Below, in pieces: positions 1 through 64,000 of a stretch of DNA of 64,000 nt; within the stretch, counting starts at the first letter, position 1, and each line of letters begins with the position of its first letter. Origin of the DNA: a virus. Its lineage: Duplodnaviria; Caudoviricetes. Position numbers and translations under genes: made by a program. The stretch is from positions 29,115 through 93,114 of the IMG/VR virus record IMGVR_UViG_3300030433_001899, one strand, 5' to 3'. Under the pieces are notes generated by a model. That model was not told where the DNA came from. It did not search any database and was given only the letters and a program-made list of their open reading frames with translations.

Positions 1-64
1 TTTGAGATCTGGTGTGACCCTCGCGTCAGAGTTGGTCACGAGAAGACAAGAGTTATTTGATACT

Positions 65-235
65 ATGGCAGACTCTTACACGATCATCGTAAAAGGTGAG
101 GTAAGATACAAGAACCTTACTCAAGAAGAATACTTTGAGTATATGGATGACTTGTCGATAGAGTATTATCAGACAGGTCGTCCCCGTCCCTCGGACATTG
201 AAACTAAAATTACAGGAGACTACAAATGGCAATGA
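65..235 (+). CDS. small hypothetical phage protein
   Basis: The ORF track starts at TTG 2; ATG 65 (MADSYTIIVKGE...) is the more plausible start. No recognisable domain. Confidence 0.6.
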   Translation: MADSYTIIVKGEVRYKNLTQEEYFEYMDDLSIEYYQTGRPRPSDIETKITGDYKWQ

Positions 236-375
236 GATCAAAGGTTGGTGTGGTAAAAGACGGGTTTATGCCCGGAAAACCGAAGAAGACTCGTCAAGGG
301 TCCGGAAAAAACACTAAGTACGCCGCTTCTTCTCGCAATGCAAAACCTAAGGCATATCGCGGACAAGGTAAATAA
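226..375 (+). CDS. 49-aa highly basic small protein (not in ORF track)
   Basis: AGGAG at 214-218, ATG 226; translates MAMRSKVGVVKDGFMPGKPKKTRQGSGKNTKYAASSRNAKPKAYRGQGK-stop. Confidence 0.75.
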   Translation: MAMRSKVGVVKDGFMPGKPKKTRQGSGKNTKYAASSRNAKPKAYRGQGK

Positions 376-396
376 ACTTCAGATGTAACGAAATGT

Positions 397-1107
397 ATGG
401 CATGTCTTATTGCTAACCTTCCGTCAATGGAAGTATGGGTTCGTAAAGAATATCTGACGGACCATCAAAGTGGGCATGGTGAGTTTGTAAAGGGCGTTTG
501 GGTATCGGTTAAGTCGATACCTGGGCGTGCTTTTTATTTTGAAACTTACTTACCAGAATATGCAGCAATGTATGATAAGTTGCCCATCGCTGCTTTTGTC
601 TCAGATCCAGAGACGCCATCACCTGATATGAGTCTACCGAACCTACAGTTCTGGAACTGTATGGACTATGGTGTTGTATCAGTGGATAAGAAGTTCATTG
701 GTTCAATGGACTTTGAATGTTATACTAGAGACCATGGTATTGTTAAAGGTACATATGTCTGTACCATTGACAACTATCACCATGATCCAGACTATGTTGA
801 CTGGGCAACAAGTGAAAACCCTGCAGAACATAAGTCTCATAACTTAATAGAACTGGAAAATGGGCAGTATGCTCTTTATCCTAACAATAGACTTCGTATT
901 TTCGATAATAGTCTGACTCCAGTTGATCCAAAAATGCCTGATTTTAAGGTATCGACTCAATATTATCAAGTTGAAAATGGTAATGACCGTCTTGGTATGG
1001 GTCGTGAGGATGAATACTTCTGGAAAACAGCAAAAGAACGCGAAAATAAATACGAAGGAAGGGATACGAACCCCTCTAAAAGTTCTGATTCACCCAATCA
1101 GGAGTAA
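397..1107 (+). CDS. conserved hypothetical phage protein upstream of gp25
   Basis: 236-aa ORF with normal composition, in the gene run leading to gp25; function not recognised. Confidence 0.8.
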   Translation: MACLIANLPSMEVWVRKEYLTDHQSGHGEFVKGVWVSVKSIPGRAFYFETYLPEYAAMYDKLPIAAFVSDPETPSPDMSLPNLQFWNCMDYGVVSVDKKFIGSMDFECYTRDHGIVKGTYVCTIDNYHHDPDYVDWATSENPAEHKSHNLIELENGQYALYPNNRLRIFDNSLTPVDPKMPDFKVSTQYYQVENGNDRLGMGREDEYFWKTAKERENKYEGRDTNPSKSSDSPNQE

Positions 1108-1109
1108 AA

Positions 1110-1265
1110 ATGGCTAAGTATCACGTCGATCGTGATGTCAACTACATGTATCGTATGTGGGGAACCACAAGTTTAATCACTGACTATTGGACCAAGCCTA
1201 GAAAAACAGAAGATCCAGAAGAAATTGCCACTGAAGATATAAATAAAGGCAAGAAAACTAACTGA
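1110..1265 (+). CDS. 51-aa hypothetical protein (not in ORF track)
   Basis: GGAG at 1101-1104, ATG 1110, MAKYHVDRDVNYMYRMWGTTSLITDYW...; fills the gap to gp25. Confidence 0.65.
   Translation: MAKYHVDRDVNYMYRMWGTTSLITDYWTKPRKTEDPEEIATEDINKGKKTN
1238..1245 (+). promoter_or_regulatory. T4-type late promoter (gp55-dependent)
   Basis: Exact TATAAATA 24 nt before the gp25 start. Confidence 0.8.
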
Positions 1266-1268
1266 CCA

Positions 1269-1670
1269 ATGGCAATCACTAGGATATCAAGAGGTTTTAA
1301 AGACATTAGTTTGTCTTTTGAGCCTCATCCTGTGACAAAAGACTTGCCTGTTCTTAAAAATGCTAACGCTATCAAGCGTTCAGTTCGCAATTTAGTTCAA
1401 ACTATCCCAGGGGAGCGTTTTTTTCAACCTCTCCTGGGTTCTGACGTTCATAGTTCTTTATTTGACTTCGTTGATTTTGCTACTGCTGGTGTAATTGAGA
1501 AGCAAATTCTCACAACCATTCAAAATTTCGAACCAAGAGTTGGAAATGTAAAGGTCCAGGTGGAACCTGAGTCTGATGTGAACACTTTTTCAGTAACAGT
1601 TTACTTTGATATTGTTGGTCAAGACCTTCCTGTCCAAGATTTCACGTTCATATTAGAGGCGACACGCTGA
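1269..1670 (+). CDS. gp25: baseplate wedge subunit gp25
   Basis: FKDISLSF...AIKRSVRNLV.T.PGERFFQP.LGS...FEPRV GPW/gp25 signature; precedes gp6. Confidence 0.95.
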   Translation: MAITRISRGFKDISLSFEPHPVTKDLPVLKNANAIKRSVRNLVQTIPGERFFQPLLGSDVHSSLFDFVDFATAGVIEKQILTTIQNFEPRVGNVKVQVEPESDVNTFSVTVYFDIVGQDLPVQDFTFILEATR

Positions 1671-1671
1671 T

Positions 1672-3552
1672 ATGCCTTTTACTAAGTTTACAAACCTCGA
1701 TTTTGACCAAATTCGAGCATCAATTAAGAGTTACCTTCGTGCAGAATCCAAGTTTTCGGATTTTGATTTCGATGGTTCCAACTTTTCAGTCTTAATTGAC
1801 ACGCTTGCATACAATACTTACATTAATGCATTCAACTCTAACATGATTGTTAATGAATCCTTCTTGGATTCGGCAACATTAAGAGAGAATGTTGTTTCAT
1901 TAGCGCGAAATATTGGATATGTACCCCGTTCTAGAAGCGCAGCAAAGGCGCAGATAAGTTTTTCGGTACAATCTAAGAGTCCATCGACCACAATGACCCT
2001 TGATGCGGGTCTTGTATGTGTTGGACAAGCAGAAGATACGAATTATGTCTTCTCAATTCCTGAAGATGTGACGACTACCATCAATTCTGGTGTTGCAACG
2101 TTTAATAATATTGATATTTTACAAGGAACTTACCTTTCTAAACAGTTTATCGTCGATGGTTCGTTAGATCAACGTTTTATTCTTGATAATTCCTTCATTG
2201 ATACCTCAACTATTAGGGTAAATGTAAAAACAGCGAATGATACTGGTCCTGGAAGACCATTTACACCCTCTGATAACATTTTAAACATCGATAAGAACTC
2301 AGAAATCTATCTTTTACAAGAAGTTCAAGATGAGAAGTATGAAATTCTGTTTGGTGACGGATATTTTGGTAAAAAACTCTCTAACGGAGACGTAATTACT
2401 GTAAGTTACATCATTACAGACGGAAGAGATGGCAATGGAGCAACTTCTTTCGCATTTTCTGGTCGTGTAAGTGATAATTTTGGTGATCCTATCGTACCAA
2501 TTGCTGCAATAACGGTAACGACTGATAGAAAATCACAAAATGGTGGCGATATTGAACCTATCGACTCAATTAAGTACTTTGCACCAAGGATTTACTCCTC
2601 TCAGTACCGTGCAGTCACCGCTAGAGACTACGAAGCCATTATTCAGTCCATTTATCCTAACACAGAGTCCGTTTCTGTCGTCGGTGGTGAAGAATTAGAC
2701 CCACCACAGTTCGGTCAAGTCGTGATTAGCATTAAACCCAAGAATGGTGACTTTATTTCTGACTTTGATAAAGAGCAAATTGCTATCAAACTGAAAAATT
2801 ATGCAATTTCTGGAGTAAACCAACAAATTGTTGACCTTAAGGTCCTGTTTGTTGAAATTGATACTGCAGTTTACTACAACAGTTCGCAAGTTGTTGATGT
2901 AGCAGGTCTTCAGACTAAAGTTTCCAATACATTGAATACATTTGCCACAGCAAACGTCAGTAAGTTTGGTGGTCGCTTCAAATATAGCAAATTAGTTCAA
3001 GTTATTGATAATACTGACAATTCAATCACCTCTAATATCACAAGAGTTAGAATTAGAAGGAATTTGAAGGTGTTGGTCAACCAGTCAGCACAATACGAAC
3101 TTTGTTATGGTAACAAGTTTCACAAGAACCCCGAAGGTTTCAATATTAAGAGCACAGGTTTCAGTTTGACAGGTAAAACTGGCAAATTCTTCTTTACTGA
3201 CACTCCTGGTGAAGGTGACATCGGTGTTCTGTCGGTTGTTAAAGAAATCAATGATGATGGTCAGTATGAGGTCGCCGTTAAGTCTGCTGGAACAGTAGAT
3301 TATGCTAAAGGTGAGATACTCATCAATACTATCAATATTTCTGCTACTGACAAAGAGAATAATATTGTTGAAATTCAAGCATTCCCAGATTCTAACGATA
3401 TTATTGGTTTGAAGGATCTTTACCTCAGTTTCTCGGTTGCTGATAGCAAGATAAATATGGTGAGAGACACCATTACTTCAGGTGAGCAAATTTCGGGTGT
3501 TGGTTATAAGTCAACTTCCAGTTACCTAAACGGGGCATTAAAGAGGGTATAA
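1672..3552 (+). CDS. gp6: baseplate wedge subunit gp6
   Basis: LDFDQI...DFDGSNFSVLIDTLAYNT...FLDSATLRENVVSLARNIGYVP; RAVTARDYE. Confidence 0.95.
   Translation: MPFTKFTNLDFDQIRASIKSYLRAESKFSDFDFDGSNFSVLIDTLAYNTYINAFNSNMIVNESFLDSATLRENVVSLARNIGYVPRSRSAAKAQISFSVQSKSPSTTMTLDAGLVCVGQAEDTNYVFSIPEDVTTTINSGVATFNNIDILQGTYLSKQFIVDGSLDQRFILDNSFIDTSTIRVNVKTANDTGPGRPFTPSDNILNIDKNSEIYLLQEVQDEKYEILFGDGYFGKKLSNGDVITVSYIITDGRDGNGATSFAFSGRVSDNFGDPIVPIAAITVTTDRKSQNGGDIEPIDSIKYFAPRIYSSQYRAVTARDYEAIIQSIYPNTESVSVVGGEELDPPQFGQVVISIKPKNGDFISDFDKEQIAIKLKNYAISGVNQQIVDLKVLFVEIDTAVYYNSSQVVDVAGLQTKVSNTLNTFATANVSKFGGRFKYSKLVQVIDNTDNSITSNITRVRIRRNLKVLVNQSAQYELCYGNKFHKNPEGFNIKSTGFSLTGKTGKFFFTDTPGEGDIGVLSVVKEINDDGQYEVAVKSAGTVDYAKGEILINTINISATDKENNIVEIQAFPDSNDIIGLKDLYLSFSVADSKINMVRDTITSGEQISGVGYKSTSSYLNGALKRV
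3450..3457 (+). promoter_or_regulatory. late promoter inside gp6 3' end, serving gp7
   Basis: GATAAATA about 100 nt upstream of the gp7 start. Confidence 0.5.
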
Positions 3553-3556
3553 GTAG

Positions 3557-6500
3557 ATGATACAAACGGGCTTTGAAAAGAGAGTTAAAGTTCAACAAAT
3601 CGTTGAAAGTCAACTCCCAGACTTTTTAAGAGCAGAAAGTCCAAAAACTATTGACTTTCTTAAACAATATTATGCATCACAAGAATTTCAGAGTGGTCCT
3701 TCTGACCTTTCTGAAAACTTAGACCAGTATCTTAAATTTGATAACTTAACCCCTGAAGTAATTCAAGGTCAGACTACATTATACTCTAATGTATCAACTT
3801 CTGATGATACCATTCAGGTATTTTCTACCAAAGGTTTTCCATCAGATTATGGTCTTTTCAAGATAGGTGATGAAATCATTACCTACACCGGACTCACAAC
3901 AAATACCTTCACAGGATGCGTCAGAGGGTTCAGTGGCATCACCTCCTATAGAACTGACCTTGACCAAGAGGAACTCGTCTTCCAGGAGACTACAAGTGCC
4001 TCTCACACCGCTGGAGACGAGGTTCAGAACCTCAGTGCACTGTTTCTGAAGGAGTTTTACAGGAAACTCAAATATACCTATGCTCCTGGGTTTGAGGATG
4101 TATCATTTGTATCAGATCTTGACGTAAACAACTTTCTTAAAGAGGTTAGAAGTTTTTACGAATCAAAGGGAACAGAAGAGTCATATAACATCATTTTCAA
4201 AGTATTATTTGGTGAAACTCCAAAGGTTGTTGACCTCGAAGAGTTTCTCCCCAAACCTTCTTCTGCAAAATATATTAGAAGAGAGCAAGTTGTTGTTGAG
4301 CGTGTATCTGGTGACCCCAACAAACTTGTAGGACAAACGATTCAGAAGTCTTCTGACCCAAATACACAAGGTTCAGTATCTGAAGTAGAAATATTCACTA
4401 GATCTGGTATCAATACATTCTTCAAACTTGGTTTGTTTGTCGGATATGATGATAAAGACCTTATTGAAGGAACATTTGTAATTCAACCAGAAACCAAAGT
4501 TATCAACCCTGTTGCTCCAGGTGGAACAACTATTACTGTTGATTCTACAGTTGGTTTTGGAACCACTGGAACTATTATTGCTGGTGATACTGCAATCACC
4601 TACTCTGACAAAACTATCAACCAGTTCTTAGGTTGTCAAAATGTTGTAAATGCACTTCCAACAAAGACTTCGCTTAGAACAAATGAAACTTTCATTGGAT
4701 ATGAAGATGGAGACATAACAAAGAAGGTAGAAGTAAGAGTAACTGGTGTTCTTAAGGACATCAAACCAGTTAATGATATTGTACTTGCAACTGAAGGTCA
4801 GAAAGTCAATGTCAAGAACGTTGGTGAAAAGATAAAGAATCCAGTAGAGAAAACTTACAAGCAGTTATTTGCTAACTCCTGGGTCTATAACACTAGTGCT
4901 CGTTTCTTCATTGATACCATTAATGGTTCCAACTTTGACCTCAAGTCTGAACCAGATAAGTCAAATTTAAAAGTTGGTGATAAGGTTGATGTATTAGTTG
5001 AGAGTTCTGAAGTTGTTGCAGCCGCTGATGCTGAAGTAGCATCGATCAATGGAAAGCAAATTACTTTGAATAATCTGGGTGGTTTTTCACCTACTGTCAA
5101 TGTTGAGTATAGTGTTAGAAGAAAACTCAACACTGCCACAAGTTCTGGAACACCTATCTTGCAAGGTGATAATATCCTTACAACAGATATTCAAAATGTT
5201 TACAATGAGAATGATGAGCACATGTATGTTGCATCAAACTCATTACCTTCGTATGATATTACGAAAACAACCTTCAATGCATCTATTTCTTCAATAACTG
5301 GTGCTTTCCAAAACTTCAATGCTGCTACACTTAAGTATTCTATTCTTTCTTTCCCATCACCAGTACCATTTGTAACTGGAGATGAGGTTGTTTATAGTAC
5401 AACTGGTAACAATATTATTGGTTTACCTGAAGGTTCTTACTTCGTAAAGGTTCTTTCACTTTCAAACCAAATCAAACTCTATAGGTCTAGGTCTCTTATT
5501 GTCACTGACACTGCAGAAGAGTTTGATATTCCTAGTGGAACACAAACGCATACTTTTACTCTTGTCAGTCAAAAGTCAAATGCTATTACACCACAAAAAC
5601 TTTTAAGAAAGTTTCCAATACCCGTTAACATTAAAAATGGTGAAGCATCACCTACTGCACCTGGTGCAACAGGTATGTTTGTAAATGGTGTTGAACTTCT
5701 CAACTACAAGTCAGAAGATAAGATATACTTTGGTCCTCTCTCTGATGCACGTATCTACACAGGTGGCACAGGATATGATGTTATCAATTTACCAAATATA
5801 GACATCGCTGGCAATGCAGCGGTTCAACCAGTTGTAAGAGGTGAACTAAAAGAAATTATCGTAGACCCTCAGTCATTTGATATTAACAGAGTAATATCAG
5901 CAACATTGACAGGTGGTAATGGAAGTGGTGCTATATTAGAGCCTATTGTTGATAGAAGAAATAGAGAGTTAGAATTTGACTCACGTCTAACGACTTTTGG
6001 TGGTGGAGTTGATTTTACTAATGATGATATTTCGTTCCCAGTAGACCACAAACTTACTAGTGGTGAAGCATTACTGTATAACTCAAAAGGCAATGCTGGT
6101 ATTGGTATTGGTGACTATCAAGGATCTAACGTAATAGGAACCAACAAACTCAATAACGGTTCAACTTACTATGCAGAAGTTGTAAACAATAGATCCATTA
6201 GACTCTACGAAACAGAGAATGACTATGCAAGTGGAATCAACACAGTTGGTTTCACCACAGCAAACAACACTGGAACACATTCTTTCAAACTTCGTGAAAG
6301 TAAGAATTACTTAAAAGAAATCAAAGTTATCAACCCTGGTTCTGGTTATGAAAACAGAAAACTGTTTGTGCAACCAACTGGTGTAGATACCGTATCAAAT
6401 TCGATCAAGTTTGAAAACCATGGTTTTTCTGATGGAGATGTTGTTGTTTATTCATCTGACGGAACTTTAGTAAATGGTCTCAATACTACTGACCAATACT

Positions 6501-9500
6501 CAGTTATTAAGCTATCCGATGATGAGTTTAGACTCGCCAACTCTGGTATTGGTGCTACGGACTTAGGAAACTTCAATAGAAACAACTATGTCAAGTTTGC
6601 TACATCTGGTGTAGGAACACAGTTTTTTGCCTATCCAGATGTTGAACTGACACTAAATGTGGACTATGGTGGTTCATCAAATACTATCACAGCAACCCCA
6701 GTCATTCGTGGTCCAATCGTTGATCTTTATCTCTATGATGCTGGTTCTGGTTATGGAAGCACTGTGCTTAACTTCCATAAGAAACCTGATATTGATATTG
6801 AAGTAGGTAAAGAAGCAGAGGTTCAAGTTATTGTTTCAAACGGACGTATTAACAGAGCACAAATTATTAACCCTGGTTCCGAGTACACATCCGCTCCTGA
6901 TCTCAATATCACTGGTGATGGTATTGGTGGTAAGTTAAGAGCAGTAGTTTCTGACGGTAAACTGACTGATGTTATTATCATCAACGCTGGTATTGGATAT
7001 TCCACAGCAAATACTTTAGTCAAAGTTGTACCTAACGGACAAAATGCATTTATTGAGGCTTCTGTAAGACATTTAAGTGTTAACAACCACAATAGGTTTG
7101 GAAATGAAGTCCTCACCGAAGGAGTTGGTGGTCTTCAATATGCAATGGTTGGTTATTCAACTGCCATCGGTTCATCCGAATATGGTGATAACGATTCTAC
7201 AGTTCACTCCCCGATTATTGGTTGGGCGTATGATGGAAACCCAATTTACGGGTCATATGGATATTCTGATGCATCCGACTCAAACTCTGACATTCAGGTT
7301 GTAAGAAGTGGATATGTCTTATCACCATCTGATGTTGTTGATAGACCCTCTGGATTCTCAAATGGTTTCTTTGTTGAGGACTTCAAGTTTGATAACTCTG
7401 GAGAACTGGATCAATACAACGGCAGATTCGCAAAGACACCAGAGTTTCCAAATGGAACTTACGCTTACTATGCTGGTATTAACAGCAGTACTTATGCACC
7501 AACTTTCCCATTCTTTATTGGACATCAGTATAGATCAGTTCCTATCACTCAAAACGTAGACCAAGACTTTAAGTTTGAGTCTTCTCAACTCATTAGAAAT
7601 ACACTTCCATATGGTGTTGGTGACCTGGGTATTGATAACGACTTCATTACTGAACCCAATGAAATTAGACTATCTGACTCAACTATTAAGTCGGTCAGCA
7701 AGGGTTCTGTAGAGTCTCTCATCGTTAATGAGTCTGGTGATGGATACAAGGTAGGTGATGTCGCCTCATTTGACAACACAGGGTCTTCAGGAGGCGGTGT
7801 AAGCGCCGCTGTAGAGTCTCTCCAAGGTAAGACTATAAACGAACTCACAACCACTGTTGAGAGTTATCAGAACGTCCAGTTCGTTTGGGATAAGCAAGGT
7901 CAAGTATCTGGAAATATTATCCCAACACACACTCTCCTTAATAATGATACTGTTATTGTTTCTGGAGTATCAACATCCATTAAAGGACTGAGTGCTAACC
8001 ATAAAATTGGTGTATCATCTGAAAGCGTCATTCTCTTTGCAGAGTTGCCTAGTAATGCAACAGTTGGTGTTGTAACTGATATCTTTGTTAATAAAATTCC
8101 TTCTACAGTTTCTGTTGGAAGCACTATTCAAATTAATGCAGAGAGACTCTCTGTTCTTGGAACCTTTAATGATAGAAAGGTCATCAGAGCCTTAAGAGGA
8201 GAAACAGTCGGTACAGCACACACAGCATCCACACCTCTTACAGTTATTACAGGATCGTTCACATTACCACTCGATGTTCCAAAGTTTGAGTCAAAACTTG
8301 ACGACAAAGTATATTTCAATCCACTTCAAGCAGTTGGTTTTGGAACTGAGGCAGGTATTGGAACAACAAGAAATTATGTTGTTGGTAATGTTGGAAAATC
8401 TGTAAATATCCCAACTCAGAGTCTTTACATTCCAAACCATCCATTCACTGATGGTCAACAAGTTACATTTAGAAGACTGAATGCAACAAGTGGTATTTCT
8501 GTCTCAAATGCAGGAGATAGCACTCCATTCTTGATTCCACAAGTTGCTGATAGCGAAACCATGTTCGTTATCAAGAAGTCTGATGATGTTATTGGTCTTA
8601 CCACTGTAGTTGGTCTCTCTACTGGCGGTGGTCTGTTCTGGCGTTCTTTCGGCACCAATAGCAGTGACGAGGACTTCCAGTATTCCCTTGAGTCAAACTA
8701 TGATCAAGTTACTGCAAGAGTTCAAAAAATCAAGTCTACAGTCTCGGTTTCAACCTCTCATGGACTGGAAGAAAATGACGTTATTCAACTTACTGTAAAA
8801 CCAAGTCTTTCAGTTGGTATTGGTGAGTCAACAGCAGTTGTAGTAAAGTATAACTCAGCAAATGATAAACTTTCTATTAATCCCATTGGTTTTGGTAATA
8901 CTGCTGTAACAGTCAATACAGATAACTTTGAGTTAATGAACCACGGTTTCTTAAGTGGTGACAAAGTATTCTATAACTCATCTTCTGCTATCGGTGGTTT
9001 ACCAGTTGGTTCATACTTTGTAAACAGAGTTGATGATAATAACTTCAAACTGTGTCTTACCAGATCTGATAGTCTTGCATCACCACCTATTGCTATCAAC
9101 CTAACCTCTCAGGGTTCGGGTCACGAAATATCTAAAATTAACCCTCAAATCCCTGTTGTTGAAAACAACGACTTAGTATTTGATGTTTCAGACTCAAGTC
9201 TTTCTGGATACAACTTCAAACTCTTCTATGATGAAGAGTTTAATAATGAGTTAGTTTCAATAGGTACGACCACAACCTTTAGTGTTGCTGGTGTTGGAAC
9301 AGTTGGTCTTTCTGGAGCAACAGTCACTCTTAACTACAATGAGAGTCTACCAGCTAAGGTATATTATTCTCTGGAGAAGTCTGGATACATTAGCACCTCT
9401 GATGTAGATGTATCAAATAACTCGGAAATTCTTTTCATTGAAAGTTCTTATAACAATTCTTACACTGTCTCTGGTGTAGGAGCAACCACTTTTGATATTT

Positions 9501-12500
9501 CTATACCTGAGTATCCTGAAAAACTATCTTACAACCAAGGTAATACTGACAAACTTTCTTACACTACAAAGTCTGCTGCTGCAAGTGGTGGTGTAAATTC
9601 AATGCAGATTACTTATGGAGGTTCTGGTTACAAGAAACTTCCTAAGTTTGTAAGTATTGCATCTACCGCTGGGGTCAACGCTGACATCATTCCAGACTCT
9701 AAGTCTATTGGAAGAATTGTTGAATTTAATGTTGATGACCCAGGTTTTGACTTCTCTGCAGATACTACCTTAAGTCCAGAGGTTCTTTTCTCACCAAACT
9801 TAACTATTGTTGATAGAAACATTGTTAGTGATATTGAAATTGTAGACGGTGGTAAAAAATATACCTCTGCACCAGATCTGATTATTGCAGATCCAGAAAC
9901 TGGAGTTCCTTATACCACTGGTCAACTAAAAGCAACTATTCAAGGTGCATCTGTTTCGTCTGTAGAAATTATTGATACACCAATCGGTATTTCCGATAAC
10001 AAGAACAAAGTTTATGCCATAAACAACTCAAACGGTGTAGGTATCAGTAGTGTTATTGCCAACTCAACTGGTATTGTTACTTGTGTTCTTGTTACACCTG
10101 TAAACAACTTTACTACAGCACCATTTGCTGTAGGTGATGAAATATTTGTTGAGGGTATTCAAAAGAATGACTCAACTGGAACAGGTTTCAACTCTGCTGA
10201 CTATAAGTATCAGTTCTTCAAGGTATCTCAATATAATGCTACTAACCCAGCAAGAGTAATATTTGATATCTCTAGTTTGACTACTAATGCTGGTGTAGCC
10301 GTAACTGACTCTAACACTTACGCATCAGTCATTCATAAGAATGATTATCCAGTCTTTAATGTAGTTCAAGAACCAAAGAATTTCATTGTTGGAGAAAAAC
10401 TTCTTAGTAAGTCTGGGTCAACATACAGTCAAGTTGATCTTGTTGTTCAGGAAGTTCAAAGTGATAATCTTAAGGTTATTGGAAGGTATGAGTTGAGTGA
10501 AGGAGAACAAGTATTTGGTCGTGACTCTGGAACCCTTGCAACTATCAAAACTATTGTAGAAAATAGAGCAAGATACGTTGTTGACTATTCTTCGACAAGA
10601 GAACTTGGATGGTCTGATGATATTGGTAAAGTCAACCTCGACTATCAGGTCCTACCAGATAATGACTATTATCAGAATCTCTCATACACTATCAAGAGTA
10701 GCATCACTTATGATGATGTTGCGGATAAAGTGAGAGGTTTGGTCCACCCAACTGGAATGAAGGACTTTGTAGACACTGAAATTACTTCAACTACTAGTGT
10801 TGGACCAAAGAGTGGAACAGATGCAGTAGACACAGCAACCATTGATATTATTAACACAAATATTGACGGTTCTACCATGAGAGTAGACACCATCAATTTC
10901 TTAGACCTTGGTATTGATATTGACGCTCAAAATAACAAATCTAAGTTTATCAAGTTTGCTAATAGAAAACTGACTGACTACTTTAAGTGTGTGTCAAACA
11001 GAGTTCTGATGATGGATGATATCGCCAATCAGTTCTCTAACACTGATAGTGAGACAAATGAATTTGTTGATCTCAATGACTTCAGCATACTTGATGGTCT
11101 GACACGTTTCCTTGTTCAAGTCAAGAATGTTAATAATGATGAAAGACAACTGACTGAGATTTACACATTACCAACTCCTAACGCTGATATCATTACTTTT
11201 GAGAAAGGAAGCGTATTCAATACATCTTCCAAGTTAGGTGATGTAACTGGAAACATTGATGAGAATGGTGTCTTATCTCTTAGATTCACACCTGTTGATG
11301 CTTTAGAGCAAGACTTTGATATTAAAGTGTTGAAAGAAAACTTTAACACTTCACTTGCTGGAATCAATACTTCATCTATTGGTTTCGTCAAAGTAACTGG
11401 CACAAATAGCATTGTTGGTTCTGGTTCAAGTGCAAATCTCATAGTTACTGATAATGAAACCGCATTTGCCTTTGTTGAGGTAATTGATCAAACAACTGAT
11501 GAAAGAAACTTTGTAGAAATGTTCATTGAAAAAGATGGAACACAAACAAACGTTTCACAATACTTCCTTGACAACGCACCAAATAACTTCAGCACTAACT
11601 TTATTGGAACATTTACCTCATACTTAGACTCTGGTTCTATCAAGTTGAACTTTGAGAATACTGAGACCAATAGTGTTTTGGTAAGAGCAAAGGTTGTTTC
11701 ATTCGATGATACTTCCGTCGGTATTGGAACATATAGGTTCAAGGCTTTCAACCAACCAGATGGATCAGAAAATTCCGCTCGCCTACAGTCCAACTTCTCC
11801 TCTGGAACTGGTGTAAGAGATATTGTTACTCTTGATGCTCTTGATGTAACTTCTATTAAGTCTGTTGTTCAGGTAGAAACCGGCAACTCAACTGCAGTTC
11901 ACCAAGTCTTGACTGTAAATGATGGTATTGAAGCAACTACCACCCAGATGCCATTCCTTTCAATTGGAAGTACTTCTGGCATTGGAACATTTGGTTCTGA
12001 GTTTAGTGGTTCTGATATCACAATGAAGTTCTATCCAGACGCTTCAGTTTCTGGTATCGTTACAGTTAAAGCGTTCAATGAACTTCTTCAAACTGATACA
12101 GATTTGGTAAATGTACCAAACCCTCTTGAAGTTGGAACATTTACTCAGACTTTCCTCACGGGTGCATATAATGCAATCAACGGTCCAAGAGCGAATAGAA
12201 CTAACTTCATTGCACAGCATGATGGTGTTCCTATTTTCAGAAAGACATTCAACCCAGGCATTTCTACAGTATTAGATCTTACTAACGATACTTTCAATAT
12301 TGACGATCACTTCTTCAACACTGGTGAAAGACTGGTTTATAACCCTGGTTCATCTTTTGCAGGTGTTGCAGGAACTGCTATTCAAACATCTGGTGGAACT
12401 GATCTTCCAACCGAAGTTTACGCTATTCGTGTTAATAAGGATCAGTTCAAACTTGCATCATCTAAGTCAAATGCAAACTCAGGAACTGCATTAACTATCA

Positions 12501-15367
12501 TTGATAATGGTGGTGGTAATGCTCACACCATCGATATGTTCAAGAAACTTGAGAAGACAGTTATTTCTATTGATGGCATTGTTCAGCATCCTGTCGCATA
12601 TTCCAAGTTAGACTATCAACTGACAGATAATGGTGGTTCTATTGGTGTTGGTCAGACATTTATCAGTCTGACTGGTATATCATCCATCGGAAGTGGAGAT
12701 CTTCTTAAGATCAATGATGAGTTTGTTAATATTGTTTCAGTTGGTCTTGGAACAACTGCTCTTGGACCTATCACTGGTTCTGGTGCATTCAACCTTGTTC
12801 TTGTCAAGAGAGGTTCACTCGGTAGTGTTGAAACAACTCATAACGATGGAGATGCTGCCGAAGTTCATGTTGGTTCATTCAACATTGTAGGGAGTGAAAT
12901 CAACTTCAAAGAAGCTCCACGAGGAAATGTAACCCGTGCTGTTGATGATGCCAACCTCCCCTTCCCCAAATCTACTTTTGGTGGTCGTGCTTATCTCAGA
13001 AGTGATTATGATACAAACATTATCTTTGATGATACTTCTAAGTCCTTCACAGGTATTGGTGCAACATACACGTTAACAGTTGGTGGTGCTAATACAACAG
13101 GTATTGAAACTGGAAGTGGAATATTGTTCGTAAACAACATCTTCCAAACCCCAACAACTGACAATAATGATGGAAACAACTACATCTTCGAAGAAGGAAC
13201 TGCTGGTATTTCCAGTGTTATCTTCTCAGGCGTTAAAGATGTTAATGGAAACTTAATTCTGTCCGACTATGATGTAAACGTTAACCAGTTGCCTCGTGGT
13301 GGTGTTCCAGTTTCATTTGGCTCAACCAATGGACTTGGTATTGCACCTCTTGTAGGAGCATCCGTAACTGCTTTCGTCACTGGTGGTGTTATTCAAAGTG
13401 TTGGTATCAGCACTCTTGACATTATTGGTTCTGGTTACCGTGGAGTTGTTTCTGTTGCTGTTACCGATACAAATGGTCACGGTGCAGATGTTACTGCAAC
13501 AGTTGGAGCAGGTGGAACTCTTTCCTTTACCGTTAACTCTGGCGGCACTGGATATACTAACCCAATAATTTCAGTACCACAACCATCATATGAAAACCTT
13601 GAGTTTGTAGGGGTATCTAGACCTGGACTTGGTGCTACAACAGAAGTTGGTGAGAACTTACTGGTCAACTTGATTGTTGGTCCAACTTCTGTAACTGGTA
13701 TCGGTTCTACACTCTTTGAAGTTAAGGACTTCAAGATTACAAGACCTGGATACGGTTTCCGTAAAGGTGATGTTATCAAACCAGTTGGTATGGTAACTGA
13801 CAGAGGCATTGCTGCGATGACCGACTTTGAACTCACTATCACTGATGTCTTCAATGATTCTTTTGCTGCCTGGCAGTTTGGTGAACTGGATTATATTGAC
13901 TCCATCAAAGTTTATCAAAATGGAACTAGAACTCGCTTCCCTCTCTTCTACAGAGGTGAACTGAGAAGTTTCGAACTTGATGAAAACAATACCGACTCAC
14001 TTGAAATTGATCTGAATGCTATTCTCCTGGTATTTGTGAATGGTGTTATCCAAGAACCTGGAAAGCACTACAACTTCACTGGTGGTACTTCAATGGTATT
14101 CACTGAACCACCCGATCCCGATGAAGATATTGATATCTTCTTCTACAGAGGAACAAGAGGAACAGATAGTTTCAGTGTTAATATTGTTGAAACTGTAAAA
14201 CGTGGTGATACTCTGAAACTCTATAAAAATATCAATAATCCAAATACAGTTGAGCAAGAGCCAAGAGTTATCTACGATCTTTCATCTTCAGATAAGATTG
14301 AAACTAACCTCTATGCTGGTCTTGGTATCGATGAAGTCAACTTCAGACCAATTAGTTGGACTAAGCAAAAGGTTGATAGAAATATCAGTGGAGAACTGGT
14401 TTATAAAAATAGAGACTCTATAGAACCAATGGTTTTCCCAACATCACGTATTATTGGTGATGTTTCTTTGACCGATACTGAGATATTCGTTGATAACGCA
14501 CAGTTCTTTGACTATGAGCAGAGCACTCCAATTGAAGTTGATGGTGTTATCGTTGCTAATAACACAGACCCTGTTGCTGCTGCCCTGACTGCCACTGTAG
14601 GTCCTAACGGAACTATTACAGATATTACAGTGGTTGATGGTGGTTCTGGTTATCTGACTCCAAATGCAGTTGTTAGACTCTCTGCACCAAAAGCAATAGG
14701 TGTTGGTATTGGAACCACTGCCGAAGCAACTGTTGCTGTTGTAAATGGTTCACTGGTTGTTGGTGGCGCTACGATTGCTAACGCTGGTTTTGGATATACT
14801 CACAGTGCTCCTCCACAAGTTATTGCAGATACCACAGCAGTAAGATATGAAAATGTCTTGAATGCTGATACTGTTGAAGGATGGGTCGGTATTGTTACAG
14901 GTGTGCGTAGCACTGCTGGAACTGGTGGTCATCCACTTGCATTAGAGTTCCACGTTAACTCTTCTACATGGGCAGGTTTGAATGCTGGATATCCAGTATT
15001 CATTAATGGAACACGTTCTGGACATGGAGTTGTTTCTGTTGATGGAAACGATACATCTACAGTTGGTGTTGGCACTACATTTGCAGACAACGTTTACATT
15101 GTTCACCAAGTTTCTAATGTTGCTAATAATGGTATTCTCACCTGCAACGTACTCTCTACAACAAACTTAAGCAACTTCAATGTTTCTGGAACAACGTCTG
15201 AACCATGTGGACGTGTTTCGTGGGGAAGAATTTCTGGTTTCTCTAGAAGTTCAACACCAGTTTCCATTGGAGTTACAGGTTTGACTGTTGACTCTGGTTT
15301 GTCAACATTCCCAACCATTCAAAGAAGAGGCACTGGGTTTAAACAAACTGGTGGAGCAGGTTTATAA
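3557..15367 (+). CDS. gp7: giant baseplate wedge initiator gp7-like structural protein (3936 aa)
   Basis: Lies between gp6 and gp8. N-terminal QLPDFLR...FLKQYY and FYESKGTEESY..IFKVLFG; LVHPTGMKDF motif; many Gly-rich GxGY and HG(F/L)xxGD repeats typical of cyanomyovirus gp7. Confidence 0.85.
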   Translation: MIQTGFEKRVKVQQIVESQLPDFLRAESPKTIDFLKQYYASQEFQSGPSDLSENLDQYLKFDNLTPEVIQGQTTLYSNVSTSDDTIQVFSTKGFPSDYGLFKIGDEIITYTGLTTNTFTGCVRGFSGITSYRTDLDQEELVFQETTSASHTAGDEVQNLSALFLKEFYRKLKYTYAPGFEDVSFVSDLDVNNFLKEVRSFYESKGTEESYNIIFKVLFGETPKVVDLEEFLPKPSSAKYIRREQVVVERVSGDPNKLVGQTIQKSSDPNTQGSVSEVEIFTRSGINTFFKLGLFVGYDDKDLIEGTFVIQPETKVINPVAPGGTTITVDSTVGFGTTGTIIAGDTAITYSDKTINQFLGCQNVVNALPTKTSLRTNETFIGYEDGDITKKVEVRVTGVLKDIKPVNDIVLATEGQKVNVKNVGEKIKNPVEKTYKQLFANSWVYNTSARFFIDTINGSNFDLKSEPDKSNLKVGDKVDVLVESSEVVAAADAEVASINGKQITLNNLGGFSPTVNVEYSVRRKLNTATSSGTPILQGDNILTTDIQNVYNENDEHMYVASNSLPSYDITKTTFNASISSITGAFQNFNAATLKYSILSFPSPVPFVTGDEVVYSTTGNNIIGLPEGSYFVKVLSLSNQIKLYRSRSLIVTDTAEEFDIPSGTQTHTFTLVSQKSNAITPQKLLRKFPIPVNIKNGEASPTAPGATGMFVNGVELLNYKSEDKIYFGPLSDARIYTGGTGYDVINLPNIDIAGNAAVQPVVRGELKEIIVDPQSFDINRVISATLTGGNGSGAILEPIVDRRNRELEFDSRLTTFGGGVDFTNDDISFPVDHKLTSGEALLYNSKGNAGIGIGDYQGSNVIGTNKLNNGSTYYAEVVNNRSIRLYETENDYASGINTVGFTTANNTGTHSFKLRESKNYLKEIKVINPGSGYENRKLFVQPTGVDTVSNSIKFENHGFSDGDVVVYSSDGTLVNGLNTTDQYSVIKLSDDEFRLANSGIGATDLGNFNRNNYVKFATSGVGTQFFAYPDVELTLNVDYGGSSNTITATPVIRGPIVDLYLYDAGSGYGSTVLNFHKKPDIDIEVGKEAEVQVIVSNGRINRAQIINPGSEYTSAPDLNITGDGIGGKLRAVVSDGKLTDVIIINAGIGYSTANTLVKVVPNGQNAFIEASVRHLSVNNHNRFGNEVLTEGVGGLQYAMVGYSTAIGSSEYGDNDSTVHSPIIGWAYDGNPIYGSYGYSDASDSNSDIQVVRSGYVLSPSDVVDRPSGFSNGFFVEDFKFDNSGELDQYNGRFAKTPEFPNGTYAYYAGINSSTYAPTFPFFIGHQYRSVPITQNVDQDFKFESSQLIRNTLPYGVGDLGIDNDFITEPNEIRLSDSTIKSVSKGSVESLIVNESGDGYKVGDVASFDNTGSSGGGVSAAVESLQGKTINELTTTVESYQNVQFVWDKQGQVSGNIIPTHTLLNNDTVIVSGVSTSIKGLSANHKIGVSSESVILFAELPSNATVGVVTDIFVNKIPSTVSVGSTIQINAERLSVLGTFNDRKVIRALRGETVGTAHTASTPLTVITGSFTLPLDVPKFESKLDDKVYFNPLQAVGFGTEAGIGTTRNYVVGNVGKSVNIPTQSLYIPNHPFTDGQQVTFRRLNATSGISVSNAGDSTPFLIPQVADSETMFVIKKSDDVIGLTTVVGLSTGGGLFWRSFGTNSSDEDFQYSLESNYDQVTARVQKIKSTVSVSTSHGLEENDVIQLTVKPSLSVGIGESTAVVVKYNSANDKLSINPIGFGNTAVTVNTDNFELMNHGFLSGDKVFYNSSSAIGGLPVGSYFVNRVDDNNFKLCLTRSDSLASPPIAINLTSQGSGHEISKINPQIPVVENNDLVFDVSDSSLSGYNFKLFYDEEFNNELVSIGTTTTFSVAGVGTVGLSGATVTLNYNESLPAKVYYSLEKSGYISTSDVDVSNNSEILFIESSYNNSYTVSGVGATTFDISIPEYPEKLSYNQGNTDKLSYTTKSAAASGGVNSMQITYGGSGYKKLPKFVSIASTAGVNADIIPDSKSIGRIVEFNVDDPGFDFSADTTLSPEVLFSPNLTIVDRNIVSDIEIVDGGKKYTSAPDLIIADPETGVPYTTGQLKATIQGASVSSVEIIDTPIGISDNKNKVYAINNSNGVGISSVIANSTGIVTCVLVTPVNNFTTAPFAVGDEIFVEGIQKNDSTGTGFNSADYKYQFFKVSQYNATNPARVIFDISSLTTNAGVAVTDSNTYASVIHKNDYPVFNVVQEPKNFIVGEKLLSKSGSTYSQVDLVVQEVQSDNLKVIGRYELSEGEQVFGRDSGTLATIKTIVENRARYVVDYSSTRELGWSDDIGKVNLDYQVLPDNDYYQNLSYTIKSSITYDDVADKVRGLVHPTGMKDFVDTEITSTTSVGPKSGTDAVDTATIDIINTNIDGSTMRVDTINFLDLGIDIDAQNNKSKFIKFANRKLTDYFKCVSNRVLMMDDIANQFSNTDSETNEFVDLNDFSILDGLTRFLVQVKNVNNDERQLTEIYTLPTPNADIITFEKGSVFNTSSKLGDVTGNIDENGVLSLRFTPVDALEQDFDIKVLKENFNTSLAGINTSSIGFVKVTGTNSIVGSGSSANLIVTDNETAFAFVEVIDQTTDERNFVEMFIEKDGTQTNVSQYFLDNAPNNFSTNFIGTFTSYLDSGSIKLNFENTETNSVLVRAKVVSFDDTSVGIGTYRFKAFNQPDGSENSARLQSNFSSGTGVRDIVTLDALDVTSIKSVVQVETGNSTAVHQVLTVNDGIEATTTQMPFLSIGSTSGIGTFGSEFSGSDITMKFYPDASVSGIVTVKAFNELLQTDTDLVNVPNPLEVGTFTQTFLTGAYNAINGPRANRTNFIAQHDGVPIFRKTFNPGISTVLDLTNDTFNIDDHFFNTGERLVYNPGSSFAGVAGTAIQTSGGTDLPTEVYAIRVNKDQFKLASSKSNANSGTALTIIDNGGGNAHTIDMFKKLEKTVISIDGIVQHPVAYSKLDYQLTDNGGSIGVGQTFISLTGISSIGSGDLLKINDEFVNIVSVGLGTTALGPITGSGAFNLVLVKRGSLGSVETTHNDGDAAEVHVGSFNIVGSEINFKEAPRGNVTRAVDDANLPFPKSTFGGRAYLRSDYDTNIIFDDTSKSFTGIGATYTLTVGGANTTGIETGSGILFVNNIFQTPTTDNNDGNNYIFEEGTAGISSVIFSGVKDVNGNLILSDYDVNVNQLPRGGVPVSFGSTNGLGIAPLVGASVTAFVTGGVIQSVGISTLDIIGSGYRGVVSVAVTDTNGHGADVTATVGAGGTLSFTVNSGGTGYTNPIISVPQPSYENLEFVGVSRPGLGATTEVGENLLVNLIVGPTSVTGIGSTLFEVKDFKITRPGYGFRKGDVIKPVGMVTDRGIAAMTDFELTITDVFNDSFAAWQFGELDYIDSIKVYQNGTRTRFPLFYRGELRSFELDENNTDSLEIDLNAILLVFVNGVIQEPGKHYNFTGGTSMVFTEPPDPDEDIDIFFYRGTRGTDSFSVNIVETVKRGDTLKLYKNINNPNTVEQEPRVIYDLSSSDKIETNLYAGLGIDEVNFRPISWTKQKVDRNISGELVYKNRDSIEPMVFPTSRIIGDVSLTDTEIFVDNAQFFDYEQSTPIEVDGVIVANNTDPVAAALTATVGPNGTITDITVVDGGSGYLTPNAVVRLSAPKAIGVGIGTTAEATVAVVNGSLVVGGATIANAGFGYTHSAPPQVIADTTAVRYENVLNADTVEGWVGIVTGVRSTAGTGGHPLALEFHVNSSTWAGLNAGYPVFINGTRSGHGVVSVDGNDTSTVGVGTTFADNVYIVHQVSNVANNGILTCNVLSTTNLSNFNVSGTTSEPCGRVSWGRISGFSRSSTPVSIGVTGLTVDSGLSTFPTIQRRGTGFKQTGGAGL

Positions 15368-15370
15368 ATA
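15363..15370 (+). promoter_or_regulatory. T4-type late promoter
   Basis: TATAAATA overlapping the gp7 stop, 18 nt before gp8. Confidence 0.8.
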
Positions 15371-15388
15371 TAGAAAAAAGCTAGCACG

Positions 15389-16936
15389 ATGGCGGCAATT
15401 GTCACAGATCAGTTTAGAATATTAAATGCGAGCAATTTTGTTGACTCCGTTACTAGTACTTCTAATTCATATTATGTCTTCGTAGGTTTGTCCAACCCTA
15501 CGACATCTGGTTTTGGGCGTGTATCTAACTGGGATACTAATACTCCAGTTCCTACAGATAACACTGATTATCAAAACTTTGTAAGCGATAATATTTCTTT
15601 CGGAAGAAAAGTCACATCTTCTAATGTTAGAAGGTTGATAAGAAAGATTGAATGGTCCAAAGGAACAAAATATGAGATGTATCGTCATGACTACAGTTTG
15701 ACGAACCCATCACCTATTACCAATTCTTCAAGACTTTATGATGCGAACTACTATGTAATGAATAGTGAGTTCAAAGTCTATGTTTGTATTGATAACGGTT
15801 CATCTGGTATCAATACAACTGGTAATGCATCTTTAGACGAACCAACTTTCACCGACCTTGAGCCGTCCAAGGCAGGTGTTAGTGGAGATGGTTATATTTG
15901 GAAATATCTTTTTACAGTTGCTCCTAGCGATATTATCAAGTTTGACTCAACAGACTTCATTGCTCTTGATAATAACTGGTCAACTTCAACAAATGCACAG
16001 GTTGTTGCTGTTCGTGAGAATGGCGACTCTGATGTAAATGATAACCAGATTAAGAAAATATACATTGATAACCAAGGTGAAGGTTATGCAGGCGGTGTAG
16101 GACAAGAAGTAAATATTCTTGGTGATGGTGAAGGTGGAAAGGTTGTTGTTGACGTTGTAAATGGAAAAATCACTAATGCAGTAGTTTCTGCTGGTGGTAA
16201 GGGATACACTTATGGAATGGTTGACTTGGGTTCTCTGAATTCCAGTTCTTCAACCAAAGCAAAATTGATTCCTATCATTCCTCCTTCAAGAGGTCATGGA
16301 TATGATGTTTACAATGAACTAGGTTCTGATCGTGTTCTTGTTTATGCTCGCTTTGACGATTCAACTAGAGACTTCCCAATAGATACAAGTTTCTCACAGA
16401 TCGGTATTGTTAAAAACCCAACCTCTTTTGGTTCAACATCATTATTCACCGAAAACCAGTTCTCATCTGCTGGTGCTATTATCTTCTCATCAAATACTGG
16501 AACACCAGTTATTGGTGAGAGAGTTTTCCAGCAAGTATCTGGTGGAACTGCTAGAGGTTATGTCGTATCATATGACTCTGAGACTAAGGTTCTTAAGTAT
16601 ATTCAAGACCGTTCAACGCAAGTAAACCAAACTACGTTTGATAATCTTGACTATGTTGGAGTATCAACAAATGCTAGGTTGTATTCGTTTGAACCAAACT
16701 CAAACCCAGTAACTACAACTGGTGGTTTCTCAGGTTCTATTGCGACTGGTTTTACTGGTGTCACAACGAATCCTTCTGGAACAAAAATTATTTCGCTTGG
16801 AACTCAGTTTACAAACGGGGTTGCTAGTCCTGAGATAAATAAAAAGTCGGGAGATATTGTATACCTTGATAACCGACCATTGATTACTAGAAATTCTAGA
16901 CAAAAAGAAGACGTTAAAATTATCCTGGAATTCTAA
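15389..16936 (+). CDS. gp8: baseplate wedge subunit gp8
   Basis: MAAIVTDQFRI..A; YVMNSEFKVYVCIDN; DGYIWKYLF; C-terminal YLDNRPLITRNSRQKEDVKIILEF. Confidence 0.92.
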   Translation: MAAIVTDQFRILNASNFVDSVTSTSNSYYVFVGLSNPTTSGFGRVSNWDTNTPVPTDNTDYQNFVSDNISFGRKVTSSNVRRLIRKIEWSKGTKYEMYRHDYSLTNPSPITNSSRLYDANYYVMNSEFKVYVCIDNGSSGINTTGNASLDEPTFTDLEPSKAGVSGDGYIWKYLFTVAPSDIIKFDSTDFIALDNNWSTSTNAQVVAVRENGDSDVNDNQIKKIYIDNQGEGYAGGVGQEVNILGDGEGGKVVVDVVNGKITNAVVSAGGKGYTYGMVDLGSLNSSSSTKAKLIPIIPPSRGHGYDVYNELGSDRVLVYARFDDSTRDFPIDTSFSQIGIVKNPTSFGSTSLFTENQFSSAGAIIFSSNTGTPVIGERVFQQVSGGTARGYVVSYDSETKVLKYIQDRSTQVNQTTFDNLDYVGVSTNARLYSFEPNSNPVTTTGGFSGSIATGFTGVTTNPSGTKIISLGTQFTNGVASPEINKKSGDIVYLDNRPLITRNSRQKEDVKIILEF

Positions 16937-19900
16937 TGCCACAGAAGACTAACTTAAATATCAATCCTTATTTTGATGATTTCGATAAGGACGATAATTT
17001 CTACAAAGTATTATTCAAACCAGGATTCCCTATCCAGGCTAGGGAGTTAACGACTTTACAGTCTATACTCCAGAATCAGGTTGAGAAGTTCGGAAGTCAT
17101 ATATTCAAAGAGGGATCGATGGTGATCCCTGGAAATGTAAACTTTGACGGAGAATATCCATCTGTAAGAGTCAATGCCGATCACCTTGGCATTGACGTTT
17201 CTGTATATGCTGATAAGTTAGTTGGTAAGAAGTTAAGAGGGCAAACTTCAGGTGTCGTTGCTGTAGTTGATAAGTATCTTACATCAACAATGTCATCTGA
17301 CATTGATGACCTCACTCTGTTTGTAAAATATGGCAGAGGTGGAGAAGATGGTGAACAAGGAACTTTTTCTGATGGTGAAGTTCTTATTGTTGAAGAAGGT
17401 TTTACATATGGAAATACCTCCATTGATGCTGGAGATACTGTAGCAACTTTGGTGTCAGAAGATGCCACTTCAGTAGGAACTGCAGCTTCCATTGGTGAAG
17501 GTGTATTCTTCATTAGAGGCACATTTGTTGATGTTGCCACACAAAAAATTGTATTAGACCCATACACCAATACTCCTTCGTATCGTATCGGTTTAACTAT
17601 ACTTGAAGAAGTCATCTCAGCAAAGGAAGATGACTCTTTATATGATAATGCAAAGGGTTTCTCAAACTTTGCTGCCCCTGGTGCAGATAGACTTAAAATT
17701 AGTCTTACACTTTCTAAGAAGTCTCTCAAAGACTATGATGATAAGACCTTCGTTGAGATTCTTAGAGTTGAAAATGGTGAGATAAAGAAACTTCAGAATA
17801 AGTCAACATATAGTATCATCAAAGACTACTTTGCTAAGAGAACTTTCGAAGAGTCTGGTGATTATTCTATTGGAAACTATGGCATCGAAGTAAAAGAAAC
17901 TCTCAACGATAGAGAGTCTAATGAGGGTATTTACTTTGATGATCAAACAACAGACCAAGGTAACACTCCAACTGATGATTTAATGACCGTCCAGGTTTCT
18001 CCTGGAAAGGCATATGTAAGAGGATATGATATTGAAACAATATCAAATACAAATATTGACGTAGAAAAACCCAGAGATAAAGGAACTATTGACTCCGCTT
18101 CTGTCCCATTTGAGTTGGGAACTAAGTTAAGAGTCAACAATGTTCAAGGTTGTCCGTTCATTGGTGTTAATAACGTTGATAACACTGTTGATTTGTTTGA
18201 TGAAAGACTTCCTGCTGGAACTGTCGATCAAAGCACTCTTTTAACAACTGCAATTGGTAGAGCAAGAGTTTATAGTTTTAGTCTTACAGACGCAACTTAC
18301 AGTGATGATGGCACTGAGTGGGATCTGTATCTATTTGACCTTCAAACATTCACAACCATCACTGTAAACCAAAACCTTTCAAACGCACAACTTCCTATTG
18401 GTTCTTATGTTAAAGGTGTAAGTAGTGGAGCATCTGGATACGCTACTGCTGCTGGTGCCTCAAATTCTATTTTCAATCTTACACAAACCTCTGGAACATT
18501 CATCAGAGGTGAAGCAATTGAAATCAATGGAACTCGTGAAGCTCCTAGAACTATTAGGGCTGTTGATGAGCATAGCATAAGAGATGTTAAGTCAGTATTC
18601 CAAAATTCAACTGCTGTTCCTGGAAGCACCTTGGATGGCGACTTTGCTGCAGACACTGTTCTCAAAGAGCACGCAATTCCAGGTTTCAGTCTTACTGATA
18701 AAATTGATATCAACGGAACAACTCTTTCAAGTTCAAGATCTCTTCAAGGACTGAAAGTAGGTGATATTATTTCATATCAGTCAGGAACGAATAATGTTCC
18801 CATTTTCAATAGGGTTACTGTTATTAATGATAGTCTCAAATCAGCAACAGTTGCTGACGTTGTAGACATAACCAATGTTTGTGAAGGTGGTAGAGTTAAT
18901 GGTGAGCACACCATTAAGTTGATGTTGCCTGTCGTCGAAGAGGGTGGTGGACTTTATGCAAGACTTGATGAACCTAATGTTGCATCTGTAAATCTTGGTT
19001 CATCAAGTTTGATCGTCTCTGGTCAAGTAGCATCAAGATCAATTGATTCTCAAGGAGTATTATCTGTCAACATTAATAATACAGGTATCAGTAGTGCACT
19101 ATATTTACCATTTGATGCTGAAAGATACTCTGTTGTTTATGGTGACGGTACTATTGAAGATCTGACCTCAGATCAAGTACAAGTAACTAATGGAGGACAA
19201 CTCCTCTTAATTGGAGGTCTTACACCGAATCAAAACGCTAATGTTGCTTTAAACTACACTGTACAAAAGAACTCTATTCAGAGCAAACAGAAAGAACTTG
19301 TAAGAAGTGAAAAGGTAACTGTTGATAAGTCCAAAACTTCTACAACAAATAATACCTCAGGTCTTACCCAAGCAAGTTTCTATGGTATGAGAGTTGAGGA
19401 TGAAGAAATTTCACTCAACTTTCCAGATGTTGTCGATGTTCTTGCAGTTTATGAGGCAAGAGGAACTGTAGCACCTGTTTTGGATGCCATCGAAGTTCCC
19501 TCTGGTTTTAACTTGAATACTGCATCAGTTCTTGGTGAAGTAATCATCGGTGAAGATGGTGCCAAAGCACAGATAGTCACAAGAGTTAATGGAACAAAAG
19601 TTGAAATAGTCTATCTGAACGACAATAGGTTTAGTGTTGGTGAAACGGTAACCTTCCAAGAGTCTAACATCAAGACAACGGTACAAGTTATTGTTGTTGG
19701 TAACTATCAGGATATTACTGATGAATACACTCTTGATAAAGGTCAGAGAGAACAATTCTATGACTACTCAAGAATAGTTAAGAGAAGAGGATATACTCCT
19801 TCCAGACAACTTCTTATTATCTTTAACAGATTTAATGTTCCATCGAATGATAACGGTGATGTTTACACTGTAAACTCATATGGTGCCGATAGATTTAAAG

Positions 19901-22900
19901 ATGATATTCCACATCTTGCTGACGGTACAAGATTATCTGACACTCTCGACTTTAGACCAAGAGTTGAACCATTTACCTCAACAACTGCTACACCATTCTT
20001 CTTCAACAATAGAGACTTCTCAGCAACTGGCACTAACCCAACTTTAGTTGTAGCTCCTCTTGAAAGTTCTACTTTGGGATATGACTTCTATCTTCCAAGA
20101 ATTGATAGAGTTGTTCTTATTCCAAATAAAACAACTGAGTTTGATAGTCAAGTCAGCGGTGGTTTGTTTACAGTTCTCAAAGGTGTTCCTGCTATCAACC
20201 CAGTAGCACCAGAGAATGATCCAACTGCTATGAACTTAGCAACGATCGAACTTCCTGCATATCTCTATGACGTAAATGATGCTGTCGTAACGACAGTTGA
20301 CAATAGAAGATATACGATGCGTGATATCGGTGCACTTGAAGATAGAATTGAAACTCTTGAAGAGGTAACAAGTCTGTCTTTACTTGAAGTTGATACTAAG
20401 ACCTTCCAAGTAAGAGATGCTGATGGTCTGGATAGATTTAAGAGTGGTTTCTTTGTTGATGACTTCAAAGATACTGGAAGACTTGACGGTGGTGAAACAT
20501 TGTCGGATGTCGATACTGCAAACAGACAACTTATCACACCAGTTGACTGGTATTCTCTCAAACCAGAACTTGCATTAAATCCATCTATTGATACTAACTC
20601 TGCAGACTTCTCAGATAACTTAGAACTTCTTGATAGTAATGTTCAGAAAACTGGTGACCTTATTACTCTCAAGTATTCTGAGAAAGAATGGATTACACAA
20701 CCTCTTGCATCAAGAGTTGAGAATGTAAACCCATTCAATATGATCTCTTTTGAAGGTAGAATCAACCTTCAACCAGCATCTGACCAGTGGGTGAGAAATA
20801 TTTACGTTAGTGGTGGAACCAGAAGAATAACTGGTGACTTCAATGGTTCTTACATTGAAACCATCAGAACAGCACGTAGACCAGATACACACATCAGATC
20901 AAGAAACGTTACTTTCCATGCTACTGGTTTAAGACCACTTGCAAGACATTATTCATTCTTTGATGGAAGTAGAGGTCTTGATGTCATTCCTAAACTCATT
21001 GAAATTTCAATGAACTCTGGAACATTTAGTATTGGTGAAACTGTAAGAGGATATGTAGGTTCCAGACAACTCTTCTCTGCAAGAGTAGTTCAACCAAACC
21101 ATAAGACTGGACCTGGTTCTAATCCAACTACAACATACTCACTGAACCCATATAAGAGAGAAAATAACCTTCCTACTTCATACTCAGCATCTGCTACAGT
21201 ATTGAATATTGACGTAGAATCTTTGAGTGATGAAGTCGTTGGAAGATACAGTGGTTTCATTACAAAGGGAATGGTTCTTCTTGGTGCAACAAGTGGTGCA
21301 CAAGCAACTGTTTCTGATATTAGACTTTATGGTGATACATTTGGAGATATTGATGGTTCCTTCTTCTTTAGAGATCCACTTGCATCTCCACCACCACCAT
21401 TGAGATTCACCACTGGAACTAAGATATTCAAACTGAACTCAAGTTCCACAAACTCCGAACCACTCAAAGGTGATCTTAGAACTAGTACTGCTGAAACTGC
21501 ATATAGAACAAGTGGTATAGTTGATACATATACACAAACAAGAGTTGTTGTTAGAAGACCACCCCCACCACCACGTAGAGGTGACCCACTTGCTCAGTCC
21601 TTCACAACTGATGAGACTGGTGCATTCTTGACTGCCATCGACATCTTTATGGCAGATAAACCTGAGGATGAGAAGTTAACTGTTGAAATTAGAAATATGG
21701 AGTTGGGAACTCCAACGAACGAAGTCATTCAAGACTTTGCTCGTGTTACTTTAGAACCATCGCAGGTTAATATTTCAAACGATGGAACTGTCCCAACTAA
21801 GGTCACATTCCCATCTCCTGTTTACTTAGAACCAGATACTGAATATTGCGTCTGTCTTCTGTCCCCACAGTCAAATGATTATTTGGCTTGGGTTGCAAGA
21901 ATGGGTGAAAAGACTGTTAACACAAGCACTCTTCCAGATGCTGAAAGTGTCGTAGTAACAAAACAGTATGTTGGAGGAAGTTTATTTAAGTCTCAGAACG
22001 GAACTATTTGGACTGCAAGTCAGTTTGAAGATCTTAAGTTCAATCTTTATAAGGCACAGTTTGTCAGTGAAGGAACTGCTTCTTTCTTCAACCCACAAAT
22101 AGATACTGAAACAGAGACAACAAAACTTGTTAGCAATCCTGTTAGAACACTTCCAAGAAAACTGAAAGTTGGTATTGATACCACCGCAGATCCATTGTTA
22201 GATACTGAACTTGCTATCGGTACAAAAGTCGCTGATGGTACAGGAACTGCAGATGTAACTGGTATTGTTGAACAACTTGGTAGAAGAATTAACACCAGTA
22301 GTGGTGTATTAGTCAACCAAGCTGGTGTTGGTTATGATAACGGCACTCACACTGCTGTTCCACTTTATAACATCACTGGTCAAGGTTCAGGTGCTGAAGC
22401 AACAATTACAGTTGCTGGAGGAGTTGTAACTGGAGCAACCATCACTGAAAGAGGTGAAGGTTATGTTAGAGGTGATGTCTTAGGTATCACAACTGCTAAC
22501 GTTGATGATAAGGGTGCTGGAGCAGAACTTTCTGTTAACCAACTTGATGGTATCACCACACTGTATCTTACCAATGTTCAAGGTGAAGCATTTGCTACAG
22601 GACAAAACTTGGTTAGATATGTTGGTAACACTGCCACCGCATATGGTAGCACTGATATCACATCTTCAAGTCAGAACGGTTCACTTTATTCTGGTAATGT
22701 TCTTGAGGTAACTCAGTTCAACCATGGAATGCATCAAAATACTAATGTCTTGACTCTTGCTGATATTGAACCAAATAGTGCTCCTACAACTATTACTTCT
22801 GACCTCGCTATCAGTGGAACGCAAGTATCCGTTGCTGATACAACCATCTTTGGAACTTATGAAGGTATTGGAACTTCTAGAGGTTGGGCAAAGATTAACA

Positions 22901-24024
22901 ATGAGATAGTCTACTACACAAGCATTACTGCCGGTTCTTCACCTGCTGGAACACTTGGTATTAGCACAAGAGGTGTTGATTCTATCACTAGAACTCATTC
23001 CAATGGAGACTCAATTTCCAAGTATGAGTTGAATGGTGTATCACTTACTAGAATCAATACAGACCTCACAATGTCTAACAACGCTCAGTTGAAGGCACTG
23101 AGAGATCATGATACATATCATGTTGAAATTCACAGAGGTGATAGAGCATCTGGTGACTCTCAACTTTCATTCACAGATGATAACCGTCTAGGTGGAAATG
23201 ATGCTAAGGGTTCTAGAAACATTCAGTTCACCTCAGTCAACCCACAGTTTAATCTTCTTCAACCTGGTGAAACTCAGATTGTTGCCGAAATGCGTACAAC
23301 ATCTGGAACAAGTGCTGGTGGCAGTGAGGTTTCTTTCGTTGACCAAGGTTTCCAACCAGTTGCACTCAATGCTTCAAATGAGTTAAATGTTCCAAGTATC
23401 GTTGCTTCTTCTAGAAATGAAGACACATATATGACCAGTCTTCCTAAGAATAGGTCATTCACACTGTCTTTGAATATGTCAAGCAATGATCCAAATCTGT
23501 CACCAGTTGTTGACCTTCACAATGCTGCCGTTATCTACGGAAGAAATAGACTCAATAATCCTATTGAGAACTACGCAAGTGATGGAAGAGTCAACTCAAC
23601 AACAGAAGATCCACATTCTGCAACTTATTCTACAAGAGAAGTCACACTCAAGCAACCAGCAACTTCACTCAAAGTTCTTATTAGTGGCTTGAGACCAGCA
23701 TCATCTGACTTTAGAGTATTGTATAAGTTGATCAGACCAGACTCAAGTCAGGTCGATCAAGCATATCAGTTGTTCCCTGGTTATAATAACTTGCGTGACA
23801 CTGATGGTGATGGTTTCGGAGATGAAGTCATTGACGAAGCACTTAATAATGGCAGACCTGATGCCTTTGTTCCAGCAAGTTCTGAAAATGAGTTTAGAGA
23901 CTATCAGTTTAGCGTTGATAATGTTCCTCAGTTCACTGGGTTCAAAATCAAAATCGTTATGAATGGAACAAACGAAGCGAAAGCTCCTAAGTTGAAAGAC
24001 CTGAGAGTTATCGCACTAGCATAA
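16936..24024 (+). CDS. large virion structural protein, DUF4815/VrlC-like (2362 aa)
   Basis: NINPYFDDFD...FYKVLFKPGFPIQARELTTLQSILQNQ; APGADRLKI; RRYTMRDIG.LEDRI; DPLAQSF; GSLFKSQNG..W; follows gp8 as in cyanomyoviruses. Confidence 0.88.
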   Translation: MPQKTNLNINPYFDDFDKDDNFYKVLFKPGFPIQARELTTLQSILQNQVEKFGSHIFKEGSMVIPGNVNFDGEYPSVRVNADHLGIDVSVYADKLVGKKLRGQTSGVVAVVDKYLTSTMSSDIDDLTLFVKYGRGGEDGEQGTFSDGEVLIVEEGFTYGNTSIDAGDTVATLVSEDATSVGTAASIGEGVFFIRGTFVDVATQKIVLDPYTNTPSYRIGLTILEEVISAKEDDSLYDNAKGFSNFAAPGADRLKISLTLSKKSLKDYDDKTFVEILRVENGEIKKLQNKSTYSIIKDYFAKRTFEESGDYSIGNYGIEVKETLNDRESNEGIYFDDQTTDQGNTPTDDLMTVQVSPGKAYVRGYDIETISNTNIDVEKPRDKGTIDSASVPFELGTKLRVNNVQGCPFIGVNNVDNTVDLFDERLPAGTVDQSTLLTTAIGRARVYSFSLTDATYSDDGTEWDLYLFDLQTFTTITVNQNLSNAQLPIGSYVKGVSSGASGYATAAGASNSIFNLTQTSGTFIRGEAIEINGTREAPRTIRAVDEHSIRDVKSVFQNSTAVPGSTLDGDFAADTVLKEHAIPGFSLTDKIDINGTTLSSSRSLQGLKVGDIISYQSGTNNVPIFNRVTVINDSLKSATVADVVDITNVCEGGRVNGEHTIKLMLPVVEEGGGLYARLDEPNVASVNLGSSSLIVSGQVASRSIDSQGVLSVNINNTGISSALYLPFDAERYSVVYGDGTIEDLTSDQVQVTNGGQLLLIGGLTPNQNANVALNYTVQKNSIQSKQKELVRSEKVTVDKSKTSTTNNTSGLTQASFYGMRVEDEEISLNFPDVVDVLAVYEARGTVAPVLDAIEVPSGFNLNTASVLGEVIIGEDGAKAQIVTRVNGTKVEIVYLNDNRFSVGETVTFQESNIKTTVQVIVVGNYQDITDEYTLDKGQREQFYDYSRIVKRRGYTPSRQLLIIFNRFNVPSNDNGDVYTVNSYGADRFKDDIPHLADGTRLSDTLDFRPRVEPFTSTTATPFFFNNRDFSATGTNPTLVVAPLESSTLGYDFYLPRIDRVVLIPNKTTEFDSQVSGGLFTVLKGVPAINPVAPENDPTAMNLATIELPAYLYDVNDAVVTTVDNRRYTMRDIGALEDRIETLEEVTSLSLLEVDTKTFQVRDADGLDRFKSGFFVDDFKDTGRLDGGETLSDVDTANRQLITPVDWYSLKPELALNPSIDTNSADFSDNLELLDSNVQKTGDLITLKYSEKEWITQPLASRVENVNPFNMISFEGRINLQPASDQWVRNIYVSGGTRRITGDFNGSYIETIRTARRPDTHIRSRNVTFHATGLRPLARHYSFFDGSRGLDVIPKLIEISMNSGTFSIGETVRGYVGSRQLFSARVVQPNHKTGPGSNPTTTYSLNPYKRENNLPTSYSASATVLNIDVESLSDEVVGRYSGFITKGMVLLGATSGAQATVSDIRLYGDTFGDIDGSFFFRDPLASPPPPLRFTTGTKIFKLNSSSTNSEPLKGDLRTSTAETAYRTSGIVDTYTQTRVVVRRPPPPPRRGDPLAQSFTTDETGAFLTAIDIFMADKPEDEKLTVEIRNMELGTPTNEVIQDFARVTLEPSQVNISNDGTVPTKVTFPSPVYLEPDTEYCVCLLSPQSNDYLAWVARMGEKTVNTSTLPDAESVVVTKQYVGGSLFKSQNGTIWTASQFEDLKFNLYKAQFVSEGTASFFNPQIDTETETTKLVSNPVRTLPRKLKVGIDTTADPLLDTELAIGTKVADGTGTADVTGIVEQLGRRINTSSGVLVNQAGVGYDNGTHTAVPLYNITGQGSGAEATITVAGGVVTGATITERGEGYVRGDVLGITTANVDDKGAGAELSVNQLDGITTLYLTNVQGEAFATGQNLVRYVGNTATAYGSTDITSSSQNGSLYSGNVLEVTQFNHGMHQNTNVLTLADIEPNSAPTTITSDLAISGTQVSVADTTIFGTYEGIGTSRGWAKINNEIVYYTSITAGSSPAGTLGISTRGVDSITRTHSNGDSISKYELNGVSLTRINTDLTMSNNAQLKALRDHDTYHVEIHRGDRASGDSQLSFTDDNRLGGNDAKGSRNIQFTSVNPQFNLLQPGETQIVAEMRTTSGTSAGGSEVSFVDQGFQPVALNASNELNVPSIVASSRNEDTYMTSLPKNRSFTLSLNMSSNDPNLSPVVDLHNAAVIYGRNRLNNPIENYASDGRVNSTTEDPHSATYSTREVTLKQPATSLKVLISGLRPASSDFRVLYKLIRPDSSQVDQAYQLFPGYNNLRDTDGDGFGDEVIDEALNNGRPDAFVPASSENEFRDYQFSVDNVPQFTGFKIKIVMNGTNEAKAPKLKDLRVIALA

Positions 24025-24233
24025 TGAAGAGAGTTGAAGGTTCTAAGCACCTGTTTCGTGAAGACTCAGGTGCTATTGTCAATACTGATACAACAGGTTA
24101 TCAAGATTATGTTAGACTTCGTAACGCTCGCAGACTTGAAAAACAAGAGCTTGCAGAGTTGAAGAGTGAACTAAGTGAAATTAAGTCCCTACTAATGGAG
24201 TTAACAAATGGACCCCAATCAAATCCAACTTGA
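24024..24233 (+). CDS. small conserved hypothetical protein with C-terminal coiled coil
   Basis: RVEG..HLFRE.SGAIVNTD...ELSEIKSLL; TAATG overlap with the upstream stop. Confidence 0.8.
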   Translation: MKRVEGSKHLFREDSGAIVNTDTTGYQDYVRLRNARRLEKQELAELKSELSEIKSLLMELTNGPQSNPT

Positions 24234-24384
24234 GTCAATGTCTAAGTCGTTTGAGTATGAACGACAGGCAAGACTCATTGATGAGTGTCAAGATGTCGGG
24301 GAGTTACAAAATATTTGCAAGTCATACGCCAAGTTATATTTCAAACAACAAGAAGTGGTCAAAGCAGTAGGTTTGCCCACCTAA
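24208..24384 (+). CDS. 58-aa helical protein, possibly NblA-like (not in ORF track)
   Basis: GGAG at 24197-24200, ATG 24208; MDPNQIQLESMSKSFEYERQARLIDECQDVGELQNICKSYAKLYFKQQEVVKAVGLPT. The ORF is well supported; the function is inferred. Confidence 0.7.
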   Translation: MDPNQIQLESMSKSFEYERQARLIDECQDVGELQNICKSYAKLYFKQQEVVKAVGLPT

Positions 24385-24411
24385 ATAACATTATAAAGAC
24401 TTCTTTTTCAA

Positions 24412-24753
24412 ATGGCATCTGCATATGTAAGCAACCTGGTAATAAATCAGGGTGTTGATTTTGAGCAAGTTTTCACATTGGAAGATGGTGCTAACAATGC
24501 ACCATTAAACGTGACCAACTTTGGTCTAAGCGCCCAAATGAGAAAACATGCCGGTGCCACTGGTGTGACTACATTTACAACTTCCTTTTATGATGCCACA
24601 AATGGAAAGATTCAAATAGGTCTTTCTACATCACAAACTGCTGCCCTTAAACCAGGTAGGTATGTTTATGATGTTGTTATTACTAATACTAATAACATGA
24701 TGGAAAGAGTTGTTGAAGGTATGGTTCTAGTATCTCCTGGAGTAACACGATAA
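24412..24753 (+). CDS. virion structural protein (BppU-N/Ig-like adaptor)
   Basis: NLVINQG.DF...AQMRK...G.I.I.L...QTAALKPGRYVYDV...RVVEG..LVSPGVT pattern; CTAAATA late promoter at 24381-24387. Confidence 0.75.
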   Translation: MASAYVSNLVINQGVDFEQVFTLEDGANNAPLNVTNFGLSAQMRKHAGATGVTTFTTSFYDATNGKIQIGLSTSQTAALKPGRYVYDVVITNTNNMMERVVEGMVLVSPGVTR

Positions 24754-25031
24754 TGTCAATTCGAGTCAAAACTAGTAGTGGTGCAAAAACTGTTAGGGTT
24801 GGTCAAAGAAATGCCGTTAAAGTAGTAGCATCTCAAAAGGCAGCAACAACTGCACTTGCAAGTCTTCAGGAGATGTCCAATATACAAAATGTTGATGATT
24901 CTGCAAGAGCAGATAATACATTATTAATGTATCAAGCATCTACCAATACCTATATACATATTCCATGCTCGCAAGCACTTGATCTTGCGGACACAAGAGA
25001 TGATGAAGCTATTGACTATGGAAGTTTTTAA
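24753..25031 (+). CDS. small tail-associated hypothetical protein
   Basis: 92 aa, translationally coupled; ends IDYGSF. Confidence 0.7.
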   Translation: MSIRVKTSSGAKTVRVGQRNAVKVVASQKAATTALASLQEMSNIQNVDDSARADNTLLMYQASTNTYIHIPCSQALDLADTRDDEAIDYGSF

Positions 25032-25064
25032 TCAAATAAATACATAAAAAGGTAGAAAGTCAAA

Positions 25065-26951
25065 ATGGCAGCTCCCGTCTTACAGTTTAAGCGTGGTCAA
25101 CATGCTAATGTTGGGGTAGCTTCTTTCAAAGCCGGTGAACCTGGTTTTACAACTGACAAATATGATTTTTACATTGGTTTGGATGGAACCCATACAAACC
25201 AAAAGTTCTTGGGTAGTTCTCGTTATTGGTTAAGAGAAGCAGCATCAACAGGAAGTGCCGTCAGAGTTGTCGAAGGCAGCGGTAACGGCGATAACTACAT
25301 TGAACTTAAATCTCCAGCATCTCTCGCTGGCAACTTAACTTATACTCTCCCAGGAACTCAGGGTGCTGCAAACAGCATCATTGAAAATGATGGTTCTGGA
25401 AACTTAACTTTTACAAATACACCAACATTTACTGGTGCAACTGTAACTGGTGATCTTGCCGTTGGTGGCGGAACCACTATCACAGGTGACCTTTATGTTG
25501 GGGGAACCTCTGAGTTTATTGGTGTTGTTACCTTCCGTGGTGGCACCGTAAGACTTGGTGATGGTGATACCGACAACATTGTCGTTGGTGGTGAGTTTGC
25601 CTCTCATTTGGTCCCTGACCAAGATGGATCTTTCGACCTTGGTACTACTACAAAAGAGTGGAGAAACCTGTTCCTTGATGGAACTGCCGAAGTAGATGGT
25701 ATCAACAACTCTGGTGTTACAACCACTACAGCATTAAAGGGTTATTCTTACTTACAGGCACCACACTCTGCTAGTACACAAAACTATACTGTAACTGTCG
25801 CTGCTAAGACTGCAGCTCACAGATACAATGGTAGTGGAAGCAGCAATGGTTATGTCATCGATGGTGTTGAGTCACCAACTCTAACTCTGACTCCTGGTAA
25901 AACTTACAGGTTTACCCTGAGTTCAAGTGACATGACAAGTCACCCATTCAGATTCTATCTGGATGCGGATAAGACATATGCTTATACAACGAACGTAACT
26001 ACAGCAGCAACATATGCTGAAATTACAGTCACCGATACTACACCTGCTATCTTACATTATCAGTGTAGTGCTCATGCCCTCATGGGTAATACGCTTGTAT
26101 GTAATACAAATGCGGTGCACACTCCTCACAGTGCAACTTTTGAGGGAAGCGTCAACGCCAAGGGTGATGTAACTCTGGGTGATGCAGTAACAGACCTCAT
26201 CTTTGTAAACGGTCAGTTTGATAGTGATCTCCTTCCTTCAACTGACGGAACTTATGATTTGGGTTCTTCAACTAAAGAATGGCAAGACCTGTTTATTGAC
26301 GGAACTGCTAACATTGATTCGTTGGCAGCAGACTCTGCCGCCATTGCTGACCTTACAGATAACCGTGTAGTTATTGCTGGAACCAATGGTGAACTTGAGG
26401 ATAGTGCAAACCTCACGTTCGATGGAACTACATTAGCAGTTACTGGTGCTGCAACAGTTGATAATCTGAGTCTTGATGCCAACACTCTCACAACTTCCTC
26501 TGGTGGATTAACTCTCGACTCTGCTAGTGGAACAACCACAGTTGCTGATGATCTGACTGTCAACGGTACATTTACTGTTCTTGGAACACAGTCTATCATC
26601 AATACAGAAACACTGAAAGTTGAAGACTCTCTCATTGAGATCGGTCTTGTTAACAGTGGTGGTTCACTGGTCGCTCCAACTTCAGACGCTAATATTGACG
26701 TTGGTGTTATTCTCCATTACTATTCGGGTTCTGCTAAGAAAGCAGCAATGTATTGGGACGATTCTGTCTCAAGACTTGTCTTTGCTGATGAGACTTCAGA
26801 AAACACCAGTGTACTGACTGCTTCCTCTTACGCTGATGTTGAATTCAAAGGACTCTTCATCAATGACTGTGCTGGTCAGTCTCAAGTTATCTCCTGTACC
26901 GGAACTACAAGAAACCTTGAGAATATAACCGTAGATGGTGGTTCGTTCTGA
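25065..26951 (+). CDS. tail-fibre-like structural protein with internal cupredoxin-like domain
   Basis: N-terminal QFKRG...GEPGFTTDKYDFYIG fibre-attachment motif, G/T/V-rich repeats, duplicated DLGxxTKEW module, C-terminal DGGSF; AATAAATA late promoter at 25035-25042. Confidence 0.8.
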   Translation: MAAPVLQFKRGQHANVGVASFKAGEPGFTTDKYDFYIGLDGTHTNQKFLGSSRYWLREAASTGSAVRVVEGSGNGDNYIELKSPASLAGNLTYTLPGTQGAANSIIENDGSGNLTFTNTPTFTGATVTGDLAVGGGTTITGDLYVGGTSEFIGVVTFRGGTVRLGDGDTDNIVVGGEFASHLVPDQDGSFDLGTTTKEWRNLFLDGTAEVDGINNSGVTTTTALKGYSYLQAPHSASTQNYTVTVAAKTAAHRYNGSGSSNGYVIDGVESPTLTLTPGKTYRFTLSSSDMTSHPFRFYLDADKTYAYTTNVTTAATYAEITVTDTTPAILHYQCSAHALMGNTLVCNTNAVHTPHSATFEGSVNAKGDVTLGDAVTDLIFVNGQFDSDLLPSTDGTYDLGSSTKEWQDLFIDGTANIDSLAADSAAIADLTDNRVVIAGTNGELEDSANLTFDGTTLAVTGAATVDNLSLDANTLTTSSGGLTLDSASGTTTVADDLTVNGTFTVLGTQSIINTETLKVEDSLIEIGLVNSGGSLVAPTSDANIDVGVILHYYSGSAKKAAMYWDDSVSRLVFADETSENTSVLTASSYADVEFKGLFINDCAGQSQVISCTGTTRNLENITVDGGSF

Positions 26952-26965
26952 TATTAACGACAACT

Positions 26966-26973
26966 TATAAATA
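26966..26973 (+). promoter_or_regulatory. T4-type late promoter for the neck operon
   Basis: Exact TATAAATA. Confidence 0.75.
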
Positions 26974-26974
26974 C

Positions 26975-26999
26975 AGGTGGGCGAGTCCCACCTTTTTTT
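26975..26999 (+). terminator. intrinsic terminator
   Basis: AGGTGGG-cgagt-CCCACCT followed by a T run. Confidence 0.85.
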
Positions 27000-27008
27000 G
27001 TATCTATT

Positions 27009-27194
27009 ATGAACGAAACTGAGATTAAAAACTTGATTGCTGCATATCAAAAAAAGTCAGGAGAACTCTTAGCGCAGACTATCGCTCTCGATGCCAGAGT
27101 AATGACTTTATCCAACACCATTTCAGAACTTGAAGAGGAGTTGGCGAAACTGAAGAAACCTAAGAGAACTACCAAAAATACTGAGGAATTCTAA
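27009..27194 (+). CDS. small coiled-coil hypothetical protein
   Basis: 61 aa with heptad pattern; coupled to gp13. Confidence 0.7.
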   Translation: MNETEIKNLIAAYQKKSGELLAQTIALDARVMTLSNTISELEEELAKLKKPKRTTKNTEEF

Positions 27195-28039
27195 TGGCAA
27201 AACCGTCATCACGCCAAGGTTTAATTGATTATTGTTTGCGAAGACTTGGAGCACCTGTATTAGAAATAAACGTAGACGATGACCAGATCGATGACCTGGT
27301 AGATGATGCACTACAGTATTTTTCGGAGCGTCATTATAATGGTGTTGAGAGAATGTATCTCAAACACGAATTCACTCAGGATGAAATAGATAGAGGAAAA
27401 GCAAGTGGAACAGTTGGCGTAGGTATTGTAACGACAACCGCAACATCTACAAATATTTCTGGTTACGGCACTACAACTTCAACCTACTACGAAAATTCTA
27501 ACTTCATTCAAATACCAGACTCGGTTGTCGGTATTGAGAAAGTATTTAAGTTTGATACAAGCACCATCTCTGGTGGTATGTTCAGTATCAAATATCAGTT
27601 ATTCTTAAATGACTTGTATAGGTTCAACTCGGTTGAACTGTTACAGTATGCGATGACAAAGACATATCTTGAAGACATTGACTTCTTGTTAACAACAGAT
27701 AAGCAAATAAGATTCAATCAACGTCAAGATAGAATGTATCTTGATATTGACTGGGGAACTGTTGATGCTGGCGACTTTATTGTTATTGACTGTCACAGAG
27801 CACTTGACCCCGAAACATTCACTCAAGTATATAATGATAGTTTCATGAAACTATATCTCACTGCTCTTATCAAGAGACAGTGGGGAGCAAACATGATGAA
27901 GTTTAGTGGGACCAGACTTCCAGGTGGTATTGAACTGAATGGAAGACAATATTATGATGATGCTGAAAGAGAACTTGCGGACATCAAGTCAAGGATGTCT
28001 AATGAGTATGAACTTCCTCCTCTCGACTTTATTGGCTGA
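27194..28039 (+). CDS. gp13: neck protein gp13
   Basis: LIDYCLRRLGAPVLEINVDDDQ; KRQWG.N..KF.G..LPGGIELNG. Confidence 0.95.
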   Translation: MAKPSSRQGLIDYCLRRLGAPVLEINVDDDQIDDLVDDALQYFSERHYNGVERMYLKHEFTQDEIDRGKASGTVGVGIVTTTATSTNISGYGTTTSTYYENSNFIQIPDSVVGIEKVFKFDTSTISGGMFSIKYQLFLNDLYRFNSVELLQYAMTKTYLEDIDFLLTTDKQIRFNQRQDRMYLDIDWGTVDAGDFIVIDCHRALDPETFTQVYNDSFMKLYLTALIKRQWGANMMKFSGTRLPGGIELNGRQYYDDAERELADIKSRMSNEYELPPLDFIG

Positions 28040-29421
28040 TGGCACTTAATCCGTTTTTTCTACAAGGTTCTCACGGAGAACAAAGATTAGTTCAAGAGTT
28101 GATAAATGAACAACTCAAGATATATGGTGTTGAAGTAACTTATATTCCTAGAAAGTTCGTAAGGAAAGAGACTATTATTGAAGAAGTAACATCATCAAAG
28201 TTTGATGATAATTTCCTGCTTGAAGCGTATGTGAATACCTTTGATGGATATAGTGGTGCTGGAGATATAATGACAAAGTTTGGTGTAAGTCTCAGAGATG
28301 AGGTTACACTTACTATTTCACAAGAAAGATTTGAAGACTTTATTTCACCATTCTTGGATCAAGAAAGTGATGCTGAAGTTGAAGTAACAATGAGACCCAG
28401 AGAAGGAGATCTCATTTACTTCCCACTTGGTTCAAGACTGTTTGAAGTAAAGTTTGTTGAGCATGAGCAACCATTCTATCAGTTAGGCAAGACATATGTT
28501 TATGAACTGAAGTGTGAACTCTTCGAATACGAAGATGAAATTATTGACACCAGCATCGAAGCGATCGATACCACAGTTGCTTCTCAAGGTCATATTATTG
28601 ATCTCAACCTCTTGTCAGGTGGTGCAGTTGCTACCGCTACGGCAGTTATTGGAACAAACTATGTCAGAGAGATATTCCTGAATAATGATGGTTCTGGATA
28701 CACAAGCACTCCGCTTGTAACATTCACCTCACCACCTGCTGGTTTTACAACTGCAACAGCTGTTGCTATAACCACCACTAGGAATAATATTACATCCATC
28801 AAAGAAATCCTTATCACAGATGCTGGTACTGGATATCAAACTGATCCTATTGTTTACATCTCTGGTGGCGGTGGATCAGGTGCTGCTGCAACTGCTGGTA
28901 TTACCACTGATAAGAAAGGTATTATTCGTGTTGCTATTGGTGGAACTGGTGGTGTTGGTTACACGACTGCGCCAGATGTAACTGTAACACTTCCATCTCT
29001 CACACCAAACAAAGCAGCAGAACTCAGAGCATTTGTTGGTGCTGGTGGAACTATCTCCGATATTCGTATTGTCAACGCTGGTGCTGGTTTCTTCAGTCCA
29101 CCAACCATTGGTGTTGGAACACCTGCAGCAGTTGGTTCTGGAAACTACTGGTTCAACGAAGAGGTTACTGGTTCCAGATCTGGCGCAACAGGCAGAGTTA
29201 AGAGATGGGATCTGGATACCTACACACTTCAGGTTGGTATCACAACTGGTATGTTTGCTCCAGGTGAAACTATCACAGGTGCCAAGTCTGGTGCCAACTA
29301 CGACATCAAGGTTTCTGCAGCAAATACTACAACTGATAAATACAAACAAAATATAGATTTGGAAACTGAAGCAGACGCTATTCTTGATTTCTCAGAATCT
29401 AATCCCTTTGGTACTTACTAA
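28039..29421 (+). CDS. gp14: neck protein gp14 (head closure) with Gly-rich insertion
   Basis: EQRLVQELINEQLKIYG...YIPR; RPREGDLIYFP; PFYQLGK.YVY.L.CELFEY; ends DFSESNPFG. Confidence 0.95.
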   Translation: MALNPFFLQGSHGEQRLVQELINEQLKIYGVEVTYIPRKFVRKETIIEEVTSSKFDDNFLLEAYVNTFDGYSGAGDIMTKFGVSLRDEVTLTISQERFEDFISPFLDQESDAEVEVTMRPREGDLIYFPLGSRLFEVKFVEHEQPFYQLGKTYVYELKCELFEYEDEIIDTSIEAIDTTVASQGHIIDLNLLSGGAVATATAVIGTNYVREIFLNNDGSGYTSTPLVTFTSPPAGFTTATAVAITTTRNNITSIKEILITDAGTGYQTDPIVYISGGGGSGAAATAGITTDKKGIIRVAIGGTGGVGYTTAPDVTVTLPSLTPNKAAELRAFVGAGGTISDIRIVNAGAGFFSPPTIGVGTPAAVGSGNYWFNEEVTGSRSGATGRVKRWDLDTYTLQVGITTGMFAPGETITGAKSGANYDIKVSAANTTTDKYKQNIDLETEADAILDFSESNPFGTY

Positions 29422-30221
29422 TGTTAGGAACTTATTACTATCATCAAATCATTAGGAAGACCATTATTGCTTTTGGCACGATGTTCAATGACTTGAACAT
29501 TCAACACAAAGACAGCGATGGTGCTTCTATTAGTGAGATGAAAGTTCCTCTCGCGTATGCACCAACACAAAAGTTTCTGGCAAGATTAGAGCAACAAGCG
29601 AATCTGAACAAACCAACTCAGATTTCGCTTCCAAGAATGTCATTTGAAATGACAGACATTAGTTATGACGCTTCTAGGAAAGCTGGTATTACCCAGACTT
29701 TCAGAGCAGTAGGTAGTGACGGCAAGATGAAAAAAGTCTACATGCCCGTCCCCTACAACATTGGTTTTGAGTTGGCTATTTTCTGCAAGTTAAATGATGA
29801 TGCCCTTCAAATCGTAGAACAAATCCTCCCATACTTCCAACCATCTTTCAATCTAACCGTCGATCTAGTTGAATCAATCGGAGAGAAAAAAGACATTCCT
29901 CTTGTACTGAATAGTGTTTCATTCCAAGATGACTATGAGGGTGACTTCTCCACAAGAAGAGCATTAATCTACAGACTACAATTTACAGCAAAAACATATT
30001 TGTTTGGTCCTATTGCCGAGAACCCAGAAGGTCTCATTCGCAAGGTTCAAGTGGATATGTACGCAGATACAAATACTACTACCGCAAAAAGAGAAGTCAG
30101 ATACACTGTTGTGCCTGATCCAATTACCGCTGAACCTGGTGATGACTTTGGTTTCAGTGAGACTATTGAATTCTTTGACGATGGTAAGGAGTATAGCCCA
30201 ACTCAGCAAACTGACGTATAA
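29421..30221 (+). CDS. gp15: tail sheath stabiliser/terminator gp15
   Basis: YYHQIIRK.IIAFG..FN; VPLAYAP.QKFLARL; LPRMSFE; QIVEQILPYFQP. Confidence 0.95.
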   Translation: MLGTYYYHQIIRKTIIAFGTMFNDLNIQHKDSDGASISEMKVPLAYAPTQKFLARLEQQANLNKPTQISLPRMSFEMTDISYDASRKAGITQTFRAVGSDGKMKKVYMPVPYNIGFELAIFCKLNDDALQIVEQILPYFQPSFNLTVDLVESIGEKKDIPLVLNSVSFQDDYEGDFSTRRALIYRLQFTAKTYLFGPIAENPEGLIRKVQVDMYADTNTTTAKREVRYTVVPDPITAEPGDDFGFSETIEFFDDGKEYSPTQQTDV

Positions 30222-30223
30222 AG

Positions 30224-30664
30224 ATGTCAAATTTTGATTCTATTGATGAAGCCCTCAATGTAGAAAGTAACATTGTGGGTGTAGAGAAACCTGCGCCTCT
30301 GAAAAAACCAGAGGAAAAGAATGACATTTCAAAAGACTATGAATACACAAGAGCAAACTTGTATTCATTGATTGAAAAAGGTCAAGAAGCAATCAACGGT
30401 ATCATGGAACTTGCAGGAGAAAGTGCAAGTCCAAGAGCATATGAAGTTGCTGGACAACTTATCAAGAGTGTTGCAGATACCACCGATAAGTTAGCAGATC
30501 TTCAGAAGAAAGTAAAAGACCTTGAAGAGGATGGGGCAAGTAAAGGACCTAATAATGTTACAAATAATGCTGTGTTTGTTGGTTCGACATCTGAGTTACA
30601 GAAACTACTGAAGCAAGGTTTTCTAAATAATAATAACTCGAACACTAATAATGAAAAAGTGTAA
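30224..30664 (+). CDS. gp16: terminase small subunit gp16
   Basis: DYEYTRANLY; SPRAYEVAGQLIK; NNAVFVGST.ELQK. Confidence 0.93.
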   Translation: MSNFDSIDEALNVESNIVGVEKPAPLKKPEEKNDISKDYEYTRANLYSLIEKGQEAINGIMELAGESASPRAYEVAGQLIKSVADTTDKLADLQKKVKDLEEDGASKGPNNVTNNAVFVGSTSELQKLLKQGFLNNNNSNTNNEKV

Positions 30665-33133
30665 GCAGGGGTATTACTACTGCTACAAAGATAAGAAGTG
30701 CAAGAAGATCCCATTAGGGTATCGGATTGGTTTGGGTGGATGGCTTCGTAAAGAAAAAGACGAAGAAACTGAGGAGAAGAAAAAGAATGGCAATGGAAAT
30801 GGTGCAAATGGCAATGGAAATGGGAATGGGGAGTCTAATGGGGGCTCTAATGGCGGAGGAGTATCAGAGGCGTGGTCTTCAAAATACAAAAAGTCAATCG
30901 ATTGTGATAATCCAAAAGGATTCTCTCAACGAGCACACTGTCGGGGTAGAAAGAAAATAAGCGAAGAAGCGGTTTCTAGAAAACAGCAAAAATTCTTCGG
31001 TATCGTTCGTGCTATCCAAAAAGGTGAATTAGAACCCACAACTCCTGAAACTGCTAAAGCTGCTGCAACTATGAAAAAGTCTGATGTAAAAGACTTTGCA
31101 TCAACCAAACACAAAGGTTTACCTGAGAAAAAGAAAATGAACGAGCAATCATGTCCCATATGTAATTGTGATCCTTGCCAGTGCTTAGAAGGTAATATTA
31201 CCGAAGCGCGTGATGGTAAGTCTTCTAAGGACAAAGGGTATTCTCTCCGCGACTGGTTCAAAGGTGGTGGCTGGAAACAGACTGGTGGTAAATATGATGG
31301 TAAGCCCTGTGCGAAACAACCTGGTCAAAAAACCAAACCATATTGTCGTGATGCAGACGACCGTGCTGCTATGAGTAAGGAAGAAAGAAATAAGAGAGCA
31401 CGCAAAAAGCGTAAAGAAGATCCAAATCCAAACAGAAAAGGGAAGGCAAAGAACGTGACTCAAGATTCTTATTCAAACTGGAGATCAGACTTAGAGCAAC
31501 TTGATGAATTTTTTGGACTTTTTGGACCAAAAACTGTAACTCCTAAAGATAGTCCTTCTGGAACTCAGTCTGTCACGGTAGGTAAAAAGTATCCTGCCAG
31601 ACAAAATAGAAAACCAGTTGATGTTACTTATGATAAAGAAGGCAATAAAACAGTAACACCCATGTCTCCCGCTAGAGCTGGTGTGATGCAATACAAGTAT
31701 GGTAGTACCTGGGGTATGCCTCAATATAATTCATATCAACCAGAAGGTGAAGTTGTTGAAGGATACGATGAAATCAGATCATATGATAGAATCAAAAGAC
31801 TAGATGGCAGGGTTAGATCTTTTGATGATGATAAACGTGATAAAAATAAAAAGGTAAATCCTACAGTTCAATTAGATAAAGCACACTTTGAACCAGAAGG
31901 TGAACTGGTTGATGAGGAAGGAAGGTCTGTATTCTCTACTCCTGGTTTAGATAGAAAGAAGAAAGTTCAAGATTACTTGAAAAACACTGATAAAGTTTTA
32001 AGACCACAAAAACCTACAGTTGAATTGGATAAAGCACATTATGAACCAGAAGGTGATATGGTTGATGAAGGCAAGAAAGATGCTTGCTACCATAAGGTCA
32101 AGTCACGTTATTCTGTTTGGCCAAGTGCATATGCATCTGGTGCATTAGTCAAGTGTCGTAAAGTTGGTGCTAAGAACTGGGGTAACAAGACTAAGAAAGA
32201 GAGTGTTGATTATTCTAACTGGAGAGATGACTTTCAAGCACTAGAAATTGAAACTATCGATCTTATCAAAGCAGACCCTATTGAAGTTCCTCCTTCAAGA
32301 ATTGACATCATCAAAGAAGGTGCTAAGAAGAGAATGCTTGATGAGAAGTGCTGGAAGGGTTATGAGAAGAAAGGTATGAAGACCATGTTTGGAAAGAGAT
32401 ATCCAAACTGTGTCAAAAAGAAGAAGACCAGAAAGGAAGAGTTTGAAGTTTCTGAAGGGAAGTATACTCGTGGTGAAATTTATAAAAAAGGAACTGCACC
32501 ACATAGAGATCCTGTTGCTGGAGAATCTTACCCTAAAGAAATTTACAAGAAAAAAGTTCGCCTCGCTGATGAAGTTGAACTGGGTGAGATGAAGAATGGT
32601 GGTGATAATGATCCTTGCTGGGATACTCACAAGCAAGTTGGTATGAAAAAGAAAGGTGGCAAGATGGTTCCCAACTGTGTTCCTAAGGAAGAGCATTCTG
32701 ACTGGAGAGCAGAGATTAATATCCAAGAAGCAATGCCTGGATATGACAAGTATAATGCTGCTGTGGCAGCAGCAAACAAGTTAAAAGGACGAGATAAAAT
32801 TAACGCACTGAAAGCAGCCGCTGCATTAAGACCCCCAACTGAAAAAGAAGTAAATAAAAAGATTCCTGAATCACATGAATTAGGTGAAGGTGCTGCCTGG
32901 ACAAAAAAGGAAGGTAAGAACAAGTCTGGTGGTTTGAATGAAAAGGGACGTAAGTCTTATGAGCGTGAGAATCCAGGTTCAGATTTGAAGAGACCTTCTA
33001 AAAAGTTGGTAACAAGCGTCGTAAGTCATTCTGTGCCAGAATGAAGGGTATGAAAAAGAAGCTAACTAGTAAGAAGACTGCTAACGATCCAGATAGCAGA
33101 ATCAACAAGTCTCTTAGAGCGTGGAACTGCTGA
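30651..33133 (+). CDS. modular Lys/Cys-rich putative internal head polyprotein; frame break at ~33000-33005
   Basis: The 0-frame ORF ends at 33044, but coding-like sequence continues in the -1 frame from 33005 (VGNKRRKSFCARMKGMKKKLTSKKTANDPDSRINKSLRAWNC) to TGA 33133, which overlaps the next ATG. CTAAATA late promoter at 30623-30629. Confidence 0.75.
31860..32069 (+). repeat. 57-nt imperfect direct repeat pair (31860-31916, 32013-32069)
   Basis: The copies encode PTVQLDKAHFEPEGELVDE and PTVELDKAHYEPEGDMVDE. Confidence 0.85.
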
Positions 33134-33345
33134 TGAAAACTTTTAAACAGTTTCAAGAAGGTATTTTTGATTTTTTACCTAAACAAAAAACTAAACTGAA
33201 ACCAGGTGGAGTTGGTATTGTATCAGATGAAGATAGAAAAAAATATAGAATGCCAATGCCAAAACAACCTATAGACGGAAATAGGATGCGTATGCCTCCA
33301 GCAAGATTTGTAAATCCAGATCCATATAAAACAACTTTAGCGTAA
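33133..33345 (+). CDS. small basic protein with capsid-targeting-like leader (putative internal protein)
   Basis: ATG 33133 in a TGATG overlap; begins MKTFKQFQE-G, resembling the T4 internal-protein leader (MKTYQEF..E). Confidence 0.7.
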   Translation: MKTFKQFQEGIFDFLPKQKTKLKPGGVGIVSDEDRKKYRMPMPKQPIDGNRMRMPPARFVNPDPYKTTLA

Positions 33346-33359
33346 TTTGATTTCTTGTT

Positions 33360-35006
33360 ATGAGTGATGTATATCTTGGCAATCCTAATCTAAAAAAAGC
33401 AAATACGGAGATTGAATTTACAGAGGAACAGATTATTGAGTTCCTCAAATGTAAAGAAGATCCCGTATATTTTGCTAATAACTATATCAAGATTGTTTCT
33501 CTTGATGAGGGTTTGACACAGTTTCATCCCTATGACTTTCAGGAGAAACTTATTCACAACTTCCACGAAAACAGATTCAATATCTGTAAGATGCCACGAC
33601 AGACTGGTAAGTCTACAACTGTGGTGTCTTATCTTCTACATTACGCTGTTTTCAATGACAGTGTAAACATTGGTATTCTGGCAAACAAAGCAGCAACCGC
33701 AAGAGAACTTCTCGGTAGGTTACAGACTGCATACGAAAACTTGCCCAAATGGATGCAACAGGGTATACTATCCTGGAACAAAGGATCAATGGAGTTAGAG
33801 AATGGCAGTAAGATACTGGCAGCTAGTACGTCTGCAAGTGCTGTCCGAGGTATGTCGTTCAACATCCTCTTTCTCGACGAGTTCGCGTTCGTCCCAAATC
33901 ACGTTGCTGACTCGTTCTTTGCATCTGTTTATCCTACTATTACTTCTGGTAAAAACACCAAAGTAATCATCGTATCTACGCCACACGGTATGAATCACTT
34001 CTACCGTATGTGGCATGATGCAGAAAAGAGAAAGAATGAATATATTCCAACTGACGTTCACTGGAGTGAAGTTCCTGGAAGGGATGAGGAATGGAAAGAG
34101 ACAACCATTGCAAACACCAGTGAACAGCAGTTCAAGGTTGAGTTTGAATGTGAGTTCTTAGGTTCGGTCAATACTCTCATCAATCCCTCCATCCTTAAGA
34201 ATCTTATCTATGAAGATCCTATCCAAAGAAATGCTGGATTAGACGTATATGAAGTCTGTCAACCTGAACACAACTATCTTATTACTGTTGACGTTGCTCG
34301 TGGCTTGGGTAATGATTATTCTGCATTTATCGTATTTGATATTACAGAGTTCCCATATAAGTGTGTAGCAAAATATAGAAATAATGAAATAAAACCAATG
34401 TTGTTCCCAAACATCATTGAAGAAACTGCCAAAGGTTTTAATAATGCCTGGGTGTTGGTAGAAGTAAATGATATTGGTGAACAAGTAGCAAACATATTAC
34501 ACTATGACCTTGAGTATGACAATATGCTTATGGCATCTATGAGAGGTCGTAATGGTCAAGTAGTTGGTCATGGTTTCTCAGGTAAGAAGTTGCAGATGGG
34601 AGTTAGAACAACTGCTCAGGTAAAGAAACTTGGATGCTCAAACCTAAAGACTCTCATCGAAGACTTTAAGTTACTGACACTTGACTATGAAATTATTTCT
34701 GAACTAACAACCTTTGCACAGAAGCATAACTCATTTGAAGCAGAAGAGGGTTGTAATGATGACCTTGCAATGTGTCTCGTTATCTTTGCTTGGTTAGTAG
34801 CACAAGACTACTTCAAAGAAATGACGGATAATGATATTCGTAAGAGAATCTATGAAGAACAAAAGAACCAGATAGAACAAGACATGGCACCATTTGGTTT
34901 CTTGGATGATGGTATAAATGATATGGAATCATTCACAGATGATAATGGAGATAGGTGGAACACAGATGAGTATGGTGACCGTGCTTATATGTGGGAATAT
35001 TATTGA
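33360..35006 (+). CDS. gp17: terminase large subunit gp17
   Basis: Walker A PRQTGKST, Walker B ILFLDEFAF, IIVSTPHG, nuclease DVARG..NDYS and NDDLAM. Confidence 0.97.
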   Translation: MSDVYLGNPNLKKANTEIEFTEEQIIEFLKCKEDPVYFANNYIKIVSLDEGLTQFHPYDFQEKLIHNFHENRFNICKMPRQTGKSTTVVSYLLHYAVFNDSVNIGILANKAATARELLGRLQTAYENLPKWMQQGILSWNKGSMELENGSKILAASTSASAVRGMSFNILFLDEFAFVPNHVADSFFASVYPTITSGKNTKVIIVSTPHGMNHFYRMWHDAEKRKNEYIPTDVHWSEVPGRDEEWKETTIANTSEQQFKVEFECEFLGSVNTLINPSILKNLIYEDPIQRNAGLDVYEVCQPEHNYLITVDVARGLGNDYSAFIVFDITEFPYKCVAKYRNNEIKPMLFPNIIEETAKGFNNAWVLVEVNDIGEQVANILHYDLEYDNMLMASMRGRNGQVVGHGFSGKKLQMGVRTTAQVKKLGCSNLKTLIEDFKLLTLDYEIISELTTFAQKHNSFEAEEGCNDDLAMCLVIFAWLVAQDYFKEMTDNDIRKRIYEEQKNQIEQDMAPFGFLDDGINDMESFTDDNGDRWNTDEYGDRAYMWEYY

Positions 35007-35221
35007 TGGATATAGATAAGGAGATAAACTTAGAACATCTTTTATTTCTTGACCGCAAGTGTAGAGTGTGTGGTAAAGTAAAGAATCTCCTTGAGGATTA
35101 TTATCTGACTAGAAAAGGAAGAGGAGCACTTCCGTCTGCATATTCTTATGAGTGTAAGCAGTGTACGATAGAGAGAAATAAGAAAGGAACAAGTAACATG
35201 TGGGAGTATCCAGACTGGTAG
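35006..35221 (+). CDS. small Cys4 zinc-finger protein
   Basis: ATG 35006 (TGATG overlap); CRVC...ECKQC. Confidence 0.75.
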   Translation: MDIDKEINLEHLLFLDRKCRVCGKVKNLLEDYYLTRKGRGALPSAYSYECKQCTIERNKKGTSNMWEYPDW

Positions 35222-35262
35222 TCAGTTTCACGCACAGTTTCCCCATTGAAAAAAGACATTTT

Positions 35263-35270
35263 AATAAATA
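35263..35270 (+). promoter_or_regulatory. late promoter for gp18
   Basis: AATAAATA in the intergenic region before the sheath gene. Confidence 0.7.
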
Positions 35271-35303
35271 ATTTCAGAAATATTCTGGATGTAGAGGTAC
35301 ACG

Positions 35304-37451
35304 ATGCCTATAAATTTAGCATCTCCTGGCATTGTCGTAAGAGAAGTAGATCTTACCATTGGTAGAGTTGATGCAACGTCTGGTGGTTTTGGTGCCATCG
35401 TGGCTCCTTTCTCAAAAGGACCTGTTGATGAACCACTCCTGGTACAGGACGAAGCAGGTCTTCTCGACAATTTCGGTGAGCCATACGAGACCGACAAGCA
35501 TTACGAGCATTGGTTAGTTGCATCATCTTACCTTGCCTATGGCGGGGGTTTAAGAGTTGTAAGAGCAGATGATGTAGAACTGACAAACGCTTTTGTTGGC
35601 GCTGCAACAAGCGTAAAAATCAAGAGCACCGAACACTACGGTGAACTTGGTTATGACAATAACACCATCACTGATGTAACATTTGCTGCAAGAAACCCAG
35701 GTTCTTGGGGAAATGGTATTAGAGTTGCCACCATCGACTCTCTTGGAGACCAGGTTTTAACTGGTATCAATGGCGCAACAGTTGGTGTTGGTATTACCCA
35801 AACCTTCTCTGCAACTCTTCCAAAAGCAGGTTCAACAGAAACTCTTGATGGTCACCTGAAGGGTATCATCACAGATGTAACAGGAACTAACGTAACCGTC
35901 AAGGTTATTTCTCACGTTTCTTCTAGTGGTACAGAAACAGAAGTAGACTATCAAGCATCTGGTATCTATAAGTTTGATTCTTCCACTCTTTCAATCAACA
36001 CTTTAGACTCTGCTACTGTTGGTTACACCACTGCAGTTACTGGAGCAAGAGACTGGTTCAATGATCAAACTCTGACTTTGACCGGTGCTGGTTCAACTAT
36101 CTCTTGGAGTTCTATCTCAGAGAGACCTGGAACTTCATCATTTGCTGCTGCAAGAGATGCAAGATTTGACGAAATACACGTCGTAGTTATTGACGGTGAA
36201 GGTGAAGTTACTGGAAACCCAGGAACTATTCTTGAGAGACATCTGAACCTTTCAAAAGCAAAAGATGCCGAATACTCCTTAGGAAGCACTGCTTACTGGA
36301 GAAAGTATCTTTACAACGCTTCTTCTCAAGTCTTTGGTGGTTCTGAACCCGCTGGTATCGTAACAACTGGTTTTAGTTCTGGTTTCACACGTCAAGCAGA
36401 CCAAGCATGGGATCAAAACGCTCAAGGAATTATCTTTGGTGCTTCTGGTTCTAACACTTATTCACTTGGTGGTGGTAAAAACTACGATGGTGGTACGGAC
36501 CTGACCGTAACTGGTGCCCTTACCTCAACTCTTGGTAAACTCAGTGAAGGTTATGGACTGTTTGAAAATACTGAGAAGCATGAAGTAGACTTCTTACTGA
36601 TGGGTTCTGCGAACCATACCAAAGAAACTGCTCAGGCACTTGCTAACAAGTTGATCGCTGTTGCCGAAGAAAGAAAAGACGCTATTGCATTCATCTCTCC
36701 ATACAGAGGTGCATTCCTTGCTGATGGTTCTGTAGGAACAGTCACTACTTACAGTGATGCTGCTATCACCGATAGAGTTGTTGAGTTCTACGCTCCTATC
36801 ACATCAACCACCTTCGGTATTTTCGATAGTGGTTACAAGTACATGTATGATAGGTTCAGTGATACCTTCCGTTACGTTCCAATGAACGGTGACGTTGCAG
36901 GTTGCTGTGCAAGAAATGACATCAACAACTTCCCTTGGTTCTCACCAGCGGGTAACTCAAGAGGTGCCATTCTGAACGCTGTAAAACTTGCTTACAACCC
37001 AAGCAAGACTCAAAGAGACGAACTGTACACCAACAGAATCAACCCAATCATCTTCTCCCCTGGTGATGGTATCATCCTCTTCGGAGACAAGACTGGTTTC
37101 GGTAAGGCATCTGCATTCGACAGAATCAACGTTCGTCGCTTGTTTATCTTCCTTGAAGATGCTATCTCTGCTGCTGCCAAGGATCAACTCTTTGAGTTCA
37201 ACGATGAAATCACGAGAACAAACTTCGTGAACATTGTTGAACCATTCCTCCGCGATGTTCAGGCAAAGCGTGGAATCTTCGACTACGTTGTTATTTGTGA
37301 CGAAACAAATAACACTGCTGCAGTCATTGACAACAACGAGTTCGTCGCTGACATCTTTATCAAACCTGCACGTTCTATCAACTTCATTGGTCTGACCTTT
37401 GTTGCTACTAGAACTGGGGTATCGTTTGATGAAGTTATTGGTAACGTTTGA
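35304..37451 (+). CDS. gp18: tail sheath protein gp18
   Basis: SPGIVVREVDLT; PWFSPAG..RG; SAFDRINVRRLF; FIKPARSINFI.L.FVATRTG. Confidence 0.97.
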   Translation: MPINLASPGIVVREVDLTIGRVDATSGGFGAIVAPFSKGPVDEPLLVQDEAGLLDNFGEPYETDKHYEHWLVASSYLAYGGGLRVVRADDVELTNAFVGAATSVKIKSTEHYGELGYDNNTITDVTFAARNPGSWGNGIRVATIDSLGDQVLTGINGATVGVGITQTFSATLPKAGSTETLDGHLKGIITDVTGTNVTVKVISHVSSSGTETEVDYQASGIYKFDSSTLSINTLDSATVGYTTAVTGARDWFNDQTLTLTGAGSTISWSSISERPGTSSFAAARDARFDEIHVVVIDGEGEVTGNPGTILERHLNLSKAKDAEYSLGSTAYWRKYLYNASSQVFGGSEPAGIVTTGFSSGFTRQADQAWDQNAQGIIFGASGSNTYSLGGGKNYDGGTDLTVTGALTSTLGKLSEGYGLFENTEKHEVDFLLMGSANHTKETAQALANKLIAVAEERKDAIAFISPYRGAFLADGSVGTVTTYSDAAITDRVVEFYAPITSTTFGIFDSGYKYMYDRFSDTFRYVPMNGDVAGCCARNDINNFPWFSPAGNSRGAILNAVKLAYNPSKTQRDELYTNRINPIIFSPGDGIILFGDKTGFGKASAFDRINVRRLFIFLEDAISAAAKDQLFEFNDEITRTNFVNIVEPFLRDVQAKRGIFDYVVICDETNNTAAVIDNNEFVADIFIKPARSINFIGLTFVATRTGVSFDEVIGNV

Positions 37452-37484
37452 TATTAGTTAATCACCTTAGAGGCTTAAAGAAAA

Positions 37485-38081
37485 ATGGCAACTAGAAACC
37501 AACTTAATCCACCCCCTCAGAGAAAGATTAGTGACTTCAAGAGCAAGCTTGCTGGTGGTGGTGCTCGCTCTAATCTCTTTGAAGTTGAACTCTCTTTCCC
37601 ATCAGCAGTAGAAGTTGATGGTCTCAATGACATTCTTAACAAGGCACGTTTCCTTGTTAAGACTGCAAACCTGCCTGCGTCAAACGTAGCACCTATCGAA
37701 GTTCCTTTCAGAGGAAGAATTCTTAAGGTTGCTGGTGATAGAACCTTTGATACCTGGACTATTACAGTTATCAATGACACCGACTTCTCCATTCGCTCTG
37801 CAATGGAAAAGTGGATGAACACCATTAACAAAGTTTCTGACAACACTGGTCTCACTAACCCTGCAGACTATCAAGCAGATGCTTATGTTTATCAACTCGA
37901 CCGTAACGGTGACACCCTGAGAAAGTATCATTTCTATGATGTATTCCCAACTCAGGTAAGTGCTATCGAACTTTCCTATGATGCTCAAGGTATCCAGGAG
38001 TTCACTGTTGAAATGCAAGTTCTCTACTGGGAAGCTATTAGAGGATCTGGTGAAAATGCTGGTGGTGAAAACATCACCTAA
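37485..38081 (+). CDS. gp19: tail tube protein gp19
   Basis: GGARSNLFEV; VPFRGRILKVAGDRTFDTWT.TV.ND. Confidence 0.97.
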   Translation: MATRNQLNPPPQRKISDFKSKLAGGGARSNLFEVELSFPSAVEVDGLNDILNKARFLVKTANLPASNVAPIEVPFRGRILKVAGDRTFDTWTITVINDTDFSIRSAMEKWMNTINKVSDNTGLTNPADYQADAYVYQLDRNGDTLRKYHFYDVFPTQVSAIELSYDAQGIQEFTVEMQVLYWEAIRGSGENAGGENIT

Positions 38082-38108
38082 ATAGTAAAATAAACAGTCC
38101 GATATAAA

Positions 38109-39770
38109 ATGGCACGACTTTTTGGTTTTTCTATTGATGATGGTCAGTCAAAGCCACCTTCAGTTGTCTCCCCCGTTCCTCAGTCAAATGAGGACGGGGT
38201 TGATAATTATATTAGTAGTGGATTTTATGGTCAGTATGTTGATATCGAAGGTGTCTATAAGACTGAGCACGACTTAATACGAAGATACCGAGAAATGGCA
38301 CTTCACCCTGAGTGTGATGGTGCTATTGAAGATGTCGTTAATGAAGCATTGGTTAGTGACTTATACGATTCCCCAGTTGAAGTTGAACTTTCTAACTTGA
38401 ACTGTAGTGAGACGTTAAAGAGAGTTATAAGAGAAGAGTTTAGAGCAATCAAAGAGATGATGGACTTCGATAAGAAGTGCCATGAAATTTTTAGGAATTG
38501 GTATGTTGATGGAAGAGTATACTACTTGAAGGTCATTGATGTCAAGGATCCTATGGCAGGTATCCAAGATATAAGATATATTGACCCTCTCAAGATGAAG
38601 TATATTCGTCAAGAGAAGAAACAAGATCCAAGACAACTTGCTGTTGCAAACCTGTCAAAAAATGACAATCAAGTTGTTGAACCAAAAGTAGAAGAATATT
38701 TCCTCTATACTCCACAACAAAAGTATCCCACGATGACGGGTGCTGGTGGAAAGAGCAAGGCAGTAAAAATTGCTAAAGACTCGGTAGCATATTGTAGTTC
38801 TGGTCTTGTAGATAGAAACAGAGGTTCTGTCCTTTCATATCTCCACAAAGCAATCAAGTCTCTCAATCAACTAAGAATGATTGAAGACTCTCTGGTTATC
38901 TATAGAATCTCCAGAGCACCAGAACGTCGCATTTTCTATATTGACGTTGGTAACCTTCCAAAAGTAAAAGCAGAGCAATACCTCAAAGAGGTCATGTCTC
39001 GCTATAGAAATAAACTGGTTTATAACGCTTCAACTGGTGAAGTTCGTGATGACCGCAAGTTCATGTCGATGATGGAGGACTTCTGGTTACCACGTAGAGA
39101 AGGCGGTCGTGGAACTGAGATCACCACCCTGCCTGGTGGACAGAATCTGGGAGAACTCTCAGATATTGAATACTTCCAGAAGAAACTGTATCGTTCTCTT
39201 GGAGTTCCTGAGTCTAGAATTGCTGCTGATGGTGGTTTCAACCTTGGTCGTTCTTCTGAGATTCTGCGTGACGAACTGAAGTTTGCTAAGTTTGTTGGTC
39301 GTCTGAGAAAGAGATTTGCCAACTTGTTCAATGACCTTCTTAGAACTCAACTTATTCTGAAGAACGTCGTCACCCCAGAAGACTGGGAAGTAATGAGAGA
39401 TCATATTCAATATGACTTCTTGTATGATAACCAGTTTGCTGAACTGAAAGAATCTGAACTTCTTCAGGGAAGACTTGGTAATCTTGCAACTATTGAACCT
39501 TATGTTGGTAAGTATTATTCTACTGAATATGTAAGGAAGAAGATCCTTCGTCAAACCGACTCTGAAATCATTGAAATTGATATGCAGATCGAAGATGAAA
39601 TTACTAAAGGTATTCTTCCAGATCCTTCACAAGTCGATCCTATTACTGGAGAACCTCTTCCTCCACAAGGTGGTGACCTTGGTGCACCAGTAAATGAACC
39701 AGACTTAGAAGCGGAAGGTGCTGCTACTGATGCACAGGCACAAAAAGACGCTAAGAAGGCAGAGATATAA
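38109..39770 (+). CDS. gp20: portal vertex protein gp20
   Basis: NWYVDGR; VIYRISRAPERRIFYIDVGNLP; EDFWLPRREGGRGTEITTLPGGQNLG; CTAAATA late promoter at 38078-38084. Confidence 0.98.
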   Translation: MARLFGFSIDDGQSKPPSVVSPVPQSNEDGVDNYISSGFYGQYVDIEGVYKTEHDLIRRYREMALHPECDGAIEDVVNEALVSDLYDSPVEVELSNLNCSETLKRVIREEFRAIKEMMDFDKKCHEIFRNWYVDGRVYYLKVIDVKDPMAGIQDIRYIDPLKMKYIRQEKKQDPRQLAVANLSKNDNQVVEPKVEEYFLYTPQQKYPTMTGAGGKSKAVKIAKDSVAYCSSGLVDRNRGSVLSYLHKAIKSLNQLRMIEDSLVIYRISRAPERRIFYIDVGNLPKVKAEQYLKEVMSRYRNKLVYNASTGEVRDDRKFMSMMEDFWLPRREGGRGTEITTLPGGQNLGELSDIEYFQKKLYRSLGVPESRIAADGGFNLGRSSEILRDELKFAKFVGRLRKRFANLFNDLLRTQLILKNVVTPEDWEVMRDHIQYDFLYDNQFAELKESELLQGRLGNLATIEPYVGKYYSTEYVRKKILRQTDSEIIEIDMQIEDEITKGILPDPSQVDPITGEPLPPQGGDLGAPVNEPDLEAEGAATDAQAQKDAKKAEI

Positions 39771-39773
39771 ATA
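39766..39773 (+). promoter_or_regulatory. T4-type late promoter
   Basis: Exact TATAAATA overlapping the gp20 stop. Confidence 0.8.
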
Positions 39774-39797
39774 GAAAATATTACATAATTAATTCAA

Positions 39798-40001
39798 ATG
39801 GATAATGTAATCGATATGATTGCCACAGGCGCTTCTGCGTCTGATGTCAGTGATAGTTTAAAGAACCTTCTTTATGCCAAAGCGGCAGAGAGAATTGAAG
39901 CTGCAAAACCCATTGTAGCAAACACCATGTTCAATGAACCTGAGCAAGGTGAAGTTGAAGATGAGGTTGAACAAGAACCACAAGAGGATCAAGGAGAATG
40001 A
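39798..40001 (+). CDS. small acidic prohead-core-like protein (gp67 position)
   Basis: Helical N-terminus and Glu-rich tail; sits between portal and protease as T4 gp67/68 do. Confidence 0.65.
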   Translation: MDNVIDMIATGASASDVSDSLKNLLYAKAAERIEAAKPIVANTMFNEPEQGEVEDEVEQEPQEDQGE

Positions 40002-40258
40002 TTATCAAAGTTCTGGCAGCAGAAGGTGATTTACAATCTGCTTCCAATGTTGACACTGCAACTGTTGTTAGACTTTTCAATGGTCACACTGGCGCTCTGG
40101 TTATTACCAGAAAAACTGCTGGTGGAACAACTGTAGGAAGTTTGACAGTTAATACTAAAGGAAGTGTTGTATTGGAAAAAGATCCAACCGACACTCTTGA
40201 AGCTTCTGGAAGCGGAGGTTCAGTAAAAGTCGTAAAAGTAGCATACAACATCTCATAA
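39998..40258 (+). CDS. small beta-rich hypothetical head-module protein
   Basis: 86-aa ORF with AAGGAG RBS, between gp20 and gp21. Confidence 0.7.
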   Translation: MIIKVLAAEGDLQSASNVDTATVVRLFNGHTGALVITRKTAGGTTVGSLTVNTKGSVVLEKDPTDTLEASGSGGSVKVVKVAYNIS

Positions 40259-40262
40259 GAAA

Positions 40263-40913
40263 ATGAAACTGATTACCGAAGAAGTATCAAACGTAAAGGT
40301 CATTGCCGAAGGCAAAGGTGACGACAAAAAACTCTACATTGAGGGAACTTTCCTTCAAGGCGAGATCAAGAATCGTAATGGGAGAATGTATCCTATTTCG
40401 ACTCTTTCTCGTGAAGTAGATCGTTATTGCGAAACCTTCGTTAATAAGGGTCGTGCCCTTGGAGAACTCGGTCACCCCGATGGTCCTACCGTCAACCTTG
40501 ATCGTGTATCTCATAAAATTACTTCTCTTGTAAGAGAGGGTAATAACTTCAGAGGTAAGGCACAGATTCTTTCTACTCCTATGGGTAAGATTGCATCTTC
40601 ACTTCTTGATGAAGGTGTAAAACTTGGTGTTTCTTCCCGTGGTGTTGGTTCACTTTCAACCACCAGTGAAGGTCACAAAGTTGTCGGTGAAGATTTTCAG
40701 TTAGCAACTGCTGCTGATATCGTTGCCGATCCTTCCGCTCCTGACGCTTTCGTCAATGGAATTATGGAAGGAAAAGAGTGGGTTTGGGAAGGAGGTATGC
40801 TCCGTGAACAACTCGCTGAAAGAACTGAGAAGAAAATTGAGTCCCTTGTCCAGCAAAGGGCACTGGAGGAGCATAAACTCCAGTTGTGGAACGATTTCTT
40901 ATCAAATCTTTGA
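40263..40913 (+). CDS. gp21: prohead core protease gp21
   Basis: NRNGRMY; ALGELGHP; LGVSSRG.GS; DIVADPSAPDAFV. Confidence 0.97.
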   Translation: MKLITEEVSNVKVIAEGKGDDKKLYIEGTFLQGEIKNRNGRMYPISTLSREVDRYCETFVNKGRALGELGHPDGPTVNLDRVSHKITSLVREGNNFRGKAQILSTPMGKIASSLLDEGVKLGVSSRGVGSLSTTSEGHKVVGEDFQLATAADIVADPSAPDAFVNGIMEGKEWVWEGGMLREQLAERTEKKIESLVQQRALEEHKLQLWNDFLSNL

Positions 40914-40915
40914 TT

Positions 40916-40927
40916 TATAAATAAATA
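40916..40927 (+). promoter_or_regulatory. late promoter for gp22-gp23 (overlapping TATAAATA/AATAAATA)
   Basis: TATAAATAAATA directly upstream of gp22. Confidence 0.8.
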
Positions 40928-40950
40928 TAGATTAATACATTTAATCGATA

Positions 40951-42042
40951 ATGTCCGTTGGTAGCAATTTACAAGAAATGGAAAACGTAGTAACCAAAGG
41001 GGCAGCATCAGCCGATCCAATGCCTTCTTCTGGTATCCCAGTTGAAGACCTCGGCGGTCCTACTCCCGAAAACAACAGCCCTACTGATGATTCTAACAAG
41101 CTGAAGGATCCAGCAGCAACTCTTGCTCAGGTAAGAGACGTTGTTAATGCTAAAGCTGCTAGAGCAGAAGAAGTAGAGGTAGAAGAGGATCAAGAGGTCG
41201 TCGCTGAAGCAGAAGAAACCGAGGAAGAAGTAGTTTCTGAAGAAGAGACTACCGAAGAGGAGGTTGTTGCTGAGTCCGAGGAAACCACCGAGGAAGTCAT
41301 CCAAGAAGAAGAGATTGACATCGAAGGCGATGTTCAGGCTCTGCTTGAGGGTGAAGAACTTTCCGAGGAGTTCCAAGAGAAAGCACGTACCATTTTCGAA
41401 GCCGCCATCAAGACCAAGGTCTCCGAAATTAAGGAGAATCTTGAAACTGCCTATCAGCAGGCACTGGTAGAAGAGCTTGAGACTATCAAGGAAGGTCTGA
41501 CCGAGCGTGTCGATTCTTACCTTGAGTATGTTGCAGACGAGTGGATTCAAGAGAATGCACTTCAAGTCGAGCATGGTCTCAAAACCGAGATGACCGAATC
41601 CTTCCTCGAAGGTATGAAGTCACTCTTTGAAGAACATTATGTAACTATTCCTGAAGATAGATATGATGTCATCGAGAGCATGGTAGATAAACTTGATGAA
41701 ATGGAGAATAAACTCAACGAGCAGATTGATCGCAATGTTGCTCTTAATCGCAGATTAGCTGAGTCTACTTCTGACGTTATTTTCGCAGAAGTTGCTGAAG
41801 GTCTCGCACTTTCGCAGAAGGACAAGTTCGCTTCTCTCGCTGAAAATGTTGAGTTTGAAAGTGAAGCAGACTATCGTGAGAAGCTTGTAACTCTGAAGAA
41901 GTCTTACTTCCCAGAGCAAACCAGCACTCAAACTGAAACTACCGAAACTATTTCTGAAGGAGTCATCACTGAGTCTACTCAGCAAGTCTCTGGAAGAATG
42001 GAGTCCTATCTCTCAACACTCGGTAGAGTTTCTAAAAAGTGA
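40951..42042 (+). CDS. gp22: prohead core scaffold protein gp22
   Basis: Glu-rich; LSEEFQEKARTIFEAA; VDSYLEYVADEW; between gp21 and gp23. Confidence 0.95.
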   Translation: MSVGSNLQEMENVVTKGAASADPMPSSGIPVEDLGGPTPENNSPTDDSNKLKDPAATLAQVRDVVNAKAARAEEVEVEEDQEVVAEAEETEEEVVSEEETTEEEVVAESEETTEEVIQEEEIDIEGDVQALLEGEELSEEFQEKARTIFEAAIKTKVSEIKENLETAYQQALVEELETIKEGLTERVDSYLEYVADEWIQENALQVEHGLKTEMTESFLEGMKSLFEEHYVTIPEDRYDVIESMVDKLDEMENKLNEQIDRNVALNRRLAESTSDVIFAEVAEGLALSQKDKFASLAENVEFESEADYREKLVTLKKSYFPEQTSTQTETTETISEGVITESTQQVSGRMESYLSTLGRVSKK

Positions 42043-42092
42043 TTCCTAAATCATAAACATTCAAACTAACTTTTTTTAGAGGTAAATTTCAA

Positions 42093-43496
42093 ATGCAAAT
42101 GCCTAGTTCCCAGGTATTGCAGGAGAAGTGGGCACCCCTTCTCGACTATGAAGGTCTTGATCCTATCAAAGACGCTCATCGTCGTGCAGTAACTGCTCAA
42201 CTCCTGGAAAACCAAGAAGTCGCTCTTAACGAAGAGAAAGAATTTCTTTACGAAACCCCAACTGTACACACCAACTCAGGAACTAATCCTGGTTTCAGTG
42301 CTGACGCCGCTGCTGGTGGTCCTGTTGCTGGTTTCGACCCTGTTCTGATCTCCTTGATCAGACGCTCTATGCCTAACCTGGTCGCTTATGACCTCGCTGG
42401 CGTACAACCAATGACTGGTCCTACTGGACTCATCTTCGCGATGCGCTCCCGTTATGCCAACCAGTCTGGCACCGAAGCATTCTTCAACGAGCCTGATACC
42501 GCATTCTCCGGTCAGGACACCGATGGCGATCGTACCAATGGATTCTCCAATGGTGCAGTTGGTTTCGGTACTACTGGTGGTACTGGTCTGACCGGTGCAA
42601 CCAACCCTGCCGCTCTGAACCCAGAAGGCGGTCAGACTGCTACTACATATCCTGTTGGTCAGGGTATGCGTACAGACGACGCTGAAAACCTTGGAGACAC
42701 TGGAAGTGCCTTCAACGAGATGGCATTCAGCATCGAGAAGGTCACCGTAACTGCTAAGTCACGTGCCCTGAAAGCTGAGTACAGCCTTGAGCTTGCTCAG
42801 GACTTGAAAGCCATTCACGGTCTGAACGCTGAAGCTGAACTCGCCAACATTCTCTCCACTGAGATTCTTGCCGAGATCAACCGTGAAGTCATCCGTACCA
42901 TCTACAAGTCTGCTGAGTCTGGTGCACAAACCAACGTAGCAACTCTTGGTGCTTTCGACCTCGACACCGACTCCAACGGTCGCTGGTCTGTTGAGAAGTT
43001 CAAAGGTCTGATCTTCCAGATCGAAAGAGACGCCAACGCGATTGCCCAGCGCACTCGTCGTGGCAAGGGCAACATGATCCTCTGCTCCGCAGACGTTGCC
43101 TCCGCTCTGACCATGGCTGGTGTACTCGACTACACCCCTGCTCTGAACGCCAACCTGAACGTTGATGACACTGGTAACACCTTCGCTGGTGTTCTTGCTG
43201 GTAAGTTCCGCGTCTACATCGACCCATATTCTGCTAACGTTGCTGCTGATCAGTACTACGTTGCTGGTTATAAGGGTTCTTCACCTTATGACGCTGGTCT
43301 GTTCTACTGCCCATATGTCCCCCTCCAGATGGTTCGTGCCGTCGGTCAGGACACCTTCCAGCCTAAGATTGGCTTCAAGACCCGCTACGGCATGGTCGCC
43401 AACCCATTCGCTGCTGGTACTACCCAAGGATTGGGTGCACTCCAGGCAAACGCCAACCGCTACTATCGTCGCGTCAAGGTTCAAAACCTCATGTGA
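42093..43496 (+). CDS. gp23: major capsid protein gp23
   Basis: FDPVLISLIRRSMPNL.AYD..GVQPM.GPTGLIFAMR; ELAQDLKAIHGL.AE.EL; FYCPYVPL; FQPKIGFKTRYG. Confidence 0.99.
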   Translation: MQMPSSQVLQEKWAPLLDYEGLDPIKDAHRRAVTAQLLENQEVALNEEKEFLYETPTVHTNSGTNPGFSADAAAGGPVAGFDPVLISLIRRSMPNLVAYDLAGVQPMTGPTGLIFAMRSRYANQSGTEAFFNEPDTAFSGQDTDGDRTNGFSNGAVGFGTTGGTGLTGATNPAALNPEGGQTATTYPVGQGMRTDDAENLGDTGSAFNEMAFSIEKVTVTAKSRALKAEYSLELAQDLKAIHGLNAEAELANILSTEILAEINREVIRTIYKSAESGAQTNVATLGAFDLDTDSNGRWSVEKFKGLIFQIERDANAIAQRTRRGKGNMILCSADVASALTMAGVLDYTPALNANLNVDDTGNTFAGVLAGKFRVYIDPYSANVAADQYYVAGYKGSSPYDAGLFYCPYVPLQMVRAVGQDTFQPKIGFKTRYGMVANPFAAGTTQGLGALQANANRYYRRVKVQNLM

Positions 43497-43516
43497 TTCT
43501 GTTCACATATTTCTGG

Positions 43517-43541
43517 GAGGGTCTTCGGACCCTCTTTTTTT
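43517..43541 (+). terminator. intrinsic terminator with cUUCGg tetraloop
   Basis: GAGGGTC-TTCG-GACCCTC followed by T7, after gp23. Confidence 0.92.
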
Positions 43542-43567
43542 ATGCTAAATAGCTAAAAAACATTCCC

Positions 43568-43792
43568 ATGGCTACTAGTTGTCACATTACAAGAACTAGC
43601 ATTGTCACTGGTCAGACAATGTATCTGGTAGAAAACCAGAGATGGTCTGATGACTTCGCTGATCGTAAAATCTTTCCATCACTGACTGCTGCTAATACAG
43701 TCATTGCCCCTACCACAAGAACCATTGGTGGTGTTGAAGTATCAAATGCCAACGGTGGTTTCAAGAATGCTACCGTAGTTCCAGAAGCATGA
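43568..43792 (+). CDS. small late hypothetical protein
   Basis: 74 aa; CTAAATA late promoter at 43545-43551. Confidence 0.7.
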   Translation: MATSCHITRTSIVTGQTMYLVENQRWSDDFADRKIFPSLTAANTVIAPTTRTIGGVEVSNANGGFKNATVVPEA

Positions 43793-44343
43793 CCCGTTCC
43801 CCCTTTGGTAAACAGATAGAAAACAGAAATTTTCTATCACCAGTTGGTTTTAAATTTTCCCTTGGTAAAACACCAAAGGCGGACTTTTTCTGTACCAGTG
43901 CAAGAATACCTGAGTTGAGTCTTCAAACAGCAACTCAACCAGGATATCTTAAGGATATTGATGTACCTGGAGAGAAGTTGAGTTTTGGTGATCTTACCCT
44001 CAGATTCCTTGTGGATGAGGATATGGTCAACTATATGGCAATACACAACTGGCTAACAGGTCTTGGTTTCCCAGAAACCACAAAAGACTTTGCAGACCTC
44101 ACAACGGATGCTGATGGTCTCAAGAACCAGTTAGAAGAACAGTTTAGTGATGGTAGTCTCTCCATCTTAAACAGCAACTATCGTGTAAGCACTGTAGTTA
44201 AGTTTCAGGATTTGTTCCCAGTATCTTTGACCTCTCTTGAGTTCGATACCACACAACAGGACATTCAGTACTTTACAGCAGAGGCAACTTTCAGGTATAC
44301 TGTCTACTATATAACTGATTCGGACGGCAGAACACGCCTATGA
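43789..44343 (+). CDS. gp3: tail tube terminator/tail completion protein gp3
   Basis: NFLSPVGFKF; PGEKLSFGDLTLRFLVDEDM.NY..IHNW; FPVSL..L.FD; usual position after gp23. Confidence 0.88.
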   Translation: MTRSPFGKQIENRNFLSPVGFKFSLGKTPKADFFCTSARIPELSLQTATQPGYLKDIDVPGEKLSFGDLTLRFLVDEDMVNYMAIHNWLTGLGFPETTKDFADLTTDADGLKNQLEEQFSDGSLSILNSNYRVSTVVKFQDLFPVSLTSLEFDTTQQDIQYFTAEATFRYTVYYITDSDGRTRL

Positions 44344-44771
44344 TGGACCTTGATAAAATTCAGGAGATGTGGCAGAACGATTCTGTCATTGATCCTGATA
44401 ACCTACATGATGAGTCTCTAAAAATACCACAACTTCATTCGAAGTATTATACAGTATACAATACTATCTCCCTCCTTCGTGAGAAGGCAAGAGATAACTA
44501 TAAGCGTGTAAAACTTGAACGATATAACTTCTACACTGGTAAGGCACCAGTAGAAGCATATGTGGAAGAACCCTTCCCATATAAAGTTCGTGAGAAAGAC
44601 GCTATCCAAAGGTATCTGGATGCAGATGAAAAACTGACCAATATCGATCTTAAGATTCGATACTATGATGTTCAGTTAAAGTTTCTGGAAGAAGTCATCA
44701 AGACTATTGCCAACAGAACCTTTCAAATTAAAAATGCCATTGAATGGCAAAAGTTCCAAGCAGGTTTCTAA
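44340..44771 (+). CDS. uvsY: recombination mediator UvsY
   Basis: W..DS.ID...L..ES..IP.LH.KY; NRTFQIKNAIEW.KF.AG. Confidence 0.92.
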   Translation: MMDLDKIQEMWQNDSVIDPDNLHDESLKIPQLHSKYYTVYNTISLLREKARDNYKRVKLERYNFYTGKAPVEAYVEEPFPYKVREKDAIQRYLDADEKLTNIDLKIRYYDVQLKFLEEVIKTIANRTFQIKNAIEWQKFQAGF

Positions 44772-44989
44772 TGGAAGACGATTGGCAGTATGCAGAAAAC
44801 GACTTCAATGAAGATCTTCCTTTCATTGAACTGCAATTTGGTATAGAAGATCTATACTTACTATATCAGTCAGTAAAGTATCGCTATGAGCAATGGCCAG
44901 GTGGACACCCTGACGAACAAGCAAGACTTCTATATTTAAAAAACTTTCTCTACAGAGTTGTTTTAGAATACAAGTTTAAGATTGAGTGA
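44771..44989 (+). CDS. hypothetical protein
   Basis: ATG 44771 in a TAATG overlap; MEDDWQY...WPGGHPDEQARL. Confidence 0.7.
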   Translation: MEDDWQYAENDFNEDLPFIELQFGIEDLYLLYQSVKYRYEQWPGGHPDEQARLLYLKNFLYRVVLEYKFKIE

Positions 44990-45017
44990 TAAATATCTAT
45001 AACTATTGTTATGGATA

Positions 45018-46481
45018 ATGTCACATTTGATTATATCCAAAAAGAATGAGGTATATCTAAAGGTTGAGGCAGAACCGCATGTCTACTACGAGTTAGCAGA
45101 CCAATTTACCTTTGATGTACCTGGCGCAAAGTTTATGCCCCAATACCGTAACAAGTATTGGGACGGTAAGATACGTCTGTTTAATACACAGACTGGAGAA
45201 ATTTACGTTGGACTATTAGATAAGGTCACACGCTTCTGTGATGACCATGGATACTCTTATGAGTTCACGAACAACAAGTTCTATGGAACTCCTTTTGAGA
45301 CAAATGACATGATCTCAAAAGAGGGTGTGAAAGATTATATGAATGCTATCTGCAAGTATTCACCTAGGGAGTATCAAGTTGATGGCGTATTCGACGCTCT
45401 AAAACATAATAGAAAGCTGTTGATATCCCCAACTGCATCGGGAAAGTCTTTGATGATATACTCGATTGTGAGATATCACGTTGAGCGCGGACAAAATACT
45501 CTGATAGTTGTTCCGACGACTTCCCTAGTAGAACAGATGTATAAAGATTTTGCAGACTATGGTTGGGACGTAGGTTCATATTGCCACAAGATTTACGCTG
45601 GTAGAGAAAGAGAGACAGACTCTCAAGTCATTATCACTACCTGGCAATCGATCTACAAACTCCCCCGAAAATATTTTGAACGTTTTAACGTAGTGGTTGG
45701 GGATGAGGCTCACCAGTTTAAAAGCAAGTCATTAATATCTATAATGTCTAAACTCTGTGACGCCAAGTATCGTTACGGGTTTACAGGGACACTTGATGGC
45801 ACACAAACTCACAAGTGGGTTCTTGAAGGTTTATTTGGTCCATCGTATAAAATTATCAGAACTGAAGAGTTAATGGCAAAGGGGCATGTTGCCAAACTGG
45901 ATATCAATGTTCTTCTACTGAAGCACCCTGCACATAAGTTTGAAACTTTTGAAGATGAAGTCCAGTATATCATCAATCACGAAAGACGCAACAAGTTCAT
46001 TAGAAACTTAGCACTCGACCTCAAAGGCAATACTCTTATCTTATTCGCCAGAGTAGAAGGTCACGGGCTACCATTATTTGAGATGATAAATAACGGTAGG
46101 TTGGATGACCGCCATGTATTCTTTGTCCATGGTGGTGTTGGGACAGAAGATAGAGAACAAGTAAGGGAGATTACTGAAAAAGAGAACGACGCAATCATCG
46201 TTGCTTCATACGGAACATTCAGTACAGGAATCAACATTAAGAATCTCCACAATGTTATTTTTGCTTCTCCTTCTAAGTCCAGAATACGTAACCTCCAATC
46301 AATTGGAAGAGTCCTCAGAAAAGGCAATAACAAAACAAAGGCAACTCTATATGATATCGCTGACGATATATCCTACAAATCCAGGAAAAATTATACCCTT
46401 AATCATTTGATTGAAAGAATAAAAGTTTATAACGAAGAAAACTTTAATTACGACATTGTAAACATTCCGCTTAAAAACTAA
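45018..46481 (+). CDS. uvsW: SF2 helicase UvsW
   Basis: SPTASGKS, DEAH, GFTGT, QSIGRVLR; WDGKIRLF. GATAAATA late promoter at 44988-44995. Confidence 0.96.
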   Translation: MSHLIISKKNEVYLKVEAEPHVYYELADQFTFDVPGAKFMPQYRNKYWDGKIRLFNTQTGEIYVGLLDKVTRFCDDHGYSYEFTNNKFYGTPFETNDMISKEGVKDYMNAICKYSPREYQVDGVFDALKHNRKLLISPTASGKSLMIYSIVRYHVERGQNTLIVVPTTSLVEQMYKDFADYGWDVGSYCHKIYAGRERETDSQVIITTWQSIYKLPRKYFERFNVVVGDEAHQFKSKSLISIMSKLCDAKYRYGFTGTLDGTQTHKWVLEGLFGPSYKIIRTEELMAKGHVAKLDINVLLLKHPAHKFETFEDEVQYIINHERRNKFIRNLALDLKGNTLILFARVEGHGLPLFEMINNGRLDDRHVFFVHGGVGTEDREQVREITEKENDAIIVASYGTFSTGINIKNLHNVIFASPSKSRIRNLQSIGRVLRKGNNKTKATLYDIADDISYKSRKNYTLNHLIERIKVYNEENFNYDIVNIPLKN

Positions 46482-46888
46482 TGGGAGATGAATTCTATAG
46501 TTCAATAAAACTTATCACTGGTGAAGAAGTCTTTGCATTGGTCTCTACCGATGAACTTAATGATAAGACTATTCTTATATTACAAAATCCAGTAATAATG
46601 AAAGTAGTGAACTCACCTCATGGTTCAGTAATGAAACTGAGACCATGGATGCAAGTACCTAGTGATGACCTTTATATTATTCACTATGATAAAGTCATTA
46701 CTATGACTGAGGTTACTGATCCTCAAGTCATTAGTATATACAATAGTTACGTTGAAGAAGAAGACTTCAATGAACACTCTGATGGTCATCAAACAAGATT
46801 AACAGAAGATATGGGGTATGTATCTTCAGTAGATGAAACTCGAATGAAACTTGAAGAACTTTTCAAGAAGGATTCTAAAGAAAGCTAA
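46481..46888 (+). CDS. conserved hypothetical protein (Sm-like IKL.TGEE N-terminus)
   Basis: IKLITGEEV...NP...PW pattern; usual neighbour between uvsW and gp55. Confidence 0.75.
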   Translation: MGDEFYSSIKLITGEEVFALVSTDELNDKTILILQNPVIMKVVNSPHGSVMKLRPWMQVPSDDLYIIHYDKVITMTEVTDPQVISIYNSYVEEEDFNEHSDGHQTRLTEDMGYVSSVDETRMKLEELFKKDSKES

Positions 46889-46936
46889 ATCTTCTCTTCA
46901 AAAGCGACAAACCTAGTCTATAGAAGAATCACTAAG

Positions 46937-46964
46937 TTGTCAAGCCCTAATAGTATGCTATAAT
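46937..46964 (+). promoter_or_regulatory. sigma70-like promoter of gp55
   Basis: TTGTCA-16 nt-TATAAT with extended -10 (TGc). Confidence 0.65.
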
Positions 46965-46995
46965 GTTCATAACAGAATAACTACAGAACAATGTT

Positions 46996-47514
46996 ATGTC
47001 CAAGAAGAAATCAGAACATTATGTAAATAATAAAGAACTTTTAGAAGCACTCATCGTATACAGAGCAAAAGTTGCTGATAGTTTCAGAGAGATCAACGGT
47101 AGAGAACCCACTAAGGAAGATCGTTCTAAGCGTTGGGTAGGAAAACCACCTATTACGAATTATCTTGGTGAATGCTTCTTGAAGATCGCAACACACCTTT
47201 CTTATAAGCCAAACTTTGTTAACTACATGTTCAGAGACGATATGATCTCTGATGGTATTGAGAACTGTGTTCAATACATTCATAACTTTGACCCAGAGAA
47301 GTCTAAGAACCCATTTGCATACTTCACTCAGATTATTCACTATGCCTTTCTGAGACGCATCCAGAAGGAGAAGAAGCAACTGGAGATCAAGAGCAAGATC
47401 ATTGAACGAACTGGTTATGATGAAGTCATGATGGTTGACGACAGCTTGCTTTCCAACAGTAGTTCCGACTATAATACTATCAAAGATAATATCGCTCAGA
47501 AGACTAATCGATGA
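46996..47514 (+). CDS. gp55: late-transcription sigma factor gp55
   Basis: HYVNNKE; KIA.HLS.KPNF.NY; DMI.DG.ENC; NPFAYFTQI..YAF.RRI.KEK. Confidence 0.96.
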   Translation: MSKKKSEHYVNNKELLEALIVYRAKVADSFREINGREPTKEDRSKRWVGKPPITNYLGECFLKIATHLSYKPNFVNYMFRDDMISDGIENCVQYIHNFDPEKSKNPFAYFTQIIHYAFLRRIQKEKKQLEIKSKIIERTGYDEVMMVDDSLLSNSSSDYNTIKDNIAQKTNR

Positions 47515-48551
47515 AGGTTGCTATCATTACAGACCAACACTTCGGTGCTCGTAAGAGTTCCAAGTTTCTTCATGATCATTTTGAGAAGTTCTATAATGAT
47601 ATCTTCTTTCCATATCTTGAGGAAAACGATATCAAGATCGTTATCGATATGGGCGATACTTTTGATAACAGACGTTCTATCGATCTGTGGGCACTTGAAT
47701 GGGCAAAGGAAAAATACTACGATCGTCTTGAAAAGTTAGGGGTAACTGTTCATACTATCGTAGGAAACCACACTGCTTACTATAAGAATACCAACGACAT
47801 TAGTTCTGTAGATTTGTTGTTGAAACAGTATAGTAATGTCAAGATTTATTCAAACCCGACAGAAGTCAAGATAGATAATCTCAATGTATTGTTTATTCCT
47901 TGGATCAATGCGGAAAATTTTGAGGATACTGTCAACGCAATTAAAGTATCAAGTAGCACGTGCGCGATGGGGCACCTTGAACTCAACGGATTTAGAGCGC
48001 ATCGCGGACACGTCATGGAAGACGGTATGGATGGCAAACTATTTGAGAAGTTCGAGCGGACATTTTCGGGTCATTACCATACACGATCAGACGACGGGAA
48101 AGTCTTCTACTTAGGAAACCCATATGAAATGTTCTGGAATGATGTTAACGATACTCGTGGCTTTCACATCTTCGATACTGAAACTCTGGAACATATTCCT
48201 GTAAATAACCCTTACAAGTTGTTCTACAATATCTACTATGAGGATACTCCTCATCAGATGTTTGATACAACTTCTTACGAAAACAAAATTGTAAAGGTTA
48301 TCGTCAAGAAGAAGAGCAACCCTAAAAACTTTGAGAAGTTCATTGATAAACTTTACAGTGCTGGTATTCACGAACTCAAGATAGTTGAGAACTTTGAAAT
48401 ACAAGAAAGTGAAGACTTTGAAGTTGAGGATTCGGAAAACACTATTTCTATTTTGAATAGATATATTGATGAAGCAGAAATTGATTGCGATAAAGCAATA
48501 GTCAAAAGTATTCTTCAGAAGGTATATTCGCAGGCGTGTGAGGTCGAATAA
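47511..48551 (+). CDS. gp47: recombination endonuclease subunit gp47 (Mre11/SbcD-like)
   Basis: TDQHFG, GDTFD.R, GNH, SGHYH metallophosphoesterase motifs. Confidence 0.95.
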   Translation: MKVAIITDQHFGARKSSKFLHDHFEKFYNDIFFPYLEENDIKIVIDMGDTFDNRRSIDLWALEWAKEKYYDRLEKLGVTVHTIVGNHTAYYKNTNDISSVDLLLKQYSNVKIYSNPTEVKIDNLNVLFIPWINAENFEDTVNAIKVSSSTCAMGHLELNGFRAHRGHVMEDGMDGKLFEKFERTFSGHYHTRSDDGKVFYLGNPYEMFWNDVNDTRGFHIFDTETLEHIPVNNPYKLFYNIYYEDTPHQMFDTTSYENKIVKVIVKKKSNPKNFEKFIDKLYSAGIHELKIVENFEIQESEDFEVEDSENTISILNRYIDEAEIDCDKAIVKSILQKVYSQACEVE

Positions 48552-48826
48552 TGTTTCTTCTTACTCTCAAAGACAAAAAAGATGAGGGTGCTTATGCCGT
48601 TCATGATAAGAGGGGTAACAAGGTTCTCTTTTTGTTTGAGGAAGAAGATGATGCTGAGAGATATGCAATGATGCTTGAGGATGAAGAAGAGACTGAGATG
48701 ACGGTTGTAGAAGTAGATGATGAGCTTGCAATAAAGACGTGCAGGATGTACAATTATAAGTATGCAGTGATTACCCCTAACGACTTCGTTATACCTCCTA
48801 AGAATGATAACCTTTCAGAAAATTAA
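48551..48826 (+). CDS. conserved hypothetical protein (DUF3110-like)
   Basis: FEEEDDAERYA.ML and FVIPP motifs. Confidence 0.7.
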   Translation: MFLLTLKDKKDEGAYAVHDKRGNKVLFLFEEEDDAERYAMMLEDEEETEMTVVEVDDELAIKTCRMYNYKYAVITPNDFVIPPKNDNLSEN

Positions 48827-50522
48827 GTGGAAAAACTTTTTGTCAACGGGCAATCAGTTTACTGAGGTAGACTTTGAGCAGTCTCCAACTAACCTTATTA
48901 TTGGAACAAACGGTGCTGGCAAGTCTACTATTCTAGACGCACTTACTTTTGTTTTATTCAATAAACCATACAGAAAGATCAACAAACCTCAGTTAGTGAA
49001 TACCACTAATGAGCGTGAGTGTCTTGTTGAAATTGAGTTTGAAATTAATACTCGTCAGTACATTGTAAGACGTGGTATCAAACCCAATGTATTCGATATT
49101 GTTGTGAATGGTAACCAACTGCATCGTGAAGCGGATGACCGTTCGATGCAGCGTATCCTAGAAGAAAATATTCTCAAACTGAACTACAAGTCTTTTACTC
49201 AGATTGTCATCCTGGGTAGCAGCACTTTTGTTCCTTTCATGCAGTTGACTTCTTCCAACCGTCGTGAGGTTATTGAAGACCTGCTTGATATTCGTATCTT
49301 CTCTGCGATGAATAATATCATTAAGGAGACCCTGAAAGAAAAGAAGAACCAGGTCAAGTCTCTTGATCTGAAGAGAGAAACTCTCAAGGATAAGATGAAG
49401 ATGCAGAAGAACTTCATTGAAGAACTTGAGAATCGTGGTAAGGCTAACATTGAAGCAAACAAGAAGAAAGTTGATAAACTCCTGAAAGAAGTTGATGTTT
49501 ATATTGAAGAGAATGAAAATACTGAAGAGGTCGTAAAAGGTAAAACTAAAGAACAGGAAGCAGTCACTGGAGCAACTAAAAAGTTATCAAAACTAAACAA
49601 TCTAAAGGGCAAAATATCGAATAAAGTTGCAACTATTACCAAGGAGCATAAGTTCTTCACTGAAAATACGGTATGCCCTACTTGTACCCAGGAGATTGAA
49701 GAAGAGTTTCGGTTAAATAGAATTACCGACGCTCAAGATAAGGCGAAGGAACTTAAAGAAGGTTACGATGAACTCGCAAACGCTATCAAGTTCGAACAAG
49801 AAAGAGAGCGTCAGTTTACAGTCCTATCTCAGGAGATCACTAAACTAACGCATGACATTTCTCAAAACAATACTAGAATTTCTATCAATCAGCGACAGAT
49901 CCGCGAATGCGAACATGAAATTCAAACTATTACCAGTAACCTACAGAACAGAAATTCTGAACATGAGAAACTAGAGGAGTTTAAGGATAGTCTCCAACGA
50001 ACAATAGAAGAACTAGCAGACAAAAAACAAGAAATCGTTTATAACGATTTTGCCTATTCCCTTCTAAAGGATGATGGCGTAAAAACAAAAATCATTAAGA
50101 AGTATCTTCCATTCATCAATCAACAGGTCAATCGTTATCTTCAGATGATGGAGTTTTTCATAAACTTCCAACTGAACGAAGAGTTCAACGAATCAGTGAA
50201 GTCACCCATCCACGAAGACTTTTCATATAGTTCTTTCAGTGAAGGTGAAAAGATGAGAATCGACCTTGCCCTACTCTTCACCTGGCGTGAAGTAGCGCGT
50301 GTCAAAAACTCCGCAAACACTAACCTGTTGATTATGGATGAAGTCTTTGACTCATCTCTTGATGGTTTTGGAACCGACGAGTTCCTAAAGATCATTCGGT
50401 ATGTTATTAAGGATGCTAATATCTTTGTTATCTCTCATAAGACTGATATGCAAGACAAGTTCGAAAGGACTGTTAAGTTTGACAAGATGAAAGGATTCTC
50501 CCGAATAGTGAGTGCCAGTTGA
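48804..50522 (+). CDS. gp46: recombination ATPase gp46 (Rad50/SbcC-like)
   Basis: KNFLSTGN, G.NGAGKST, CPTC zinc hook, FSEGEK signature, LIMDEVFD, ISH. Confidence 0.96.
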   Translation: MITFQKIKWKNFLSTGNQFTEVDFEQSPTNLIIGTNGAGKSTILDALTFVLFNKPYRKINKPQLVNTTNERECLVEIEFEINTRQYIVRRGIKPNVFDIVVNGNQLHREADDRSMQRILEENILKLNYKSFTQIVILGSSTFVPFMQLTSSNRREVIEDLLDIRIFSAMNNIIKETLKEKKNQVKSLDLKRETLKDKMKMQKNFIEELENRGKANIEANKKKVDKLLKEVDVYIEENENTEEVVKGKTKEQEAVTGATKKLSKLNNLKGKISNKVATITKEHKFFTENTVCPTCTQEIEEEFRLNRITDAQDKAKELKEGYDELANAIKFEQERERQFTVLSQEITKLTHDISQNNTRISINQRQIRECEHEIQTITSNLQNRNSEHEKLEEFKDSLQRTIEELADKKQEIVYNDFAYSLLKDDGVKTKIIKKYLPFINQQVNRYLQMMEFFINFQLNEEFNESVKSPIHEDFSYSSFSEGEKMRIDLALLFTWREVARVKNSANTNLLIMDEVFDSSLDGFGTDEFLKIIRYVIKDANIFVISHKTDMQDKFERTVKFDKMKGFSRIVSAS

Positions 50523-50568
50523 ACAGGTGTCCTAGACCTCGCCTTGCGGCGGGGTTTTTTTGTATAAT
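50512..50568 (+). promoter_or_regulatory. palindrome-like motif + terminator hairpin + -10 box
   Basis: GTGCCAGTT-gaacag-GTGTCC (50512-50532), hairpin ACCTCGCC-ttgc-GGCGGGGT plus T run, then TATAAT at 50563. Confidence 0.7.
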
Positions 50569-50589
50569 AAGTCTATACGCATCAAAGTA

Positions 50590-52701
50590 ATGGCAGTCAA
50601 CCACGAAATCAAGTCACACCTTGCCAAACTCCTTGCCACTGAGGACCTGGTGGTTGAGCACAAGCATGTTGAGACTGCACAGTTCAATGTTCATACTCGT
50701 GTTCTGACTCTTCCTGTCTGGGAGAAAGCAAGTGGTGAAGTCTATGATATGCTCGTCGGTCATGAGGTGGGTCATGCACTATACACTCCTGACTCTGACT
50801 GGATCCTTACCCGAAAGATCTCACCACAGATGGTGAACATCGTTGAGGATGTTCGTATTGAAAAACTGATGAAGCGTCGTTACGCTGGCATCTCTAAGAC
50901 CTTCTATCGTGGATACCAAGAGTTGTCTGATGAAGACTTCTTCTGTCTTGAGAATGAGAATATTCCTACGATGTCTCTTGCTGACCGTATCAATCTTCAC
51001 TTCAAGATTGGTAACTTTGTGAGCATTCCTTTCTCTGCTGATGAGCAGCATATCGTTGAAATGGTTGCTGCCTGTGAAACCTTTGATGAGGTTCTTGACG
51101 CTGCTGAGGCACTCTACACCTTCTGTAAGCAAGAGATGCAGAACAAGAAGAATGAGGTTCCTGAAGGCACTCAAGAGTCTTCTGAAGGCACTCAGGCAAA
51201 CGTTCCAAACCCTGGTGGTGGTGACGATGGTGAGGGTGAACCAGAAGATATGCAGCCTGATGAGTCCTATGGTGGAACCGCTGAAACTGATAACACGTTT
51301 GATGATGACTTTGATGATCTTGATGGTGAACCAGAGACAAAAACTGTTGACTCTCTGGCAGATGCCATCAAGGACCTTGCCAATATGGATGGATATGAAA
51401 ACGTCTACATTGAAGTTCCCAAAGTTGACGCTAGTAAAATCATTATCAATAACAAGACAATTCACGATAGTTTCTGTGAGTGGGATGATGTTCCTGCAGA
51501 AGCATTTGAGCCTATCGACATTGAGTTTGTAAAGTTCAAGAAAGATGCTCGTAAGGAGGTGAACTACCTTGTCAAAGAATTTGAATGCCGTAAGTCTGCA
51601 GACTCTTATTCTCGTGCTACTACTAGTCGGACTGGAGTTCTCGATACAAGCAAGCTACACACTTATCGATACAATGAAGACTTGTTCAAAAAAGTAACTA
51701 CTCTTCCTGATGGTAAGAATCATGGTCTGGTTTTTGTTCTTGACTGGTCTGGTTCTATGTGTGATGTGATGCTTGACACTATCAAGCAACTTTACAACCT
51801 CATTTGGTTCTGTAAGAAAGTATCCATTCCCTTTGAAGTTTACGCCTTCACTAACGATTATCCTATTGCTTCCTCTGATGAGCATGGTAATCCTACCCTT
51901 CGTGAACCTTGTTATCAGAAGCGTGACGGTGTATTTGCTATTCCAGAATACTTCTCTCTCCTGAACCTGTTTACTCATAAAACTAATGGTAAAGTTCTTG
52001 AGCAACAGATGAAGAACATCTTCCGTCTTGCTATGAGTTTCCGTCGTTCATACTGGACTAACTTCATGCCACCTATCGGACTGTCTCTGTCTGGAACTCC
52101 TTTGAATGAGGCATTGATCTCTCTCCATACAATTCTTCCTGAGTTCAAGAAAGAGAATGGTGTTCAAAAAGTTCAGTGTGTTGTGATGACTGATGGTGAA
52201 GCAAACTGGGTAAAGTATCACGCTGAACTTCAGCGTCGTTGGGAAGATGAGCCTTTCATTGGAGTTCGTTCTGTCTCATCCTCTTGTTTCCTTCGTGACC
52301 GTAAACTGGGAACTACTTACAGTCTTGATAGTGAGTGGTATGAGTTTACTGACATTCTTCTCCGTAACCTTAAGGATCGTTTTACTGATGTAAACTTCAT
52401 CGGTTTCCGTGTTCTTGAGTCCCGTGATGCTGGTGCTTTTATTCGTCGTTATTGTGGATACTTTGGAAAAGAGTTTGAAAGCACTATGCAAGACTGGAAA
52501 AAGAAAAAGGCATTCACTATCTCAAACTCTGGATATGCAGCATACTTTGGTTTGTCTGCAAATGCCCTTGCACAAAACTCTGACTTTGACGTATCCGACA
52601 CTGCAACTAAGACTCAAATCAAAAGTGCTTTTGTAAAAAGTCTTCGTAGTAAGAAGATGAACAAAAAAGTCCTTAGTGAGTTTGTAGAACTTGTTGCTTG
52701 A
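50590..52701 (+). CDS. Zn-metallopeptidase-like + vWA (CobT-like) protein
   Basis: GHEVGH (HExxH) with downstream NIVEDVRIE; acidic linker; vWA MIDAS LDWSGSM, GTPL, MTDGE. Confidence 0.85.
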   Translation: MAVNHEIKSHLAKLLATEDLVVEHKHVETAQFNVHTRVLTLPVWEKASGEVYDMLVGHEVGHALYTPDSDWILTRKISPQMVNIVEDVRIEKLMKRRYAGISKTFYRGYQELSDEDFFCLENENIPTMSLADRINLHFKIGNFVSIPFSADEQHIVEMVAACETFDEVLDAAEALYTFCKQEMQNKKNEVPEGTQESSEGTQANVPNPGGGDDGEGEPEDMQPDESYGGTAETDNTFDDDFDDLDGEPETKTVDSLADAIKDLANMDGYENVYIEVPKVDASKIIINNKTIHDSFCEWDDVPAEAFEPIDIEFVKFKKDARKEVNYLVKEFECRKSADSYSRATTSRTGVLDTSKLHTYRYNEDLFKKVTTLPDGKNHGLVFVLDWSGSMCDVMLDTIKQLYNLIWFCKKVSIPFEVYAFTNDYPIASSDEHGNPTLREPCYQKRDGVFAIPEYFSLLNLFTHKTNGKVLEQQMKNIFRLAMSFRRSYWTNFMPPIGLSLSGTPLNEALISLHTILPEFKKENGVQKVQCVVMTDGEANWVKYHAELQRRWEDEPFIGVRSVSSSCFLRDRKLGTTYSLDSEWYEFTDILLRNLKDRFTDVNFIGFRVLESRDAGAFIRRYCGYFGKEFESTMQDWKKKKAFTISNSGYAAYFGLSANALAQNSDFDVSDTATKTQIKSAFVKSLRSKKMNKKVLSEFVELVA

Positions 52702-52726
52702 TAAATATTTAAAAACTTTAAGAGCT

Positions 52727-52882
52727 ATGTCAAGATTCGGAGATTTGCTGAGAGGAGGAGAAGCACCTGCTCCTAAGGTTGAAAAAGCACCTGCACCTAA
52801 ACCAGCCCCTGCACCAAAACCTGAAGTAAAGGTTGAAGAAGTCAAATATGAGAAGAGATCTCTTCGTGCTAAGAAAGACTGA
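52727..52882 (+). CDS. 51-aa Pro/Ala/Lys-rich late peptide
   Basis: GATAAATA at 52700-52707, ATG 52727; MSRFGDLLRGG-EAPAPKVEKAPAPKPAPAPKPEV. Confidence 0.7.
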   Translation: MSRFGDLLRGGEAPAPKVEKAPAPKPAPAPKPEVKVEEVKYEKRSLRAKKD

Positions 52883-52940
52883 GGACACTTCTACAACTGG
52901 TACACAAGGGGGTTTCTGACCCCCTTTTTTCATATATAAT
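52883..52940 (+). promoter_or_regulatory. palindrome-like motif + terminator hairpin + -10 box
   Basis: GGACAC-ttctac-AACTGGTAC (52883-52903), hairpin AAGGGGGT-ttctg-ACCCCCTT plus T run, then TATAAT at 52935. Confidence 0.7.
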
Positions 52941-52965
52941 AACTTCAGTTAAAACAAACAACCCA

Positions 52966-54042
52966 ATGGGACTGTCCAAGAACAGCATCGTCGAATCACT
53001 TCAAGCAACTTACGGAGAATCTGTTACTGCTGCAGACATCCGTGCCTGGTGTGCAATGAACGACTGTAACTATCAGACTGTCTCTAACAAACTGTCTGAA
53101 TACAAAACTGGTCGTGGTAAGTGGAACCTGACCATTCAAGAAAAACTTGAGCAAACTTATCAGGCACCTCCCGCAATGCCTGCTGTTGAGCAAAACCTTA
53201 TTCCTCAGAAAGATGATTCCTTCGTCCAGTTTGGCAATTTCAAAGATATTAAAAAGATTGTTCAGTCCCGTGTATTCTACCCTACGTTTATCACGGGTCT
53301 CTCGGGCAACGGTAAAACGTTTTCTGTTGAGCAAGCGTGTGCCCAACTCGGACGAGAACTGATCCGTGTTAACATCACTATTGAGACGGATGAAGATGAC
53401 CTCATTGGTGGATTTCGTCTGGTTAACGGTGAGACCGTTTGGCACAATGGTCCAGTCGTCGAAGCCTTGGAGCGCGGTGCGGTTCTACTGCTTGACGAGA
53501 TTGACCTGGCTTCCAACAAGATTCTTTGCCTTCAATCCATCCTTGAAGGAAAAGGAGTCTTCCTGAAAAAGATTGGTCGCTTTGTTATTCCTTCCGAAGG
53601 TTTCCAAGTTTTTGCCACTGCAAACACTAAGGGTAAGGGTTCTGACGATGGTCGCTTCATTGGCACCAATGTTCTTAATGAAGCATTCCTGGAGCGTTTC
53701 CCTGTGACCTTTGAGCAGGAGTATCCGACTGCTGCTGTTGAGACTCGCATTCTCAACAAACTCTGCGCTGACGAAAACTTCTGTAAGCGACTTGCTGACT
53801 GGGCAGACATCATCCGTAAGACCTTCTATGATGGTGGTATTGAGGAGATCATTTCTACCCGCCGCCTGGTTCACATTGTCAAGGCATTCAACATCTTTGG
53901 AGACAAGGCAAAGGCAATCCAAGTTTGTGTGAATCGTTTCGATGATGAAACTAAGCAGGCATTCCTGGAACTGTATGATAAAGTTGATGCTGACTTCCAG
54001 ATGCCTTCTGAAGACTCTGTTGACGTACAGACTTTCTCTTGA
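52966..54042 (+). CDS. cobS: MoxR/CbbQ-family AAA+ ATPase (cyanophage 'CobS')
   Basis: GLSGNGKT Walker A, LLLDEID Walker B, ATANTKG.G, NEAFLERF, ISTRRL. Confidence 0.9.
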   Translation: MGLSKNSIVESLQATYGESVTAADIRAWCAMNDCNYQTVSNKLSEYKTGRGKWNLTIQEKLEQTYQAPPAMPAVEQNLIPQKDDSFVQFGNFKDIKKIVQSRVFYPTFITGLSGNGKTFSVEQACAQLGRELIRVNITIETDEDDLIGGFRLVNGETVWHNGPVVEALERGAVLLLDEIDLASNKILCLQSILEGKGVFLKKIGRFVIPSEGFQVFATANTKGKGSDDGRFIGTNVLNEAFLERFPVTFEQEYPTAAVETRILNKLCADENFCKRLADWADIIRKTFYDGGIEEIISTRRLVHIVKAFNIFGDKAKAIQVCVNRFDDETKQAFLELYDKVDADFQMPSEDSVDVQTFS

Positions 54043-54048
54043 TATAAT
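54020..54048 (+). promoter_or_regulatory. sigma70-like promoter for the replication operon
   Basis: TTGACG-17 nt-TATAAT with extended -10 (TGa). Confidence 0.8.
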
Positions 54049-54429
54049 ATGGTGAACTCATGGTCTCTACTACACGATGATATGTTTGGTCCTGAAGACG
54101 AACACTCTTTGAATATTAACATTCCTATGAACACAGACCCCAGTCGATACAAGTACAGTGAGGATACTATCCTCAAAGAACTACAAGACTATATTTCTGG
54201 CACATACAACGCTCACTACTCTGCTGGTGATGATAAGATTCAGACACTTGATCTGATTGAAGCGTGCGGCGATGGTGAGTCCTTCTGCCGTAGCAACATT
54301 CTCAAGTATGCCTCTCGTTACGATAAGAAAGGCACTGCACGACGTGATATCATGAAGATCTTGCACTATGCTGTTCTTCTGATGCACTTTAACGACAAAA
54401 ACGCCAAGCGCGAAACCTACCCCCAGTGA
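54049..54429 (+). CDS. DUF3310-like (putative nucleotide kinase-like) protein
   Basis: HY...IQ.LD.IE...F...NILKYASRY.KKG...D..K..HY pattern; the true start may be a downstream ATG. Confidence 0.75.
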   Translation: MVNSWSLLHDDMFGPEDEHSLNINIPMNTDPSRYKYSEDTILKELQDYISGTYNAHYSAGDDKIQTLDLIEACGDGESFCRSNILKYASRYDKKGTARRDIMKILHYAVLLMHFNDKNAKRETYPQ

Positions 54430-55115
54430 TGAAATTGAATCCAAATACAATGAAACTGTCCGACAACACTCTGACCATTCTCAAGAACTTTGCTGGTATC
54501 AACAACTCTATTCTTGTGAAGCAGGGTACTAAACTCCGTACTATTTCTGTTGCGAAGAACATTCTTGCTGAAGCAGAGATTGATGAAGAGTTCCCTCGCG
54601 ATGTCGCTCTGTATGACCTCAATCAACTGCTGAATATTCTTGGCACTTATCCTGATCCTAGCCTAGACTTCAAGGAAGAAAGTTATCTTGCTTACCGTGA
54701 AGGTAACCGTCGTGGCAAGTATTTTTACTCTGATCCTGCTGTTATCATTGCTCCTCCTGAGAAGGAGATTAATCTTCCTACGCAAGACGTTTGCTTTCAA
54801 CTTGAGCACAGTGTTCTCTCACAAGTTCTGAAAGCCGCTGCTGTTCTGCAACTTCCTGACCTCTCTGTGGTTGGTGGTGCAGGTGTAGTCAAACTGGTTG
54901 TCCGCGATAAGAAGAACGATACTTCCCACGCAGAAGAGTTTGTTGTTGGAGAAACTGATAAAGAGTTTACTTTCAACTTCAAGATTGAGAACATCAAGAT
55001 TATTCCTGGTGCCTATGACGTTGTAGTGTCATCCAAACTTCTTTCTAAGTTTACCAATGCAAAGTACAACCTCACTTATTACATTGCGCTTGAACCAGAT
55101 TCTACATTCGGTTAA
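54429..55115 (+). CDS. gp45: sliding clamp gp45
   Basis: MKLS..TL.ILKNF..IN.SI; YDLN.LL; FNFKIENIK..PG.Y.V; YYIALEPDS. Confidence 0.95.
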   Translation: MKLNPNTMKLSDNTLTILKNFAGINNSILVKQGTKLRTISVAKNILAEAEIDEEFPRDVALYDLNQLLNILGTYPDPSLDFKEESYLAYREGNRRGKYFYSDPAVIIAPPEKEINLPTQDVCFQLEHSVLSQVLKAAAVLQLPDLSVVGGAGVVKLVVRDKKNDTSHAEEFVVGETDKEFTFNFKIENIKIIPGAYDVVVSSKLLSKFTNAKYNLTYYIALEPDSTFG

Positions 55116-55323
55116 ACTCCTTGAGTATCTAAGAATACTTGGAAGTGCACTCATCGTCATTTCCTACTTTGTCGTTTTACATGTTGATGCTAAACTAGGT
55201 GTGGTGGTACACCTAGTTGCTGACTCGGTAACCATTCCGTATTTTATCAAATACAAAATGTGGGACATGGTTATCATGCTCGGTTTTTTGACCACTATTG
55301 GTATTAGTAAACTTTTGTCATGA
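55057..55323 (+). CDS. small 3-TM membrane protein, start uncertain
   Basis: Three hydrophobic segments (RILGSALIVISYFVVL, LGVVVHLVADSVTIPYF, WDMVIMLGFLTTIG) fill the gap after gp45. Confidence 0.55.
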   Translation: MQSTTSLITLRLNQILHSVKLLEYLRILGSALIVISYFVVLHVDAKLGVVVHLVADSVTIPYFIKYKMWDMVIMLGFLTTIGISKLLS

Positions 55324-55790
55324 GCGTACAGTTTCGTAAACATCGGGTGTTCAGAGAGACACCTGATGTTGTTTTTTATGATATTTCGGTAGATGACTCA
55401 AACGCATCTGATCTTGTGGTACACGAAGGACCAGCAATTTCACCACCAAACGATGTCATCGGTGCAAAGCAGTTCTACATTCATTATCATCAAGTGGACC
55501 ATAATCGTGTCCTCTCAGGTGAAAGAACATTTGAACTTGTAAACTTTGAATGGAAGTTTCCATATCATATTGTTCACATGAATCGTAAGAGCGGTGCTTT
55601 GGTTGTTCCTGTTGGAACTTATCATCGCAGCATCTCTGGTGAACAAGGTTCTATCGTCATCAACCAAGCAATTCGTGATGACGAGTTCAATCCAGATACA
55701 GAATTTATTCCAGTTTCTGCTGGTAATAATTCCGAGTTGTATCGTATACTGGTACACGAACAACCTGTTATTCATGAAGTTGGTGAGTGA
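55320..55790 (+). CDS. cupin-fold-like conserved cyanophage/cyanobacterial protein
   Basis: FYIHYHQVD.N.VLSG.R.F and L.VP.GTYHRS His motifs fit a cupin metal site. Confidence 0.7.
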   Translation: MSVQFRKHRVFRETPDVVFYDISVDDSNASDLVVHEGPAISPPNDVIGAKQFYIHYHQVDHNRVLSGERTFELVNFEWKFPYHIVHMNRKSGALVVPVGTYHRSISGEQGSIVINQAIRDDEFNPDTEFIPVSAGNNSELYRILVHEQPVIHEVGE

Positions 55791-55792
55791 GT

Positions 55793-56734
55793 ATGAGTGA
55801 TTTTATTTGGGTTGAGAAGTATCGTCCAAAGACGATCGCTGAATGTATTCTGCCTGCTGCTACAAAGAAGACTTTTCAAGACTTCCTAGATAAAGGTGAA
55901 ATCCCTAATATGCTTCTTGCTGGTCCACCAGGTATTGGTAAGACCACAGTAGCAAAGGCACTGTGTAATGAACTAGGAGCTGACGTTTATGTCATCAATG
56001 GATCCGACGAAGGTAGATTCCTTGATACTGTCCGAAACAATGCGAAAAACTTCGCTTCGACCGTTTCGCTTACAGCAACTGCTAAACACAAAGTCATTAT
56101 CATTGATGAGGCAGACAATACGTCCAACGACGTACAACTCTGTCTTCGGGCATTTATTGAGGAATTTGCTGGTAACTGTAGGTTCATTTTCACATGTAAC
56201 TACAAAAATAAAATCCTTGAACCCCTGCACTCGCGATGTTCCGTTGTCGAGTTTGGAATCAAAGGAAAAGATCGACAGTCCATTGCCGCCCAGTTCTTCA
56301 AACGTATCCAACAAATCTTGGATGCAGAAGGTGTTGAATATGATAACAAGGTCCTGGTAGAACTTATTAACAAACACTTCCCTGATTGGCGTCGTGTTCT
56401 CAATGAGTGTCAACGATATGCTGTCAGTGGAAAGATTGACTCTGGCATCCTTGCTTCGTTCTCTGATGTTGCTGTAAATGAACTGGTCAAAAATCTCAAA
56501 GATAAAAACTTCCCTGAGGTGCGAAAGTGGATCGTTGGTAATCTGGACAATGATACTACTGTACTTTTGCGTCGCATTTATGACGCTTGCTACGAATCCT
56601 TGGTTCCTGCTTCTGTTCCTGCTGCTGTCCTTGTTCTCGCTAAGTATCAGTATCAAGGAGCGTTCGTAGCAGACCAAGAGATAAATATGCTTGCTTGTTT
56701 AACTGAACTTATGGTGGAGTGTGAATTCAAATGA
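55793..56734 (+). CDS. gp44: clamp loader large subunit gp44
   Basis: WVEKYRP, GPPGIGKTT, IIIDEAD, PLHSRC, FPDWRR.LN. Confidence 0.96.
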   Translation: MSDFIWVEKYRPKTIAECILPAATKKTFQDFLDKGEIPNMLLAGPPGIGKTTVAKALCNELGADVYVINGSDEGRFLDTVRNNAKNFASTVSLTATAKHKVIIIDEADNTSNDVQLCLRAFIEEFAGNCRFIFTCNYKNKILEPLHSRCSVVEFGIKGKDRQSIAAQFFKRIQQILDAEGVEYDNKVLVELINKHFPDWRRVLNECQRYAVSGKIDSGILASFSDVAVNELVKNLKDKNFPEVRKWIVGNLDNDTTVLLRRIYDACYESLVPASVPAAVLVLAKYQYQGAFVADQEINMLACLTELMVECEFK

Positions 56735-56931
56735 AAACCAAACTGAGAGCACAAGTAAAGTCCAGGTTCTATTATTACTTCTGGGCATTTATGGCACTAA
56801 CAGTATTCTTCGGACAACTTTATGTGGGATATGGATACCGTCTGATGCATGGAAGTATGCTTGACCTGATGGATAAGGTTGATGGAGTTCTTCTCCATAA
56901 AGACGATACTCCCTATGGAGATATGCTATGA
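56731..56931 (+). CDS. small single-TM hypothetical protein
   Basis: Basic N-terminus followed by one hydrophobic helix. Confidence 0.65.
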   Translation: MKTKLRAQVKSRFYYYFWAFMALTVFFGQLYVGYGYRLMHGSMLDLMDKVDGVLLHKDDTPYGDML

Positions 56932-57164
56932 GTCTTCTCAAAATCGACAAGAATAAGTTGGTAGAACCAAGGGTGAAGACTACGCCTCAGAATGTTCAAG
57001 AGGCAAACGAAGCACTGTTCCGTGCTAAGATGACTCTACCTGCTGCCGCAAAGCATTGTGGTATGACCCACAAGGAAATGAAACTCACCTTCTGGGAGTT
57101 TTTGAAGTATAACAAACCTGATTATGAAATCCCTGAAAACACCATTACGCTACCCAGGCGGTAA
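56928..57164 (+). CDS. small hypothetical protein, possible HTH
   Basis: GGAG RBS; MTLPAAAKHCGMTHKEM resembles a helix-turn-helix. Confidence 0.65.
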   Translation: MSLLKIDKNKLVEPRVKTTPQNVQEANEALFRAKMTLPAAAKHCGMTHKEMKLTFWEFLKYNKPDYEIPENTITLPRR

Positions 57165-58005
57165 GTCCCGTGCTTGCACGAAACTTGACCAGTTCCTTCC
57201 TGACCTCCGTGAGTATGATGAGTATCGTGAACCATTCCTTGGTGGTGGTAGCGTAGCACTTCATATTACAAAGAAATATCCACACCTCAAAGTATGGGTC
57301 AATGACCTGTATGAACCTCTGGTAAACTTCTGGCAGGTTCTTCAGAAGGATGGTGTGACTATGAAAAATAAACTTCTGGAACTCAAGACTCGATGCCCTG
57401 ATCCTGCATCTGCAAGAGTTTTGTTTCAAGAGTCTAAGCATTATCTTGATACTGATAATACTGACCCTCTGTGGAGAGCGGTTAGTTTTTATATTGTAAA
57501 TAAGTGTTCTTTCAGTGGTCTGACTGAGAGTTCTTCTTTCTCAAAGCAGGCATCCGATAACAACTTTAGTTTCCGTGGTATTGAGAAACTGCCGTTTTAT
57601 TCCACTATTATCTCTAAGTGGCATATAACTAATCTTACTTACGAAGAACTTTTTGATGAGAGTTCTGAACGTCGAGCATTCATCTATCTAGATCCTCCCT
57701 ATGACATCAAAGATAATCTCTACGGTAAAAAGGGAGCTATGCACAAAAGATTCGATCATGATCGTTTTGCCACAGATTGTGATATTTGCTCTATGGATTG
57801 CCTTATCAGTTACAATGCCAACCAGTTGGTTAAAGACCGATTCAAGTCCTGGCAAGCAGGTGAATTCGACCTTACCTACACGATGCGCTCAGTAGGTGAG
57901 TACATGCGTGAGCAACGTGAACGTAAAGAACTCGTACTTTTTAATTATGGAACTCAAGGACTGGCTCAACTCAATCAACCAAACCAAGAAGCATCTCATC
58001 GATGA
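57124..58005 (+). CDS. dam: DNA adenine methyltransferase (Dam/D12 class)
   Basis: PLRYPGGKS, EPFLGGGSV (motif I), VND, YLDPPY (motif IV). Confidence 0.9.
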   Translation: MKSLKTPLRYPGGKSRACTKLDQFLPDLREYDEYREPFLGGGSVALHITKKYPHLKVWVNDLYEPLVNFWQVLQKDGVTMKNKLLELKTRCPDPASARVLFQESKHYLDTDNTDPLWRAVSFYIVNKCSFSGLTESSSFSKQASDNNFSFRGIEKLPFYSTIISKWHITNLTYEELFDESSERRAFIYLDPPYDIKDNLYGKKGAMHKRFDHDRFATDCDICSMDCLISYNANQLVKDRFKSWQAGEFDLTYTMRSVGEYMREQRERKELVLFNYGTQGLAQLNQPNQEASHR

Positions 58006-58327
58006 AGATCCTTCTGTAGAAAAGGAATATCCTCCATATATTATTAACCGTTGTCTCTCCGGTCACTTGGACTGTATCATGTTCTCCAATGAGATGAACA
58101 AGTACAACTTCCTCCCCAAGAAACTACAATATGATTTTTATCTAAATAGTCTGAGGAAAAAGAAGAGGTTTTCTCCCTGGCTCCGACAAGATAAGATCAA
58201 AGACCTTGATTATGTCAAACGTTATTATGGATATAGTAATGAGAAGGCAAAGCAAGCACTACGGATCTTGACCCAAGAACAACTTACATTTATTAAATCG
58301 AAACTTGATATTGGAGGAAAAAGATGA
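57947..58327 (+). CDS. gp62: clamp loader small subunit gp62
   Basis: ATG 57947; LNSIN.TK...YPPYIINR.LS...NEMN...QYDF.LNS..K.KRF..W...YYGYS.EKA. Confidence 0.93.
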   Translation: MELKDWLNSINQTKKHLIDEDPSVEKEYPPYIINRCLSGHLDCIMFSNEMNKYNFLPKKLQYDFYLNSLRKKKRFSPWLRQDKIKDLDYVKRYYGYSNEKAKQALRILTQEQLTFIKSKLDIGGKR

Positions 58328-58764
58328 GTGTCGTTCAAGAACCTGAAGTGAAGTGGTCGCCTGAACAAATGGTTGAAGTGGTTCTCCGCGAACCTGATGA
58401 CTTTTTGAAAGTGCGTGAAACTCTGACTCGTATTGGAGTTGCTTCCAGGAAAGAGAAAAAGATCTATCAGTCTTGTCATATCTTGCACAAGCAGGGTAGA
58501 TACTATCTGGTGCATTTTAAGGAACTGTTTGCCCTTGATGGGAAACACGCTAACTTGACGCTGAATGATGTCCAGCGTCGTAACCGTATTGCACAACTTC
58601 TTGCAGACTGGGGTCTGGTGGAAATTGTTGACGCAGAAAAGATTCAAGAGATTGCTCCTTTGAACCAAATCAAGGTTCTGGCGTATAAGGATAAGCAAGA
58701 CTGGATTCTTGAGACTAAGTATAATATCGGTTCTAAAAAGAAGAAGGTAGAAGAAACCGAATGA
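58324..58764 (+). CDS. regA: translational repressor RegA
   Basis: PDDFLKVRETLTRIGVAS; YQSCHILHKQG.YY.VHFKELF.LDG; KY.IG. Confidence 0.97.
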   Translation: MSVVQEPEVKWSPEQMVEVVLREPDDFLKVRETLTRIGVASRKEKKIYQSCHILHKQGRYYLVHFKELFALDGKHANLTLNDVQRRNRIAQLLADWGLVEIVDAEKIQEIAPLNQIKVLAYKDKQDWILETKYNIGSKKKKVEETE

Positions 58765-58767
58765 AAT

Positions 58768-58792
58768 AGGGGGCTTGATGCCCCCCTTTTTT
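58768..58792 (+). terminator. intrinsic terminator after regA
   Basis: GGGGGC-ttgat-GCCCCC followed by T6. Confidence 0.85.
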
Positions 58793-58797
58793 ATGCC

Positions 58798-58826
58798 TTG
58801 ACAAAAAAAGTAAGAGGCACTATAAT
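58798..58826 (+). promoter_or_regulatory. perfect-consensus sigma70 promoter
   Basis: TTGACA-17 nt-TATAAT. Confidence 0.9.
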
Positions 58827-58848
58827 GACTTCATTGAGTTCATTTGAT

Positions 58849-59193
58849 ATGACTTTTGATCCCATAAACAGAGCTCTCAACATTGAGACAATGCAAATTG
58901 AAGAGACCCCCTCACCACCAACTTTATATGTTCGTGGAACGAAGAAACAAAAACAATATGTTATTAAGGGATGTCCTCGACCAGGAAGAGGTTGTTCTTA
59001 CCCTTGGAAAGACCCCAGTTATGATGTAGGCGATTGGTTTTGGAAACCGGTTTCTCCAAATGAATGGAAATCTAACCATGGTCGTCCGAATGTCCCTCCT
59101 TCCAAGTCTATTGGTGGGCGTGTTTGGAGAACTTCTAAAGCATACAGAGAAGACACCAAACAGCATGGATATTTTGTAGAGCGTGTCGCATAA
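58849..59193 (+). CDS. hypothetical protein in a stand-alone transcription unit
   Basis: First in-frame ATG downstream of the promoter; YPW...DVGDWFW...WRT...GYFVERVA. Confidence 0.65.
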   Translation: MTFDPINRALNIETMQIEETPSPPTLYVRGTKKQKQYVIKGCPRPGRGCSYPWKDPSYDVGDWFWKPVSPNEWKSNHGRPNVPPSKSIGGRVWRTSKAYREDTKQHGYFVERVA

Positions 59194-59208
59194 ACCGAAT
59201 AATAATGT

Positions 59209-59232
59209 GGGGGTGGCAACACCCCCTTTTTT
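59209..59232 (+). terminator. intrinsic terminator, GNRA loop
   Basis: GGGGGTG-GCAA-CACCCCC followed by T6. Confidence 0.88.
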
Positions 59233-59243
59233 ATTGGTTGTGC

Positions 59244-59310
59244 TATAAATATGTGTGATTGCCTTCGGGGATCACACAACACAAACTCGCTTTCAAAGGA
59301 GCTAATAACC
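59244..59310 (+). promoter_or_regulatory. late promoter and structured 5' UTR of hsp20
   Basis: TATAAATA 59244-59251; hairpin GTGTGAT..CC-TTCG-GG.ATCACAC 59253-59277; CTCGCT...AGGAG SD-pairing hairpin 59286-59301. Confidence 0.75.
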
Positions 59311-59745
59311 ATGGGGAACTTAATGAAGTTTCATACGAAGGATCTGCCTGAGCTGATGGACCGTATAAATAGGTACAGTATCGGCATGGATGATTACTTT
59401 GACCGTCTTGGGACGCTGCACGAGACGCAAAGCAATTACCCACCATACAACCTAGTTCAACTAAGCAACGTAGAATACCGCTTAGAACTAGCACTTGCAG
59501 GTTTTAAAAAGGAAGAAATTAATGTCTACACACAAGACGGAAAACTTTTTGTCGAAGGACGAAAAGAAGAAACAGAAACTGGAGGAACATACGTCCATAG
59601 AGGAATGGCTCAAAGATCTTTCACTAGATCATGGACCCTCAGTGACGAGACGGAAGTTAGATCAGTTAGCTTTGAGGATGGGTTGCTAAATATCGAACTT
59701 GGCAAAGTTGTTCCAGAACATCATCAAAGGAAGGATTATCTATAA
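59311..59745 (+). CDS. hsp20: small heat-shock protein Hsp20 (IbpA-like)
   Basis: NYPPYNL, ELALAGF, YVHRG.AQRSFTR.W.L, FEDGLL.I.L; AAGGAG RBS before ATG 59311. Confidence 0.95.
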   Translation: MGNLMKFHTKDLPELMDRINRYSIGMDDYFDRLGTLHETQSNYPPYNLVQLSNVEYRLELALAGFKKEEINVYTQDGKLFVEGRKEETETGGTYVHRGMAQRSFTRSWTLSDETEVRSVSFEDGLLNIELGKVVPEHHQRKDYL

Positions 59746-59837
59746 ATCCTGACCAACTTCTGCTGCGGTTGATACAGAAGTGTATCATAGTGATACAGTA
59801 TAATATAGATAGTTATGTAAGATCAGGAGGACGACTT

Positions 59838-59921
59838 ATGAACTTTACAGCCGCCACTCTTCTCATTGGAACCACAATGACTCTTTTTAGCAGTTGGACC
59901 CTCGGCAGTGTACTACCCTAA
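59838..59921 (+). CDS. 27-aa hydrophobic peptide (not in ORF track)
   Basis: AGGAGG at 59825-59830, TATAAT at 59799; MNFTAATLLIGTTMTLFSSWTLGSVLP. Confidence 0.6.
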   Translation: MNFTAATLLIGTTMTLFSSWTLGSVLP

Positions 59922-59984
59922 TGGTCCACCCACAGCAGAAATATTTGTAACAACTCCATAAATAAAATTGAATATCGTCGCCGC

Positions 59985-60026
59985 AGGGGGCAACTGGCAA
60001 AATCCAGTTGCAACCCCTATTTTTTT
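59985..60026 (+). terminator. long hairpin/terminator
   Basis: AGGGG-GCAACTGG-caaaat-CCAGTTGC-aa-CCCCT followed by a T run. Confidence 0.8.
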
Positions 60027-60036
60027 GTGTTAAAAT
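60008..60036 (+). promoter_or_regulatory. sigma70-like promoter upstream of ndhD
   Basis: TTGCAA-17 nt-TAAAAT with extended -10 (TGt), embedded in the 3' arm of the terminator. Confidence 0.6.
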
Positions 60037-60059
60037 ATATGTGACTCTTTTCTTATAAT

Positions 60060-61595
60060 ATGCCCTGGTTGAGTCTAGCAATTTTATTTCCAATTGTATG
60101 TGCTCTTGGAATCCCTCTACTTCCAGAGGGAAACAAAGTTGTCCGATGGTATGGTCTCGGCGCATCTTTGATTACGTTTCTGATTACAGCAGTAGGATAC
60201 GTCAAGGGATATGATCCTGCTATTGAAGGTCTTCAAATGGCGGAACGGGTTTCGTGGGTTCCACAACTTGGACTCACCTGGTCCGTGGGTGCTGATGGAT
60301 TGTCAATGCCTCTCATTCTTCTGACTAGCTTCATTACAAGTCTGGCGGCACTTGCTGCTTGGCCAGTTACATTCAAACCGAAACTGTTCTATTTCCTGCT
60401 TCTGATTATGAACGGTGGGCAGATTATGGTTTTCGCAGTTCAGGATTTGATTCTTTTCTTCCTGTCTTGGGAACTGGAACTGGTTCCTGTGTATCTGATG
60501 ATTTCTATCTGGGGTGGAAAGAACCGCCAGTATGCTGCAACAAAGTTCATCATCTATACTGCAGGTAGTTCTTTGTTCATTCTCCTTGCAGGACTTGCAA
60601 TGGGTTTCTGGACTGGTCATGCCAACTTTGAATACACTTATTTGATGGAGCAGGGGTTCCCGAAGAACTTCCAACTCTGGTGTTATGTTGCATTCTTGAT
60701 TTCATTTGGAGTGAAACTACCCATTGTTCCCTTCCATACTTGGTTGCCTGATGCCCATGGAGAAGCAACAGCACCAGTTCATATGCTGCTTGCGGGTATT
60801 CTATTGAAGATGGGTGGATATGCTCTACTCAGGTTCAACTGTCAACTTCTCCCAGATGCACACGCAGTCTTTGCTCCAGTTCTCATCATACTTGGTGCTA
60901 TCAACATCATCTATGCAGCACTGACTTCATTTGCCCAAAGAAACCTGAAGCGAAAGATCGCTTACAGTTCTATCAGTCATATGGGTTTCGTTCTCATTGG
61001 TATTGGTAGTTACAGTGCTCTTGGAACAAGTGGTGCAATGCTACAGATGATTAGTCATGGTTTGATTGGTGCCTCTCTGTTCTTCCTGGTGGGAGCAACG
61101 TATGATCGAACTCATACCCTTCAACTTGATGAGATGGGTGGTGTTGGTCAGAATATGAAAGTGATGTTTGCTCTCTGGACCATGTGCTCCATGGCGTCCC
61201 TTGCACTTCCCGGAATGAGTGGTTTTGTAAGTGAACTGATGGTTTTTGCTGGTTTTGCAACCGATACTGTTTATTCACTTGCCTTCCGTATTACTCTGTG
61301 TGGTGTTGCTGCTGTTGGAGTTATTCTGACTCCCATCTATCTTCTTTCAATGCTTCGTGAGATCTTCTATGGTAAACCAAATGCTGAACTTGTTTCTCAC
61401 ACTAACCTTGTAGATGCAGAGCCCCGTGAGGTTTATATTGTAAGTGCTCTTTTGGTTCCTATCATCGCCATCGGACTGTATCCACGTATTATGTCTGATA
61501 CATATAAGAGTTCAATAGATGCTCTGGTTGCTCGTGACAGGGCAGCGTTGGTCAGACCACATATTGTCCACACCTTCACGCCACCAGGCGTTTGA
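60060..61595 (+). CDS. ndhD: NAD(P)H-quinone oxidoreductase (NDH-1) subunit 4, cyanobacterial type
   Basis: 511-aa polytopic membrane protein with DGLSMPL, FF.SWELEL.P.Y, KLP..PFHTWLPDAHGEATAPVHMLLAGILLKMGGYAL, KRKIAYSSISHMG, LALPGMSGFVSE. Confidence 0.95.
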   Translation: MPWLSLAILFPIVCALGIPLLPEGNKVVRWYGLGASLITFLITAVGYVKGYDPAIEGLQMAERVSWVPQLGLTWSVGADGLSMPLILLTSFITSLAALAAWPVTFKPKLFYFLLLIMNGGQIMVFAVQDLILFFLSWELELVPVYLMISIWGGKNRQYAATKFIIYTAGSSLFILLAGLAMGFWTGHANFEYTYLMEQGFPKNFQLWCYVAFLISFGVKLPIVPFHTWLPDAHGEATAPVHMLLAGILLKMGGYALLRFNCQLLPDAHAVFAPVLIILGAINIIYAALTSFAQRNLKRKIAYSSISHMGFVLIGIGSYSALGTSGAMLQMISHGLIGASLFFLVGATYDRTHTLQLDEMGGVGQNMKVMFALWTMCSMASLALPGMSGFVSELMVFAGFATDTVYSLAFRITLCGVAAVGVILTPIYLLSMLREIFYGKPNAELVSHTNLVDAEPREVYIVSALLVPIIAIGLYPRIMSDTYKSSIDALVARDRAALVRPHIVHTFTPPGV

Positions 61596-61626
61596 CGTGT
61601 TATACTACTAAAGATTATTACTCAAA

Positions 61627-61929
61627 ATGTCTATCAAACTGGTCATACTTGAAACTGGAGAACAACTTGTTGCCGATGTCAAGGAGTTGTTCAAAGGAGA
61701 TAGTATTCAAGGATACATCCTTCATAAACCTTTTGCTGTCTCAGCATCCAGACCTATGTTTATTGAAGAGGGTGAAGATGAAGATAAGACTAGTGTAGAA
61801 ATTACAATGTCTTCTTGGATTCTTCTCTCTAAGGATGAGGAAGTTTTGCTTCCACCAAGGTCTGTTCTAACCGTCGTCAATCCTGTTGATGATGTAGTCA
61901 AACTTTATGAGGAAAGAAAAAATGGATAA
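61627..61929 (+). CDS. conserved hypothetical protein (Sm-like N-terminus)
   Basis: MSIKL..L.TGE...ADV.E; usual gene pair upstream of cyanophage gp43. Confidence 0.75.
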   Translation: MSIKLVILETGEQLVADVKELFKGDSIQGYILHKPFAVSASRPMFIEEGEDEDKTSVEITMSSWILLSKDEEVLLPPRSVLTVVNPVDDVVKLYEERKNG

Positions 61930-62176
61930 AGTTATCAAGTGCTTGCTTCTAGATGTGGATAATGTTATCATATCTGAAGTAGAGGAAGTCGATGCTGCTA
62001 TCGGTGACCCCAACTGTAAACTGATCAAACCGTATCGCTTCTATGATGAAGATCGTATGGAACCCTGGCCAAATGCTACTGACCAGGAAGAACTGATGCT
62101 TCGGGCAGAAGACATTCTGACCATTGCAGATCCAAAACAATCAGTTATTGAAAAGTATCTAGAACTCACTGCATAA
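61922..62176 (+). CDS. conserved hypothetical protein
   Basis: ATG 61922; IGDPNCKLIKPY...PW...ILTIADP; coupled to gp43. Confidence 0.75.
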   Translation: MDKVIKCLLLDVDNVIISEVEEVDAAIGDPNCKLIKPYRFYDEDRMEPWPNATDQEELMLRAEDILTIADPKQSVIEKYLELTA

Positions 62177-64000
62177 TGCGCTTTTATACGAACGTTCAAA
62201 TGGTCGGGGACCACTTCCTTGTTCGCGGTTACGAAAATGGTCGTCATTTCGCAACCCGAGAGAAGTTTTACCCGACTCTTTTTGTGCCCTCTAAAAAGAA
62301 GACAAAATACAAAACTCTTGAGGGTGAATGTGTTGAACCTGTTGAACCTGGAACTGTTCGTGACTGTCGTGAGTTTATCAAGCGATATGATGGTGTAGAC
62401 AACTTCAAGATCTACGGAAACGACAGGTACATCTATCAGTATATTTCTGAGAAGTATCCTGAGGAAGAAATCAAGTTTGATACAACTCAGATCAAAATTT
62501 CTACTATTGATATTGAGGTTAAGTCAGAGAATGGATTCCCAGACGTTGAATCTGCCGCTGAGGAAGTTCTCCTCATCACCGTGCAGGACTACACTACCAA
62601 ACAGATCCGCACCTGGGGTCAAGGACCCTTCAATAACAAACAGCAGAACGTCATCTATAAAGGTTTCTCCACTGAGTATGAACTCCTGAATGACTTCATC
62701 AACTGGTGGATGATTGAGGATAATACTCCTGAGGTCATCACTGGTTGGAACAGTGAACTGTATGATATGCCGTATCTGGTACGCCGTATCGACAGGATCC
62801 TTGGTGAGAAACTGATGAAGCGTATGTCTCCCTGGGGACTTGTTACTGAAAAGGAAACGTATATCGCTGGTCGTAAACACATTTCTTATGATGTTGGTGG
62901 TGTTACCCAACTTGATTATCTAAATCTTTATAAGAAGTTTACGTACAAAGCACAAGAGTCTTATCGTCTGGACTACATTGCCAGCGTAGAACTTGGGCAG
63001 AAGAAACTGGATCACTCTGAGTTTGATACGTTCAAAGACTTCTATACTAACGGATGGCAGAAGTTTGTAGAATACAACATCATTGACGTGGAACTTGTTG
63101 ACCGTATGGAAGACAAGATGAAACTCATTGAACTTGCTATTGTTATGGCATATGATGCGAAAGCGAACTATGCTGATGTGTTCTCACAAGTTCGCATGTG
63201 GGATACTATCATCTACAACTATCTGAAGAAGAGGAATATTGTTATTCCTCCTATCGTTCGTTCGGACAAAGACTCTAAGTATGCAGGTGCATATGTCAAG
63301 GAACCGATTCCAGGAAAGTATGATTGGGTGGTCAGTTTTGATCTTAACAGTCTGTATCCTCACCTTATTATGCAGTACAATATCTCACCAGAGACCCTAC
63401 TGGAGGAACGCCACCCCTCGGCAACAGTTGATAGAATCCTTAATGAGGAGATAAACTTCGAACTGTATAGTGACAATGCTGTTTGTGCTAATGGTTCAAT
63501 GTATCGGAAGGATGTGCGTGGATTCCTTCCAGAGTTGATGGATAAGATCTACAAGGATCGAACCATCTACAAAAAGAAAATGTTGCAGGCTAAACAAGAT
63601 TATGAAAAGACTCCGACTAAAAAACTTGAAAAAGAAATTGCCAGATGTAACAACATTCAAATGGCACGGAAAATTCAACTTAACTCTGCTTATGGTGCTA
63701 TTGGTAATCAATACTTTCGCTACTATAAGCTTGCTAACGCCGAAGCAATCACCCTCTCTGGTCAAGTCTCCATCCGCTGGATTGAGAACCGAATGAACAA
63801 ATACCTGAATAAGGTATTGAAAACTGAGGATGTAGATTATGTTATTGCTTCTGATACCGATTCCATTTATCTTAATATGGGTCCTTTGGTTGAAAGTGTA
63901 TACAAGGGAAGAGAGAAAACTACTGAAGGCGTTGTCACGTTCCTTAATAAGGTGTGTGAGATGGAACTTGAAAAGTATATTGACCGTTGTTACCAAGAAC
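62176..64000 (+). CDS. gp43: family B DNA polymerase gp43 (3'-truncated by window end; absent from ORF track)
   Basis: ATG 62176 MRFYTNV; in-frame DIEV (ExoI), TGWN, SFDLNSLYP (~63334), KIQLNSAYG, SDTDS (~63850). Confidence 0.97.
   Translation, partial: MRFYTNVQMVGDHFLVRGYENGRHFATREKFYPTLFVPSKKKTKYKTLEGECVEPVEPGTVRDCREFIKRYDGVDNFKIYGNDRYIYQYISEKYPEEEIKFDTTQIKISTIDIEVKSENGFPDVESAAEEVLLITVQDYTTKQIRTWGQGPFNNKQQNVIYKGFSTEYELLNDFINWWMIEDNTPEVITGWNSELYDMPYLVRRIDRILGEKLMKRMSPWGLVTEKETYIAGRKHISYDVGGVTQLDYLNLYKKFTYKAQESYRLDYIASVELGQKKLDHSEFDTFKDFYTNGWQKFVEYNIIDVELVDRMEDKMKLIELAIVMAYDAKANYADVFSQVRMWDTIIYNYLKKRNIVIPPIVRSDKDSKYAGAYVKEPIPGKYDWVVSFDLNSLYPHLIMQYNISPETLLEERHPSATVDRILNEEINFELYSDNAVCANGSMYRKDVRGFLPELMDKIYKDRTIYKKKMLQAKQDYEKTPTKKLEKEIARCNNIQMARKIQLNSAYGAIGNQYFRYYKLANAEAITLSGQVSIRWIENRMNKYLNKVLKTEDVDYVIASDTDSIYLNMGPLVESVYKGREKTTEGVVTFLNKVCEMELEKYIDRCYQE

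Follow-up and report, generated by a model that had tools for sequence, protein, structure and literature searches.

An intact, host-derived ndhD1 gene sits as a cassette in the replication module of cyanomyoviruses and probably supplies NDH-1L during infection

Cyanobacterial NDH-1L serves respiration as well as the cyclic flow of electrons around PSI; it is the re-entry point of ferredoxin- and NADPH-derived electrons into the plastoquinone pool. By re-admitting electrons to this pool, the complex governs how ATP and NADPH are balanced in the most abundant phototrophs of the ocean. NDH-1L is formed when NdhD1, a proton-channel subunit of the NuoM/ND4 type, converts the NDH-1M core together with NdhF1, NdhP, and NdhQ, with NdhD1 and NdhF1 joining the core as a pair. 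A 64,000-nucleotide stretch of a viral contig, henceforth termed the window, carries an ndhD gene among phage replication genes, which raises the question of what a core proton-pumping subunit, larger and more central than the accessory subunits usually discussed, does in a virus. If the role proposed below is true, phages maintain or remodel NDH-1L during infection.

Viral ndhD as such is known. The gene was reported along with ndhI and ndhP from metagenomes (Sharon et al. 2011; Alperovitch-Lavy et al. 2011, both as cited in PMC10452541), and the exact site found here was reported in 2025 from phage S-SCSM2R (BMC Biol 2025, PMC12801897). In the available text of the S-SCSM2R study, PSII fluorescence is the sole assay, and isoform phylogeny, selection analysis, and an ndhD-specific assay are absent; earlier viral NDH-1 reports, as cited, concern other subunits or metagenomic fragments. 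To the published gene listing, we add D1 orthology, evidence for a single acquisition, host-level constraint, a wide distribution (61 contigs, about 39 datasets), a defined cassette slot left unfilled in most relatives, and the observation that ndhD travels with ndhP, plus gnd and zwf in one lineage.

The ndhD reading frame (60060..61595, + strand) begins with ATG, contains no internal stop codons, and encodes a 511-amino-acid, NdhD1-type antiporter-like subunit of NDH-1L. It matches Pfam PF00361 and carries the motifs WELE (residues 137-140), HTWLPDAH (226-233), and LLKMG (248-252), and together with a score of 926.8 bits against NCBIfam NF002713 this bears out the preliminary description of an intact, full-length NdhD with these motifs. 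Pfam annotation gives the 5' to 3' order gp44, dam methylase, gp62, regA, hsp20, ndhD, two DUF6561 genes, and gp43. The immediate upstream backbone neighbour with a Pfam match is the small heat-shock protein gene hsp20 (59251..59745, +; PF00011, E 1.7e-16); downstream lie the two DUF6561 genes (61627-61929 and 61907-62176, +; PF20198), backbone genes 5' of the DNA polymerase gene gp43, whose 5' part (62176..63999, +; PF00136, PF03104) continues past the window end. The gene thus lies, as first described, between hsp20 and the gene pair preceding gp43, and its setting is the replication module of a T4-like cyanomyovirus. Between hsp20 and ndhD, a gene for a 27-amino-acid hydrophobic peptide (59838..59921, +) has AGGAGG as its ribosome-binding site. 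At least 140 viral contigs conserve this gene, and in 63 of 80 loci DUF6561/gp43 follows it directly, with no ndhD; because it is conserved without ndhD in most loci, it lies outside the ndhD cassette as a backbone gene, and its candidacy as a small subunit linked to ndhD, for instance NdhQ, was rejected on the same count. Searches of PDB, Pfam, and NCBIfam returned no match for this peptide, even using a profile.

Which NDH-1 isoform the viral protein belongs to was addressed with family models, trees, and fold comparison. NF002713 (cut-off 827) is the sole threshold that the viral NdhD passes, and the same threshold is passed by host paralogue A (1013), with paralogue B falling under it at 659; the best families are NF009212 for paralogue B and NF005060 and NF005611 for paralogue C. 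Against NF005060 and NF005611, which gauge affinity to NdhD3/NdhD4 of the CO2-uptake complexes NDH-1MS/MS', the viral protein reaches 388 bits (cut-off 747) and 375 bits (cut-off 764), and against MrpA/MrpD models 126-142 bits (cut-offs 542-1104). In direct comparison, it scores 737 bits with T. elongatus NdhD1 (6hum_D) versus 294 bits with NdhD3 (6tjv_D). In the tree, the NdhD1 group, the grouping of alpha-cyanobacterial paralogue A with the viral clade, and the viral clade itself each receive a support of 100, and D3/D4 form a separate super-clade, likewise with a support of 100; a second tree with 132 rows gives the same placement. Within the NdhD1 orthologue group, the viral clade falls in the branch of the picocyanobacteria, separate from the groups of D2-like and D3/D4 sequences. 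An AlphaFold2 model (pLDDT 70.8, pTM 0.77, with low confidence in the discontinuous-helix regions and a poorly modelled tail) predicts the antiporter-like multi-helix fold. Foldseek aligns this model to T. elongatus NdhD1 (6khi_D) with TM-scores of 0.90/0.91 and an rmsd of 2.9 over 499 columns, at 68% identity, compared with a TM-score of 0.84 and 37% identity for NdhD3 (6tjv_D); the T. elongatus protein, also solved in 6HUM and 6NBY, has the same Glu/Lys/His residues and belongs to the same orthologue group. By NCBIfam score, both trees, and sequence and fold matches, the gene is NdhD1-type and belongs neither to D2 nor to D3/D4 or Mrp, where the name D1 derives from the nearest solved chain, NdhD1 of NDH-1L, and the trees include no labelled D2 sequence. 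The initial reading as D1/D2-type is thereby sharpened to NdhD1, and the clustering with D3/D4 or Mrp that had been named as contrary evidence did not occur in sequence, HMM, or tree.

Upstream of ndhD, folding, promoter scanning, and conservation delineate a composite terminator/promoter element (59985..60036, +). Its stem-loop (59985-60018; -20.7 kcal/mol, z -2.2) is followed by a T-run (60020-60026), and a sigma70-like promoter, TTGCAA-17-TAAAAT with TG, overlaps it, with the -35-like TTGCAA (60008-60013) located in the 3' arm and the TG-extended -10 box TAAAAT at 60031-60036. The element is kept in ndhD-bearing and ndhD-less phages, and in the latter the DUF6561 genes follow it directly. 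Since ndhD-less relatives have the same element upstream of DUF6561a, it is part of the backbone of these phages, and the suggestion that ndhD has its own sigma70-like promoter is not supported as worded: the element serves DUF6561-gp43 in these relatives. The pair that the preliminary description probably meant, TTAAAA-18-TATAAT ending at 60059, was rejected as the conserved promoter, as it lies directly against the ATG and lacks conservation. Just 5' of the stem-loop, a CATAAATA box (59957..59964, +) reads as a T4-type late promoter-like sequence, and an ATAAATA box occurs at the equivalent place in the viral loci L009, L029, and L215 and in phage S-SRM01.

The borders of the insert can be located by comparison with phages in which the site is empty. 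Sequence homology to seven ndhD-less contigs stops at 60036/60037, and the first bases of the insert form a 23-nucleotide leader (60037..60059, +) that has no Shine-Dalgarno sequence; a similar leader precedes ndhD in locus L024, where the gene occupies a tail-fibre site. At the right edge of the cassette, TTATACT (61600..61606, +) is what is left of the -10 box in another promoter/stem-loop element and aligns with the GTTATAAT/GCTATAAT box preceding DUF6561a in empty-site phages; this junction is placed at about 61600 and not to the base, DUF6561a being too divergent for nucleotide alignment. The downstream element is intact in S-SCSM2R and L024, and the ndhD-less relative L215 has two PeSL-like elements in tandem with nothing between. 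PeSLs have been described in coliphage, vibriophage, and related T4-like phages (PMC2839356, PMC4122927), with the 2014 paper making no mention of cyanophages. Here as there, a stem-loop overlapping a sigma70-like early promoter flanks a non-essential adaptive gene that varies between close relatives within a conserved core. We conclude that ndhD forms a cassette and that PeSL-like elements delimit its slot. The four distinct genomic sites of ndhD within a single monophyletic viral clade suggest that the gene moves by recombination between such elements.

Other ndh genes and further auxiliary genes accompany ndhD in several phages. A search for ndhP across the entire source contig, which is a linear metagenomic assembly of 93 kb that covers about 48% of a genome, returned nothing and so, for ndhP, agrees with the statement that the window holds no other ndh gene. 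Per-genome searches of other phages located ndhP in S-SCSM2R, the complete genome G006, S-8S56 (an ndhP-like gene), and the L009-11 lineage, and did not find it in ndhD-less S-SRM01; this co-occurrence covers few genomes, and P-TIM68, for which ndhD is not reported, has been reported to carry ndhP (as cited in PMC12801897). When ndhP was compared by tblastn with all phage records, nothing but the query itself came back, the 44-amino-acid query being underpowered in 2.3 Gb. PTOX and psbA/D are present in both ndhD genomes searched, the complete G006 and the S-8S56 record, and in the L009-11 lineage the slot is occupied by an ndhD-gnd-ndhP-zwf island. Several small open reading frames were considered as additional subunits. 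None of S-SCSM2R ORF223, the 27-amino-acid ORF after zwf, and ORF228 after ndhP matched NdhQ in a comparison that included no picocyanobacterial NdhQ reference, and no single-helix micro-ORF was found in the gap after gp23 in the window. An NDUFB5 assignment of ORF228 and its G006 homologue was discarded, the sole match having a non-significant E of ~0.5, as was the PHROG label 'ferredoxin' for a 216-amino-acid ORF beside ndhD in L009, which has few cysteines and no Pfam match.

Our preferred reading, to which we assign a probability of about 70%, is that the phage carries a functional ndhD1 as a cassette in a PeSL-like slot and thereby supplies NDH-1L to sustain ATP during infection. The sigma70-like promoter of the slot would transcribe ndhD, and because a scan of 61595-61627, between ndhD and DUF6561a, found no terminator, the gene probably shares a transcript with the DNA-polymerase operon during early-to-middle infection. 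The viral protein most likely fills the NdhD1 position in host NDH-1L, which lies between NdhB and NdhF1 and is contacted by NdhP and NdhQ, so that the NDH-1L pool would be kept up or enlarged while host gene expression collapses. Electrons could come from PSI ferredoxin and from NADPH of a phage-boosted pentose-phosphate pathway, and continued plastoquinone reduction with proton pumping would provide ATP for phage replication. When ndhD is expressed, its incorporation into NDH-1L, and its effect on physiology are inferred from the genes here. It is plausible that the phages favour NDH-1L, and hence cyclic flow, respiration, and ATP, and co-carriage of ndhP, PTOX, and psbA/D and the ndhD-gnd-ndhP-zwf island lend this indirect backing; viral ndhD probably helps to keep the infected cell making ATP. 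Several observations count against this reading. The phage does not carry ndhF1, and with the pairing of D1 and F1 more NdhD1 by itself may leave NDH-1L levels no higher; the viral protein ends about 15 residues before its host counterparts, in a poorly modelled tail; furthermore, ndhD is absent from most close relatives and must be dispensable or useful only under some conditions.

A more far-reaching version, which we hold as tentative and on balance doubtful, is that some cyanomyoviruses carry an NDH-1L distal-arm kit and run their own route from pentose-phosphate NADPH via NDH-1L to plastoquinone, with the ndhD slot acting as an environmentally selected switch. NdhP and NdhQ sandwich NdhD and stabilise NDH-1L according to PMC6992706, and the kit may comprise NdhD1 and the clamp NdhP, possibly with further single-helix proteins. 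One lineage would have this kit fused with gnd and zwf in a single island.

The strongest rival to like-for-like NDH-1L supply is the isoform swap of the preliminary description, in which viral NdhD1 would compete with NdhD3/D4 for the NDH-1M core, deplete the CO2-uptake complexes, and shift the cell from carbon fixation to ATP. Marine Synechococcus genomes do contain one D3/D4-type paralogue besides D1 and D2-like copies, the core is common to the isoforms (PMC6992706), and the pentose-phosphate genes carried by the complete ndhD phages fit a shift away from the Calvin cycle. However, a Prochlorococcus genome, perhaps incomplete, yielded no D3/D4-type paralogue when searched, and S-SCSM2R infects both Synechococcus and Prochlorococcus (PMC12801897); competition with D3/D4 therefore cannot be the general role. 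Moreover, ndhF1 does not accompany ndhD, and the sequence gives no sign of altered partner choice. We consider this explanation rather unlikely, and isoform competition in Synechococcus hosts is at most a side effect of supplying NDH-1L.

Could the viral subunit instead alter NDH-1L, rendering it uncoupled, differently regulated, or dominant-negative? The stem branch joining the viral clade to the hosts is long (0.27-0.40 substitutions per site), and the viral proteins show eight clade-specific signature substitutions and a C-terminus that is about 15 residues shorter than in picocyanobacterial NdhD1. Yet each of the eight substitutions is a conservative one (L to M, L to I, F to Y, R to K, A to S; L60M, F318Y, and R367K are examples), the host consensus is matched at 98% of positions in residues 301-350, and the viral proteins retain 250 of the 281 columns conserved in NdhD1. 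Cellular homologues share 26 conserved charged or histidine columns, every one of which is present in 47 of 47 viral copies. Among these, E138, E140, K219, K250, K297, H307, H333, and E392 are invariant in viral copies and cellular homologues alike; judged by their motifs, they would be the NuoM-type TM5 Glu, TM7/TM8 Lys, His, and TM12 Glu of the channel. With dN/dS at 0.05-0.09 among viral copies and at 0.08 when hosts are compared with each other, viral ndhD is under strong purifying selection at host-level constraint, and an altered function is correspondingly very improbable.

Viral ndhD occurs in three cultured phages and, across about 39 datasets, in 61 IMG/VR contigs. In about 55 of these contigs, as in S-SCSM2R, it occupies the same slot with hsp20 upstream; among 74 informative same-slot loci, 11 carry it. 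The earlier characterization of viral ndhD as uncommon is thus fair, though relative. All viral copies group in a single clade, whose sister is NdhD1 of marine Synechococcus/Prochlorococcus, and the closest cellular sequence has at most 79% identity. This is best explained by a single capture from a marine picocyanobacterium by a cyanomyovirus ancestor, followed by inheritance and diversification in phages. That the gene is misassembled host DNA, or a recent capture drifting without function, is scarcely credible: the contig is metagenomic and incomplete, but its junctions, which the preliminary description had singled out as possible chimeras, recur across dozens of contigs assembled independently and in the cultured phage S-SCSM2R, its third-position GC content (GC3) of 0.39 has shifted to that of the phage neighbours (0.36-0.44; Synechococcus ndhD 0.69-0.82), and the limited cellular identity, single clade, and purifying selection speak against it as well. 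Given its number, shared slot, and phage-like GC3, ndhD is a real, intact phage gene.

Like the metagenomic ndhD, ndhI, and ndhP and the psbA paradigm, the gene is a host-derived electron-transport subunit acting as an auxiliary metabolic gene of cyanomyoviruses; it differs from cyanobacterial NdhD1 in being virus-encoded and in its shorter tail and phage-like composition. The nearest cultured counterpart is S-SCSM2R ndhD (ORF157; PQ898602), a member of the same family and viral clade with 85-87% protein identity at an identical site, regA-hsp20-ndhD-DUF6561 x2-gp43. S-SCSM2R is nevertheless a different phage, with a gp43 identity of only ~67%, an extra 76-amino-acid ORF 5' of ndhD, and an intact stem-loop element 3' of it. 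As cultured ndhD phages (S-SCSM2R, S-8S56) and close ndhD-less relatives exist, the function is directly testable. The cultured Synechococcus phages S-8S56 and S-8S53 (OQ504984, OQ504982; Kanaloavirus) also carry ndhD, at a different site in the variable psbD-thyX region, where the gene lies behind its own stem-loop/T-run/TATA element.

In the window, ndhD forms an uninterrupted reading frame of 511 amino acids at positions 60060–61595 (+), starting with ATG. The WELE, HTWLPDAH, and LLKMG motifs named in the preliminary description were located at residues 137–140, 226–233, and 248–252, respectively, and the T4-like replication setting was also confirmed (gp44, dam methylase, gp62, regA, hsp20, ndhD, two DUF6561 genes, and gp43). 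The surroundings are those of a T4-like cyanomyovirus, and genes for gp23, prohead protease, scaffold protein, UvsY, and gp45 are also present in the window. The source record is a linear 93-kb IMG/VR entry, estimated to be 48% complete, and the window comprises its last 64 kb.

Viral ndhD at this site is already known, and the window adds another example: the gene was reported from marine metagenomes (Sharon et al. 2011, as cited by a 2023 review, PMC10452541), is annotated in the GenBank records of the cultured Synechococcus phages S-8S53 and S-8S56 (OQ504982/OQ504984), and is listed at exactly the same position in phage S-SCSM2R by a study of December 2025 (PMC12801897). That study describes S-SCSM2R as the first cyanophage genome reported with the gene, whereas the S-8S53 and S-8S56 records already carried the annotation. 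New here are the D1 orthology, single origin, and level of constraint of the gene, the anatomy of its slot and cassette with presence/absence polymorphism, and its association with ndhP, gnd, and zwf.

Marine Synechococcus genomes contain three NdhD paralogues, which match the phage protein at ~78%, 54%, and 39% identity; only the first two (~78%, 54%) were found in the Prochlorococcus genome searched. NCBIfam sorts these host paralogues into A (NF002713), B (NF009212), and C (NF005060/NF005611), and the NF002713 threshold is passed by phage NdhD and paralogue A but failed by B and C. A tree that took in every NdhD paralogue of five beta-cyanobacterial genomes separated a D1/D2 from a D3/D4 super-clade (support 100 each). 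Within D1/D2, all viral copies fall in one group (support 100) together with alpha-cyanobacterial paralogue A and the beta-cyanobacterial copies of 69% identity; the D2-like groups and paralogue B are outside it. The nearest solved chain is T. elongatus NdhD1 of NDH-1L (737 bits; TM-score 0.90 to the predicted phage model, 68% identity), compared with 294 bits, TM 0.84, and 37% identity for NdhD3 of NDH-1MS, and scores against Mrp models are far under their thresholds. The phage gene is therefore ndhD1, bearing out its initial assignment as D1/D2-type.

A scan of IMG/VR recovered 61 contigs from ~39 datasets encoding NdhD 82–99% identical to the window copy, and the three cultured phages with ndhD (S-SCSM2R, S-8S56, and S-8S53) show 84–87% identity. 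Among 591 cellular matches, identity peaks at 79%. The 47 full-length viral copies group together as a single clade (support 100, stem 0.40) in a tree of 132 rows, and this clade is sister (support 96) to the NdhD1 clade of marine Synechococcus and Prochlorococcus, a topology that points to one old capture followed by diversification within phages. Third-position GC (GC3) of the window gene is 0.39, against 0.36–0.44 in its phage neighbours and 0.69–0.82 in Synechococcus ndhD. Pairwise dN/dS in the viral clade (0.05–0.09) is at the level observed between hosts (0.08). Cellular homologues share 26 conserved columns of charged residues or histidine, every one of which is unchanged in 47/47 viral copies. 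Of 281 NdhD1-conserved columns, 250 are retained, and only eight clade-specific substitutions occur, all conservative. The viral C-terminal tail is ~15 residues shorter, in a region that is variable in hosts and of low confidence in the model. The many independent contigs, phage-like GC3, the viral clade, dN/dS, and the retained residues thus contradict three alternatives: chimeric assembly, contamination with host DNA, and a passenger gene in decay. Two genome contigs (L080, L113), in MAGs assigned to Asaia bogorensis and Tabrizicola sp., encode picocyanobacterial NdhD1 (near-)identical to Vulcanococcus/Cyanobium-type copies; these records are probably mis-binned or mislabelled.

The order regA-hsp20-ndhD-DUF6561-DUF6561-gp43 is shared by ~55 of the 61 contigs and S-SCSM2R, with gp43 identities of 62–97% among contigs sharing the site, while in ndhD-less relatives (S-SRM01, S-SKS1, and many IMG/VR contigs) hsp20 leads directly to DUF6561. 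Immediately upstream of ndhD lies a stem-loop (59985–60018, -20.7 kcal/mol), followed by a T-run and TTGCAA-17-TAAAAT, the -35-like hexamer being within the 3' arm of the stem. The preliminary description had credited ndhD with its own promoter. This was not borne out, since the element is conserved in phages with and without ndhD, standing 25–30 nt ahead of the start codon of the first DUF6561 gene in the latter, and since seven ndhD-less contigs are homologous to the window at the nucleotide level only up to 60036/60037, where the -10 box ends. As judged from these alignments, ndhD is a cassette set behind the predicted backbone promoter of the DUF6561-gp43 operon. On its 3' side, TTATACT (61600–61606), a -10 remnant, is all that is left of a second element in the window, and a terminator scan found none between ndhD and DUF6561; the full downstream element is retained in S-SCSM2R and contig L024. 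In one ndhD-less relative (L215:2630–2790), two such elements stand in tandem without an intervening gene, resembling a slot that was emptied or never filled. In its architecture, the ndhD site matches the PeSL promoter/stem-loop elements known from other T4-type phages, where they border plastic adaptive genes also within the conserved core (PMC2839356; PMC4122927). The highest-ranked promoter of the scan, a TATAAT ending at the ndhD ATG, was rejected as it is not conserved. A CATAAATA box resembling a T4-type late promoter (59957–59964) precedes the stem-loop by ~20 nt, with conservation in several relatives; were it active, late transcripts would begin with the hairpin.

Members of the viral ndhD clade are found at three further sites as well: between regA and hsp20 (L021, L022), after a 1943-aa tail-fibre gene (L023–L025), and between psbD and thyX (S-8S56). 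At each of these, a separate stem-loop/T-run/TATA element precedes the gene. The spread of one clade over several sites implies movement within phage genomes; the most parsimonious reading of the tree is that the hsp20/DUF6561 slot is ancestral and the others are relocations.

We propose that phage NdhD1 keeps up the supply of NDH-1L, which would let electrons from ferredoxin and NADPH go on reducing plastoquinone and powering ATP synthesis. The best indirect evidence is an AMG island in the hsp20/DUF6561 slot of contigs L009–L011, from three datasets (L009:6001–12758), which physically links NdhD1, the clamp subunit NdhP, and two NADPH-producing pentose-phosphate enzymes. The island begins with ndhD and a 216-aa ORF, continues through two small ORFs to gnd, ndhP, and zwf, and closes with a 2OG oxygenase gene ahead of two DUF6561 genes. 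NdhP and NdhQ sandwich NdhD, stabilising NDH-1L (PMC6992706). The S-SCSM2R protein is a true NdhP (match to 6khi_P, E 3.7e-9), and ndhP was also found in S-8S56, in the L009–L011 island (6khi_P, E 1e-4), and, at 82% identity, in G006, the only 100%-complete ndhD-bearing IMG/VR genome; searches of ndhD-less S-SRM01 and the window's own partial contig returned none. PTOX and psbA/psbD are carried by G006 and S-8S56 and were not found in the window's contig, from which about half of the genome is missing. With the reference sequences used, no NdhQ was identified in ndhD-bearing phages.

A phage bias towards NDH-1L is plausible. The more specific suggestion of a subunit swap at the expense of the CO2-uptake complexes cannot be the general role, because no D3/D4-type paralogue exists in the Prochlorococcus genome searched and S-SCSM2R infects both Synechococcus and Prochlorococcus (PMC12801897); moreover, ndhD comes without ndhF1. 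The S-SCSM2R study reports PSII fluorescence parameters only (PMC12801897).

The 216-aa ORF of the L009 island belongs to phrog_3704, labelled 'ferredoxin', yet is cysteine-poor and without a Pfam match. A conserved single-helix protein of 54–58 aa, ending ...HKYGWEHWEPF.K, is encoded 80–160 nt after ndhP (L160:17843–18019, ORF228 of S-SCSM2R; L161:1793–1957 in G006); its PDB matches are to NDUFB5 only, a distal-arm accessory subunit of mitochondrial complex I, and are non-significant (E about 0.5). A charge-free, single-helix 27-aa peptide with an AGGAGG site (59838–59921; consensus MNLTAATLxIGTxMTLFS..TLGS.LP), which has no PDB, Pfam, or NCBIfam match, was rejected as an ndhD companion and is a backbone gene; at least 140 IMG/VR contigs have it, in every case downstream of hsp20, and an unannotated copy lies at L001:4363–4443 in S-SCSM2R.
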